DNA of 64,000 nucleotides from Setoptus koraiensis. Its lineage: Eukaryota > Animalia > Arthropoda. Of this stretch, positions 1-64,000 are shown in pieces. The position numbers were made by a program, and so were the translations under genes. Below the pieces are notes generated by a model. It did no database searches. It was not told the origin of the DNA and saw nothing but the letters and a program-made list of their open reading frames with translations. Location: NCBI GenBank assembly GCA_048013815.1, contig CM106586.1, forward strand, positions 6,882,001-6,946,000, in the 5' to 3' direction. Position 1 is the first letter of the stretch; every line of letters starts with the position of its first letter.

Positions 1-696
1 GCGGGGGTGACATACGCGCAAACGACACGCGAACAAGGCTGCCCGTTTCATTAGTAATAATAAATATACAGACGGGGCCCCATTGATACGAGCTCATGTA
101 TAATCAATGGCGTTGTTGCGACGGCCAACGTTTGCCGTCTGGCGCGCGCTGCTCGCTTTGCGCGTGCCGCTGTGTGGCGCCCTGTCCGCTCGCGTCGCAC
201 AATATGTGCCAATCAGCGCACTGTCCGGCCGCCGACGCTGCATAATACCGCCGGGCAATACCGGGCGAATACCGCGCACCCCCACCAAACAACCGACCAT
301 TTACCGCTGCCGCTCAGCTATTATGGTCCGGCCAGCTCGGGATTGCTGCGGCCGCACGGATTATCCGCTGTGTGCGTCTTGCGCGCATCGCGATTTGCCA
401 CCAGAAAAGGGGCCCCACAGCCAACGGTGCGCCCATTGGTCAGCTCGGTACTGGTCGGCTCGGTAGTGGTCAGCTCGGCTCGGCCAGCGGTCAGCGACCG
501 GCCGCGCGAGCGCAGCGGTGGCCAGGCGGCACACGTGCCGCCCGCGCGGCCCGCCGACTGGATCAATATGGTCGGTCGGGCAAGATCCAGTGACCAGCGG
601 CCAGTGGCCAGAGCTTTTCTCGCTTGCCAGTGCGCGCTGTGGTCACCGCAGGAGAAAGTCGACAAAGACACTTGTCATAACTCACGCACGTCGGTG

Positions 697-860
697 TCGT
701 CGTCGTTGTTATTGTCGCGGTTGTCGTGTTGTTGTTGTTGTTGCCGCTGCGGTTGTTGTTGTTGTCGCGGTTGTCGTTGTTGTTGTGTCGTTGTTGTTGT
801 CGCTGCGGTTGTTGTTGCTGTCGTTGTCGTGTTGTTGTTGTGTTGTTGTTGTTGCTGTCG
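697..860. repeat. Degenerate (GTT/GTC)n trinucleotide low-complexity tract
   Basis: Run of gttgttgtt/gtcgtt units; it generates several overlapping poly-V/C/Q/T ORFs in the ORF track. Confidence 0.9.
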
Positions 861-2800
861 CGGTTTTTGTAGTTGCAACCACCGATGTATTAGTAGTTGC
901 ACATTGTATGCAAACTGTCAAGCTGGCCCCTGTTGTCGGCGCCAGCAAGCTAAATTAAATAGTTATTGCCGGCCAGTCTCACTGTCAGCTTATGCAATAT
1001 GGTTAAGCTGGCCGAAGTGAGTGTTGTGTGGCACGTAAACAGCGCCGCCAGACGGCCAGTCATTTGGAGTTGTGCACTTGTGTCCAAATAACTGCCGGTC
1101 CGCTGGTCGTGCACTGGTCACTAGTGGGCGCTGGTCGCGCACTGGTCACTCGTGGGCGCTGGCCACCAGCTCTGGTGGCCAGTGGAGGAGAGAAAATTTT
1201 TGCGCTTGGCTTGACAGCGGCCGACACAGCGACAAAGTGCACAAAGCCACAAAGCTGCAACTTATAGCGGGCGCCGGGCCCCAAACGGATCCTCTGAGCG
1301 ACAAGTGGCCGCTTAAGAGATCAAAATGGCGAAATGGCAGCGCCCGGCCTCAGTGGAGAGACTTAAAAACGCCATCGTGCCCGCGGACAAAATCAGCGGA
1401 CCAGCCGCAACAACAACAATGTCCGAATGTATGAATATTGGTCGGCCGACCGGGCCCAAATACAACCGTTGGCGTGGTAAAATAAAACCAGATTGTCATG
1501 GGGGCGCTCGCCAGAGAAAAAGCCCAGAAAAGTTGTTACGTTTGCGACTTTACCAGGCTGGCCAGTGGCACAGACAGCGCCAACAACGACAACAAATGCG
1601 ATAATAGCGACAGTGGCGAGCGGCTGTCATAGGAAACCGTTATGTGCTGGCGATGGGGGCCCGTCGGAACTGGCGCCACGAGTGGGGCCCGCGCTGGCCA
1701 CAACTGACCAGCTGGACAATGCGTGCGGCCCGCTCGCTCGCTCGTGATGATGCGCTGGCCGCCAATACGGACCGCGAGCCGCTGAATTCATTGGGCTCGG
1801 CTCGGCTCGGCTTAAAATGAACAATGTCATGAGATGAGATTTATGTTGCGTCACAACAGAGCGCACAACAACGTTAGAACGTGATTTTATTTTATCATGC
1901 AACCGCCGGCCGCCGCTATAACAGCCGGCCGCCATGTCGTGGCCGGAATATGAATCCCTCATCTCCTTTCATTTGTGCCCATCGTCGTTGTTCTGTTCTG
2001 TTCTGTTGTGGCCTGGCCTGGCCTGGCCCGGCCCGGCGCACGCGGCCCACAAAAACGGGGCCCCACGACGCGAGCTCTACAACGCGAGCTCTACAACGCG
2101 AGCCCCACAAAAAGGGCCCCACGAGGGCCCCACAAGCGGCCAGTTGCACGAGCCGCCGAGTAGCACAAAAAACAAGAGCGCCAAACACGGCGCATCAATT
2201 GATATCATTGCGCTGGCCTCTATTAACTGTGGCGCTTCTATTTTTGTGTTTATTATTATAAAGAACACGATATAATAATAACTGTGCCGTTCATCGGGCC
2301 GTCATGGCCCCCGACGACGACGACAACAGCAGCGGCACCAGCGGCACCAGCGGCAACAACGCCAACAACAACTACAACAGCAACGACGAGCATAGCGACA
2401 ACAACCTAGCGACAGCAGTCGCACCGACAACAACCCTAGCGACAACAATGGGCCCACGATGAATGGCCGGCCCCGGCAATAAACATGAGCGTGTAAACGG
2501 GCCCCATACACGGCCAGTATGTATGGGCAGCAGCAAGTCGCCCAATTGAAATGAATAACTCTCTGGCAAAACTTTTAATGGGGCCCACAATCAAAAGTTG
2601 CCAGTCGCCAACGGCGCTATACGCACACGCAATCGAGCATTGTTGGCTGGCTGGCTGGCCCCCTCACTGGCACTGGCACGGGCACCGGCACAAAATTGAC
2701 ACAATATGCGGCCATACTGAACGTTGTCACAAAACAATGGCCCCTCCCCCCTCCCACACCAACCCTAATAACCGGCTGGGGCCCGTTGGCTGGCGGGCTC

Positions 2801-2867
2801 GACAATGTCGCCGGACCGACAGTGTCGCCGGACCGACAGTGTCGCCGGACCGACAATGTCGCCGGAC
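2801..2867. repeat. 17-nt minisatellite x4
   Basis: Unit GACA(A/G)TGTCGCCGGACC repeated head to tail. Confidence 0.9.
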
Positions 2868-4924
2868 AGTGTTCGTGCCGCGGGCACTCACATTGTTTGT
2901 GATCCAATGTGCGCGCCCATTGTTCTGGCCAGTTTTGCACATACGCGCCGCGTATGATACGCTTACGTAATACCGGCCTCATGTATAATAATCTGGCCGT
3001 TGTGAGGCCAAGTCGCAAAGTGTTCGCGGCTGGGGCCACCAAACAACAATTGCGCCCCCTCCAATTTGCACCCACAATCACGTGGCATTCATGATTTATC
3101 TTCATTACTTAATAACAACATGAAACAAATGACGATAATGCGCTACATGTTGTATTTGTTGTAAGTTATCTTGTCGCCGGTCATTCGGCCGCCCGCTTCA
3201 ACGGGCTCGCTCCAGCGGGGCCGCCTCAACGGGACCGCTCCAGCGGGACCGCCTCAACGGGACCGCCCCAGCAAGACCGCTTCGGCGGGGTCGCGCGTTT
3301 CATGCGCGCCCTACGAGCATACGGCGCGGCATTTTGTGACGCGGCTCAGCGGACCGTTTGCGCGCCTGTCGGGCATTCAGTCTGGCGGCCCGATGCCATT
3401 ACTGCGGTCGCATTCCACTCGGCGCGATATTGCCCGACCAGCATAGCGATATTCGCTGGCATGATGCCCGTCCGGGCCGGCCGCACTGTGAGCGAGTCGG
3501 GCCCGATGATTGCGTTAACGCATTGTTTGGTCGGTTATGTCGCCACTGGTCGCCGGTGCGCGCCAGCCAAACAGCGGCGAACCGGTCGACGGGCGGCGTA
3601 GGTAGCGGCGCAACGGGCCCCGAAATTAAATTAAATTGAATATTGCATGGCATAATCCGGTGATTGCTATTGACGGCGCGCTGGCCGGCAGCCGCTGATG
3701 GACATAATAATGACAGCTCGGGCTGGCCGACATTGCGGGCAAATATTCAATTGTGTTGGCGTTTGTTTTGTTGAAAAATACCGCATAATGCCCATTGAAT
3801 ATGTAATACTATATTTATATTTATACGTATATGCGAGCGCATTATCTGGCCACGTCGCATAGCTCGCGATTGGCGATTGGCGAGTCGCGAGTCGCGATGA
3901 TGAGCTTACGTAGCTCGCGAGTCGCGACAACTAATGGGGCCCGTGCAGCCAGCAGCATACTGATGGCGCAAATATGCGCATCATTGATAATTTATTCACA
4001 CCTATCAGAAACAAAGCGCCCCCATTGTTGCTCTCTAAAATCACACATGCACTTAAAATGGGGCCCCGTGTGGGCCCCAGTCATTGAGACAATTGCTGCT
4101 TGCAATTGTGCGCTGGCTAGCCAGCGCACCAGTTGACACAGTTGACAGAGTGTTGTTAGTCTCGCCATGTTGGCTATGCTGCACATTACAACATTCAACA
4201 CAACGTGACGTAACAAGGCCAACTGGTGCGACAAGAATACAACAAGACAGCTGAGCGGATAAACAAATTACCGTCAAATTTTGCACACAACAACGGCCGC
4301 CACTACAACAACCAGTGGCCCGGGGGCCCCACACACACACATACACGTGTATGCGGATGATGTACGCACTAGGCACGCCAGGCGAGACTGGAGAGATAAA
4401 TCAAGTGAATCATGCATTCCGACAAGTGGGCCCCAACAATAGTGAGCAAACAAATTGGTTGCACAATGTATGTACATATATATGTGCATGTTATGTTGCG
4501 CAATAATAAACGGTCGCGCAACAATAAAACAATAGACAAAGCACAGTTATGTGGGCCCATTTGTGAGCAATTATCATAAATAAACTTTAAACTTTGTACA
4601 GTTTAATAGTGGATTAAATTTACATAACTTTATGATGATAATGGCAAGCGGCAGTCGAAACGACGTTTAGTGCACCATTTTAATTTTGGCGCCCTTGTCA
4701 TTAGTTCCCTTACAGTGTATTACATAACTATTACATAACATTGGGGCCCCTTGTATGTGAGGAATGTGATTTTCGCTTATTTTTACATTACGGCCATGAT
4801 GATGATGATGTCTGTGTCTGACATTGTGAGTGTGTATGCATGACCAACAATGATGATGTGATCGTTGTAATTATCCGGATAAAGCTGGCACACAGCGCAC
4901 CAGTGGCCACCCCAAACGCGGTGC

Positions 4925-5026
4925 CCGCTCGCCCGCTTGCTAATGCCCGGCCCGCTCGCCTGCTAATGCCCGGCCGCTCGCTTGCCAGCGCCCGGCCGCT
5001 CGCTTGCCAGCGCCCGGCCGCTCGCT
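4925..5026. repeat. ~21-nt GC-rich minisatellite x4-5
   Basis: Units such as GCCCGGCCGCTCGCTTGCCAG, degenerating toward the 5' side. Confidence 0.8.
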
Positions 5027-5633
5027 TGTAGACAGCTTAATGGTCGCGCTCACGCTAAATGTTTTGATGGTTTTTTTAATGGCTTTTATGGGGGCACCGG
5101 GTGTGTGCGAAAGTGTGAAGTTAAAAAGTCCGCTCTATCTTTATCTTTACGTAAGTCGCCAGCGAACCAGTGGGCCCGGCACGGCGCCCAGTCGGCGCGC
5201 CATGCGGCCATGATGAATGATGGACGAACGGAGCCCTCGCGTCGCGACTTTGTCCGCGTCGAGCTATATATAACCGGTCCGAGTCGACAAACGGATCTAT
5301 TTCGAAGCGGCGCGATCTGTTGCGAAGCGGCTCGATATGTTGCGAAGCGGTGCGCGGATAATTTCAGCCAAATTGTAAATGTGCCTCCGTGGAGACAGTG
5401 TGCCGGGCATCGTTTTATCGGCGCACCTGGCCACCTCTTGTCGTTTGGGGCTCGTTTGGGGCCGAGTCGTCGTCAGCAGCAACAGATAGCAGCTCTCGCG
5501 GGTGTTCACCCAAACGCACCAACGGACCACGCAGACTGCGGGGCCGGCAATCGGAGATTCGAGCCGGGCTACTTGTTAGCCCGTTAGCTACCGCCGGCCT
5601 ACAACTCAATTGTGGTTGCAGTTTCTCTTTTCG

Positions 5634-5727
5634 AAATTCGAAGCTCGGAGTTACAAACTCGAGGCTCGACGACCGAGGCTCGAAGTTAGAAACGCGAGGC
5701 TCGAAGTTAGAAACGCAAGGCTCGAAG
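5634..5727. repeat. 21-nt minisatellite
   Basis: CGAGGCTCGAAGTTAGAAACG repeated, with degenerate flanking copies. Confidence 0.8.
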
Positions 5728-6220
5728 CGGGCCCATTTATGATGGCGACGATGATAACAACGGCGAGATACGGTAACGACGGCCCGGCCATTTATTATAT
5801 TGGGCCCCTGGCTGGCGCGCTGGCCGGCGATAGCATCACGACGAAAATAACGACGGGCCAACAAAAAGCAACAACAAAAACAATGGATGCAGCAAGCAAT
5901 GATGTATGTAAACTCGCGCCGGCCAACAATTGTACAATCGTTGTAAATGTCGCTTTGAGGGCGCCCCTTTAAATACTAGAAACAAAACAATGGGATGCGA
6001 CGGGAGCACAATCGATCAATCGGAATTATCAGGCCACCACCGTCAACTCGCCGCGTTCAACTTGCCATTTTCGACTTGCCATTTTCGACTTGCCATTTTC
6101 AACTTGCTACTCCGAGCCGCTGCGAGGGCCCCAAAACAAAAGAATCATAATTTACATAATGCCTGCCAAGTCGTGCGAACGTGCATGCAAACCAAACACA
6201 CACTCTGAGAAATAACGCGC

Positions 6221-6260
6221 CAAACCTAGCCAAATCTAGCCAAATCTAGCCAAATCTAGC
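6221..6260. repeat. 10-nt tandem repeat x4
   Basis: CCAAA(C/T)CTAG units. Confidence 0.85.
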
Positions 6261-6875
6261 GAGAGTTGTCTGAAGTGGCAACTGTAAACTGTTGGTGATA
6301 TATGGCCACGCGGGCCCGCTAATGGTTCGGGCCACTCTCGCCGTTTCCCCCAAGTCGTCGAGTCGGCGAGTCGAGTCGGCGAGTCAAGTTGGCGAGTCAA
6401 GCCGGCGAGTCAAGTGCCCCAATCCGGCCCCTGACAGTCGGACTGTGATTGGCGGGTCCGATTAACTTGAGAACTTCACAGTATGAAGTTCATACTGCGT
6501 GTATGAAGTTCACAGTCGGATACTGTCCGACTGTGGACTGGCAGCGCGACTAGTGTGCTGTTATCCAGATTAAACTCAACGTTGGGCCGTTTATCCAGTG
6601 CGATGATGTTGTGTTTGACCCAACGAACGCCAGTCGTACAAAAATGCCCGACAAGAGGAGAATTGAAACTGGCACCGACTTATCTCAGCCGATCTCTGCA
6701 ACGTTGAGCGATGAAAAGCCGAGTATCGTGATTTGTTAATAGACACCGTCACTGTTCCATTGATATCACTGTTTTATTAATATCAAATCAGCGATCTCTT
6801 TCCGGCCGCCAGCCAATGTCCGCGCTATCTGTACGCTGGCCAAGCTTGCATTTGCAAATGACGGCCTTTCACAAT

Positions 6876-6967
6876 TCGGACGCTTCGTTTCGGAATTCGA
6901 ACGCTCCGTTTCGAGGCTCGAACGCTTTGTTTCGAGGCTTGAACGCTTTGTTTGGCAACTCGAACGC
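6876..6967. repeat. 21-nt minisatellite
   Basis: (T/C)TCGAACGCTTTGTTTCGAGG-like units x4. Confidence 0.8.
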
Positions 6968-7410
6968 GGCTTGCGATCCCATTCGGTGGCACCGTGAGAG
7001 CGATTGACGTAGATGGGGCCGCCATTATGGTTATGTGCCCACGATAACGGCGGTAATGGTGGCACACACACACACAATCCGACGGTTTGCAAACATTGCA
7101 ACATCAATCAGATCAATTCTTCGCTGGCGCAAAGATTGATACGTGCCGCTAAATAAAAAAGAAGCCAACCAATGGCACAACTTTCACTTTTGTTTTTACA
7201 TTTATATTCAAGTTACATAACACACTCACTGGCATGTTACGTAACTAGACAGACACACTGGGCCAATCTAGTCACTAGATTCTAGTGTCGACAGCACGAC
7301 ATTCACGCGACTTTGGCGCGCTCCGTCTGGCCGTCGACTCGACACAGTCGACACATCGGTAGTCAATACTGTCTGACGGAATCTATCATTCTACCATCAA
7401 CGATGAGCTG

Positions 7411-7484
7411 GTGTGTGTGTGCGTGTGTGTGTGTGTGCGTGTGTGTGTGTGTGTGCGTGTGTGTGTGTGCGTGTGTGTGTGTGT
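7411..7484. repeat. (GT)n/(GTGC) microsatellite
   Basis: Directly visible. Confidence 0.95.
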
Positions 7485-8020
7485 TGGGGGGGGGGCGCAC
7501 GTTTGAGGCGGCCCCAGTTGTCAGTGTTATCAGTCAGTGGATGCGCATAAAATGCCTCATACTCGCACGCTATCCGCTTATCGAATTCGAGCCAGCCCGA
7601 GCCAGCCCGAGCCAGCCAGTTTCTTTGGGGCCCCCTTTTTAAGCTGCCACGTGAAACACGCACAGCACATAGCACAAACAACAAATGATTTCCTCGGCTC
7701 TCGCTAGCACGTGTTATATTGGGCCAGCGTGGTGCGCCCGTGATGCATGGGGGCCGAATTCGGTGGGACCCAAATTGATTCAACTGATTCAGTTTGAATC
7801 AATTTAAATCAATAAGAGCAGCTATGGCGCCGCCAGCAGCACCAGCAACGGCAACATTTGGGGCTAGGTAGGCCCCGTTGAAATATGGAAATGAGCGTGA
7901 ATTTGGTGGCACTGAGTCAGTGCCACTGAGGCATCGTTTATATTATCATCGTAAGAGTTGCCACGTGTTGTGCAACGGTGCAGAGAGTAAATATTGTTGC
8001 GCAACATACAACAACAACAA

Positions 8021-8055
<35 letters not shown>

Positions 8056-9750
8056 ACAACAGCAAACAACACACAACAAAAGCAGCCCACCGTGTTATCT
8101 CAACTATCTATATATTACATAATATACAGACAGACAGTAGTCGCTTGTTTTTGTCTGTTAGGCGACAAGTGGGGCGCCGTTGCCCAGTCAATTGTTGTTA
8201 ATCTAATTCAAGCTATTGTGCAGTTAGCATTGGCAGCGTGTGTGAGTGGCCCCTCGGCCCGCTGGCCTTGAGCCGGCCGCAGCGACAATAATCATTTAAT
8301 CGTTTGTAACACGTCACAGCAACGGTTAAACTATTTAATTCAAGCCCTGTCAGTGATTGCCGGCCCCACTCAATTTGTGCGCCCTGTGCAGTTACATAAC
8401 AATAATTGGCCGACATAACTGTGCAGGCGCGAACACAGTGACTCGGGCCGTCGAGCGGACTGTCGCGCGGACTCGCGCGGACTGTCGAGCGGACTCGCGC
8501 GGACTGTCGAGCGGACTCTGCCGAGTGGAGACAAACCAACAGAGCCGGGTCCCGTCACGAGCGGCCGCCCGCGCCGGGTCCGGCGCCGTGCTCGCGACGT
8601 ACATGAATGTCACAACAGTTCACAACAAGCGGAACGATGCCTGAAATGGCCAGTGCCGCCGACAGTCCATATCAAATGTCGGGCCGAATGGAGGGGCCGC
8701 CCGCTGAAAAGTTTGTAACTGTGTATTGTGGCTGTGGTCCAGTGCTGTGTGTGTGGGTGTGATTGCAGTATATAAATGCTAAAACGGGCGCTTGATATAT
8801 GGCCCGCAGTTGAGTGGCGCCGCAAGTTAGTTGTCTGGCCGTTGTGTGGCCGCCGGGCCGGCGGGTCCCCAAACGGCGGGCGCAACCAAACATACAATCT
8901 AATTGCGACTCGCAAGTCGTTGCTGACAAGTGTTGACCAGTCATGGCGCACGCTGTCCGCCCTTCAAATGCTGATGACACTAGAGATAAGTTTGGTTTGG
9001 GCACCGAGTTGAATTTAATGTCGTCGTATAAAAGAACCAGCGAGAGAAAAAAGCAACTAGCTCGATAACAAAATTATAGTTGATGAGTTTTTTAGGATGG
9101 CAGTGGCTGTTTCGCTGTGCGCGAAATGGCCATTGCAATCGTTTAAAAGTGCGCCCCACCAAATAAATGATTGTTTCCTCTTTGGCCCCTTATGCTCATT
9201 TGGCCAGCTCAGTAGCCAGCGCCAATCTCTCATTTGGTGCCGATTTTTTGGGGCGCGCGCACTGTCTGGCCGCAACCGCTGTCCATCTAAACTTGTCGAC
9301 ACACTGCTGCCAGCGGATTACACCCAAAATGCAGCGTATTATTATTGTTTTCCACTGGGCAGCACATCGGGCGCAGCGCAACGCAACGCGACACGACAAG
9401 CAGCAAAAAGTGAACGAACACGGCACTTCCGGTCACTGTCGGGGCCACGCAATAATAGGTATTGGTTGGGCAAACTTGGCACGGCTGGTTGACTGGTTGT
9501 TTCGGGTGGCGTGCGCGGGCAACGGCCTCGAACAGCCACCGATGGCATTTGTTTTATTTTATTTTATGAATTTGGCCAGTTTGGCTAGCCAACCGGCGAC
9601 GGAGATATATTGGGCGGCTCACATTCGGAACATGTCGGCTACATGTACAGAAATTGAAATACACATTTCTCATGGAGTGGATCCCGTTGTGGCCTTATGA
9701 ATAAGCCGGTTGCGGCGGCCAGCCGGCTATGGCGGCTAGGTTTTGGCCAG

Positions 9751-9780
9751 CGGCCAGTGGTCAGCGCTGACCACTGGCCG
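9751..9780. repeat. Perfect 30-bp palindrome
   Basis: CGGCCAGTGGTCAGCGCTGACCACTGGCCG equals its own reverse complement. Confidence 0.95.
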
Positions 9781-10705
9781 AGATCAGCGCTGGCCAGCGG
9801 CCGAAATCAGCAAGCCACAGCTAATTGAAGGGGCCCGAGTGCGCGGGGATAATGATCATCAATCACGGCCACCTTGCCACTTCAAGGCGACTCGGCATTC
9901 TTCTGACATAACGTTGCAATTAATCAGTGGCCGCCGCGCTGCATGTCGGCCGTTCTCGAGTTACTGGCGGCGCCGTCGGCCGACCAGTAACCGACTAACC
10001 AATGTGTGTGATTATTATTATTATTATTACTTCTTCGTCAGTTATGTAATCACTCATTGGCGCTTGAGCGAGCGTTGCGCCACCGTGCGAGCGGGCGCCA
10101 CTGACCAGGCGCCACGAGGCGCGGCCAATGTCGGTGGACAGTCGCCATTTGCATGCCCGGGCGATACCGTTTGAAATAGTTGCCCGTGTTTGAAATAGAA
10201 ATCTATCAGCCAATAAGCTGATAGATTTATAAAAATGCATTCGCCAGAGGACGTGCATCATTTATCACTGGCACCAGCTGATGAGCCGCCGCCGGCGGCC
10301 AAAAGATCACTTGCGCGTGTTTGTTTACATTTGTTGGTTGCCTTGTTGACCGGATGTAGTCTAGCCACCGGCCAGCGGGGCCGGCAACAATAATGATTTG
10401 TACCATGGCGACCATGGAGACAAATATAAAACACGCGCAACAACAAATAAGCGAGCCAAATTGAGGCGCCCAAACCAATGGAACGCCTCAATGATCATCA
10501 GGGGGCCCCGGCCGGCATTTCGAGCCGGCGGCCGGCCAGACAGGCGAGCTCAATCTATTTTTAGCAATGGTAATAAATGTACAGCCAGACAGTTGTGAGA
10601 TCCAAGATAATCATTGATGGCGACCAACACAATTGATATTGTGCGCGTCGGCGTTTGTCTCGACACCCGGCGCCACTAAGCTCGCTGGCCACTGGCCACT
10701 GCTCG

Positions 10706-10748
10706 CCAGTCGCCAGTCGCCAGTCGCCAGTCGCCAGTCGCCAGTCGC
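10706..10748. repeat. 7-nt tandem repeat (GCCAGTC)n
   Basis: About six head-to-tail copies. Confidence 0.9.
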
Positions 10749-11446
10749 AATCACATTGTTAGAATGGCCGGCAACAATGGCGAGATTGGCCTCTTTTCCC
10801 CAGATGAACAAAGCGAGCACAATTTCCGTTTCGCGCGCGTTCGCATTTCGCTGCTGTTTCAATTCGCCTTCTATTTGCACCAATGACAGGTCCCTCTGGT
10901 CACCTCTGGCTCCATTGTCCGGCTCGGCCCAACAACAAACTGGACACAGCCCTGGAGACCGCTTGTCTCCCCGGGCCGCTCCCAGACGAGAGAGGGGCTC
11001 CCGTCTGGCGGAGTCTGGGGGCGATTCGCACAAGACGATTTTGGTGATTTTCGCTGGCCCGAAAAAATAAAAACTAAAAATTGCATCGGGCCGCTCGAAA
11101 ACCCACAACGGATAGCCCCGTGCCTACGATAACTGATCTGTAAATCTGCCCAAATGAGATACAACAGCATTTACGGTTGATACGGCAAGATACGAGCCAT
11201 TTCTGGGCGACATTTGTCTGCATTTGTCTCGATATACTGGGTAGATTACTGATAGATACTGACTCTGATATTGCTCGCTCTCGTGGCCACTAGCTCGCGT
11301 TACGCGCGAGTCTCGCCGGCAAGACCGAGGCACGACGAAGAAACGTCATGAGAAGCGTTATTAGTCTGGCGCAAAGAGCTCGCTTCATCTACTTTTTATC
11401 TGCTGAAAATATCACAAATTCTGTAGTCGCCGGTGAGTAGATGAAC

Positions 11447-11503
11447 AGTGACTGTTGTAGTGACTGTTGTGGTGACTGTTGTAGCGACTGTTGTAGTGAC
11501 TGC
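11447..11503. repeat. 12-nt tandem repeat
   Basis: GTGACTGTTGTA-like units x4-5. Confidence 0.85.
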
Positions 11504-12844
11504 AGCGGGGTAGCACGCCGCAATTTGGGGCTCCTCGCTGGGCTCATGCGAGACAATCGTTCATTTGAGCGCGTTTCTTTGGAATGTTGCATTTCAGCTC
11601 GCGTTCATCCGGCCTCCAAAGAGCGATCTTGACGCGCAATATCGTGATTCTGGCGCCAGTGTCACGGCTCGACAGTTACAAATCGACGACAGTATTGTTA
11701 CACAAAACATACATTGAGACATTTCGTTGAGACTGTCGGCTGCTTTGCCCGTGAGCCAGCCGCTCGGATCGGGGCATCTGGCCTCAAACGGGCGCGTAAT
11801 GATGCGTTCAGCTTGTGGCGCCCCAGCGAAGCCTCTTTACATGCTCTATCCCTGAATAGTTTGGGGCCAGGCTAGTTTGAATCGGTTGTGGTTATAGTTC
11901 AATGACTGGCGGCCAGGTGAGCCATTTGCGGATTGTCTCTTGCTACACAATTGCTCATTACTTTTATGTTGCTGTTGTGTTAAGTATAAGCTCACACAGT
12001 GTGGGCCCAGGGGTCGATGAAGAAATAAGAGATAAGTGACGACGTAATGGATTATGAGAACGCCGACGGCGGGGGCGTTCGGCAGCCAGCGCCCTTGGCT
12101 GCTCGCCGGCAGCCAGCGCGGGCCCGATGCTAATAGGGGCCCCATTAATTAGTCACAGTTACATTGTTGTTGGCTGCTGCCGATGCTGCCACCGATGCTG
12201 CACCATCATGTGATGCTGCACCATCATCTGATGCAGCAACCTGATTGCTGCACCGTTTCACCACTGTGCAGCCACAGTGCAGCAACCTGCACACTCAACA
12301 CCAATTAAGCTGTTAGCTATTCAGCGGCACAAACCAGCACTGGCCAGGTGAGGCGCACTGCACGTTACGTAATGATACTAATCGTGAATGTAGGTGAGCC
12401 GTGTATAAGCTCGCTATAGTGTGTCACTGCCAACGAATATCGGCCCCACGAAGCTGACAAATGGCGCCGATACAAAGCAGATGATGATTGTTTGCTTGCT
12501 CGCTTGATGGCAACCAGACAATATATCACACGCCGGCCATGACAGTTACAGTTACAGCTCAGCTCAGATCAGACGCTAATGAAACAATGTGCAACAATGC
12601 GCCTCTCAGCCTCACAGTCTGAGGGGGCCATAATCGGGGCCCCAATTGTGCTCGCCCATTGGCCAAACGGCCAAACGGCCCAACGGCTACCAACGAGCCA
12701 TTCAATAGCATGCTGTTCAATATAACTAATCAGCTGGATTACGCAATAGCAGCTAGCTAGCGTAATGGTGCAAATGTTTATTGGCAAATTGGCTTGCATA
12801 ATAATCATGCTGGACATTAGCTGCAGCGGGTTGCATTCACTCAC

Positions 12845-13794
12845 CTGACTCCGTCGTCGGCGTAGGACATGTCGCGCAATTTGTATCGCGACAGGGAATT
12901 TGCTGATAACGGTGATACTGGCGATTGGCACGTCTGTTGTTGTTGTTGTTTTTGTTGCACAGTGTTGTCGTCGTCGTCTTGGTCGTTGTCATTGTTGCTA
13001 TTGTTGTCGGTGTTGTTGTTGTTGCTGTTGTCGTGTAAGCCATCGACAAATTGAATGTCTTCACCGGCACCACTCAGCAGCGACAAAACACTGGCGCCTG
13101 TCGGCGCTGCCTGGCTGCTGGCAAGTTGTCGCGACATGTTGTTGTCGCTGTTGTTGTTGCTCATGCTTGCTGCTGTTTGTTTGCCGGAAACAGCTCGCTT
13201 GTTGTTGTTGCCGTTGTTGCTGTTGTTGCTGTTGTTGCTGTTGACGGCGCGCTTGTATTGGCAGTTGTCGTTGTTGTTTGTATCCGGCTCTACGCTTGCA
13301 CTATTGGCCGAATCAAAATCACCTGTGAGGCCCGCGCCGGCAAAAGTGCAACTTGGCGCATAGTTGTGACAGCCAGAATGCGAGCAACAATTAGCGAGGC
13401 TCTCTTGTTTCCTGTGTCGGCACCGATCCTGGTCTGTTTGCTGTTGTTGTTGTAGCTGCTGCTGTTGTTGTTGTTGTTGTTGATGATGTTGTTGCTGCTG
13501 TTGATGTTGTTGTTGGTTGTTGTGTAACGCGTACTTGCTCGACGCCGGCAAGGCAACGTGGCCCACCAGACTATTGCACAATTTGCTCAAATGACCTGTA
13601 CCACTGTCACCTGTCTGTTGTTTATTGTTGTTCATGCTGACCGACTTGCCCTTACCTGATGGCGCACGAATATCCGTTTGTGTTTGGCCACTCGATCGGT
13701 GTTTTGCGCCGGTCAGCAGTTGCTGCTGCTGCTGTTGTGGTTGTTGCTGCGGTTGTTGCTGTTGTGCTGGCTGTGGTTGTTGATGTTGTGCTAG

Positions 13795-13850
<56 letters not shown>

Positions 13851-14412
13851 GGTGGTGGTGGTGGCGCGCGCAATTATTATTGTTGGATGCGAGTGACGAG
13901 GATGACGAGCGGCCAGCATGGGCCTTGTTGTCAGTGTCGGTGACAGGCAACGGCACTGTTGTGTCACTCTGGTGTCTGTTGTCGTTGGCAGCTATTGCGT
14001 CGATGTCACACTGACCATACTGATGATTATGACGATGATGATGATACTTTTGCGACTGATTGGTGCCCGTTGTGTGCACGATGCTAACAATTGATTCGCT
14101 TTTTCTTCTTTTTTGTTGTCTTGTCAGCAAAGTCTCTGGCGCTTGCTGTTGCTGCTGCTGTTGCTGTTGTTGTTGCTCTGTTAGGTGATTGCTTATTGCA
14201 TAATAATTTGCTTGCTGTTGTTGTTGTTGCTGTTGCGTAACAGTGTGCGTTTGTGGGGGTCGTGCCAATGACGGTGCTCGTGCTTGTGCTCGTAACGGTG
14301 CTAGTGCTTGTTGTACAGGTGAGGTGGGTGCTGTTAGTGTTGCTGGCGCTGGCAGCGACAGTGACGGTGACAGTCTAATGGCATCGGGCGCATAGGGTCG
14401 CTCTCTCCTCAT
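12845..14412 (-). CDS. Probable first coding exon of an unidentified low-complexity (polyQ/polyH/polyN) protein; downstream exons not assigned
   Basis: Open frame of more than 520 codons from ATG at 14412 (MRRERPYAP...). It contains homopolymer tracts separated by non-repetitive segments and ends at a consensus donor AG|GTGAGT (intron starts 12844, phase 2). A further minus-strand GTGAGT donor at 15742 fits an upstream non-coding exon. No family motif recognised. Confidence 0.65.
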
Positions 14413-14784
14413 TCTAGTCTCGCTCAACAAGCGGCCAAGCGGCGATAGCTGTCACTGTTGACTGTTGTGGCAACTATTGCGCACTATTTCCGCTGCACCG
14501 CGTTATTTACCGCGCGTTATATTTGCTGCACCGTGTTACGCAATACGCCGTACACCGCGTTATGCAAACCACATACACGCTCGCTACCTGCACGGGGTGC
14601 AAACAATAAACAACAGGTAAACACACAATAAACAACGCGCCAGCACAATGCTGATTTGATTGTGCGATATTGGTATCGGCGGAATGATTTCGATCGTTGC
14701 GATGTGATACGATTATGAACTGCTGTTTGCTCTGTTGTTGCTATTTACTTGTGTGTGTGCGTGTGCGTGTAGCAACAACAACAA

Positions 14785-14786
<2 letters not shown>

Positions 14787-14816
<30 letters not shown>
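14787..14816. repeat. (GT)n microsatellite
   Basis: Directly visible. Confidence 0.95.
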
Positions 14817-14817
<1 letters not shown>

Positions 14818-16307
14818 TCGTCTCAACAGTCCACGCCAACAACAATCGACGCGCCACTGACAGCGCGACCAGCAGTCTATTACGTAACGGCGCAATTGGT
14901 ATTGTTGTTGTTGTTGTTGCCAGCGAGCAGCGTTGCGTTGTTAGTGCGTCAAAACAATGTTTGCGTTGCGCAACGCGCGCGCACAAACACGCGCTCAACG
15001 CGCGCCACTGGCGCGTGCCCGTTATTTGGCCAGCAACTAGCGATGTGCTGGCTCGATTGTGATCAAATTTAAACTAACCCGCTCGCCGGCTTCGTTGCCG
15101 ACTTGGCTTCGAGCGCCTCCAAACGAACGGGCGCCGCATCACACCTAAAACAACCAACTGGTCGCAACAACCGATTGAACGAGCCAATCGCCCGCCACTA
15201 ACTAAGCTTGTGAGCTCACGACAACACGCCGGGCGCCCCATAGATGCGAATCATCGGATCGATACAGCGCTCGGCCCCCTGGATACACCGTCGGCAAGCG
15301 TCGCGTGTGTTGCGTAACCTGCGCTCGCTATTGCGTAAGCTGCGCTCGCTGCTCCACGCGGACAGATTATTCTCCGTTTGTGTATTATTATTTATTATTA
15401 GTATTTATTATTGTTGTCGTTGCGCCCGCCGATTGCCGCTTGCCACTAGCTTGCCACCGCTTGCCACCGCTTGCCACCGCTTGCCACTGGCTTTCCACAG
15501 TTAGCTTGTCACAGCTAGCTTGCCACGGCTAGCTTGCCACCATCTGTCCCGCCACCAGCTAGCTTGCCGAAGCTAGCTTGCCGAGGCGAGCTTGCCACGC
15601 CGGCCACTGACATTGTGAGAGCTTGCCGCTGACATTGTGAGAGCTCGCCAGTTTGTTAAGTGAGCTGAGTAAGCTAAAGTTGCTTACATTATGCACTCAA
15701 AACGCTGCCTGAAACGGCCACTCGCTCTCGTCGGCGACTCACCCACCCGCTGCCGCCGTAACCTGGCCCCGCTGCCGCCCGCCATTATTGCGCCATTTAA
15801 TGCTATTTAATGCCGCTATATCGGCTGAGGCACCACATTTAGTATACATGTAATATATATAATGATTATGCAATAGCCATACAACAACCACTGCTCGTGC
15901 CACTAGTTAAACCACTTAAATGCACGCCAATAAATGAAAAACAAACTAACTAGATAGAGAGCGGCAAAACTGCTGGCAAGCCAGCACTTGCCAACAGCGC
16001 CACCACACCGTGTATTATTGCAACACGGATCGACCGGGATTGGGGGGCCCGAGAGAGAGAGAGATTTAGATGGTACACATACAACTGTAAGATTGCGCAA
16101 CCTGTGGCGCCATCTATTGGTGCGTCTTCAAACTGCATTCAATACAATTGAATTACGAGACATTCAAAGCGATCGAGTGGAGTGAGGGGGCGGCACAACA
16201 ACAGGAAGTCCGGTGTTAGCGGTGAATTGGGCCCGTCAGGCTTGCCGCGAGCTTGCCAGCGGACAGCAACGGCCTGTGCACGAGACGCACGGGCACTGCG
16301 CCCAGCC

Positions 16308-16372
16308 CGAGCGACGGGACGAGTCCGAGCAGCGGGACGAGTCCGAGCAGCGGGACGAGTCCGAGCAGCGGG
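16308..16372. repeat. 18-nt tandem repeat x3.5
   Basis: GAGCAGCGGGACGAGTCC units. Confidence 0.9.
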
Positions 16373-16862
16373 ACTAGGCACCTTTAATCGAGCCATCAAA
16401 GCGATCGGGCGTGTTTGTCGGGACAGCGGAGACAGGGAGAGGGGAGAGGAAGACACTAAACGACTTGAGCGTGACTCTCGATCATCATTTTAGCGTGCGA
16501 GTGTGACGATATTGGGGCCCGCGATATTGCATCCGGCCGACAGGCTCACTTGACCGGCCGCGACCGACCGGCCGCGCCAGAGCAGCCGCGCCAGACTCGA
16601 CGCACGCGGGCACCTTGCTGTTAACTGGCCGCTCTGACGCGTCGGCAGACAATTCCTTGTAGCTGCTGGCCAGCAGCTGAATTATTTGACGGGCCAGCAA
16701 AAAACGACGGGCAACTTGGCCCGTTTTGGGCGGCCCATCATCATGGCAAACATTGGTGGCGTTGCGCCGCGTTGGTTGCGGCTTGGTTGCGACAGCGTTG
16801 CCGTGGCATCGTGATGGCGGCCGCCATGTGACCGAGAGCGCGTGTAAAGTGACTTTGTGACC

Positions 16863-16943
16863 AGCTAGTTATGTAAGCTAGCTGTTGTACAAGCTAGTTA
16901 TGTAAGCTAGCTGTTGTGCAAGCTAGTTATGTAAGTTAGCTGG
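16863..16943. repeat. 29-nt tandem repeat x3 with internal dyad
   Basis: AGCTAGTTATGTAAGCTAGCTGTTGT(A/G)CA units. Confidence 0.9.
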
Positions 16944-18172
16944 TTACATGTTAGTGTATGAGAGGGACATGGGGCCAAGCAAACACGAGCGGGCGCACAA
17001 TGTGAAGCGTGCCAGTTATGGCATAATATAACCATATCTCACCAGCGGAGTGACACACGGTGGCAGAAAAAGTGAGACAACTTAACATTGGACTTGGCGC
17101 CGCGCCGACAGCGGGCCGGACAGCGAGCCGGACAGCGAGCCGACAACGAGCCAACAGCGAGCCGGCCAACGAGCTTCGCAAACAAACGGCCAGCACGCGA
17201 AGAAGCGGCCGCCACGAGCGAGGGGCCACGCGAAGTCTTGTGAGGGGCGCGAGGCGAGGCGACGCGGCCCGGCCAAGCCCTGGCAGGGTGTTGGCTGTCC
17301 GATGGGGGCCAATCAGCGGCCAAGACGAGGCCGAAAATTGGCGCTGTCATACTTGGGCCTGTACTTGTCTACGTAGGCCGTCACGAAGGGGCCCCAAGTT
17401 GTACGTTGGTTGTCATAAAGGGGCCTTTGTTGTGGCACGTTGGAGCATGGCGCAACAACCGTCGTTTATCCGGCTGCGCAGTGTGCCGCTACACACTGGC
17501 GGCCAGTCTTGCCCGTCCAGCGGGCCGCCATTGGGCACGGGCCGCCATTGGGCGCGGGCGAGACGCGCCGCTGTGGGCCGCTGTGATGCAAGACTCGAGC
17601 AGCTGTCGCTGAGCTAGGCTGGGCTGAGCGGGCCGGGCCGGGCCGGGCCGGCGCACGGCGGTCAGGTTGCGCTCGGATGCATTAGCGCATATTGGTTTTT
17701 GCGCCCGGCCGGCTATTATTAGTGTAGCCCTTATTATGGTTAGGGGCGCAATCATGCCGGCAATTCAATAACGACGCCGCACAGGCCAGCAAGGTGTCTT
17801 GTTTAATCTTGCAATCTCGTTATAAGATTGCGAGAGGCGCCAGACGGGCCTCAGTCAGTGCGGCATTATACTCAGTCAGTATAGTGCCGCACTGACTGTG
17901 CGGCCACACTGCCGCCATCGGGCGCCTCTATTATCGCCCCTATCCGCACCGACCCACCGACCGACGTATCGGTGTCCCCTTTCAGGGCTTGCGGCGGCCT
18001 ATCAAGCCCTTGAAGTTGCGACTTGCGCGCGCTGTAAAGTGCAGTCAAGGGGGGCGAGGGGGGTCACTTTAGATTGTCAGCACACGTATTTTACCCACGA
18101 ATGGGGGGAACCGCACCGCGCGTTGGGACGGAATTCATTAATGGATTGGCGCTATGATGGCGCCAACATACA

Positions 18173-18174
<2 letters not shown>

Positions 18175-18234
<60 letters not shown>
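18175..18234. repeat. (AC)n microsatellite, ~30 units
   Basis: Directly visible. Confidence 0.97.
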
Positions 18235-18236
<2 letters not shown>

Positions 18237-18863
18237 CGCTTTCCTTTGCCTTCGGTAAGGGCCGCATTTCGCTTCGCTTACCCATTATCCGCATTACACA
18301 ACAAGTATTGCGACAGCCGAGATTATTGGGTGACATGAGGCGAATGAGGGGACAGGGGAGAGCCGCAATAAGCGGCCTATGGGAGAGCCGCAATAAGCGG
18401 CCAATGGGAGAAGGAGCGAGTTGGCAAAAGAAAAGAAATGAAGCCGCCAAGTCAAGTTGAGATGTGCTCGCGGCCCGGTGCTGCGAATTGATGTGCCGCA
18501 GCGCCGCCACGCACTTGTCGTCGTCAAATCATCAGCAGCGCATACTATTGCGAGTATCGTAATAGTATTTTGCGTATTACGTAACAGCGGCTACGTGCAA
18601 TCCGGCACAATCCTGGCTTGTGTGCCTGGCATGCTGCTGCAGCAGCACCCGTGTGCTGTGCCGTGCGTGCGTGTGTGTGTGTGCCGTACTGGCTGACAAA
18701 AAGTTTGCACAGTACGTTACGTCATGCCTAATAGCCACATTGATTCAGACGGCCACGGTGAGTCAACCACAATGAATAACAATGGCGCAAAAACGAGCAA
18801 CATGCCGCTCACTGCACACTGCAATATTGCTCCCTTTCTCTCTCTCCCTCTCTCCCTACTCAG

Positions 18864-18875
18864 ACACACACACGC

Positions 18876-18914
<39 letters not shown>

Positions 18915-18957
18915 CACACACGCACACACACACACACACGCACACACACGCACACAC
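18864..18957. repeat. (AC)n/(ACGC) compound microsatellite
   Basis: Directly visible. Confidence 0.95.
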
Positions 18958-20241
18958 CAGCAATCATTAGGAATGTAAACGAGCAGCGGCGGCGGCGGCA
19001 GCAGCCGCTCTCTTGGTCCATTTAAGTTAGAGAGCGCCATTCAATGTGTCTTACGTAACTACTGACATTGGCAAGCTTTGCTAGTTTATGTTGCAACTAA
19101 CACTACAACTGCCATTGCAGCCACTATAGCTGCTACAACTGCTGCCGCCACTACAACTGGCGCGGCCCGCGGCCGTGGTTATACAGACAGAGCATGGTTA
19201 GACGGGCATGGTTAGACGGGCATGGTTAGACGGGGCATGGCGAGTGCTGTGGCAGCAGCAGCAGCGCGATATATAGTGGATGTTGTCGTTGTTGTTGCTC
19301 TTTATTATATCGTCGTCGTCGTCGTCGTATTATCATCATACACAATGATCGAGTGCATCATTGTCGTCATCAACTGTACACAAAAATACACCAGCAACAC
19401 CAGTCTATAACACAAGTTGTAATATACGACACACACACACACACTACGCCACTAGCCATTGTTGTGAATACATCGCAACATCTTTGGCTTTGTTCGTTAG
19501 CTGGCGTTTTATTTTGGCGAAGTATTCGGCCAGTCGTATCACTGCTGCAACTCAATTTTTCTCCCTCTCCCTCTCTCTTTCTCTATCTCTCCCACCCTTG
19601 GTTGCTGTTTGTTTACAGTGTCACCACACAAACAACAACCAATTATTATAATTGATTATATACCGTATTTATCAAACAAATAGTGCTAATACGTACGCAA
19701 ACAGCACTCTATAAACAATAACACACACACACACAATATCATCACAATTATAATCACCTTTGCGCGCCTACCTACACACACACCGACAAACCCGCGACCT
19801 AGGCTACGTGGCGCGTCACGTGTACGCGCAATCATTATTATAATTATTAAAACCATAACACACACTCAACAACATAGCTAATCTTACCACATAATCGTAA
19901 CAACAATAGAAACAACAACATTTCTAATCCATTCATTACTAATGATAATAGTATGATACACACATATGGTCGACATTCAAACAACCGGTATATAATCACA
20001 ATAGCGATGCCAACAACAAAACACTTCAAGTAGTCATAGTGCTTTATTTGAGTGCTACCAAACAAGCTCATGTGACACTCTCCCTGTTTCACTGTTGACT
20101 GTAAATCAACAATGATTACAGCACAATCGACACACCAACCGAAACAATAACAAACAATTCATCAGCCGCCATATTTTCAGCCACTCTATATGATGCCACA
20201 GACATCATTGCATCGCCATAATGATTGTAAACGGCGATTGG

Positions 20242-20247
20242 TCAGTT
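20242..20247 (+). promoter_or_regulatory. Candidate arthropod Initiator (TCAGTT) for the PKI-like gene
   Basis: Matches the Drosophila-type Inr TCAGTY about 30 nt upstream of the ATG at 20278. A 6-mer match only. Confidence 0.3.
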
Positions 20248-20277
20248 TCCATTGAACTCATTTGAACATACTCACAA

Positions 20278-20553
20278 ATGATGTCTGATGCCAATCAAAC
20301 CTCAAATTTAGCAACAACATCTCAACAGCACCAACAACCAGGAACATCACAACAACAACAACAACATCAACAGCAGCAACAACACGAACAAGATCAACTA
20401 CAATCAGGACAAGATAACAACAATGGCCTTCAGGCTAATAGAGGAAGACGAAATGCTCTGACGCCGGAGGTCCATCAAATTGGACCAATCATAGCCACAG
20501 AAATGCAGGTCAAAATGTCCGGTCTTTCACTGGACAATTCCCAAACTAACTAG
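20278..20553 (+). CDS. cAMP-dependent protein kinase inhibitor (PKI)-like small protein, 91 aa
   Basis: GRRNAL pseudosubstrate (PKIA has GRRNAI), followed after exactly 14 residues by MQVKMSGLSL, which matches the PKIA nuclear export signal LALKLAGLDI in hydrophobic register and in K4/G7. Single exon with a polyQ N-terminus. Confidence 0.75.
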   Translation: MMSDANQTSNLATTSQQHQQPGTSQQQQQHQQQQQHEQDQLQSGQDNNNGLQANRGRRNALTPEVHQIGPIIATEMQVKMSGLSLDNSQTN

Positions 20554-20739
20554 TCCTAAAATAATGTAACTATTTAATTACATGAGAAGATTTGTAAACA
20601 CAAAAATATTGATTAAATACAACAAAGATGCATCATTTTTAATAAGAGACAATAATCCAGTAATTTCTCATGTGTGCGTGTGAGTCAGTGGATTGTTCGT
20701 GCCATTCGTGCAATCTATTAATGAGTTTCAACAATTGAT

Positions 20740-23124
20740 TCACCTAACAGGTAAACTGAATCGACTCTTAGGCATACCGATGTCGTTATCTGTTGTTGGA
20801 TTATTATCACGACGTTCAGCCCAGGCCTCCATTGCCAACGAGGAATGATAAGCGACAGGCTGATTGTAGCTCAAAATTTGATCTAATGTTAGCAAGGACA
20901 CTCCGAGTTGATCCTCTCTGGCAAATGGTTGTGCCATTTCTCTTAAAAATCTTTTTGATATATTGACCGCCTCTTCAATACTTAAATTAAGCACGCTGTC
21001 CCGCATATATTCTTGAATCCAGCGCGGTAATTTGCCTCGTTTGTCACTCCTAGAGAAACGTTTGTCCGCAAAACACATTATACCATAGTCTGTCTTACCT
21101 CGCAAAGCTCTCCCGACACATTGAGCGGCATGTCGCATGGCGTCAAATGTGAGAAAATCGTTCTCTCTTATTTGAAATTGGTCTCTCAAATAATCCAAAC
21201 GAGCCTTCAATATCCTAGATTGAGTGTACACATAGGGTATGCCGAACATGATAACACAACGTCCTAAATGGTGATCGAAATCCACTCCTTCAGAAACCTT
21301 ACCTCGAGCAACAGACAATAGGACGGCTCCGCGTCCGTTTTCACATGCTTTGTGGTAATTAGCTAATGCTAAACTAGTCTCATTACTGTCTGTTGTTTCG
21401 ATAAATAAAAGTTTGTGCCTCTGAATTGAATCTATTATTCCTTGTTCGTACCATGTTGTTACAATTTGTTCCATGTAAACATAACTAGTAAAAAAGCAGA
21501 CAATACCATCGGGAACAGATGCAGCCATCTCAATAAGTAAATGACCGTAATTTCTAATAACGGCTAAGTCATTACGAACTTCAAACTGGGACGACATCGA
21601 TACCTGATCATTGCCCTTTGTTACAACCATTGGACAAATACATTGTCGAGCCAGCGTCATGGTGAACGACACTGCGATCACAGGTCGGAAGTCTAGTATT
21701 TTTGGGTACATCGACAAGGGGGAAAGGGTTCCTGACGTGATGATAACCGATGAGAATCTTTCAAAGACTGGTTTAATAGCTATGGAGGCATCCATGCAAC
21801 TGAAATGCATTATGGGATTGGGTATGGTAGGTGCTCGATCATCGAATGGCTCAATAATTAGTGTGAACCCTTTCATATAGGTGCTTATAAGTGTACAAAA
21901 GTTTGATATCAATACAAGTGCAGAAAAATCTGTAACATCGCTAACTTCCAATGTTCTAATAAGAGATCGCAGTCGTTCGGCGCAGAATCTAAGAGGCTTT
22001 CTGTCGATGCAAACCTTATCTTGAATGTCTTTTAAAAAAGCAGCAGGGCTTTCTTGGACAACATGCTGTGTCCTCAGTCTAGTTTTCACATATTCAACAA
22101 GTCTCTTGAGAAAACCAACAAAGTGTTCTGCATTACGTATATTTCCTGGAACTGCTTCTTGTAGAACCTCTGTGGGTAGTACGGGGTTGGACAAAATCAT
22201 ATCGGTTTCTCTAGCTGTGCTGGCTTCTTTTAGTCCTTTCACCAGCCTATCGTATTCTGTCTTAAGTTTAACTTCGTCAACCTGTCTAATACTTCGTATT
22301 GTCTTGGATAGAACGTCTAAACTGGCCTGACTTTTCTCGATGGTCTTTCTAGTAATTGTTACACTCATTGATTCAATACAGACATTGTCGATGTTGTGGG
22401 CCTCATCGAAGACAACAATAGAGTTTCTGGCTAGTTCCTTGGAAACCATGTCAGCAATTTTCGGGTCTAGTAAATAATGATAGCTATAAATGATCACCTT
22501 GGCATATGAGATCGCATGTCGAGCTGTGAAATAAGGGCACCATCCTTTAACGCGCGAAAAATCTTTAAGATCATCAATGGCGTAAACGCCACCAGGTAAT
22601 ATGGCATCTCTACCATGGGCATCATATTCTTCATAGTATACACAAACTTTAGAGCTTGGATCTGCCTTATGTAATGCACGCTTGTGTGATGCTGTCAGAC
22701 TGTAGCAATGGCCATCAACAACTTTACCATCGCGCTCCTTGCTGACATCTGGATGTATGCATAGATTCTTTCGTGAAGACAGACATAGGCCGACAAAATC
22801 CTTGAGACCACTGTCTCGTCCGGTTTTTTGGAATTCTTTATCAATAAAATCGATCAGGTCAGACAGCTCTTTGACTACCTTCTCGATTTCTGGCACAGTA
22901 CGCGAACAATAGATTAGTTTGCTCGCATTGGCCGGATTTTGTATTTGATAGGAAATAATAAGCGCCAATAGTGAGATAGTTTTACCAGTTCCTGAGGGCA
23001 TCTCTAGAAGGCCGTGTCCCTTGGCATCGATGCATTTTTTCAATTCACACATATAATGATACTGCTCCGGGTAGATATAATCATAGGGAAAGTAGACCGT
23101 GAGGCCCTCGATATCGATCTTCAT
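20740..23124 (-). CDS. ERCC2: TFIIH helicase subunit XPD, intronless, 794 aa
   Basis: N-terminus [22 protein letters not shown], Walker [13 protein letters not shown] box (DEAHNID), four Fe-S cysteines (NLCIHP, GHCYSL, KVCVYY, GWCPYF) and C-terminal [17 protein letters not shown]. The stop overlaps a donor-like AG|GTGAAT, so the extreme C-terminus is slightly uncertain. Confidence 0.98.
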
Positions 23125-23782
23125 GTCGATCTGTTGGAAGGCTCACGAACAAGGGGGTTACTGGGGTTATTGATGTGATGCGATGGCCCCAATTGTGATG
23201 ACAACATCTGTCTACCACCACGGTGGTGGCGTGTAAACAGAGATATTTTCGCTAGAAATTGAAACAATTTTTCAGCGCGTTTAGATTGGGTGACTCTATA
23301 GCGATCTCCTGGACAAGTGCGAACCCTGTGTATATGAAAATTTGACCCACTGTGAGAAAAATTGTCTCCCGGTATCTAATAGATGATAATAATATTATTA
23401 TGATAGATAATACGGTATAAATTGGATAATGTTATTTGTAATTAGCGGTTGAGAGGCATGGACGCAATTGAATTGATTCTGATTGGGTTCCCTAGTTCGT
23501 TTACATTGGCCAATGTGCACACATTGCTTTTCACAAACACTACGCATGCGCCCCTAGCGGCAACTTATCTCATCTATTTATATAATATGATACAGATGTC
23601 CTGAAAATAACGATCTTCAGTAGAGCACATTAGCTGTTCTGTTTTAAAGCGTCCCTAGAACTTCATCAAGGTCGTATCATTTTAGAATTTATTACAATTA
23701 ATATAATCTATTATTGTAATATTTCATCTATATTCATTCACAGCTACCATTTCTATATATTCGGTTTCACAGGGAACTCAAA

Positions 23783-24193
23783 ATGATATTATCCAAGCAA
23801 CTACCACTTATTATAGTGCGAAGGAATCATACTAGCTCACCCGTTAAAATTAAGGTGAAAATCGAAGATGTGGCTCTCGCGGCAAGATACGGATTTACAC
23901 CACCCGCCTGGAATCATCCCGATAACCCTTATCGACATGTTCATGAGCCCCCATACAAATTGTGTATGCTGGCAATAGGTTTTGTAATGCTACCAGCTCT
24001 AGCTTTCTTTGGATACAGAGCGTTCACTCATGAATTGGAAGAGGAAAGACACGTCGAGGCACATAGGCCTAAATTTGTGCCATACGAACACTTGCGTATC
24101 AACCGAAAACCATTGCCATGGGGCGACGGTCGCCATGGTTTGTTTCACAACCCAAAGAGAAATCCTTTACCAGATACAGGGTACGAAGAATAA
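23783..24193 (+). CDS. COX6A: Cytochrome c oxidase subunit 6A, 136 aa
   Basis: C-terminal RPKFVPYEHLRINRKPLPWGDGRHGLFHNPKRNPLPDTGYEE matches the COX6A signature, preceded by one TM helix and a basic presequence-like N-terminus. Divergent from ERCC2 across ~660 bp. Confidence 0.95.
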   Translation: MILSKQLPLIIVRRNHTSSPVKIKVKIEDVALAARYGFTPPAWNHPDNPYRHVHEPPYKLCMLAIGFVMLPALAFFGYRAFTHELEEERHVEAHRPKFVPYEHLRINRKPLPWGDGRHGLFHNPKRNPLPDTGYEE

Positions 24194-24373
24194 GGGGCCT
24201 CTCCCACGGCTCCTTCGTTTGGGTCGACAGGTGCTATTGTTCGAAGTAGCCAAGAGTACAGTTATTGACAAAGTAGAGATATTGTATATCGTATAGATAT
24301 GGTCAGGTTAGTTGGACAGGAGAACATGTTCCTGTGAAAAAATTTATTAGAATTGATTAAATATATTCAACAA

Positions 24374-27214
24374 TCACAAAATAGCGCTGCGTATAAAATT
24401 TAATACGCTGAATGCCTGGTTGAAGTTAGTGCTCAATCTGTCCCATCTCGATTCTAGCAAATCCGATATTTCGACACACCTCATTTTAACCGACTCGTCC
24501 GTGTATATAACATTAGTGTGGATTTTCAAGAAGAGCGCTAACCAGGATGACGCCAACTCGAAGTCTTGATTTGATTGAAGCAGCTGCTTAATGGCGTCTA
24601 GGAAACATATCATCAGAATTTCTGTACCGCATGAATCTTTACCTATTGACCTTATTTCAGCATCTGTTGCAGATGGTCCCATGCTCTTAAGTTCCGAAAA
24701 GAATCTAGAAAATTCCCCGGAATCAGAACAGTCTAAAAGTAGTTGACCGAAGTCAGAAATGATAGAAAGATCTTTGATTCTAGATTTGTACAGGTCTTCT
24801 TGTCGTTCCAGGTGATCTTTTTCAACTGCGTCCGCCTTAATGTTGAATTTAGGTTGAAGTCCATCTATGACAGGTATGAAAAAAGGGGTCCTTTTATTTC
24901 TTGAATCTTTCATTTGCTCATCAATCTTTTGTTGTGCTTTGATTTCATCTACCGTCAGAAGGTTTTTCCATCGAGACGATGGCAAACCACTCAAACTCAA
25001 CAACTTTTTATCAAGTTGTTCCGGAGATTTATATGATGGTACTACTTCTGGTGAGAGTATTTCCTCTATTATAACGTCATCGTCATCACCATCATCTTGA
25101 ATATCGTCACATTTTACATTAGGCATCGTCATTAATTGAGGTTCATAATTTTCAGGAATCAAACTTAGAGCAACAGGACAGTACACTGTGAAGTTACTCC
25201 ACAGGTTTATACCTAGTTCCCCTTGATGAGCAGTGGCCAGGAACTCTCCGGTAGGGGATATAGTCAGGGAAAGGCATGGACTAGAGACGGCGAAGGCATC
25301 AATGAGTCGACCCAAACTCAAATCCCATGTTCTTATACAATTATCCATAGAGGATACAATTATCCACCGAGAATCACTTGTGAAGCACATGTCAGTTACT
25401 TCACGTTTACATCCCTCGAATGCCCTTACCAGATTTCGTGTCTCTAAATCTATGATCTTGACAGAGAAGTCATCAAAGGCTAGAGCAATTAGATTTGTTT
25501 CACGCTGTAGAACTAACTTTCTGATTGGCGATGGATATTCTATTTCCTTAAGAAATAACCCTGTTTTGAAGTTCCATATTTTGAATAATTTATCAACACC
25601 TACAGAAATCAGTTGGACATCTAATGCATCTACTTCGACACCGCTAACTGCATCTTCATGCGCCTTATCATTGGATAATTTGTCTGTTTTAAAGCTCAGC
25701 CTGAATAGTCCAGACTGTATATTATACTTGAATATATGACCTGTGCTAAATCCTATTAATAAAAAGTTTCCACAGCTTGTGATGCAAACGGACGTAGCCT
25801 CTTTACTATGCCTGTCGAAGGTGGGTTGCTCTATTTTGTGCTGACCCATTTTGCACTTGTCATAGTTCCAGGTTGTAACAGTAGCACAATTTTTATGGAT
25901 GGCTGCGATATTGTCCCATTCCTTCTCTCGAGTTGATTCACAGGCAAAAGAAACAATCGGTGGCAACTTATTAGGTTCACCTTGAAGTAAGGTTTTCTGT
26001 TTAGACTTTGCATTCATTCTGGCAGTTCCTAGATTTCGGTTGAATCTCTCCGACATAACATGAAAGCACTTGAGAGTGGAATCCAGGCCCGAGCTAAGTA
26101 TGTTGAGGCCTTTTGGTCCATAGAATCTGATGTATGTCGGCGGTTCGCTATGGCCACAGCGTTGTGATAGAAGACGACCACTACCATCGGGCAAATCAAG
26201 ACACCAAACTTTTATAGAATTATCCGAACCGGTAGTAACAAGTAGTGGTTCATTTCGGACAAACTTGCAGCATATTACGGGACCTGAGTGCACATTTCTC
26301 ATTTGCGAGGAAAGTTTTTTTGTTATTAAATTCCATAGCATAATATGACCGTTTTCAGAAGCGATCGCAAGATAAGGCTCACCATCTGCTCTGAAAGACA
26401 TGGACGTGATAGATCCATACTTTTGATCAATCTCCAGTATTGGTTTGCCTGTTTCTATATCTAGAATAATTACGCAACCGTTGTTGAGTCCTACAGCAAT
26501 TATACCTGGTCGAGGAGATTGTAGCAAAACATTGATCTTCGCCTTGGCAAAGTTGTGAGTTTCTTTGAGAAGTTTCTGATTCTCTAAGTCCCATAATTGT
26601 AGTTCGCCTTGAGAGCTGCCGAATAGAACCTCGTTTCTTTTTTTCGCGTTAGGATGGCACACAGCAGTTATCTTGAATTTTTCATTGTCAAATGATAGTT
26701 TTTGGTTGATACCTTCAGGGGTGAAAAATGAAAAAAAAACAATACAATAAACGAATGTTAGTATAGTACATCGGTTGATGCGGCCTGTGTCTCGTGCATT
26801 TCCAACTGTGCTCTACTTACTTCTGTCTTCTGTTGACCAGATTAACACTGTGCTAGTTTCGTCGACTGATAGTATGCTTCTTGATGTCAATTTCAAGAGA
26901 GTATGCACGTCATGTTGATGCCCATTGAATTTAAATGCAAGACGTTTGAATGCTGCCCAAGCAAATATTGAACTCCCAGCACAACTGTAAACATATTTTT
27001 GATCAGCCGTCAAAGATCCGATTTCCAATTCATGAGCAAACGACGCATCTACTAATGTCAGTTTAGTTGTATAACTGTGGAATGTCTTGCCGAGAATAGT
27101 AATAAACCTCGTGTCCTCGTTCGTTTTTCCATACTTTATAATGAATGGTTTAGGCCCAGTTACGTGTCCAAGAGAGCGGTATCCTTCAAATAAATTGGAA
27201 GTAGGTCGTTCCAT
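24374..27214 (-). CDS. WDR36: WD repeat protein 36 / Utp21, SSU processome; join(27214..26821,26712..24374), 910 aa
   Basis: N-terminus SNLFEGYRSLGH, multiple WD40 repeats, REKEWDNIAA and Utp21 C-terminal ELKSMGPSATDAEIRSI. The 108-nt intron has donor A|GTAAGT and acceptor GAAG|, and the join is in frame (2733 nt). Confidence 0.93.
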
Positions 27215-27355
27215 ATTGTTGCAGAGTTATGTTAGCGTTAAGGTAGCGACAGAATAAGTTGAGATTTGTTACTGGTCAGTGGACCTGGATTAATTAGGAT
27301 TCACCAACAACAACTATCATATCCATCATATGCACAGTTGAAGTGTGTCGAAACG

Positions 27356-27361
27356 CACGTG
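27356..27361. promoter_or_regulatory. E-box CACGTG upstream of WDR36
   Basis: Canonical Myc/Max E-box about 140 bp before the WDR36 ATG. Ribosome-biogenesis genes are established Myc targets, but function here is inferred. Confidence 0.3.
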
Positions 27362-28629
27362 TAGTCTACCATGATGCAAGCAGCCTGGACTTTGGCGAAC
27401 TGACTGAATGCATTTTGGCGCCATATTTGAACAATTTTTTCCTCTCTAAATTAGCCGAACAGAATCGCTAGACAATTCGAAGAAGCGGGATATTCTCATA
27501 TGCGATTGCGCCTAGATAAAACCATGGCAATAAAGGAGATAAACAAATAGTTATCATACATTGGACAAGATTTTTACGAATTCCAACAATTCAAGGTTAA
27601 ACTGAAGCCTTGAAGACATAACTGGGAATAAGAGAGGGAGAGAGAGAGAATAGATATTCTACAAACAACATAGATCCATTTCTTATATTTAACCTATAGC
27701 TCGGAAATTATCTATCAACAAAACTCATGTTCAACTCAATGCATCTGTGATCTCAAAATTATGATACCAATTCAAGTGATTTTGTTATTATCATCATATT
27801 ATTCCTATACTACCAGAAATATTCGTCACAACCATTTCCGCCCATGAGCTTAGCCATATCGAGTTCATCATCAAATTTCCTCTAGTCGTTGCTTAGACCT
27901 CATAAAATTGAACGATATCACAATCCCTGGTTGCTTCGAAAAACACGATCAAATTACTCCAAGTAGGCGTATCTGAACGACCTTTTTGACACTTTATCTT
28001 CGACATAGAATGTGGCATCGAGACGATCACGCACTGATCACATGAAATACCACCCAGTCTCTATCGCTCTGCGAAGAAACTAATTATACTATTATTTTTG
28101 TTAGATAATACAATAGATAAGATGATGTAACTCTCACTACACTGCTGTAGCAAGTGAGAGTTATCGATTACAGAGGACAGTTATATCATAATATACCAGC
28201 TCAGATGCTATGGTCGACAATTAAACTCCATCTATACTCTACAAGGAGAGCAACATTAAACAAATTAACGCAACAACAAAGCATCGACTCGGAAACAATG
28301 CTCAGGTTAATATCTAGGCTCGTTTGATATCAACTACAACACTACATGCAAACAATTATGCATATACGCTCGAACTAAAATATTCAAATCTTAAACTCAT
28401 CATGCTGAATACCATATGCGGAATCTTTCCCAATTTTATTGTCTGAACCGACCGTTGATAGAAATTACTTAATTAATTCAACACAAATCAAGAAGATTGA
28501 AAAGAAAAAAACAACAGAGATATTTAATTTATGTTAATCGGCACCATTCGAATGTCTACCGTATTTAGACGATAGTATGATATTGTGACACTAGCTTTTT
28601 GGGTCGAACCTTGCACAAGTGAATTAACA

Positions 28630-30738
<2,109 letters not shown>

Positions 30739-31582
30739 ACAACTACAGTTGATTGTATCAGTTGATCTTTCACATTGGTCAATCAAAGAATTCTGGAAAT
30801 AGCTAGCATCTCAGCTAATTGAATTGACGGTCGCAAGGCTAGTCGCTTAAAAAGGATCCAGCATAATGGTGCAACTGTCTACTTGAGAAAATCGTCTTAG
30901 CACTCGGTAATGGCAGTGTATTGGAATTTTGAACGTCCAAAAGTGTGCAACGAGCAAACAAACATTTAACCCGATTGACTTTGAGTTCAAGAATTGTTGA
31001 TCATTCATGCTGTCTTAGATTAATTGATAATAAATTATAAATTCACAATACTCAGAGCCCATCCCAAAGATATTGACTAGTCTACATTCTGTATCGATTA
31101 TAGGTTGTCTCACATCATAACCTTATTATTAGCACATATCGAGACAACAGTGATACACCCGTCTGATAATGAGACTGTGATTAAATATTGAGATAGTGCG
31201 AAGAAATTGATGCCTTTGCCCCGAGCGCACAACACTTGACTCAAGTGACTTGAGCACCAGAACTGCGCACAGGGGATGAGAATTATTTTCACCCACCGTC
31301 CAAATATCGAGAGGTTGAAGAATGTAACTTGTCGCCATCGGCCGCATGCTCATCGTGGGCATGACCATGTGAAAAAACGTTTGTGGCCATTACGCATCTA
31401 ACCGTCCAACGACTTTTGCTGTAAACACATTTTATGATAAATACAATTCCTGAGGCAACAAGTGTAATATGAGGCAAGATTCCAAAGGACGCACAGCGAG
31501 ATGGAAAATATGTATTCAGAAAATTACCACTAATCAAACATTTTTAACACTTTAATCAAATTAGCTATTCCGAGGATCAGAG

Positions 31583-34500
31583 ATGTTCAACAAAACTTTT
31601 TGTGATACTGAGTTATGGGTAAGACTGGAAAAGTTGAGATATTCTATGCAAGATGATTGCGACCTGCACCCATTCCAACCGCAATTAATTGCGAGGAATC
31701 AGTCATGCGAATCAATCACCAACATACCTTTTTTATTCTTACCATTCCTTGCATCGTGACGATTCATAGAACACGAGTACAACGTGGTTCTCGGAAGCAC
31801 CCCAATTAAGTCCATGCCTCCGTGACACCGTTCTCACTTTTATACCAGGTAACTAGATGAACCAGACAAGACTAACATTAACAAACATTCTCATCAATAA
31901 CTTTCTCATCGATTCTCTTTTGTGCACCCAACCCTCAAGCGATTGTTGTCTGGTCTACACTGATTTTGCATATCCTCGACATTGTAAGATCATCCGAGAA
32001 ATACCAAACGATTCCATGGAATAAGATCAATATTTCAAGAATACTACTAGCATCAATATTGTGCCTCTCTAAATTGATAGAAGGCATTGACTACACTTAT
32101 TACGCCCTCTCATCTAATAGTCAAGATAGCATCCTAGTCATATCAGCCTTATTGGCACCAATTATACAGTTTTCATGCTTTTTTCTATTGGCCATCATCT
32201 ACTACTATCACAGGAAATGCGGGTTACATTCGAGCGGATTAGTTTGGATATTTTTGTTCGTTTCGATTCTGTGTGGATTTCCAGATTTTTATGCGACTGT
32301 CTTCGAAGTAAGGGCTGCGACATCTACTCAAGTTGAGAGGAGACTAAAGATTATCCATTACCCATTGTTGTTGATCCTATTTATTTTTGATTGTATCGGA
32401 GATTACCCACCACCATCACAATATAATAGCATTTCCGACAGCCGACCCGAGTGTCCAGAACATAACGCGAGCTTTTTCTCAAGAATAACCTTCTGGTGGT
32501 TCAATTCTTTCCTCATCGATAGCTATCGTAGACCATTGGATGACTCAACCCTATGGCAAACACAGTTCAATCAAAGGTCCGACACACTAGCTCATTTTTT
32601 TCAGAGGAGATGGACTACGAAGATATTCAGCTCGAAGACATACCTCTCGTCAGGCGGGAAGAAAATCAATCATAATAACGTAGCTACCGTTATCTTGAGT
32701 GTTTTTCGATGTGACCTTATCATTGCAGGTATTTTCCATTTAACTCGAGATATTTTAACTTTCACGACGCCTATGATATTGAAACTACTACTGAGATACA
32801 TGAAATCAAAGGAAGATCCACACTGGCATGGAATTTTGATTGTTATTAGCATGCTTCTCGTGCAAACAATTCAATCTTTTCTACATGAAAACTATTTTCT
32901 GCGTATGCACATTATCGGACAACAGGTTCGGTCAATGCTAGTCGGGGCCATATATAGAAAGGCAATGCTTATGGGGACTAGTTCTCGCCAGGATACAAGC
33001 ACCGGCAAAATAGTTAATCTAATGGCGGTCGATTCGCAACGAATCATGGATCTAATGGTGTTGTTGAATTTGCTATGGTCGGGGCCTCTTACGATTATAG
33101 TGGCAGTTGCACTGCTTTACAACGAACTCGGGTGGGCTTCCTTGTGTGGTGTAGCCACGCTGGTTCTGCTTATGCCATGCAACTTTTATTTGGGCAACAT
33201 TATGGAAAAGATTCAGGTTTCATTGACGGAGATAAAAGATGAACGTATAAAACAGATGAATGAAATACTGAGTGGGATCAAAGTATTGAAGTTGTACGCC
33301 TGGGAGAATTCATTTATTGGCAAGATCGTTCAGCTGAGGTCCAAAGAATTGGCATGCATCAAGAGATATCTCATAATGCATTCCGTCCCTGTTTTCGTTT
33401 GGACTTGCAGTCCGTTCCTAGTAGCCGTTGTAACATTTATGGTTTATGTATCTGTAGATTCTAGCCATGTTTTGGATGCCGAAAAAGCGTTTGTTTCTTT
33501 ATCACTACTCAATTTGCTAGTATATCCGCTAACAATGATGCCTCACATGATAACATCTTTTATCATGACATTAGTGTCCATCAAACGTTTGAATGCATTC
33601 TTGAACAGCAATGAATTGATGCATTACGTTACCCGAAACGGAAAAGAGGAGGCGGTAGCCATAGAGAACGCAAGCTTGTCATGGGATTCAGATGAGGGCT
33701 CAGAGCCAATATTGAAAGACATCGATTTGCATGTACCAAGGAGATCGTTTGTTGCTTTAGTTGGTCAAGTGGGATGCGGCAAGAGCTCGTTATTATCCGC
33801 AATCTTGGGCGAAATGCACCGCATCAAAGGAAGATTCAATATTTGTCAATCGCTCACCATCGCCTATGTTCCTCAGCAGGCCTGGATTCAAAACATGACA
33901 GTCAGAGATAATATTCTATTTGGTATGGAATACAATGAGGCAAAATACAAGCGAGTAATGTCAGCTTGTTCTTTGTACGCTGATATGGCCTCGTTGCCTA
34001 ACGGAGATCAATCGGAAATTGGCGAGAAAGGAATTAACTTATCCGGTGGTCAAAAACAGCGTGTCAGTCTGGCTAGAGCTTGTTATTCGGACGCCGATAT
34101 TTATTTACTGGATGATCCATTGAGTGCCGTCGATGCACATGTAGCGAAACATTTGTATGAGAATGTTTTGAGCTCGACGAGTGGTTTGTTGAAGGACAAA
34201 ACGAGAATATTGGCGACAAACAATTTATTCGTGTTGCCTTACACAGATGAGATTGAAGTATTGAAAGAGGGCAGAATAATCGAATCGGGCCATTACAGAA
34301 CTTTGCTTGAAACAAATGGAGGCTACTTCAGTGAGCTGATGCAACAGTATAACATGGCCTCCGACAATGACACTGATGAAAAATCCGAGTCTACAGTTGG
34401 AGCTATTCTGATTACCAGTACAAGTGTCACTACCGACGATATTGAACTGGATAGAACAGATGGCAAGCTTATTGAAATGGAAAAAGCCGGAACAGGTCAA

Positions 34501-36246
34501 GTGAATATTGCCGTTTACATGCGGTATTTAAGAGGACTTTCATTAGTTTGCTTGATACCTATGACAATCTTTCTCACTGCGTCATACAGTTTCAATCTTG
34601 CAACAAACTATTGGTTGTCTCTTTGGTCGTCCGATTCAGATGATCCGACCAAAGCCAATGATTCGAGTCTTAGAAGAGAGCGAATGATTATCTATGGTAT
34701 TCTTGGTGTATCGCAGGGTGTGTGCGTACTAATTGGGTGTCTTGCACTTGCATTTGGCTCCACCAGAGCATCCAAAAGCTTACATAACAAATTATTGCTT
34801 CGAGTTATGCATTCTCCGATGGCATTTTTCGACACAACGCCTGTCGGAAGAATCGTGAACCGCTTCGGAAGAGATATTGATGTTGTAGACTCAGAATTAC
34901 CCGATACCTTTACAAATTGGATCACTAGTCTGCTACAGATCTTTAGTACGCTAATCATATTGTGCCTATCATTTCCCTCATTTCTCATCATAGTCACTAT
35001 TCTTATTATAGCCTATTATCTGATACAAAAAGTATTCATAGTGACCACAAGACAATTGAAGCGACTTGAAAATATAAGCAGATCACCAATGTATTCGCAT
35101 TTCAGTGAGACATTGACAGGCATCAGTGTTATTAGAGCATACAATTGTGATGAGAGATTTATTGATCAAAATGACCTCCTCGTAGATAGAAATCAGTCAT
35201 GTTACTATCCGAATGTCGTAGCGAATCGTTGGCTATCATTGCGTCTAGAATTCTTCGGCAATCTTATAACTGCTGCTGCCGCCATGTTTTCCGTTTATTA
35301 TCGGGATTCTGTAGGCCCCGGTATGGCCGGCTTAACCATTACGTATGCCATGGACGTTACTCACGTGTTGAGTTGGTTTGTGAAAGTAACATCAGATCTA
35401 GAGACTAATATAGTTAGTGTAGAGCGCATAATTGAGTACATCAACAACAAAATGGAGGATCTGTGGTACAAGGAATCGCGTCCCATTGATAATTGGCCTG
35501 ATAAAGGTCAAGTAGAATTTAAAAACTATTCTACTAGTTACAGGAGTGACACGGAACTGGTGCTGCGCCACCTGAATTTATCAATCAAATCTCAAGAGAA
35601 AATCGGAATAGTTGGCAGGACGGGCTCAGGTAAATCGAGTCTTTCGCTGGCACTCTTTCGAATATTAGAATCTTCATCGCCCGACGGAAAGATTCTCATC
35701 GATGGTGTTGATACGTCACAAATAGGATTGCATGATCTTAGATCAAAGCTGACAATCATTCCCCAGGATCCTGTTCTATTCTCTGGCACACTCAGATTCA
35801 ATCTGGATCCTCTAAAACTGTACACAGACGAACAAATATGGCGCTCGCTGGAAATGGCCCATCTTAAATCTCACATCGTGTCGTTACAAGGCGGTTTAGA
35901 GACCAAGGTCAGTGAATATGGCGAGAATTTCAGTGTTGGTCAAAGACAATTGATTTGTTTAGCTAGAGCGATATTGCGCAAATCGCGCGTACTTGTTTTA
36001 GACGAAGCAACGGCTGCTGTTGACCTGGAAACGGATTCATTGGTACTGGAGACAATCCGGAAAGAATTCAATGATTGCACTGTCATAACGATAGCCCACA
36101 GAATACATACAATTCTCGATTCCGACAGGGTACTTGTACTAGATAATGGCAGTGTAATGGAATTCGAGCGTCCAAGCGTGCTGCTAGCAAACAAAGAATC
36201 GCTTTTCTACAAGCTGGTGAAAGCAGCTAACATCAAGTCAGATTGA
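31583..36246 (+). CDS. ABCC1/MRP1-type ABC transporter, copy 2, intact; join(31583..31618,31770..31848,31940..36246), 1473 aa
   Basis: GT-AG introns join in frame. TMD0-L0-TMD1-NBD1 (GQVGCGKSS, LSGGQ, LLDDP)-TMD2-NBD2 (GRTGSGKSS, FSVGQ, VLDEA). The NBD1 D / NBD2 E asymmetry is typical of ABCC. Confidence 0.96.
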
Positions 36247-37414
36247 ACCACCATCAGTCGATCTTTCATATTGGTCTCATTAATCAAAGAATACTGGAGA
36301 TATCTCACATCTTAGAATATTGCTGCAGTCGCAAGGGTATTCACTGGTGAAGATCAAATGGTATATCAAATTAAAAAGGATCCACCATAATGGTGGAACT
36401 TTCTACTTGAGAAAATCGTACGAGTACTAGATAATGGCAATGTATTAGAATTTTTAACATCCAATTGTGCCACTAGCAAACAAAGAATCGCCCTCATACA
36501 AAAGCGTTGAAGCAGCTAACATTTAATCGGATTGACTTTGAGCTCAGGATCTGTTGATAATTCATGCTATTTAATAAATTTTTAATTCACAATATACAGA
36601 GCCGCAGAGATATTGACAAGTCTATTCTATCATTTGGTTGAATCACATGGAGGATTCTATGCTGACGGTCTCTCTGGTATCTACTCTTATACTGAAGCTC
36701 AACTCTTGTGTTTCTGATACAGTGAGATTATGCCACGATCAATACCTCTAGAGAATGCACCGATGAAGCGCTGTTTGTGCTCTACTGCCGACGTGCACAC
36801 GATATTTCGAAGAGATCGGTTTCTCAAACAAGTTTTTCGCTCACGTAATTCTTCATTACTATCGTCCACAATCATTATTACAGTGGAGTTTTTGGAGCCG
36901 ACATAGTGCCTGAAGTTTTTGAATGTATTACACTTTTCAAATCTAGACCAGGCTCGTCTGACCCAAACCACAGAGTCGTACAGCGTGAAACTTTTCTCTA
37001 CTCCAAACCCTTTTTTTTCAATCGCCTATCTTTCGTTCCAATCTGAAAGTTGTGCCTCGGCATCAGAGGGCGTCATCAAGTAAACAGATATCAAGGACAA
37101 GGATATCATGTAATCTTATTGTTATCACGTAACAAAACAATGCGTAACAGTGCTAGATTACTAAACATTTAAATGCCCTCGAATTGGCCGCATGATCATC
37201 GTGAGCATGCTCATAAAAAACATTTGTGGCCACTACACATTTAGCCGTTCAAACGACTTTCGCTATTCAATGAACACAATTCTTGAGAAAACCAGTATGA
37301 TGCAAGTCGTGGAATCAAACGATTCACAGCAAGATGGAAAATATGTTAGTTAGCACTTATTGAACAGTTTAATTAGTCAAACTTTAGTCAAATAAGCTAT
37401 TCCAAGGATCAGAG

Positions 37415-40400
37415 ATGTTCAACAAAACTTTTTGTGATACTGAGTTATGGGTAAGACTGGAAAAGTTGAGATGTTCTATATAAGATGAATTCGGTTCGAT
37501 TCAAGTTCATCTACAAATGATCGCGACCTGCACCCATTCAAGCGAAATTAATTTCAAGGAATCAGTCATGCAGTTTAATCACCAACATACCTTATTTATT
37601 CTTGCCAATCCTTGCATCGTAACGTTTCATAGAACACGAGTACGACTTGGTTCACGGAAAAACCACAATTAAGTCCATGTTTCCGTGACACCGTTCTCAC
37701 TTTCATACCAGGTAACTAGATGAACCAGACAAGACTAACATTAAAAACATTCTCATCGATAACTTTCTCGAAAATTCTCTCTTGTGCACACCTCAAGCGA
37801 TTGTTATCTGGTCAACATTCGGTTTACATATTGTAGAAATCGTGGAATCTTCTAAGATTCACCAAAAAATTTCATGGAACAAGATAAATATTTCAAGAAT
37901 ACTATTAGCATCAATATTGTGCCTCTCCAAACTGATAGAAAGCATCTATTGCATTTATCACGCCATCTCATCTGACAGTCAAAATGGCGACCTAGCCATA
38001 TCAGCCTTATTAGCGCCATTTATACAGTTTTCATGCTTCCTTTTATTGACCATCATCTACTACTATCACAGGAAATGCGGGTTACATTCGAGCGGATTAG
38101 TTTGAATATTTTGTTTGCTCCAATTCTTTGTGGATTTCCAGATTTTTATGCGACTATATTCGGAGTAGAAGCAGCTACATCTACTCAAGTTGAGAGTACA
38201 GAAAAAATTATCCATTACCCCTCGTTGCTGATCCTATTTATTTTAGATTGCATCGGGGATCACGCATCACTGTCACAATATACTAGCATTTCCGACAGCC
38301 GACCCGAGTGTCCAGAACATAACGCGAGCTTTTTCTCAAGAATAACCTTCTGGTGGTTCAACTCTTTTCTCATCGATAGCTATCGCAAACCATTAGATGA
38401 CTCAACCATTTGGCAGACACAGTCCAATCAGAGGTCCGACAAACTCGCTTATATTTTTGGGAGAACATGGGCAAGGAAGAAATTCAGCCCGAAAACATAC
38501 CTCTCGTCGAACGGAAAGCAAAACTATCATAATAACGTAGCAATTGTTATCTTGAGTATTTTTCGATGGGACTTTATCATTGCAGGTATTTTCAATTTAA
38601 TTCAAGATATTTTAGCTTTCGCGACGCCCATGATCTTGAAACTACTACTGAGATACATGAAATCAAAGGAAGATCCACACTGGCATGGAATTTTATTTGC
38701 CATTGGCATGCTTCTCGTGCCAACAATTCAATCTTTTCTATATGAAAACTATTTTCTGCGAATGCAGATTATCGGACAACAGGTTCGGTCAATGCTAGTC
38801 GGGGCCATATATAGAAAGGCGATGCTTATGGGGACTAGTTCTCGCCAGGATACAAGCACCGGCAAAATAGTTAATCTAATGGCGGTAGATTCGCAACGAT
38901 TCATGGAACTAACGATGTATATCAATTTTCTTTGGTCTGGGCCTCTTCAGATTATAGTGGCAGTTGCACTGCTTTATAACGAACTCGGGTGGGCTTCCTT
39001 GTGTGGTGTAGCTACAATGGTTCTGCTTATGCCATGCAATTTTTATTTGGCCAACATCATGGAAAAGATTCAAGTTTCATTGACGGAGATAAAAGATGAA
39101 CGTATAAAACAGATGAATGAAATACTGAGTGGGATCAAAGTATTGAAGTTGTACGCCTGGGAGAATTCATTTATTGGCAACATCGTTCAGCTGAGGTCCG
39201 AAGAATTGGCATTCCTTAAGAGATATCTCATTATGGATTCGATTCCTGTCTTCGTTTGGACTTGCAGTCCGTTTCTAGTAGCCGTTGTAACATTTGTGGT
39301 CTATGTATCTGTAGACTCTGGCCATGTTTTGGATGCCGAAAAAGCGTTTGTTTCTTTATCACTACTCAATTTGCTAGTATATCCGCTAACAATGATGCCT
39401 CACATGATAACATCTTTTATCATGACATTAGTGTCCATCAAACGTTTGAATGCATTCTTGAACAGCAATGAATTGATGCATTACGTTACCCGAAACGGAA
39501 AAGAGGAGGCGGTAGCCATAGAGAACGCAAGCTTGTCATGGGATTCAGATGAGGGCTCAGAGCCAATATTGAAAGACATCGATTTGCATGTACCAAGGAG
39601 ATCGTTTGTTGCTTTAGTTGGTCAAGTGGGATGCGGCAAGAGCTCGTTATTATCCGCAATCTTGGGCGAAATGCACCGCATCAAAGGAAGATTCAATATT
39701 TGTCAATCGCTCACCATCGCCTATGTTCCTCAGCAGGCCTGGATTCAAAACATGACAGTCAGAGATAATATTCTATTTGGTATGGAATACAATGAGGCAA
39801 AATACAAGCGAGTAATGTCAGCTTGTTCTTTGTACGCTGATATGGCCTCGTTGCCTAACGGAGATCAATCGGAAATTGGCGAGAAAGGAATTAACTTATC
39901 CGGTGGTCAAAAACAGCGTGTCAGTCTGGCTAGAGCTTGTTATTCGGACGCCGATATTTATTTACTGGATGATCCATTGAGTGCCGTCGATGCACATGTA
40001 GCGAAACATTTGTATGAGAATGTTTTGAGCTCGACGAGTGGTTTGTTGAAGGACAAAACGAGAATATTGGCGACAAACAATTTATTTGTGTTGCCTTATA
40101 CAGATGAAATTGAAGTATTGAAAGAAGGCAGAATAATCGAATCGGGCCATTACAGAACTTTGCTTGAAACAAATGGAGGCTACTTCAGTGAGCTGATGCA
40201 ACAGTATAACACGGGCTCCGGCAATGAAGCTGATGAAAAATCCTCTCCAGTTATCCAGGTGAAAACTAAAGAGTCTACAGCTGGAGCTATTCCGACTGCC
40301 AGTACAAGTGTCACTACCGACGATGAGCTGGATCGGACAGATGGCAAGCTTATTGAAATGGAAAAAGCCGGAACAGGTCAAGTAAAAATTGCCGTTTACA

Positions 40401-42127
40401 TGCGATATTTAAGAGGACTTTCATTAGTTTGCTTGATACCTATGATAATCTCGCTCATTGCGTCGTACAGTTTTAATCTTGCAACAAACTATTGGTTGTC
40501 TCTTTGGTCGTCCGATTCAGATGATCCGACCAAAGCCAATGATTCGAGTCTTAGAAGAGAGCGAATGATTATCTATGGTATTCTTGGTGTATCGCAGGGT
40601 GTGTGCGTACTAATTGGGTGTCTTGCACTTGCATTTGGCTCCACCAGAGCATCCAAAAGATTACATAACAAATTACTGGATCGAGTTATGCATTCACCGA
40701 TGGTATTTTTTGACACAACGCCTGTCGGAAGAATCGTGAACCGATTCGCAAAAGATATTGATGTTGTAGACTCGGAATTACCTGGCGCCTTCAGAAGCTG
40801 GTTCAACTGTTTACTTCAAGTGGCAAGTACGATGTTCATACTGTGTTTCTCTTTTCCAACATTTCTCATGATAATGCTGCCATTGGCCATCGCATATTAT
40901 CTGATACAGAAGGTGTTCATTGTAACCACAAGACAATTGAAGCGGCTAGAGAGTATCAACAGGTCCCCGATGTATTCGCATTTCAGCGAAACACTAACAG
41001 GAATCAGTGTCATCAGGGCATACAATTGTGATGAGAGATTCATCGATCAAAACAATCTTCTCGTAGACAGAAATCAGTCATGTTGCTATCCGAATGTCAT
41101 AGCAAATCGCTGGCTATCATTGCGTTTAGAATTTTTTGGCAATATTATCACCGCTGCTGCGGCCATCTTTTCAGTGTATTATCGCGATTCTGTTAGTGCT
41201 GGAGTGACTGGCCTCACCATTTCGTATGCCATGAACATAACTCAAACATTGAGTTGGCTGGTACGAATGACATCAGATTTAGAGACTAATATAGTTAGCG
41301 TAGAGCGCATAATTGAGTACGTCAACAACAAAACAGAGGATCTGTGGTACAAGGAGAAACGTCCGGGTGCCGGTTGGCCCGAACGAGGCCAGGTAGAACT
41401 GAAGAACTATTCCACCAGATACAGGGCTGACACTGACCTTGTGTTGCATAATTTGAACTTGTCGATTGCATCCAATGAAAAAATCGGAATAGTTGGCAGG
41501 ACGGGCTCAGGTAAATCGAGTCTTTCGCTGGCACTCTTTAGAATATTAGAATCTTCATCGCCCGACGGAAAGATTCTCATCGATGGTGTTGATACGTCAC
41601 AAATAGGATTGCATGATCTTAGATCAAAGCTGACAATCATTCCCCAGGATCCTGTTCTATTCTCTGGCACACTCAGATTCAATCTGGATCCTCTAAAACT
41701 GTACACAGACGAACAAATATGGCGCTCGCTGGAAATGGCCCATCTTAAATCTCACATAGTGTCGTTACAAGGCGGTTTAGAGACCAAGGTCAGTGAATAT
41801 GGCGAGAATTTCAGTGTTGGTCAAAGACAATTGATTTGTTTAGCTAGAGCGATATTGCGCAAATCGCGCGTACTTGTTTTAGACGAAGCAACGGCTGCTG
41901 TTGACCTGGAAACGGATTCATTGGTACTGGAGACAATCCGGAAAGAATTCAATGATTGCACTGTCATAACGATAGCCCACAGAATACACACAATTCTCGA
42001 TTCCGACAGGGTACTTGTACTAGATAATGGCAGTGTAATGGAATTTGAGCGTCCAAGCGTGCTGCTAGCAAACAAAGAATCGCTTTTCTACAAGCTAGTG
42101 AAAGCAGCTGCTATTAAGTCAGTTTGA
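37415..42127 (+). pseudogene. ABCC1/MRP1-type transporter, copy 3: disrupted in TMD0, otherwise open (pseudogene or N-truncated form); exons 37415..37450, 37633..37711, 37798..42127
   Basis: Same exon structure as copy 2. TGG to TGA at 38103-38105 plus a 1-nt deletion in the T-run immediately after (ATATTTTTG to ATATTTTG). The remaining frame (38033..42127) is fully open with intact NBD motifs. Confidence 0.75.
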
Positions 42128-42610
42128 CCTACTATCGGTTGTCCCTTCACATTGGTCTCATGAATCGAAGAATTCTGGAGTTAGTTGACTATTCAGATTA
42201 GCTTGTTTAGAATCTTGCCTGTCAAGAGTAGATCAAGTTAAAGTGGATCCACCATATAAGTGGATCTTTTTACTGGAGAAAATCACGTCGAGAAGTTTCC
42301 TTCAGTTAAACGAAAAAAAAAAGATCAATAGCTTGATCTGGTCGAGACACGAGTTATATTTTTTAGGTCTTGAATTTTAATAGTTCATCTCGCACTCAAA
42401 ATAAGAAGATCACTAGAGCTGCTGATGTACCGAATCTCATTCTGCTGTTCTCCCCAAGCTCCTGCTCTTAACTTAACTGGAAATCCATATTACATAGTTT
42501 GATTCAGCCTTTGCATGCAGCTCGATCCAAATATTTAAGCGCAAATATGTAGATTGGTAAAATATATTTTGCAGTTTGGCGTAAGTTTAAATTGATTTTC
42601 TCTGTGATTA

Positions 42611-42645
<35 letters not shown>
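42611..42645. repeat. (AT)n microsatellite
   Basis: Directly visible. Confidence 0.95.
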
Positions 42646-43033
42646 AATTTCTTTGATCATAAGTATTGACCAAGTTCATATTTGGGAGATTACATGATTG
42701 GTTTGGTCTATTGAAGAGGGCATTTTAACGAATTTTAACTAGATATTAATAAAATTTCACATTGATTATGTTGAACTAGCAACAATAACACAACATTAAC
42801 TTCTCTTTGTAACAGAAAGGACATTTAAATAATGTCCAGTCTTCCTCTATCATTAGAACATTTGCTATAACAGAGTAAATCTTCTCTTCATAGTAGATTT
42901 GAGTTAATTTACATAATAGATGTTGTCTTTCTTTCCATAATCTGTCGAAAGTCTCATGGACGCGTAAGACCAACAATATCATGATCAAACGCCTATGTTT
43001 TGAGTGGCTATTTACTAATGATTTAAATCATAT

Positions 43034-44455
43034 CTAGAAACCACCAGTGGTAGTTTCTATAAGTGGTGCGGACTGAGTCTCAAAACTCTTTCTCAATCTC
43101 TTGAATTGACCGAATGGCGATGTCTCAAATAACTTGGATGCTCGTGCGAGATCAATATCCATACTATCCTCATAATCTCTAGAGGACCGACGCTTATACG
43201 AGCGTGGACTGGACGACACCGGATAAAAGCTATTTGTTAATGTATTGCCTGAGTCATGTTTCTTAGAGCTATCTTCTTCTTTGTCGTCTACTTCTTCACC
43301 ATTACTAGTATCTGAAAGATTCAAAGATTCATCTGTGCAGCTAGAGGATGGACTTGTTATTGTATCTTTAACAGTAATAGTGAAGCCATGTTGGTTTAAG
43401 GTGGGTTCATTGCTTAACGATTCGTCTTCATCAATCTTATCTTGTTCTTGTTCTTCCTGTGAGGGCTGTGGCGCCTCTGCAGCTACGTGAAATTCCTCTT
43501 CAAGGAATTTTGAAACTTTGGATACGGTATCAATAGATGGGAATTCGAATATTTTATAGCCAATATTATTCCAATTGATATGATTGATCGAAGTTTCATC
43601 TTCATTGCTCTCATTCAATTCATTGGGTTGATAAAGATTGTCAAATGAGTTGTGGCGGTTAAACAATATATCATCAAATTGGTTAGCGGTGTTGTTGTGT
43701 TCAAAATGACTAATGATCTCATTATCATCATTGTGTTGTTCATCTAAATGACTTTTTTGTAGGTTGTTGTTGTTGCCCGATTGGTGTTGTTGGCTGGTTT
43801 TGTCAACAAGGGTTTGCTCTAAATCGTCCCGTTGATCATAATCATCGTTAATATCTAACATTCTCATGCTTGTTGTGGACACTTCTATGGCATTTGGCTG
43901 GAGATGATTATTGTATTGCTGCTGTACCGAGATATTGTTATCATTAATATTATTGTTATTATTGTTATAAAGATTTTGTTGTTGTTGCTGATTATTGATT
44001 TCCCTATATTGTTGGTAATGCACAAAATGAGGCAAATTTCTTAAGGCAGTCTTGAGCAGCACCTGTTTCCTGAGATCTCGATCGGGATCCCGTTCTGTGC
44101 TCCGAAATAATTTCCTTGTAACCTCGAGCATTTTTTCACCATCTAGTATCTTGGCGTTAGTGGGAGAGGCAGCAGAGTATTCGTCATTCTCATTCGGTGT
44201 GGTAGTTGGATCAACAACAAAATCATTCTCATTAATAACAAGCTCATCATCATCATCATCATCATCATCATGGTGGTCAACAAGGTCGCTACAATGTTTC
44301 ATGTCAGTCAACAGGCGCTGCTGATGCTCGACGTGATCATCCGAAGGGTTAGCGGTGGTGGTGGTGTTGGTGGTGGTAGCGGTGGTGTGGACAGAATCGT
44401 CATCCTCTTCGTACCTGTCGTGCTGGTAAGAATGGTTGTGTGAATTGCCTGGCAT
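43034..44455 (-). CDS. Low-complexity acidic protein with a SERTA-like segment, 473 aa
   Basis: Long open frame from ATG. MLEVTRKLFRSTERDPDRDLRKQVLLKTALRNL resembles the SERTA pattern (L..KL....DP...LRRSVLI.N.LR.I). D-, N- and Q-rich tracts and a basic C-terminal segment (FKRLRK). CDS confidence is higher than that of the domain call. Confidence 0.7.
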   Translation of the reverse strand: MPGNSHNHSYQHDRYEEDDDSVHTTATTTNTTTTANPSDDHVEHQQRLLTDMKHCSDLVDHHDDDDDDDDELVINENDFVVDPTTTPNENDEYSAASPTNAKILDGEKMLEVTRKLFRSTERDPDRDLRKQVLLKTALRNLPHFVHYQQYREINNQQQQQNLYNNNNNNINDNNISVQQQYNNHLQPNAIEVSTTSMRMLDINDDYDQRDDLEQTLVDKTSQQHQSGNNNNLQKSHLDEQHNDDNEIISHFEHNNTANQFDDILFNRHNSFDNLYQPNELNESNEDETSINHINWNNIGYKIFEFPSIDTVSKVSKFLEEEFHVAAEAPQPSQEEQEQDKIDEDESLSNEPTLNQHGFTITVKDTITSPSSSCTDESLNLSDTSNGEEVDDKEEDSSKKHDSGNTLTNSFYPVSSSPRSYKRRSSRDYEDSMDIDLARASKLFETSPFGQFKRLRKSFETQSAPLIETTTGGF

Positions 44456-47400
44456 AATATTTAATAATATAATAATAACTATATAGTAATAACAATAATA
44501 ATAATTTTGTATAATAATACTAGTATAACACTAGTACATTGATAGTGGTACAATATTACAAATATTTTATAATAACTACACTAATAATAATGATAATAGT
44601 AATAATAATAATGGTAATAGTAATAATAATTAATAATAGTGGTGGCGATAATGATAGTATTGATGATGATGTGAGATATGAGATGTAACGATAGTGTGTA
44701 TGGTAAAATGATGATAATAATGTGTGGTTGTGATGCAGCGTCTCTTTCGTGCGCCCTCACTGAAGCAGCGGCAGCCAATCGCTCGTCGTCGTCGTCGTCG
44801 TCTTGTCCAACATATACAGTATGCACTACTAATAGTATAACAAGCTCTATCTGATTTCTGCAATAGCGTATTGGTAGCAGTGGCGGCGGCGGTGGTGGCG
44901 GCGGTGGTGGTGTTATGGATAGTGGTGTGTGTAATACAGTGGTGGTAGTGGTGGTAGTAGTAAAATAGAGTATACAGTAATAGTGTTTTGCTCTAACAAT
45001 AGTGGAATAGAACAACAACAACATCAACAACAACACAGTAACTAAACTACTTCTGCTGCTGTCGCCGCTGTACAACTGGTCAAACTGCTGCTGCTGCTGC
45101 TAATATTTGACGCACCAATATCCTGTCCCGTACAATTTCATTGAGGTCATTCTCAACTCTGCACACTCAAACAGAATGCTCATACACACACACACACACA
45201 CTTACAATCGTCGTCGTATACCGTTCGGTGTTGTGCGCGACGACGCACGCACAAACAAGTAAAATTGTTGCTCTTTGCTTGCCACCTTGACTGATTAGTG
45301 CACTAGTACTAAAGAGTGCGCTTTACTATTGGACTCTCTCCGTCTCTGTGCTGATATGCGCGCACGACACCATAGGGTGTAAAGAGCAAGTTGATCAATT
45401 CATACTGTTTACGCTACGCTGCCTTCCACAATTCGTTTCGTTCCCCCTCATGCACACAAGCAACTGGGTAAGCACAGATCGTGCACTAGCACATTTTCAT
45501 GTACTCATTCTGCGCTCACCGTGCTCCACACAAAGTACACGCTGCAAACCTGCCAGCAGCAGCACACGCGACGCAACTCTCTCGCTCTGTGCTTTTGTGC
45601 AGCACAAGTCGCTTTTAAGCAGTGCTACTCGCTCTCAACACCTTACTGTATGTGCACTCCTTTCAATGAACCTACATTAAATTAAAAAAAATCCTCTAGA
45701 GGCACTGGCATCGCCCGAGATATGCGCAGCCGACCAAGGACTGTTCCATCAAATGTTTTCCTTTCTGATTGCTTGCTTCAGCCCGCTCTAGACTCTATTG
45801 TGTAGAGCACGTTTCGTCGCAAGGGGGCGCCTCTCCCATTTGCCAGTTGGCAATTCTGCAGATAACCGCTTTTCGAGATCGACTGCTACTTGCTTACAAT
45901 GCTCACAGTAGCGCCGCCCTGTCTGATCCTTTGGGAAGCGTGAGTGAGTTGATTAGAAAAAGTGCACTGCGGACTCACTTACACACTTTTACACACACGA
46001 TCAGTGTGACTACATCACGGTGTAACATGACAGCCATATCCGCAGTGATTCTATATATACAGTGCACTGTGCACACAATTCAATCGCAATCGCACAATCC
46101 TTGCCAATCGCCAGTTGCTGCAACTTGTGCAGCTCGCTCTTACAGCGCACAAAACACTCACAGCTCAGACGAGTGAGCTGTTGCCATTCTTCACTTGTGG
46201 TTGGTCTATGGTCCGTCAGGGGCGCAGACTGACCGCGGGAAATGCACCGTGCCAAGCCTAGTGCCACGAGTAAATTTCTTTTAAACACTCGTTGGATTCA
46301 CGGACTCGTTCAGCGATGTTTGCGTGCAACAACATTAACAACGCGACTGGACCACCGAGCACGATAATTTTTTGAAACCCGCTTCAGGTGTCGCCATAAC
46401 TCCGCAATTCCAGCCGCCAACATACCTGTGCGAGACAGCAGGGCAGCGCCGCCCTGGCGGATCTGCTCGGAGTTGTTTAGCGCAACAGAAATGTGACGCA
46501 CGCAGTGCGGAGTTAGTCAAGTGGGCTAACGAGTGAGAAAAAATGACGACACACGAACAAACAAAATAAGCGCCAATTTTCTGTTGTGCGCGCGCGATGC
46601 GCATCAGCCATCTGTGTACCGCTTGCTGTGTTGTGTACCAGTACAGTAGCCTTGTACGCATGCTAATACTGTGCAGTGTGTTTGTGTGTGCATATCTGTA
46701 GCATCTCGCAATAAAAGTTCGATTGTAGAACTATCAGTGTGCTGGCTTTATGTTACGCTATTAGTTCGACAATACACTCCATTATGCAACGATATAATAC
46801 AAGCGATCGCCATCTTGAAACAAAGTTCCACGTGGCAGTTGTAAGAGAGGAGTTGTGCGAATTTTGTGCACTTTGCGCGTGCATACCGTTGCGGGGCAGC
46901 GCGCGTTGGCAGCATGCGCGTCGAACTATGGTCACCATAGAAATTCCATCATAGAATAGCGGCCAGAGATTAATTAGCCCCTTTGTGTGTTCACTGGTCA
47001 CCAATAGAGGTCGACAAGTGCTTGCATGAGCGCTTGCTTCGGTTACATAGCTGCACACTGGCCGCGCCGTGCATCGCACACAAGTACACTACAAATAAAC
47101 AAACACAAACAAGGCCGAAATCATGGAAACAGTTTTGTCAGAACACCCCGCGTGAGGATAGTCATTGAACTTGGCGTAAGCGTAACAACTTTTTTCTACG
47201 TAACAAAACCAATCATATCAGCGGCCAGATCGGTCGCCATTGTTGTTGTTGTCGTTGCTGTTGTCGTTGCTGTTGCTGTTGTGGCTGTCGTCGTCTCGTT
47301 TGTGCGCTGTTGACACAGCAACAGCAGCACTTGCGTTATCCAGTGCAGCAACTTTATATAGTGCACACAGTACAACAGTGACAACACAACTCTATCAACT

Positions 47401-50400
47401 ATATCATCTTGCCGAGTGACGTCTCTATTACGAATGACTCTCGGCCACCTGGTGGCGGCCGCAACATATTCAGGGCGCTTCATTTGAGGCTTCATTATTG
47501 CAGTTAACAAGTGAGTGCATTATGCAATAATTTATGCACCGCAGATAATCAAGTAGTTAGATAATTAAGTAGTTAGTTTGCTGTGTCCACCATTACGACT
47601 GACCAGTCGACACAGCTGTGTCCGTCTAGCCTCTCTAGAGGCACTCTAAATGCCACGATGAGCGATGCGAGAACCAGTGGGCGCCCATTATGCACAAACA
47701 GTAACTCGTATATGATTATCCTAATCAATGCGGCCCATTGTGCGCCTACGTCCGTGCACTACTCTTGTTGATGCCACACAATCATGGGACGTAATGACGT
47801 AAAACTAAACCTAAATATGACCCAAACAGTGGAGTGATACAGTCAAACGAGGCATTTTTATGCTACAATCAACTCGTAAGCACTTATGCAATCATCAAGC
47901 AGTTATTTATCTCATCTCACTCGATGTGAGCTGTTGTTGTTGTTGTTGTTGTGTTGTTTATGGCAACAGTAATCTACATCGTTGATTGTTGCCCATGTGC
48001 AAACATACATACTCTATTTGTCTCTGCGATCGTAATCATAACTACACAAGTGTCAATAAAGCCTTGTAAGAGCTTTACCCTACATCGCGCCATCTCTAAG
48101 ATGTATGTCGTCTTTGGCCGATAAGTGTTCGGCGGAAATTCGCTCTGGTATATAGTGGCCAACGTTCTGCTCGAAGCACAAAATTAGTCAGCATCTTGTT
48201 TATCGCATCGTTGATACGAATAAATTGATATATCTTTCACGAACTGTCGCCCTTCAACTTTTCAGCATTTTTCAACCAAGTTTATCGTTGGGGAACCACC
48301 GATTAAGATTCGTGAAACAAAACAGTGGAACAAAAGTTTTGCTGTCGCACTTGGTTTGTCATCGGCGAATTGATCTTGCACCATTATATGATCGGACTAC
48401 TCAATGTGCTGCGCTTGACAGCTTTGATCAACAATTGATCGTATTCTTCACGTCCTCAACTCGTTTCCTATTGATATTTACCTTTTTGAGTATAACAAGA
48501 CCTCCGCACAGCCAACTGCAACATGCGACACGCGACAACAACAGCGCATAAAAGAAAGTGCTTACTCGATCTTGATTGCGAGACCATTGTTTCTTGTTAG
48601 CGGATCTAATAACCACCAGCGTCGAACTGATGTCGAAACTGATGCTCTGAGTTTTGTACTTCACACATGGTGGCGGGGGTTCAGAAGTAACAGTTTGGAT
48701 TTGGAACATGTTGCTGCGATTGGTTGTAACGTGATACGCGTGGGTCAGACAACCTGACGATTCCTAAAATATGCCTGACAACTCTTGATGCTGACACCAT
48801 TACCCTATCTGCACTAATACCCGATCTGCACTGATACTCGATCAGCAATGAGAGTCCTGGAGTCACAAAGTACGCGTTAAATATCGGCGTGAGCCTTTTT
48901 TTATTCGGTTCTATCCGACGGGGAAAATGTCAAAATGTATATTTTTAGAATGACAATGCCATTGCCAATGGCCCATTGGAACATTCTTGGAGCGTTCGAG
49001 TTTTGCGCCAATAATAGCATCTGCAAAGAGCGTGGGTTATGAAGAGCGCCATTTCGTCATCCATCTATACGCGCTGTTTAATAAAACAAAATGTCTCATC
49101 ATGTTGACGTTTCAGCACCATCTAGCCTAACCATCTCGCCGTGAGTGAGTCACACACCAAGATAGCTCGGCTAGTGCATTTTGCTGACAAAACAACATGC
49201 AAACAAACAACTGTTACCCTGACAAGCCTGTGAGCCGGGTGTTTGCTTACCGGCGACCGACACCTTTATCCGCGCCGCGCGGACAAGTGTGCCGCCATGA
49301 GGTATCGGAAACGTCTATTTTGTTTGCACAAACCTGACGAACTTTTGAAAGTTCGCGACGAATGATTGATTAATTAGACTGACACTGTTAACATGTAGAA
49401 TGACGGGACGACTCTCTCGCCATAATTGTGGCGGGTATTTGGCAAGACGCGCGAGCCGATACAATTAAGAGACACTACAGAACATTGTTTGCGCCTCATA
49501 CTAGCAAAAGTATGAGAAGAGCCCATAATAATTGATATCGCTAAGATTAATTGATATGTACGATTTTGATATAATCAAAAAACGCAATATTGCATTTGCA
49601 AATTGATCGTCAATTGTGCAAGGTGCATCGAGGGTACAGGCCAAGCGGCAGAGTGCCCAGACGGGGTTATGGCGGGTCACAGTGACGCAGTGGAATGTGC
49701 GCAATCCGCGACGGCATCGCATCCGCCGCGCTGTCTGTGAACATTCTAGCGCACGCCCCTGTGCCGCTGCCATTTTTTTGAATAGCCCTGTAAAATGTGA
49801 CTGCTTTCGCTGTGCTGCAAATGCCGCCAACAATGTTGTAAAAGCCGCACAAGTGATACAGTACGTCCACTCAACAGTGTTCGAATTCTACCTAGTTCGG
49901 GGTATGCGAACATTGTGCACACGACAACATTAAAGCGCCACACTGAATTTCTCCATTACTAATGTATCGTATTATTATTATTATTATTCAAGTACAACTG
50001 TATTATTCCATGTTTTTTCAATAAATATCAAGAAATAGAAAAAAGAAAACACTGATACACACAATATTACAATAAAAACAAACAAAAATCAAACCATAAT
50101 ATAAATTTATTATTGGAGAATACCACTACGACGAGGACGACCAATTTATCGGGATTTACACCGCCACCATAATCAATTAATTATCATTACTAGCATTATT
50201 ATTATTACTATTATCTGAGATATATATTTTCGTGTTATTTAAACACATTTACCATTATTCTGTTCTAATGCATATTAACGTTCGTCACAATCGTCATTAC
50301 AAATATTATTCGGCTGACGCTAAAACGCAATTTAATTTGAGTAGTAATAATTATTATTATTATTAGAATATAAGACATAGAATAAACACACAAACGTCTC

Positions 50401-50428
50401 AAAACCAATTAGCAATTATACAACAAAA

Positions 50429-51719
50429 ATGACTACAACATCATCATTGCGCTCTGGTAATGCCAGCGACGATTACCAGGATGAATCGGGAATTTTAGAT
50501 AATATTGAGGACAGATTAATTGATGCATTCGATTCTTTGTCGGCTAAATCGGCCAAGACACGCCTGGTAGCGTTTGAGTTTATTCGTAAGACACTTACAG
50601 AACATTACATGATTGATTTCATCTTAAATCGCAAAATAACTCTACTAGACTCCATTGGACGCTGCATCAAAAGAAACAAAGGACAAGAACTTGGTCATGC
50701 AGCTATCATTATTAGTGTTTTGAGTGCCTCCATAGGTGCATGCCAGGATACAGATCAAGTGTTCAGTGAGCTCATGTCACAAATGCTAGACTTAATCATG
50801 GATCCCACTATTAGTACCGACATCAGAGTCAAATGCGCTCAATCAGTGGGCATATGCTGTTTTATTATTGGCCAATCAGTGGATGGCTATGTTGAACAAG
50901 TGATGATGTCATTGTATTCTATTTTTGTTGCTTCTTGCGCTAAGGGCGATGGAACCATGCCTCAGTTGAGCGAACAAATAACATCGTTGCATTGCGCCTG
51001 TCTACAAGCGTGGACTTTGCTGCTCACTACCCTGATTCAGACACAATCTGTCCAGGTTGCGATTGAGTTAATTGAAGAATATATGGATAAGATAACTGAA
51101 TTGTTGGATAGTTCATCCTTGGATTTACGCATTGCAGCCGGAGAGTCTCTTGCCGTTATGTGCGAAATTATACGATCACAGAATGACGATATTACAGCGG
51201 ATGATTTTTATGAATTGTGCGAAAAAATTCGTAAACTGACTACAGACAGCCAGAAATTCAAGGGAAAGAAAGATCTACGCCAGCAAAGATCCAATTTTAG
51301 AGATATATTGTCAGCTGTAGAAGATGACGAGCCACCAAACGCGACTATTAAATTTGGAAAAGAACGTCTCTCGTTGGACTTGTGGTCTCGCAAGAGGCAA
51401 TACGATGCTTTCTGTGATCTATTAGGCACTGGTATGAATCATCATCTTGCAGAGAATGAAGTTATCAGAGATATTTTCGAATTGGGTCCTGTAGTGCTAG
51501 ATTTAGATTACAAAAATAAGACCAACAAATCTGATATGGTATGTATAGATGAAGTATAATGTTTAATCTATCAATTAATCTCTGCGCAGTTAACTAATCA
51601 ACTATCTTAACTTCTCCTTTCTCACTCCAAATTAGTACTACGGAAATGTAGCTGCCGACAAGTTACGGACTAAAAATATGCGCAAATTACGAGATAAGAG
51701 GGCTGTGTTATTGTGTTGA
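50429..51719 (+). CDS. IFRD1: Interferon-related developmental regulator; join(50429..51538,51636..51719)
   Basis: KSAKTR, DLRIAAGESLA, RKGK-like KFKGKKDLRQQRSNFRD, YDAFCDLLGTGMNHHLAENEVIRDIFELGP. A 97-nt intron (ATG|GTATGT ... TTAG|) joins to YYGNVAADKLRTKNMRKLRDKRA, matching the IFRD C-terminus. Additional 5' sequence is possible. Confidence 0.93.
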
Positions 51720-51974
51720 TATCAATAGATTACTAATATTGTTATTTCTTGTAGGTATCATGTTTAGTTGTTATCTATGAATCGCACATCGATAATAACT
51801 TGTTCAGAAGAGATCTATTTACATATAAATCTTTACTACCCCCTAGAACTTGCACGACATGTTGTTACCAATATCTTACAAAATAAACCTGTATACTTTA
51901 GATAAATTCATTTTAACCATTTAACGAAGATATCGTTCATATTACCCCGAGTGACTATTATTAAATCGTTCGAA

Positions 51975-51977
<3 letters not shown>

Positions 51978-52017
<40 letters not shown>
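51978..52017. repeat. (AT)n microsatellite
   Basis: Directly visible. Confidence 0.95.
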
Positions 52018-52020
<3 letters not shown>

Positions 52021-54021
52021 CGTAGTTAGCTGTAATATTTTATGATAGATCAACCTTGTCCACTGAGTGCAGTTGCTATTGTACCGGAAGCCTGTTACAA
52101 CAACTGCAATAGCTCGCCTTGAATGTTTGTCTACTTTGTCGAGTTAAGCTTCCTCGTGCGTTTTGCAAGTTTATTTAAGTAGGCGATAATGAGCGGAATA
52201 TTGAATAATGGCTTCTACACTATTTCTTGCCAGTCTCGACAAATAATGTCAGGCCGCACTGATCAACTTTACGAGCATGTTGTTATGTTATGTCTGTGTA
52301 AATCTCGAAATGGAAAAAAGCTGGTCCTTCCACATAGGCTAGTATATCTATTGTTGGCGTAAAGAACTGAACCAGGCTTTGTTTGAAAGAATTAAAGGGA
52401 AAGTTCTGAAAAGTTCTTGTTGATATGTCACACTTGCTTGAATTTTGAGCATCGGCATCAAAAGCTCTGATATGCAAAGTGGTAGTTGATTGCCACTTTA
52501 GGCCACTCCTACAACAAAACGTTGAATTGTACAAGATAAAAGTATTGCTCTTACACTGCACACCGATATAAATGTAGCTATGAGCGATTTGTGTATGTAT
52601 GTATGTATATATATATATTCTAATAGCGTCTCAGGGCCATTCTGTCCAGCCTCTACTGATACATTGTAGCGTGTCGCATCGACTTTTACCTTTGCACTAT
52701 ACGGTTATTCATTGGCATTCCACAGGTATATCACAAGGTATTGATCTCGTTACATGGTGCACACCACCAGACTCGACGAATTTCAACTCTGAGAACGAGC
52801 AGTGTCAGATTATTGTTGCAATGGACACTTTCTAATCTAATCTTCTTGCCAGCTTGATACTAATACTATGCTAAATATCTCAATACATGCGATAACAGCG
52901 AGTCAACCTGTTTTCGGTGTTGCTGCTGCTGCCGTTGTTGCATTTCAGTTTTGATATTGTTGCATCTGGTTGGCACCAGATAGTACAACTGCGAACAACA
53001 ACAAATATCCTACCGCCATTAGAGAGGTTAAAAGAGAGAATGAGCCATCATCGCACTGTTACATCATTCATCAGTTAGTGTTAGCTGGAAGAAGTTTTTT
53101 AAAGACGAGAAGTAGCTGTTATCAGTTAGCAGTTAGGTGGAAGAAGTCCGACAGAAAACAACAACAAGCCAGCAGAGAATACTAGATTAGATTGACAAGA
53201 CAAATGCAATTCTATTATATGCAAGCAGCACAAGGAACAAGTATGAAATATCAAATGAATAAGCGAGAGGATATCATTCCGAGCGACAATCAGCACCAAC
53301 AAGTGTTATGCCAAGCAAGGTTATGTAAATGTGGCGCAAATTTGCAAGTTGAAAGTATTGCCAACGCAATTGTTGTAATATTGGCTAGTGTGTCGCATTA
53401 GAACTGACAGCCACTTCTTTGTGTTATCATTTATTGTCAACAAGAGCCTCATCCGTAAAAGAAAGAAACAGCCAGACAGACAAGAAGAGCGCAATCATAT
53501 TGCACAGCATATTTTATTTCATTTTATCATACCATTCACATCATAAGCTCATCAATCGTGTCCACTGTTGGCGCATACACCGATTTGGGCGATCTAAATA
53601 AACGGTATCCATCAAGACACAGTTGCGATTGTTGAAACGGTGTTTGGTCGGTGCTCAGTTCCGACAAACATAATTTATCCCAACAGCATTCTGTTGTTCG
53701 GGCAAATGTGTTTGTGCAACAAGAAGATAGAGGCCACAAGTGGCTGAAAAGTCAATAACTGTAGTCAATTAGTAGAAAAGTCAATTGTAGATACAGCCAA
53801 CAAAGGTCGACAAACGGTCAGCGGACGGTTGGCCTCAAATTAGTTCAGTCGACACCATTTTTATTTCTACTTGATTTTGTTTGATTTTATTATTATTATT
53901 TTATTTCGATCATCGTCAGGGCACGCGCAAAACAAAACAAGTGGCGTGCAGCAACAACCGAACAACAGCAACAACATCATCAAAGAGCAGTTAGACCCGA
54001 TGCAACAGTCAATAAAAAACT

Positions 54022-57000
54022 ATGGATCGTATACCGACGAATAACTGCGGCACATCGAGCTCACATTCGCTCAGGCGGCCAACAGATAAAATCGGGCAAC
54101 GTCGACAACAAATCAACAACTCAGCAACCGCTAAACCATGCTCAGCTTGCAAACACGGTCTCACTACATCATGTCAATTATTATTTAAAATTAAAACTAG
54201 AACAAAGCGGCGACGATGTCTCCAAGTCGACACCGGTTCATCGCCATCATCGCCAGTCAATGTGAGAAAAAACAGATTGTCCATTGTTCGTTTATTTTTG
54301 ACATCGTCGTCATTCGTGATCAGTTTCACTATACTATTGCAAATATATTTAACTGTGCACATGCAAATTGTTTTGTGCAGCCACCAAGCCGAGCCGACAA
54401 TCAACGATGAAGAGATAAATGTCAGAGTTGACCAACAACAAGCGCAACCTGTTGCGCTTGCTAAAACAGCGCCAACACCAACAGCGAGTGGTCAACAGCA
54501 GAATCGAGACACCAAATTGTTGCACAATCAATCACAGCAGCAGCTGCAGCAGCAGAGCAGCAGTAGTAGTGGCTCAAATGGTCAATTGAGTTTAATCGAC
54601 CATTGGAAGGGCTGTCAATTGTTGGGCTTCCCAAACGCTACCCTAAACAAATGTGGCTATTGCGTTGGCCCAGGCACCAACTTGCCCCTAGATTACGGCC
54701 AAGATTGCCTGGGCGTTTGCGACGGCGGCGCCAGATTGGATTGTCGAGGCCAGTGCAACGGCGAGCATTTTTTGGATGAGTGCAGCCTGGAGTGCATAGA
54801 CGATCATGATTTCTATCAAGGTTACTCGAGGAATCGCGATTGTCGCGGCTTGTGCTTGCCCCAATTGCCGCCGGGCGATGCACAACGGGCGTCAGCAACG
54901 GCGAACAGCAACAACAACAACAACAACAATGAGACCACTCAACAACAAGCGACCAAGAGTGCCTACATCCTCGACGATTGTCGCTCGTGCCGGCTTCAGA
55001 ATGGCCACACTCAGTCGCCTTACGTAGATTGTGCCGGCCAGTGCTGGTCATCCTATTTGTCGTCGTCGCTTGCGTCGCCAACAAAACACACACTTCCGTT
55101 TGGGTCGGCGGGCCCCAGTACCCCAAATACCTCGCATAGGTCTATATTTGAGTCAGCGTCGAGGGCCCGCTTTGATCAGGTGCCCGCAGATAATGCGGGC
55201 GAGTTCAGTTTGCCAAAAGTGCGACCATACGCCACAACAATGTGCGACCAGTGTATACTATTCGGATCGGGCGACGAGGCCGCCACGCAGTCACAAATCA
55301 ACAGGTTGCTGATGGAGGCAAAACTAAAACAAACTGTCTCAAACGCGCCACCAGACAGCGCTGCTACTAACGCAACCAACGTAACAGCGCCAACAACAAC
55401 AACAACAACCATCAAGACACCCAGTCAGGTGCTGAACAGTTGCAACAAGTGCAAATCGGATCCAACTGAATTGTGTAATTGTCATTTGAGTCCAAAATCG
55501 TGCGGTTGCGGCTCGCTGAAACAACTACAAGAGAACGGCTGCTACAGGGTGACAACCCTGCAACCGACACTGTTGCCGGCGGCGCAAGCGGTCCAATTGC
55601 GCCTAAACGGATATTTTAGTCGGGCCCGCGATGACATAATGTGCTTGTTTCAGCACGAAACGGGCCAACAATATTCGTTCAAATTAGAGATTGCGCTGTT
55701 GCAGCAAGCAGTTGCGGACGAGTCAATTGGATCATATAATGCCCATTGTCACATTGATCTGCCCTTGGCGGGCAATTATCTGTTTGGCTTGGGCAGTACA
55801 CAGGACGCACAGGTGAATTTGAACGTCGACAACGAACTGATTGTGTATGCCTACGATCAAGCTCGCGTACAGCTGCTGAGCATGACGCCCGCCAGAATGT
55901 TGACATTTGGCGAACCGGACGACGTAACACTGACCTTCGAGACGGCCACACAACCGCTGACTCAGTTTCCGCTTAAATGTGCCCTGTTGTTTGATGACAA
56001 CAAATACATAATTATACAGAATGAGGACGCCAAGAACCCCTACTCTTGCGTCATCAAAATGGCCTCTCTCGATCAGCAGCAACAATTGGCGGCGGCCGCT
56101 CTGTTGTTGCAACAGCAACAACAGCAACAACAACGATCCACAACAACGGCCAGCTTGCCGCTATTCTCGCACCATCAGTCGTCGGCGGCCGTCAACGAGG
56201 CCCTGGCCAACGCAAGCCCTGGCGCAAACCACAAACAATCGCTAAGCCAGCAGCAACAGCAGCAAATCGAGAGCCAGCAAGACATGCAACAGTTGTTGCA
56301 ACGGTCGAGAATTGTGCGCGTATTTCCTACACTGGACGGCATCAATCCCATAGTGGACGAACCCTTCGAGCTGGTCATCGTGGCGCCGCCGCCCATTCCG
56401 CTGCCGTTGGCCAGTTTCGTGACAAACGACGGGCTCACCATAAGCGTCACGTTCGACCGGCCCGTCAATCTGACCGCTTCCATCGAGGCCGTTCAGCGGC
56501 GTCGCTCGTCGCACCTCAAGCGCACCTCGCAATCTCAGGTGCACCGCTACAGGCGCCAGATTTTGGGCGAAGGAGCCCCGGCTGACCAATGGACGGACGA
56601 CATGTGGCCGGAGCCGAGCCTGCTGGAGCCGCGCGTGTCAGTGTTGCACAGCAGCGACATCAGCAGCGGCGCAAACACCGGAAACGCCGGAATGGCCGGA
56701 AACGCGAGCAACATTTCCGGTCAGTACAGCACGCTCGCAGAGCGCAAGGCGGACAAGCCCAGCAACGGCGGCCCGACGGCCACAGGCCAGCAATCGAGGT
56801 TCGTCTCGTCGAGTCAACAGGTGAAACGCGTACAGGGTGTTCATTTGTGCGCGCAATTGCTCACCAAGAAAACGCTGAAATTGTTGCGCAAATATCAGTT
56901 GCGCAATTGCGTCTGGCCAAGCCGGGCCCAGTTCATAGTGGAACTGGGCAAACCGATCGGCCAGAATCAGAGCTCCATCAGGCTGACATTCAACACGGGC

Positions 57001-60000
57001 GTCATAAGCGAACACGATCAACATTTTGCGCTAGTGAACGAGCGCGAACTGTCCATAGACGTCAAAAAAATACCCCTCGAGACACTGGGCCTGCCCAGCG
57101 CGCCCGCCCTCGCGCTCACCGGGCCCAACCAGGTGCCCCAGTGCGGTCAGTTCACACTGGCCACTCACCTGTGGTCGCCGTACGGCACGGGCGCCGGCCT
57201 CAAGTTCAGATGGTCCGTGGACCGGCTGGCCTCGATACCGTTGCCGGCGGTGCCGAGCAGTCCGGCGGCCGGAAGTGGCTCGATGCGCCCGGCGACGTCG
57301 TCGTCGTCGTCGAACAGGAGCGCGGCGGACCAATCCACACAACAACAGCCGTCGAGCCAGCAGTCCAACAGCAATGTCAACAACAACGGAAATGTCACAA
57401 CAACAACAACATTGCATAATGACAACAGCGCCATAACGGACCATCAGCTGTTGCAGTTGAGGGCGTACGTGCACAGCGTGCGCAGCGCAAACCTGATTGT
57501 GGACGCACAATTGTTGCGCAAATCAACTCTGTACAAGTTTCAAGTTGAGGTGACGTTTGCCGACACAACCACTGCCAACAACAACAACAACAACAAACAA
57601 ACTGTCTTGACGGCCTCGCACGACATCACCAAGCTGGACTTTGACGCGCCAGTGGCCACTCTGTTCAGCTCACAACAATTGCCCGCCATGCCGCTCACCA
57701 CGCAACATCCGGTTGTGCTGCTGGCCGAAATAAATGTGCCCCCGTGCGCCACTAAGGCCAAACAAGTTGGCCTGTATTGGCAGGTGTCCGACGCCAGGGT
57801 GCGCTTTGATTTCGATCAGACATTCAGTCCCATTTATACGATCAAGCCAAACAGTTTGCCCGACAATGTTCCTGTGGCGTTTCGCATGAATCTCTTCTAC
57901 GGTATAAGAGTGAAAAAATTCTCCATTGCTGGCACCGTTTTGAGGGCCGCCAAGGCTCCGCCAGAGGCCGACATAAGCGAGGGCGTCTGGACCGTGACCA
58001 TTGGCCAGCAGTCAAATCATTACATCGAATTGGCGGGGCCGGCAACAAACAGCAACCGCTACAATTACCAGTGGTCGTGTCACGATGGTCGCACGGCGCA
58101 ACCCTGTTACAGGGCCCTGTCGCAGCTCATTACGGCGGCAGCTGACACTCGCCTTGGCAAACCAGAATACCCCGACGACCCAGACCAAGACCAGAATGTA
58201 GCCGCCATACTGACCAGGCAACACAAATCGGGCCAAAAACAGCCCACTTCCGGTGTGCTGCTCGTAGATCGACAGCAACAGAGACAATCACTATTGCGCA
58301 TACCAGCGGCACAATTAGAAAGTAATGGTCAATTGTGGTTTGGACTGCAACTGTTCGACAAGCTAAATCCAACCGGCCAACAGAGCAACACCGAATACAC
58401 GCTGGTAACGGTGAAACCGGGCACTGGGCCCATGGTGGCCGTAGGCCCGGTATTTGTGGGCAGGGGCAGAAGCCAGAGCCTGTTGAGGCATCCGCTTACC
58501 GGTTCGGTCATATTGCCCGCGCACACCCAGGCGATTATACGGGGCAAGGTGGGCGCGGCCGGAAGTGACGAAATCAAGTCAATTGGATGGCATTCGGCAA
58601 ACATTGTGCAACCGCTGGAGTGGACAATTAAAAAAAACAGCACCGCCAACAACAGCGAGGGCACAAACGAAATTGTCACCGAGCTGCACTTGAACGCCGA
58701 CTATCAGATACCCTACGCCAGCTTCCAGTTCCAGCTGACCGCTTGCAATTCGCGAGACGCCTGCAGCACGGCCGCCATCTCAGGTAACTATCGACTGTTG
58801 ATTACTCCAATTAATTAATTCAATTGATTGAAGTAATTCGATTAGTTCAATCAATTAATTATTATCAATTAAACTGACCACGCTGTCCGTCTGTTTTCGT
58901 TTACGCTTGTTGCATCGCGCCGTCGATCACAACGTGTCGCTGAGCGACTTGAACAATCTGCATTAACATTATTAATTATTAATTAACATTATCATCGATT
59001 ATCCATTGTCCATTGTCAATTATTTATCATTCATTACAGTGAACGTTGTGCCCAGCGTCAGCCAGTGCAGAGTGGACGTGGGCCAGCATCTGCTCAGTCA
59101 GACCTTCGTGATATCTGTGGAGTATTGCAACATTCCGTTGGGTTTGTCTCCCATCAGCTATCAGATTTATCTCATTGACCTGTCGCCCGTTGTTGCCGGT
59201 CAGGATGGCGCCGGTGCACCGGGGCTGACGGGTAGCGGCGAGCCCGGTCAGGAGCATGCCGCTTCTAATATATTTATTAACGACGATGACATGAACGAGG
59301 CCGACGAAGCCTATTTGGAAAGCCGAGCGCAACCGTTGACAATACCTCAATACACGCCCTTGTTTCAGCTAGACGGATTCAATGTGCCCGCAATAGTTGC
59401 TTTGTTGTCGCGAGCCAACAACCAAGACAAGAAATCGTCGAGGGGCACCATCAGTCAAATGAGAATCAAGTTTGCCGCTAAAGTTTGTGACAGATTTCAA
59501 TATTGTCGCATGTTCTATTCGCCCACCACAAGTCTGGAGAGCCAGCGAGAATTGTTGCAAACAACCACACCAACTACCGATTCACCGCTGCACAACAGCA
59601 ACAACAACAACAACAACAATGGAAGAAAACAACAACAATCAGAGCAACATTCGTCGTTGAGCGAACAGGTGAACAAAGTCAGTGGCTCGTTGCAGACCAT
59701 GATGGATCAGGCCAGACGATACAATCTGGCGGGCAACTCCTTGGCCGCACTGTCCGTTCTCAATAATCTGATTAACGTGGCCGAGAGGGTGCTCACAAGC
59801 TTGCCCGGCTCGCAACAGCAACAATTGCCCATTGCCACTGCTGTTGGTGGCAACAATCAACAACAAACAACTACAACAGCGCGAGAGAGATTGATATCCG
59901 CAACAACAACAACAACAACAGCAGGCAACGCAACAGCAATAGTTGATTTCGGAAATGGGGACATTTCGAACGGCAATGGAAATGACAACTCCAGACAGGA

Positions 60001-61540
60001 AACGGAAGAGGACAGAAATAGATTGAAGATTAAATCGCTATTAAATCAATCGCTTGTCGATGTGCTCACGTACGGGCGCCGAGTTTTGCAGAGGCCCTTC
60101 CATTTGACCGACAGCGGCCAATCCAATCTGGTTAGTCATCTATTGAACAGAATAATACGTTTGTCCGGCAACGATCTGAGTCAGCGCCAAAACGCAACAA
60201 CATTGCTGACGCAAATAACTAGAAAAGCCATTGAGACGTCGTCTAGCGAGCAGGCATTCTTTGTGAGCGTGCCGGATTTCAAATCAATACAAGGCACCTA
60301 TGAGAGTATATTCGAGCAAGCAACCTCGGCCGGCCTCAGTCCCAACAAGCAGAGAGATGGCAAATTTAAATTTAAATTGTTTGCCAGCAACACCAACAGC
60401 AACAACAACAACAACAACAACAACTTGGCCTATTCAAAGTCCATTAGGAGTGCCTATAAGTCATTGTTGTCTGCAGCGGCCTTACAATTGCCCCTGGGCG
60501 ACACCCAACAATTCCGTTATGTTGGACCGGCGCTCACTAGCGCGAATATCGGCACGAAAGGGGCCGTTCGGTCTATAGTTAGCACCACATTGAGTCACGT
60601 TGTCAGATTGGAGGACATTAGAGTCAGTGTGCCCAATTTTGGTTCAATAACGATACGTTTCGATGACAGGCTCAAACAGCGTCTCAATAACGGTCTGGGC
60701 ACCTGTAGGTCGCCCACAAGCCAAGCTACGGAATCCGCCATGGGCAACAGTGACAGTGGTGACAAGTCAGAACAGGGTAAATTTAGACGGGCAGCAACAA
60801 CGAAAAGGTGCGAGAGTTTTGTGTTATCAACGACGACCTTCGTTGCCCGAAGCCCCCATCAATCGCTGGATTCGGGCACGGATCATTGGCTCAGGGTGCC
60901 CATTGTTGATATTGATATATTGTCGCCAATGGACGGCTCATCTGTCAAAGAGACCTATCATCCCAATTACAAAATTTTAATTGGATTTGATGTGGACAAT
61001 GACAAACAGGGCGCGCAAGAGATCAACACAATCATTACAACAAACACCAACAACCAAAATATCCAAAATAATGCTCCACTGGACACATCGGCAACAACTA
61101 CAACAAACAAAAGCAGCGGCTTAGCGGAACAATCGGCTGCTTCTTCGGCCGCGGGAACTAGACAGGTGACAACAACAACGAGCAACAACGAAAACGGTCC
61201 ATCTTCCGTTGATTTGCCTTTGGGTCAGTTGGTGGGCCGCAGCTACAAGTGTTATGCCTACGACGAATCAGAGGACAACGGCCTCGGCCAGTGGACACGA
61301 AAGTCAGTTAGCGAGGCAGTGAGCTATGATTCGCATAGGTCTTGCTGGACAAATCATCTGGGCACATTTGCGCTATTTAAGAGCCCGTTGCCGGATAAAG
61401 ACGCTCAGTTGAGCATTATGTTGCTGTTGATTGTGGCAGTAATTCTAGTCTCGATAACCATCATCGTATTTCTCCTATCGTATCAATTGGGCTCTGGCAA
61501 AAACAAAAGAAGACAGTCGGAAGGCTCGCAGTCACAATAG
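54022..61540 (+). CDS. Large polycystin-1-like (REJ + GPS) membrane protein; join(54022..58783,59040..61540), 2420 aa
   Basis: Two long ORFs join in frame through TCAG|GTAACT and TTACAG|TG. N-terminal hydrophobic segment, DCxGxCxG Cys repeats, REJ-like start (ALTGPNQVPQCGQFTL...KFRWSV), GPS-like KCYAYD...W...CWTNHLGTFAL, one C-terminal TM helix and an 18-aa tail. Domain calls are by motif recognition. Confidence 0.85.
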
Positions 61541-62000
61541 ATCACGACAAAGCAAACTATTAATTATTAATAATGGTCATTATTTTGGCTCAACGGTCCA
61601 TCGATGACACCCTCTGTAGATACGTGTCTTTCTGTAATGTTTTTTATTCTGTAATATAAACACTTGTATCACATAGTATCATGCGTATGTAGTACTAATA
61701 GTAGTAATGATGATAATTATTATAATATAATAATTATAGATATAATAATAATGGCATCAATGATAATGAACGCATTACAACATGCTCTGATTGCAACCAC
61801 ATGTAAACATTGTAATTGAGAGTATTATCGCTGCTGCTGTTGTTGTTGTTATTCTTTGTATTTTAACCGATTACATAACATGCATCTCGTGTGTAATAAT
61901 AGTGTCCGCTGAGCCATCTCACCTGTGTTAAAATATACCAGGTCAATTGTATGTTGGCTTTTATATATATATATTGTTATTTGTTGGCTTAGATATTTCG

Positions 62001-62624
62001 TTACTTGTTGCGCTGATATTGCTGATGTATTTTGCACGTGTCTATATTTGTCGTGATATTAAGCGTGGTTGTGCGTTGGAATAATTGTACTAGATTATCC
62101 ACTTTAGTTGAAGCTTTCTCGAGAATCTTATAATCCATTCTATGAGCATACGATGATTTCATCAATTGTTGTCGAGGGAACCATTTTGCAGCTATACTCA
62201 ATAATCTGCTAGTGGGCCCATGTGAACTGCCAAACATCTCTTGTGATGCATATGTCATATACAAAAAGCCATCTTCGTCTTTGTTTTCTGAGTAAATTTC
62301 GGCTATCGATTTAGAATTGCTTATAATTGATTTGTTGTTTATAACGAAATAAAATGATCGTCCAGGCGGTATTTTGAGCCTATTCCTTATGAGCTGAGTG
62401 AAATTAGACATTGTCAACTCTTGGGGAACGAGAAATTTTGTCTTATCCAACAAGGGCAAATTGACCTCACGTTTGTACCGTTCAACAACAACGGGTATCT
62501 TATTAGGGAATTTCGCCCTTATTCCCTCTACTTCGCCTTTTCTAATCTCAAATGACTTCCGTTGTTTGAAAGGCTTGTTGAGTGTGTTGTTGGTAACAAT
62601 GATTTTCTCCGCATTGGGTGCCAT
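62001..62624 (-). CDS. MAP1LC3C: Atg8-family protein of the LC3C type with long C-terminal extension, 207 aa
   Basis: PFKQRKS, GIRAKFPNKIPVVVERY, LDKTKFLVPQELTM and KDEDGFLYMTYASQEMFG closely follow human LC3C. The conjugation Gly is residue 132 (62231-62229). Confidence 0.93.
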   Translation of the reverse strand: MAPNAEKIIVTNNTLNKPFKQRKSFEIRKGEVEGIRAKFPNKIPVVVERYKREVNLPLLDKTKFLVPQELTMSNFTQLIRNRLKIPPGRSFYFVINNKSIISNSKSIAEIYSENKDEDGFLYMTYASQEMFGSSHGPTSRLLSIAAKWFPRQQLMKSSYAHRMDYKILEKASTKVDNLVQLFQRTTTLNITTNIDTCKIHQQYQRNK

Positions 62625-64000
62625 TATGTGATGATGATATAACTATCAAGGGGATATATTAATTATGAGTGCAGAGTAGTTGGTTGCGGGACTGCAAGTA
62701 GATATAAATATAATGTGATAATGTTCGTTTGTTATAGTATGTTGAGTCTTGTTAGTAGGCAACACTTGTAACCAATCTACAGTATTGATACTATTATATG
62801 TGTGTGTATATTTGATCTCACATGTGAGATATGCTTCAAGTTGATGGTGCCTTTATCGCTCTGCCAATTGATATATGATGTAGTTATTTGCGATGATGAT
62901 GATGTTAGCAGTTGTTGTTGTAGTAGCACTGACGATTTTTGATATCACTATTGATATTAACAACATCATTAATATCAGCAGTGATATTTTTGTTTTTGTC
63001 GATCACTATTTCTATTATTTTAACTTGGACTAGCTTCGATTTTGGTGATGGTGACGACGGTGTATCGGTAGCAGTGGTCGTATATGATGCAGGATGTTAA
63101 ACAACAAGATACAGGTTCAATAACAATAATAAACAACGATATTTAGCTAGGCCCACTTCGATAGATAATGCCCTAATAATTGCTGAAAATTTGCTTACTG
63201 ACACTTTGTGAGATTGATATGATTTGCGATGCGACCTATTCAATCAATTTTAGACACACTATCGAAACAGATTGTTTGATTGTCACTGCAGGTTTGTTTC
63301 TCCTTGTTCAACATCGGTCCAATGATAGTTTGTTTGGTTGACAACAATTTGATGAGAAAATGGAGGTAATGTGGTCGCGGACCTGTTAGTTAGTTGGCAG
63401 ATACAGATATCAACATGCGATGATGATAGTATTAGATATTTAGTATTCATCTAGTCAGTGTTACTAGAAATTTCAGTTTTGGTGCAATTTTACACAAACA
63501 ATCTATCTACCAATCAATTCATCTATAAATGTGTTGTTCGTTAACCTCAACAACACCACTATGGCGTACACAATTGTTGGCTCTACAATTATCGACTGCC
63601 ATTAAATGTTAACCAGTTTATCTATCCGTAGTTGAGTGAGTTACGACTATTGAGTGACGGAGACACATCACTTTATATTGGTAGTGATTTGCGCTCGGAA
63701 ATGTTAGCCTGGTTTACTAACAATTGGTTTATATTATCAAACCGATCTTATTTGCATAACAGCTGTGCCTAACAAACGTAAGAAGTTAATCCTTTGCAAG
63801 TTGTTGGATAATAATGATTTTGATTCTTTGTCCACAAGGTATTCGCCTTTGGTGGATTTGCAATAGTTGAGTGAAGGTGAACCCGACCTGGACCTCTTGC
63901 GCGTATGATATATTTATTATCATCAATTGCCGATTATCGATTACAATCACAAGATATAGCCAACTGTGTTGTTGTGTTGACACAAACAGATAAAAGCTTA

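Follow-up and report, generated by a model that had tools for sequence, protein, structure and literature searches.

The window analysed here, a stretch of 64,000 nucleotides from contig CM106586.1 of Setoptus koraiensis, carries on its forward strand a single-exon open reading frame that runs from ATG to TAG (20278 to 20553, stop included) and encodes a protein of 91 amino acids. Translation confirmed that this frame contains the two motifs for which a preliminary description of the same DNA had singled it out as a homologue of the PKA inhibitor (PKI). The protein begins with MMSDANQTSNLATTS (residues 1 to 15), which is followed by a Q-rich low-complexity tract of variable length (residues 16 to 45; 20323 to 20412). 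The pseudosubstrate module ANRGRRNAL occupies residues 53 to 61 (20434 to 20460), with R57 to A60 aligned to positions 18 to 21 of the Pfam PKI profile; the motif itself had been read correctly, but the coordinates 20440 to 20460 previously given for it cover RGRRNAL only, a slip of 6 nt. In this register, Ala60 is P0, Arg57 and Arg58 are P-3 and P-2, Leu61 is P+1 and Arg55 is P-5, and P-11 is Asn49, as had been stated. Next comes a 14-residue linker, TPEVHQIGPIIATE (residues 62 to 75; 20461 to 20502). It ends in E75, directly before an NES-like module, MQVKMSGLSL (residues 76 to 85), found at 20503 to 20532 as first reported. The hydrophobic (Phi) positions of this module are M76, M80, L83 and L85; it is assigned by its family-wide spacing and by alignment to Pfam PKI positions 37 to 46. 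The spacer between L61 and M76 is thus 14 residues long, and the protein closes with DNSQTN (residues 86 to 91). It is small and largely disordered.

Downstream lies an intron-less gene for the helicase XPD/ERCC2 on the reverse strand (20740 to 23124; 794 aa), with DEAD_2, HBB and Helicase_C_2 domains. The two genes are convergent, tail-to-tail, and 186 nt separate their stop codons. The same tail-to-tail layout with XPD was found on L001, the 10-kb contig that encodes a close relative of the protein (P0001), where COX6A follows. On the 5' side, a block of 44 nt (20234 to 20277, forward strand) is conserved with one mismatch across the window, L001 and the locus of a second close relative (L002), and the sequence farther upstream diverges among the three. 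This block, which reads GGCGATTGG-TCAGTT-TCCATTGAA... and ends directly at the ATG, contains ATTGG, an inverted CCAAT, and after it an initiator-like TCAGTT at 20242 to 20247, and its conservation and motif content suggest a putative core promoter with initiator together with the 5' UTR. At distant loci of the family (L012, L009 and L016), a GGCGCG..(C)AGTTTC.AAA element related to 20234 to 20257 of the window was seen 45 to 80 nt 5' of the ATG, and at some distant loci the upstream element includes an E2F-like GGCGCGC box. Beyond the stop codon, a forward-strand ATTAAA at 20612 to 20617 (59 nt past the stop, at the same offset in L001) is a candidate polyadenylation signal.

These two close relatives, P0001 with 83 aa and P0002 with 82 aa, had come from a word-index search for which the 44 C-terminal residues served as query, and the reading frame is open at both of their loci. 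In a three-way DNA alignment of the window, L001 and L002, the Q-rich tract changes by in-frame insertions and deletions only, the start and stop codons are kept in all three sequences, and the flanks diverge fast. Across the entire ORF, dN/dS lies between 0.05 and 0.10 (Nei-Gojobori). The last 44 codons differ between the window and L001 by 9 synonymous and 0 non-synonymous changes, and 26 of the 38 differences between the window and L002 fall at third codon positions. This is a real gene, coding and under purifying selection.

The PKI-like locus is present as a single copy in the genome. A genome search with the Pfam model PF02827 gave no match, missing this locus as well, and no match was obtained in control genomes either, so this search has no bearing on whether the genome also has a second, canonical PKI. 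With the family profile, a second weak match was seen on the reverse strand at G000:C2:18638332-18638400 (about 1501 to 1569 of L008; 21.3 bits, E 0.009, profile positions 19 to 41). We rejected it as a functional paralogue: it lacks RRNA and has an internal stop. Its matching frame reads ...LMIEPIRTTEIVDRMN and then a stop, and the match may be due to chance or to the remnant of a decayed paralogue.

None of the public sequencing runs that hold the locus is recorded as RNA. In run X1, which was guessed to be RNA, one specific contig of 232 nt covers 20257 to 20494 at a depth of 2.3, the remaining matches being to CAA repeats; we do not count this contig as evidence of transcription. The CAA/CAG tract at 20323 to 20412 matched thousands of unrelated contigs in every run examined, so polyQ-coding repeats are very common in these genomes. 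For the same reason, a spike in depth over 20323 to 20469 was rejected as a signal, because these repeats draw thousands of unrelated contigs and the spike is therefore an artefact. Logan contigs of about 1 kb that encode relatives were likewise rejected as mRNAs; since neighbouring genes are present on them, they are genomic.

We next consider the wider family. Searching 1.84 billion representative proteins with A1, a profile of the three C-terminal modules, gave 27 matches at E<=1e-3, about 20 of them proteins of 61 to 155 aa that matched in one stretch at profile positions of about 10 to 45. A word search with alignment A2 gave 47 matches, and these, together with further members of their 90% clusters, make up the 51 sequences that we analysed; the 43-sequence core of this set forms alignment A3. 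The relatives are 60 to 156 aa long (median about 85). Approximately 50 homologues conserve both motifs, and all of them come from Logan, ENA or JGI assemblies. In the databases searched, no NCBI or UniRef entry, no name and no precomputed Pfam domain is attached to any of the roughly 50, and the same database includes annotated tick, spider and mite proteomes, as seen in our search for PKA-C. The homologue can be called hidden, as it had been, in the sense that no homologue in these databases has a name or a Pfam domain; the assemblies from which the homologues come are unannotated. Their contigs are gene-dense with long intron-less ORFs, and the gene neighbourhoods differ. The clade comprises at least 50 small proteins from compact, gene-dense animal contigs.

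Within A3, R57, R58, N59, A60, T62, P63, I71 and E75 are invariant (43/43), and P+1 is L in 38 sequences and I in 5. Conservation reaches at least 90% at E64, P70, Q (A73 in the window), T74, E (V78 in the window), K79 and L83, and lies just below 90% for the consensus Q at position 77 (38/43) and M at position 80 (36/43). Across all of the approximately 50 homologues, R-R-N-A-[LI]-T-P-E is invariant or nearly so, and in 49 of 51 members a gap of exactly 14 residues separates RRNA[LI] from the pattern Phi-x3-Phi-x2-Phi-x-Phi. Arg stands at P-6 (N-R-x-G-R-R-N-A) in 17 of the 51 and at P-5 in 13, a difference that the loss of one residue behind a conserved N-R dipeptide could explain. Placement of Arg at P-5 rather than P-6, described earlier, holds for the window (Arg55, with Asn54 at P-6) and is a trait of the window lineage, since 17 of the 51 relatives have Arg at P-6 as in canonical PKI. 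Many relatives have L-Q-E-Q-C-N-R upstream of the pseudosubstrate, and P-11 is non-aromatic in them. The window lineage is the most divergent of the family, with G69, I72, A73 and V78 against the consensus E, R, Q and E. The earlier statement that polyQ replaces the N-terminal helix is right insofar as residues 16 to 45 are Q-rich, but part of the length of the polyQ is peculiar to this genome, since the tract of the closest relative is 8 residues shorter.

PF02827 was the top Pfam match of the window protein. The comparison with this model, proposed at the outset as a check, thus put PKI first, but at 10.1 bits (E 1.1) the score remains below the gathering cutoff of 25 bits. Residues 56 to 88 align to profile positions 17 to 49, and since the alignment spans 33 positions on each side, the spacing is the same as in PKI; together with the family-wide conservation of this spacing, the equal span upholds the view that both modules and the distance between them are those of PKI. 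In a member-by-member scan of the Pfam library (24,736 models; E<=10), PKI was matched by 12 of 23 members and every other family by at most 2. The best members scored 22.8 bits (E 1.2e-4), 20.2 bits and 18.6 bits (to E 2.4e-3) against PF02827, in the same register, and no family member scored reached the 25-bit PKI cutoff. The similarity to PKI is therefore statistically significant, with a best E of 1.2e-4, and formal membership is withheld by scores that all lie below 25 bits. No other Pfam domain was found in the window protein or repeatedly in its relatives.

Language-model features gave weak but independent support for the link to PKI. In the ESM Atlas, PKI clusters rank second and third for the C-terminus of the window protein (0.78), and arthropod PF02827 clusters rank first and third for family member P0035 (0.88; 203 and 188 of 256 features shared); PF02827 is present in 97% and 77% of the members of these two arthropod clusters. 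Searched against PDB sequences, the window protein gave polyQ noise only (Piezo1), and the family profile, in a second search, gave only chance matches (enolase and others) and no PKI. The latter search has little power, because the PKI chains in the PDB are mostly 20-mers or chimeras. When the protein is held against the defining traits of PKI, R57-R58-N59-A60-L61 supplies R-R-N-A-[IL], in which P0 is Ala and so cannot be phosphorylated, and the protein is small (91 aa), free-standing and devoid of other domains. The Arg at P-6 is replaced by Asn54 in the window, and the N-terminal amphipathic helix with Phe at P-11 and Tyr at P-14 is missing, the upstream region being Q/N-rich. From these sequence comparisons we infer that the gene is probably a true homologue of PKI.

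The presumed target, the catalytic subunit of PKA (PKA-C), is encoded in the same genome by five exons at L005 (G000:C1:15093374-15096396, reverse strand), in an otherwise intron-poor genome. It was found with the pattern D-F-G-F-A-K; the pattern T-W-T-L-C-G-T-P-E-Y was discarded as a PKA-C finder because it led to PKG, which lies at L004 (G000:C1:22060505-22063534, reverse strand) as one long ORF with 622 aa within the stretch fetched. The top-scoring PKA-C match in the database, P0058, ranked above all mite records and belongs to an NCBI record labelled as the nematode Ostertagia ostertagi, which may reflect mite contamination of that assembly. For docking we used a full-length database PKA-C, P0064 (351 aa), which starts with MGN, ends in an FxxF tail and is 91% identical to the genome's own PKA-C over the first large exon. 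All 24 of the contact and specificity residues checked are identical in the genome's own PKA-C exons.

The complex was modelled with P0064, ATP, two Mg and residues 46 to 77 of the window protein, alongside three controls. The docking score was 0.86, and the best of the three controls reached 0.02. Of 78 solved complexes, 51 reach the mark for a pass, against 2 of 108 mismatched pairs (39/65 and 2/126 among eukaryotes), in a calibration carried out without small molecules. Between runs, at least 52% of contacts are shared, and the partner pLDDT is at least 49. In the model, the confident interface consists of partner residues 55 to 64 against the Gly-rich loop, the catalytic Asp, Glu170 and the P+1 loop. 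Numbered as in the mammalian enzyme (P0064 numbering is mammalian numbering + 1), modelled Ala60 contacts the catalytic Asp166 and the DFG+1 and DFG+2 residues, Arg58 contacts Glu170 and Glu203, Phe129 is close to Arg57, and the P+1 loop (198 to 203) houses Leu61, with the Gly-rich loop above. This is the textbook pose of a pseudosubstrate. Residues 46 to 54 and 65 to 77 were not confidently placed; the unplaced stretch 46 to 54 agrees with loss of the N-terminal helix and is no measure of affinity. A model of the complex with PKA-C, which the preliminary description had also suggested, therefore yielded canonical docking in the cleft, but since solved PKA-PKI complexes are abundant, the pass may reflect the model's memory of RRNA[IL]. 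What the docking pass shows is the likeness of the model to a PKA-PKI complex, not binding.

On the strength of this model and of the conserved motif, the protein is likely to act as a pseudosubstrate inhibitor of PKA-C; the low affinity ascribed to it earlier is conjecture. In the mechanism that we propose, the segment R55 to E64 would enter the substrate cleft as a pseudosubstrate once cAMP has freed the catalytic subunit of PKA. Ala60 would take the place of the phospho-acceptor, Arg57 and Arg58 would fill the acidic P-3 and P-2 pockets and Leu61 the P+1 pocket, so that catalysis would be blocked. The hydrophobic residues of M76-x3-M80-x2-L83-x-L85 would probably recruit CRM1, leading to export of the complex from the nucleus, as for vertebrate PKI. 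We give the NES-like module an even chance of working as an NES, a call that is made from the consensus and its conservation. In PKI, the NES corresponds to residues 37 to 46, LALKLAGLDI (PMC7723848).

The linker between the two modules is unusually conserved. T62, P63, I71 and E75 vary as little in A3 as RRNA does, and less than the NES positions, and E64, P70 and T74 are nearly invariant. We take T-P and P-I-x-Q-T-E to have no obvious counterpart in PKI; they are not among the residues listed in the preliminary description as shared with PKIA, and the pattern of conservation hints at a role outside the PKI design. Thr62-Pro63, right after the pseudosubstrate at P+2 and P+3, could be a site of proline-directed phosphorylation, and P70-I71...E75 could be a second docking motif. 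One could accordingly imagine a gated PKI, whose inhibition of PKA or exposure of the NES would be turned on and off when a MAPK or CDK phosphorylates Thr62 or a second partner binds the linker; we think this unlikely. If true, a gated PKI would be a node of cross-talk between PKA and proline-directed kinases in these mites that is absent from vertebrate PKIs.

Our preferred reading, to which we assign a probability of about 0.7, is that the gene is a divergent member of the PKI family, a small single gene acting on PKA-C, and it has to be weighed against three others. The most basic is that the ORF arose by chance in non-coding or UTR DNA beside XPD and that its motifs are coincidental. The N-terminal half is indeed low-complexity, no run is recorded as RNA, and the loose two-module motif alone is not rare: in the six-frame translation of a 48.8 Mb genome with the same composition, a stop-free RRNA[LIVM]-x14-Phi-x3-Phi-x2-Phi-x-Phi would turn up about 0.55 times by chance. 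Requiring G, K and G-L as well, which are additional identities to PKI, lowers the expectation to about 1e-5. The decisive point against chance is conservation, the motif positions being invariant or nearly so in about 50 homologues that lie in other genomes and in different gene neighbourhoods. Low dN/dS, third-position bias, a restriction to in-frame indels and retention of the start and stop codons tell in the same direction, and the chance reading is effectively refuted. A different proposal grants the gene but places its main function in T-P and P-I-x-Q-T-E, for example as a docking motif, or one under phospho-control, that serves an unrelated partner, with the PKA-like features secondary or non-functional. 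The invariant linker residues, which match RRNA and exceed the NES positions, would fit such a function, as would the finding that only residues 55 to 64 contact PKA-C confidently in the model. However, all 43 sequences keep RRNA itself, and in none of them does Ser or Thr take the place of Ala, as selection for a non-phosphorylatable pseudosubstrate predicts, and T62 to E64 fall within the modelled interface. We consider a primary function of the linker quite improbable.

A further possibility is that the protein is an independent pseudosubstrate inhibitor or decoy for PKA, or for another basophilic AGC kinase such as the PKG at L004, and that its motifs converged on those of PKI within a disordered protein. 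Short linear motifs such as RRxA-Phi and a hydrophobic NES arise readily in evolution, and Smoothened is reported to have an independent PKI-like decoy motif. The sub-cutoff Pfam scores, the failure of the PDB profile search to return PKI and the invariant yet PKI-unlike linker can all be read in the same way. Convergence would nevertheless have to reproduce a module spacing identical to that of PKI, aligned over equal length in Pfam, as well as the same size class and architecture. It would also leave to coincidence an E of 1.2e-4 against 24,736 models with no rival family, the P-6 Arg that restores R-x-G-R-R-N-A-[IL] in 17 of the 51 sequences, and nearest Atlas neighbours that are arthropod PF02827 clusters. 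We therefore regard convergence as an unlikely origin. PKI is the only family indicated jointly by sequence profiles, language-model features and the controlled docking model, in keeping with the preferred reading of a divergent PKI.

Comparison with known systems shows where the protein agrees with PKI and where it departs from it. Like vertebrate PKI alpha, beta and gamma (PF02827), it is a small protein of the heat-stable type, within or near the size class of about 70 to 90 aa (about 70 to 80 aa in vertebrates), and combines G-R-R-N-A-[IL], with Ala at P0, with a class-1a leucine-rich NES exactly 14 residues past P+1; the E before the NES and the K and G-L within it are also shared. Unlike vertebrate PKI, it scores below the Pfam cutoff, lacks the N-terminal amphipathic helix and the Phe at P-11 and, in the window, has Arg at P-5 instead of P-6. 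In vertebrate PKI, the N-terminal helix with Phe at P-11 is needed for sub-nanomolar affinity. The linker also differs, being an invariant T-P-E-x-H-x-I-x-P-I-x-Q-T-E here in place of what we take to be a variable, Ser-rich linker in PKI. The inhibitor site of the PKA regulatory subunit RI presents a pseudosubstrate, RRxA/G-Phi, in the same cleft of PKA-C; RI, however, is a large cAMP-binding protein that is released by cAMP, and the protein described here has no cNMP-binding domain. In the C-tail of Smoothened, a PKI-like decoy similarly blocks the PKA-C active site with a pseudosubstrate, but it lies within the tail of a GPCR, is phosphorylation-dependent, has no NES and is not free-standing, which makes it an analogue and not a relative.

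Closer to hand are the annotated PKI-domain proteins of arthropods, which share the phylum and the presumed role and, as Atlas neighbours of P0035, were compared by language-model features only. These proteins pass the Pfam PKI threshold and have names, whereas the clade described here does neither. PKI is among the best-studied kinase inhibitors, with work done nearly all on vertebrates, and our literature search found no paper on the biochemistry of invertebrate PKI. The preliminary description had noted that PKIs are characterised mainly in vertebrates. PKI is not new to arthropods, given the arthropod Atlas clusters and a tick PKIB gene named by RefSeq (LOC8025090), which is expressed and has been used as a cell-type marker (PMC13015885). 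Because arthropod PKIs are already annotated, the novelty of the gene is smaller than had been implied.

What is new here is a divergent, sub-threshold and fully unannotated clade, together with its alignment and its invariant linker. It very probably extends the known PKI family and does not constitute a new kind of regulator or a new regulatory principle. Alignment A3 shows which positions are fixed (RRNA, T-P, P-I, E and the Phi spacing) and which are open to change (the N-terminal helix and the Arg at P-6 or P-5), and could help to re-tune the Pfam PKI model and the annotation of short ORFs in arthropod genomes. In addition, the clade offers natural variants for asking how far the affinity of PKI depends on the helix. 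Taken together, our results describe one strongly selected PKI-like gene kept in this clade, of a sort that current family models and annotations miss.
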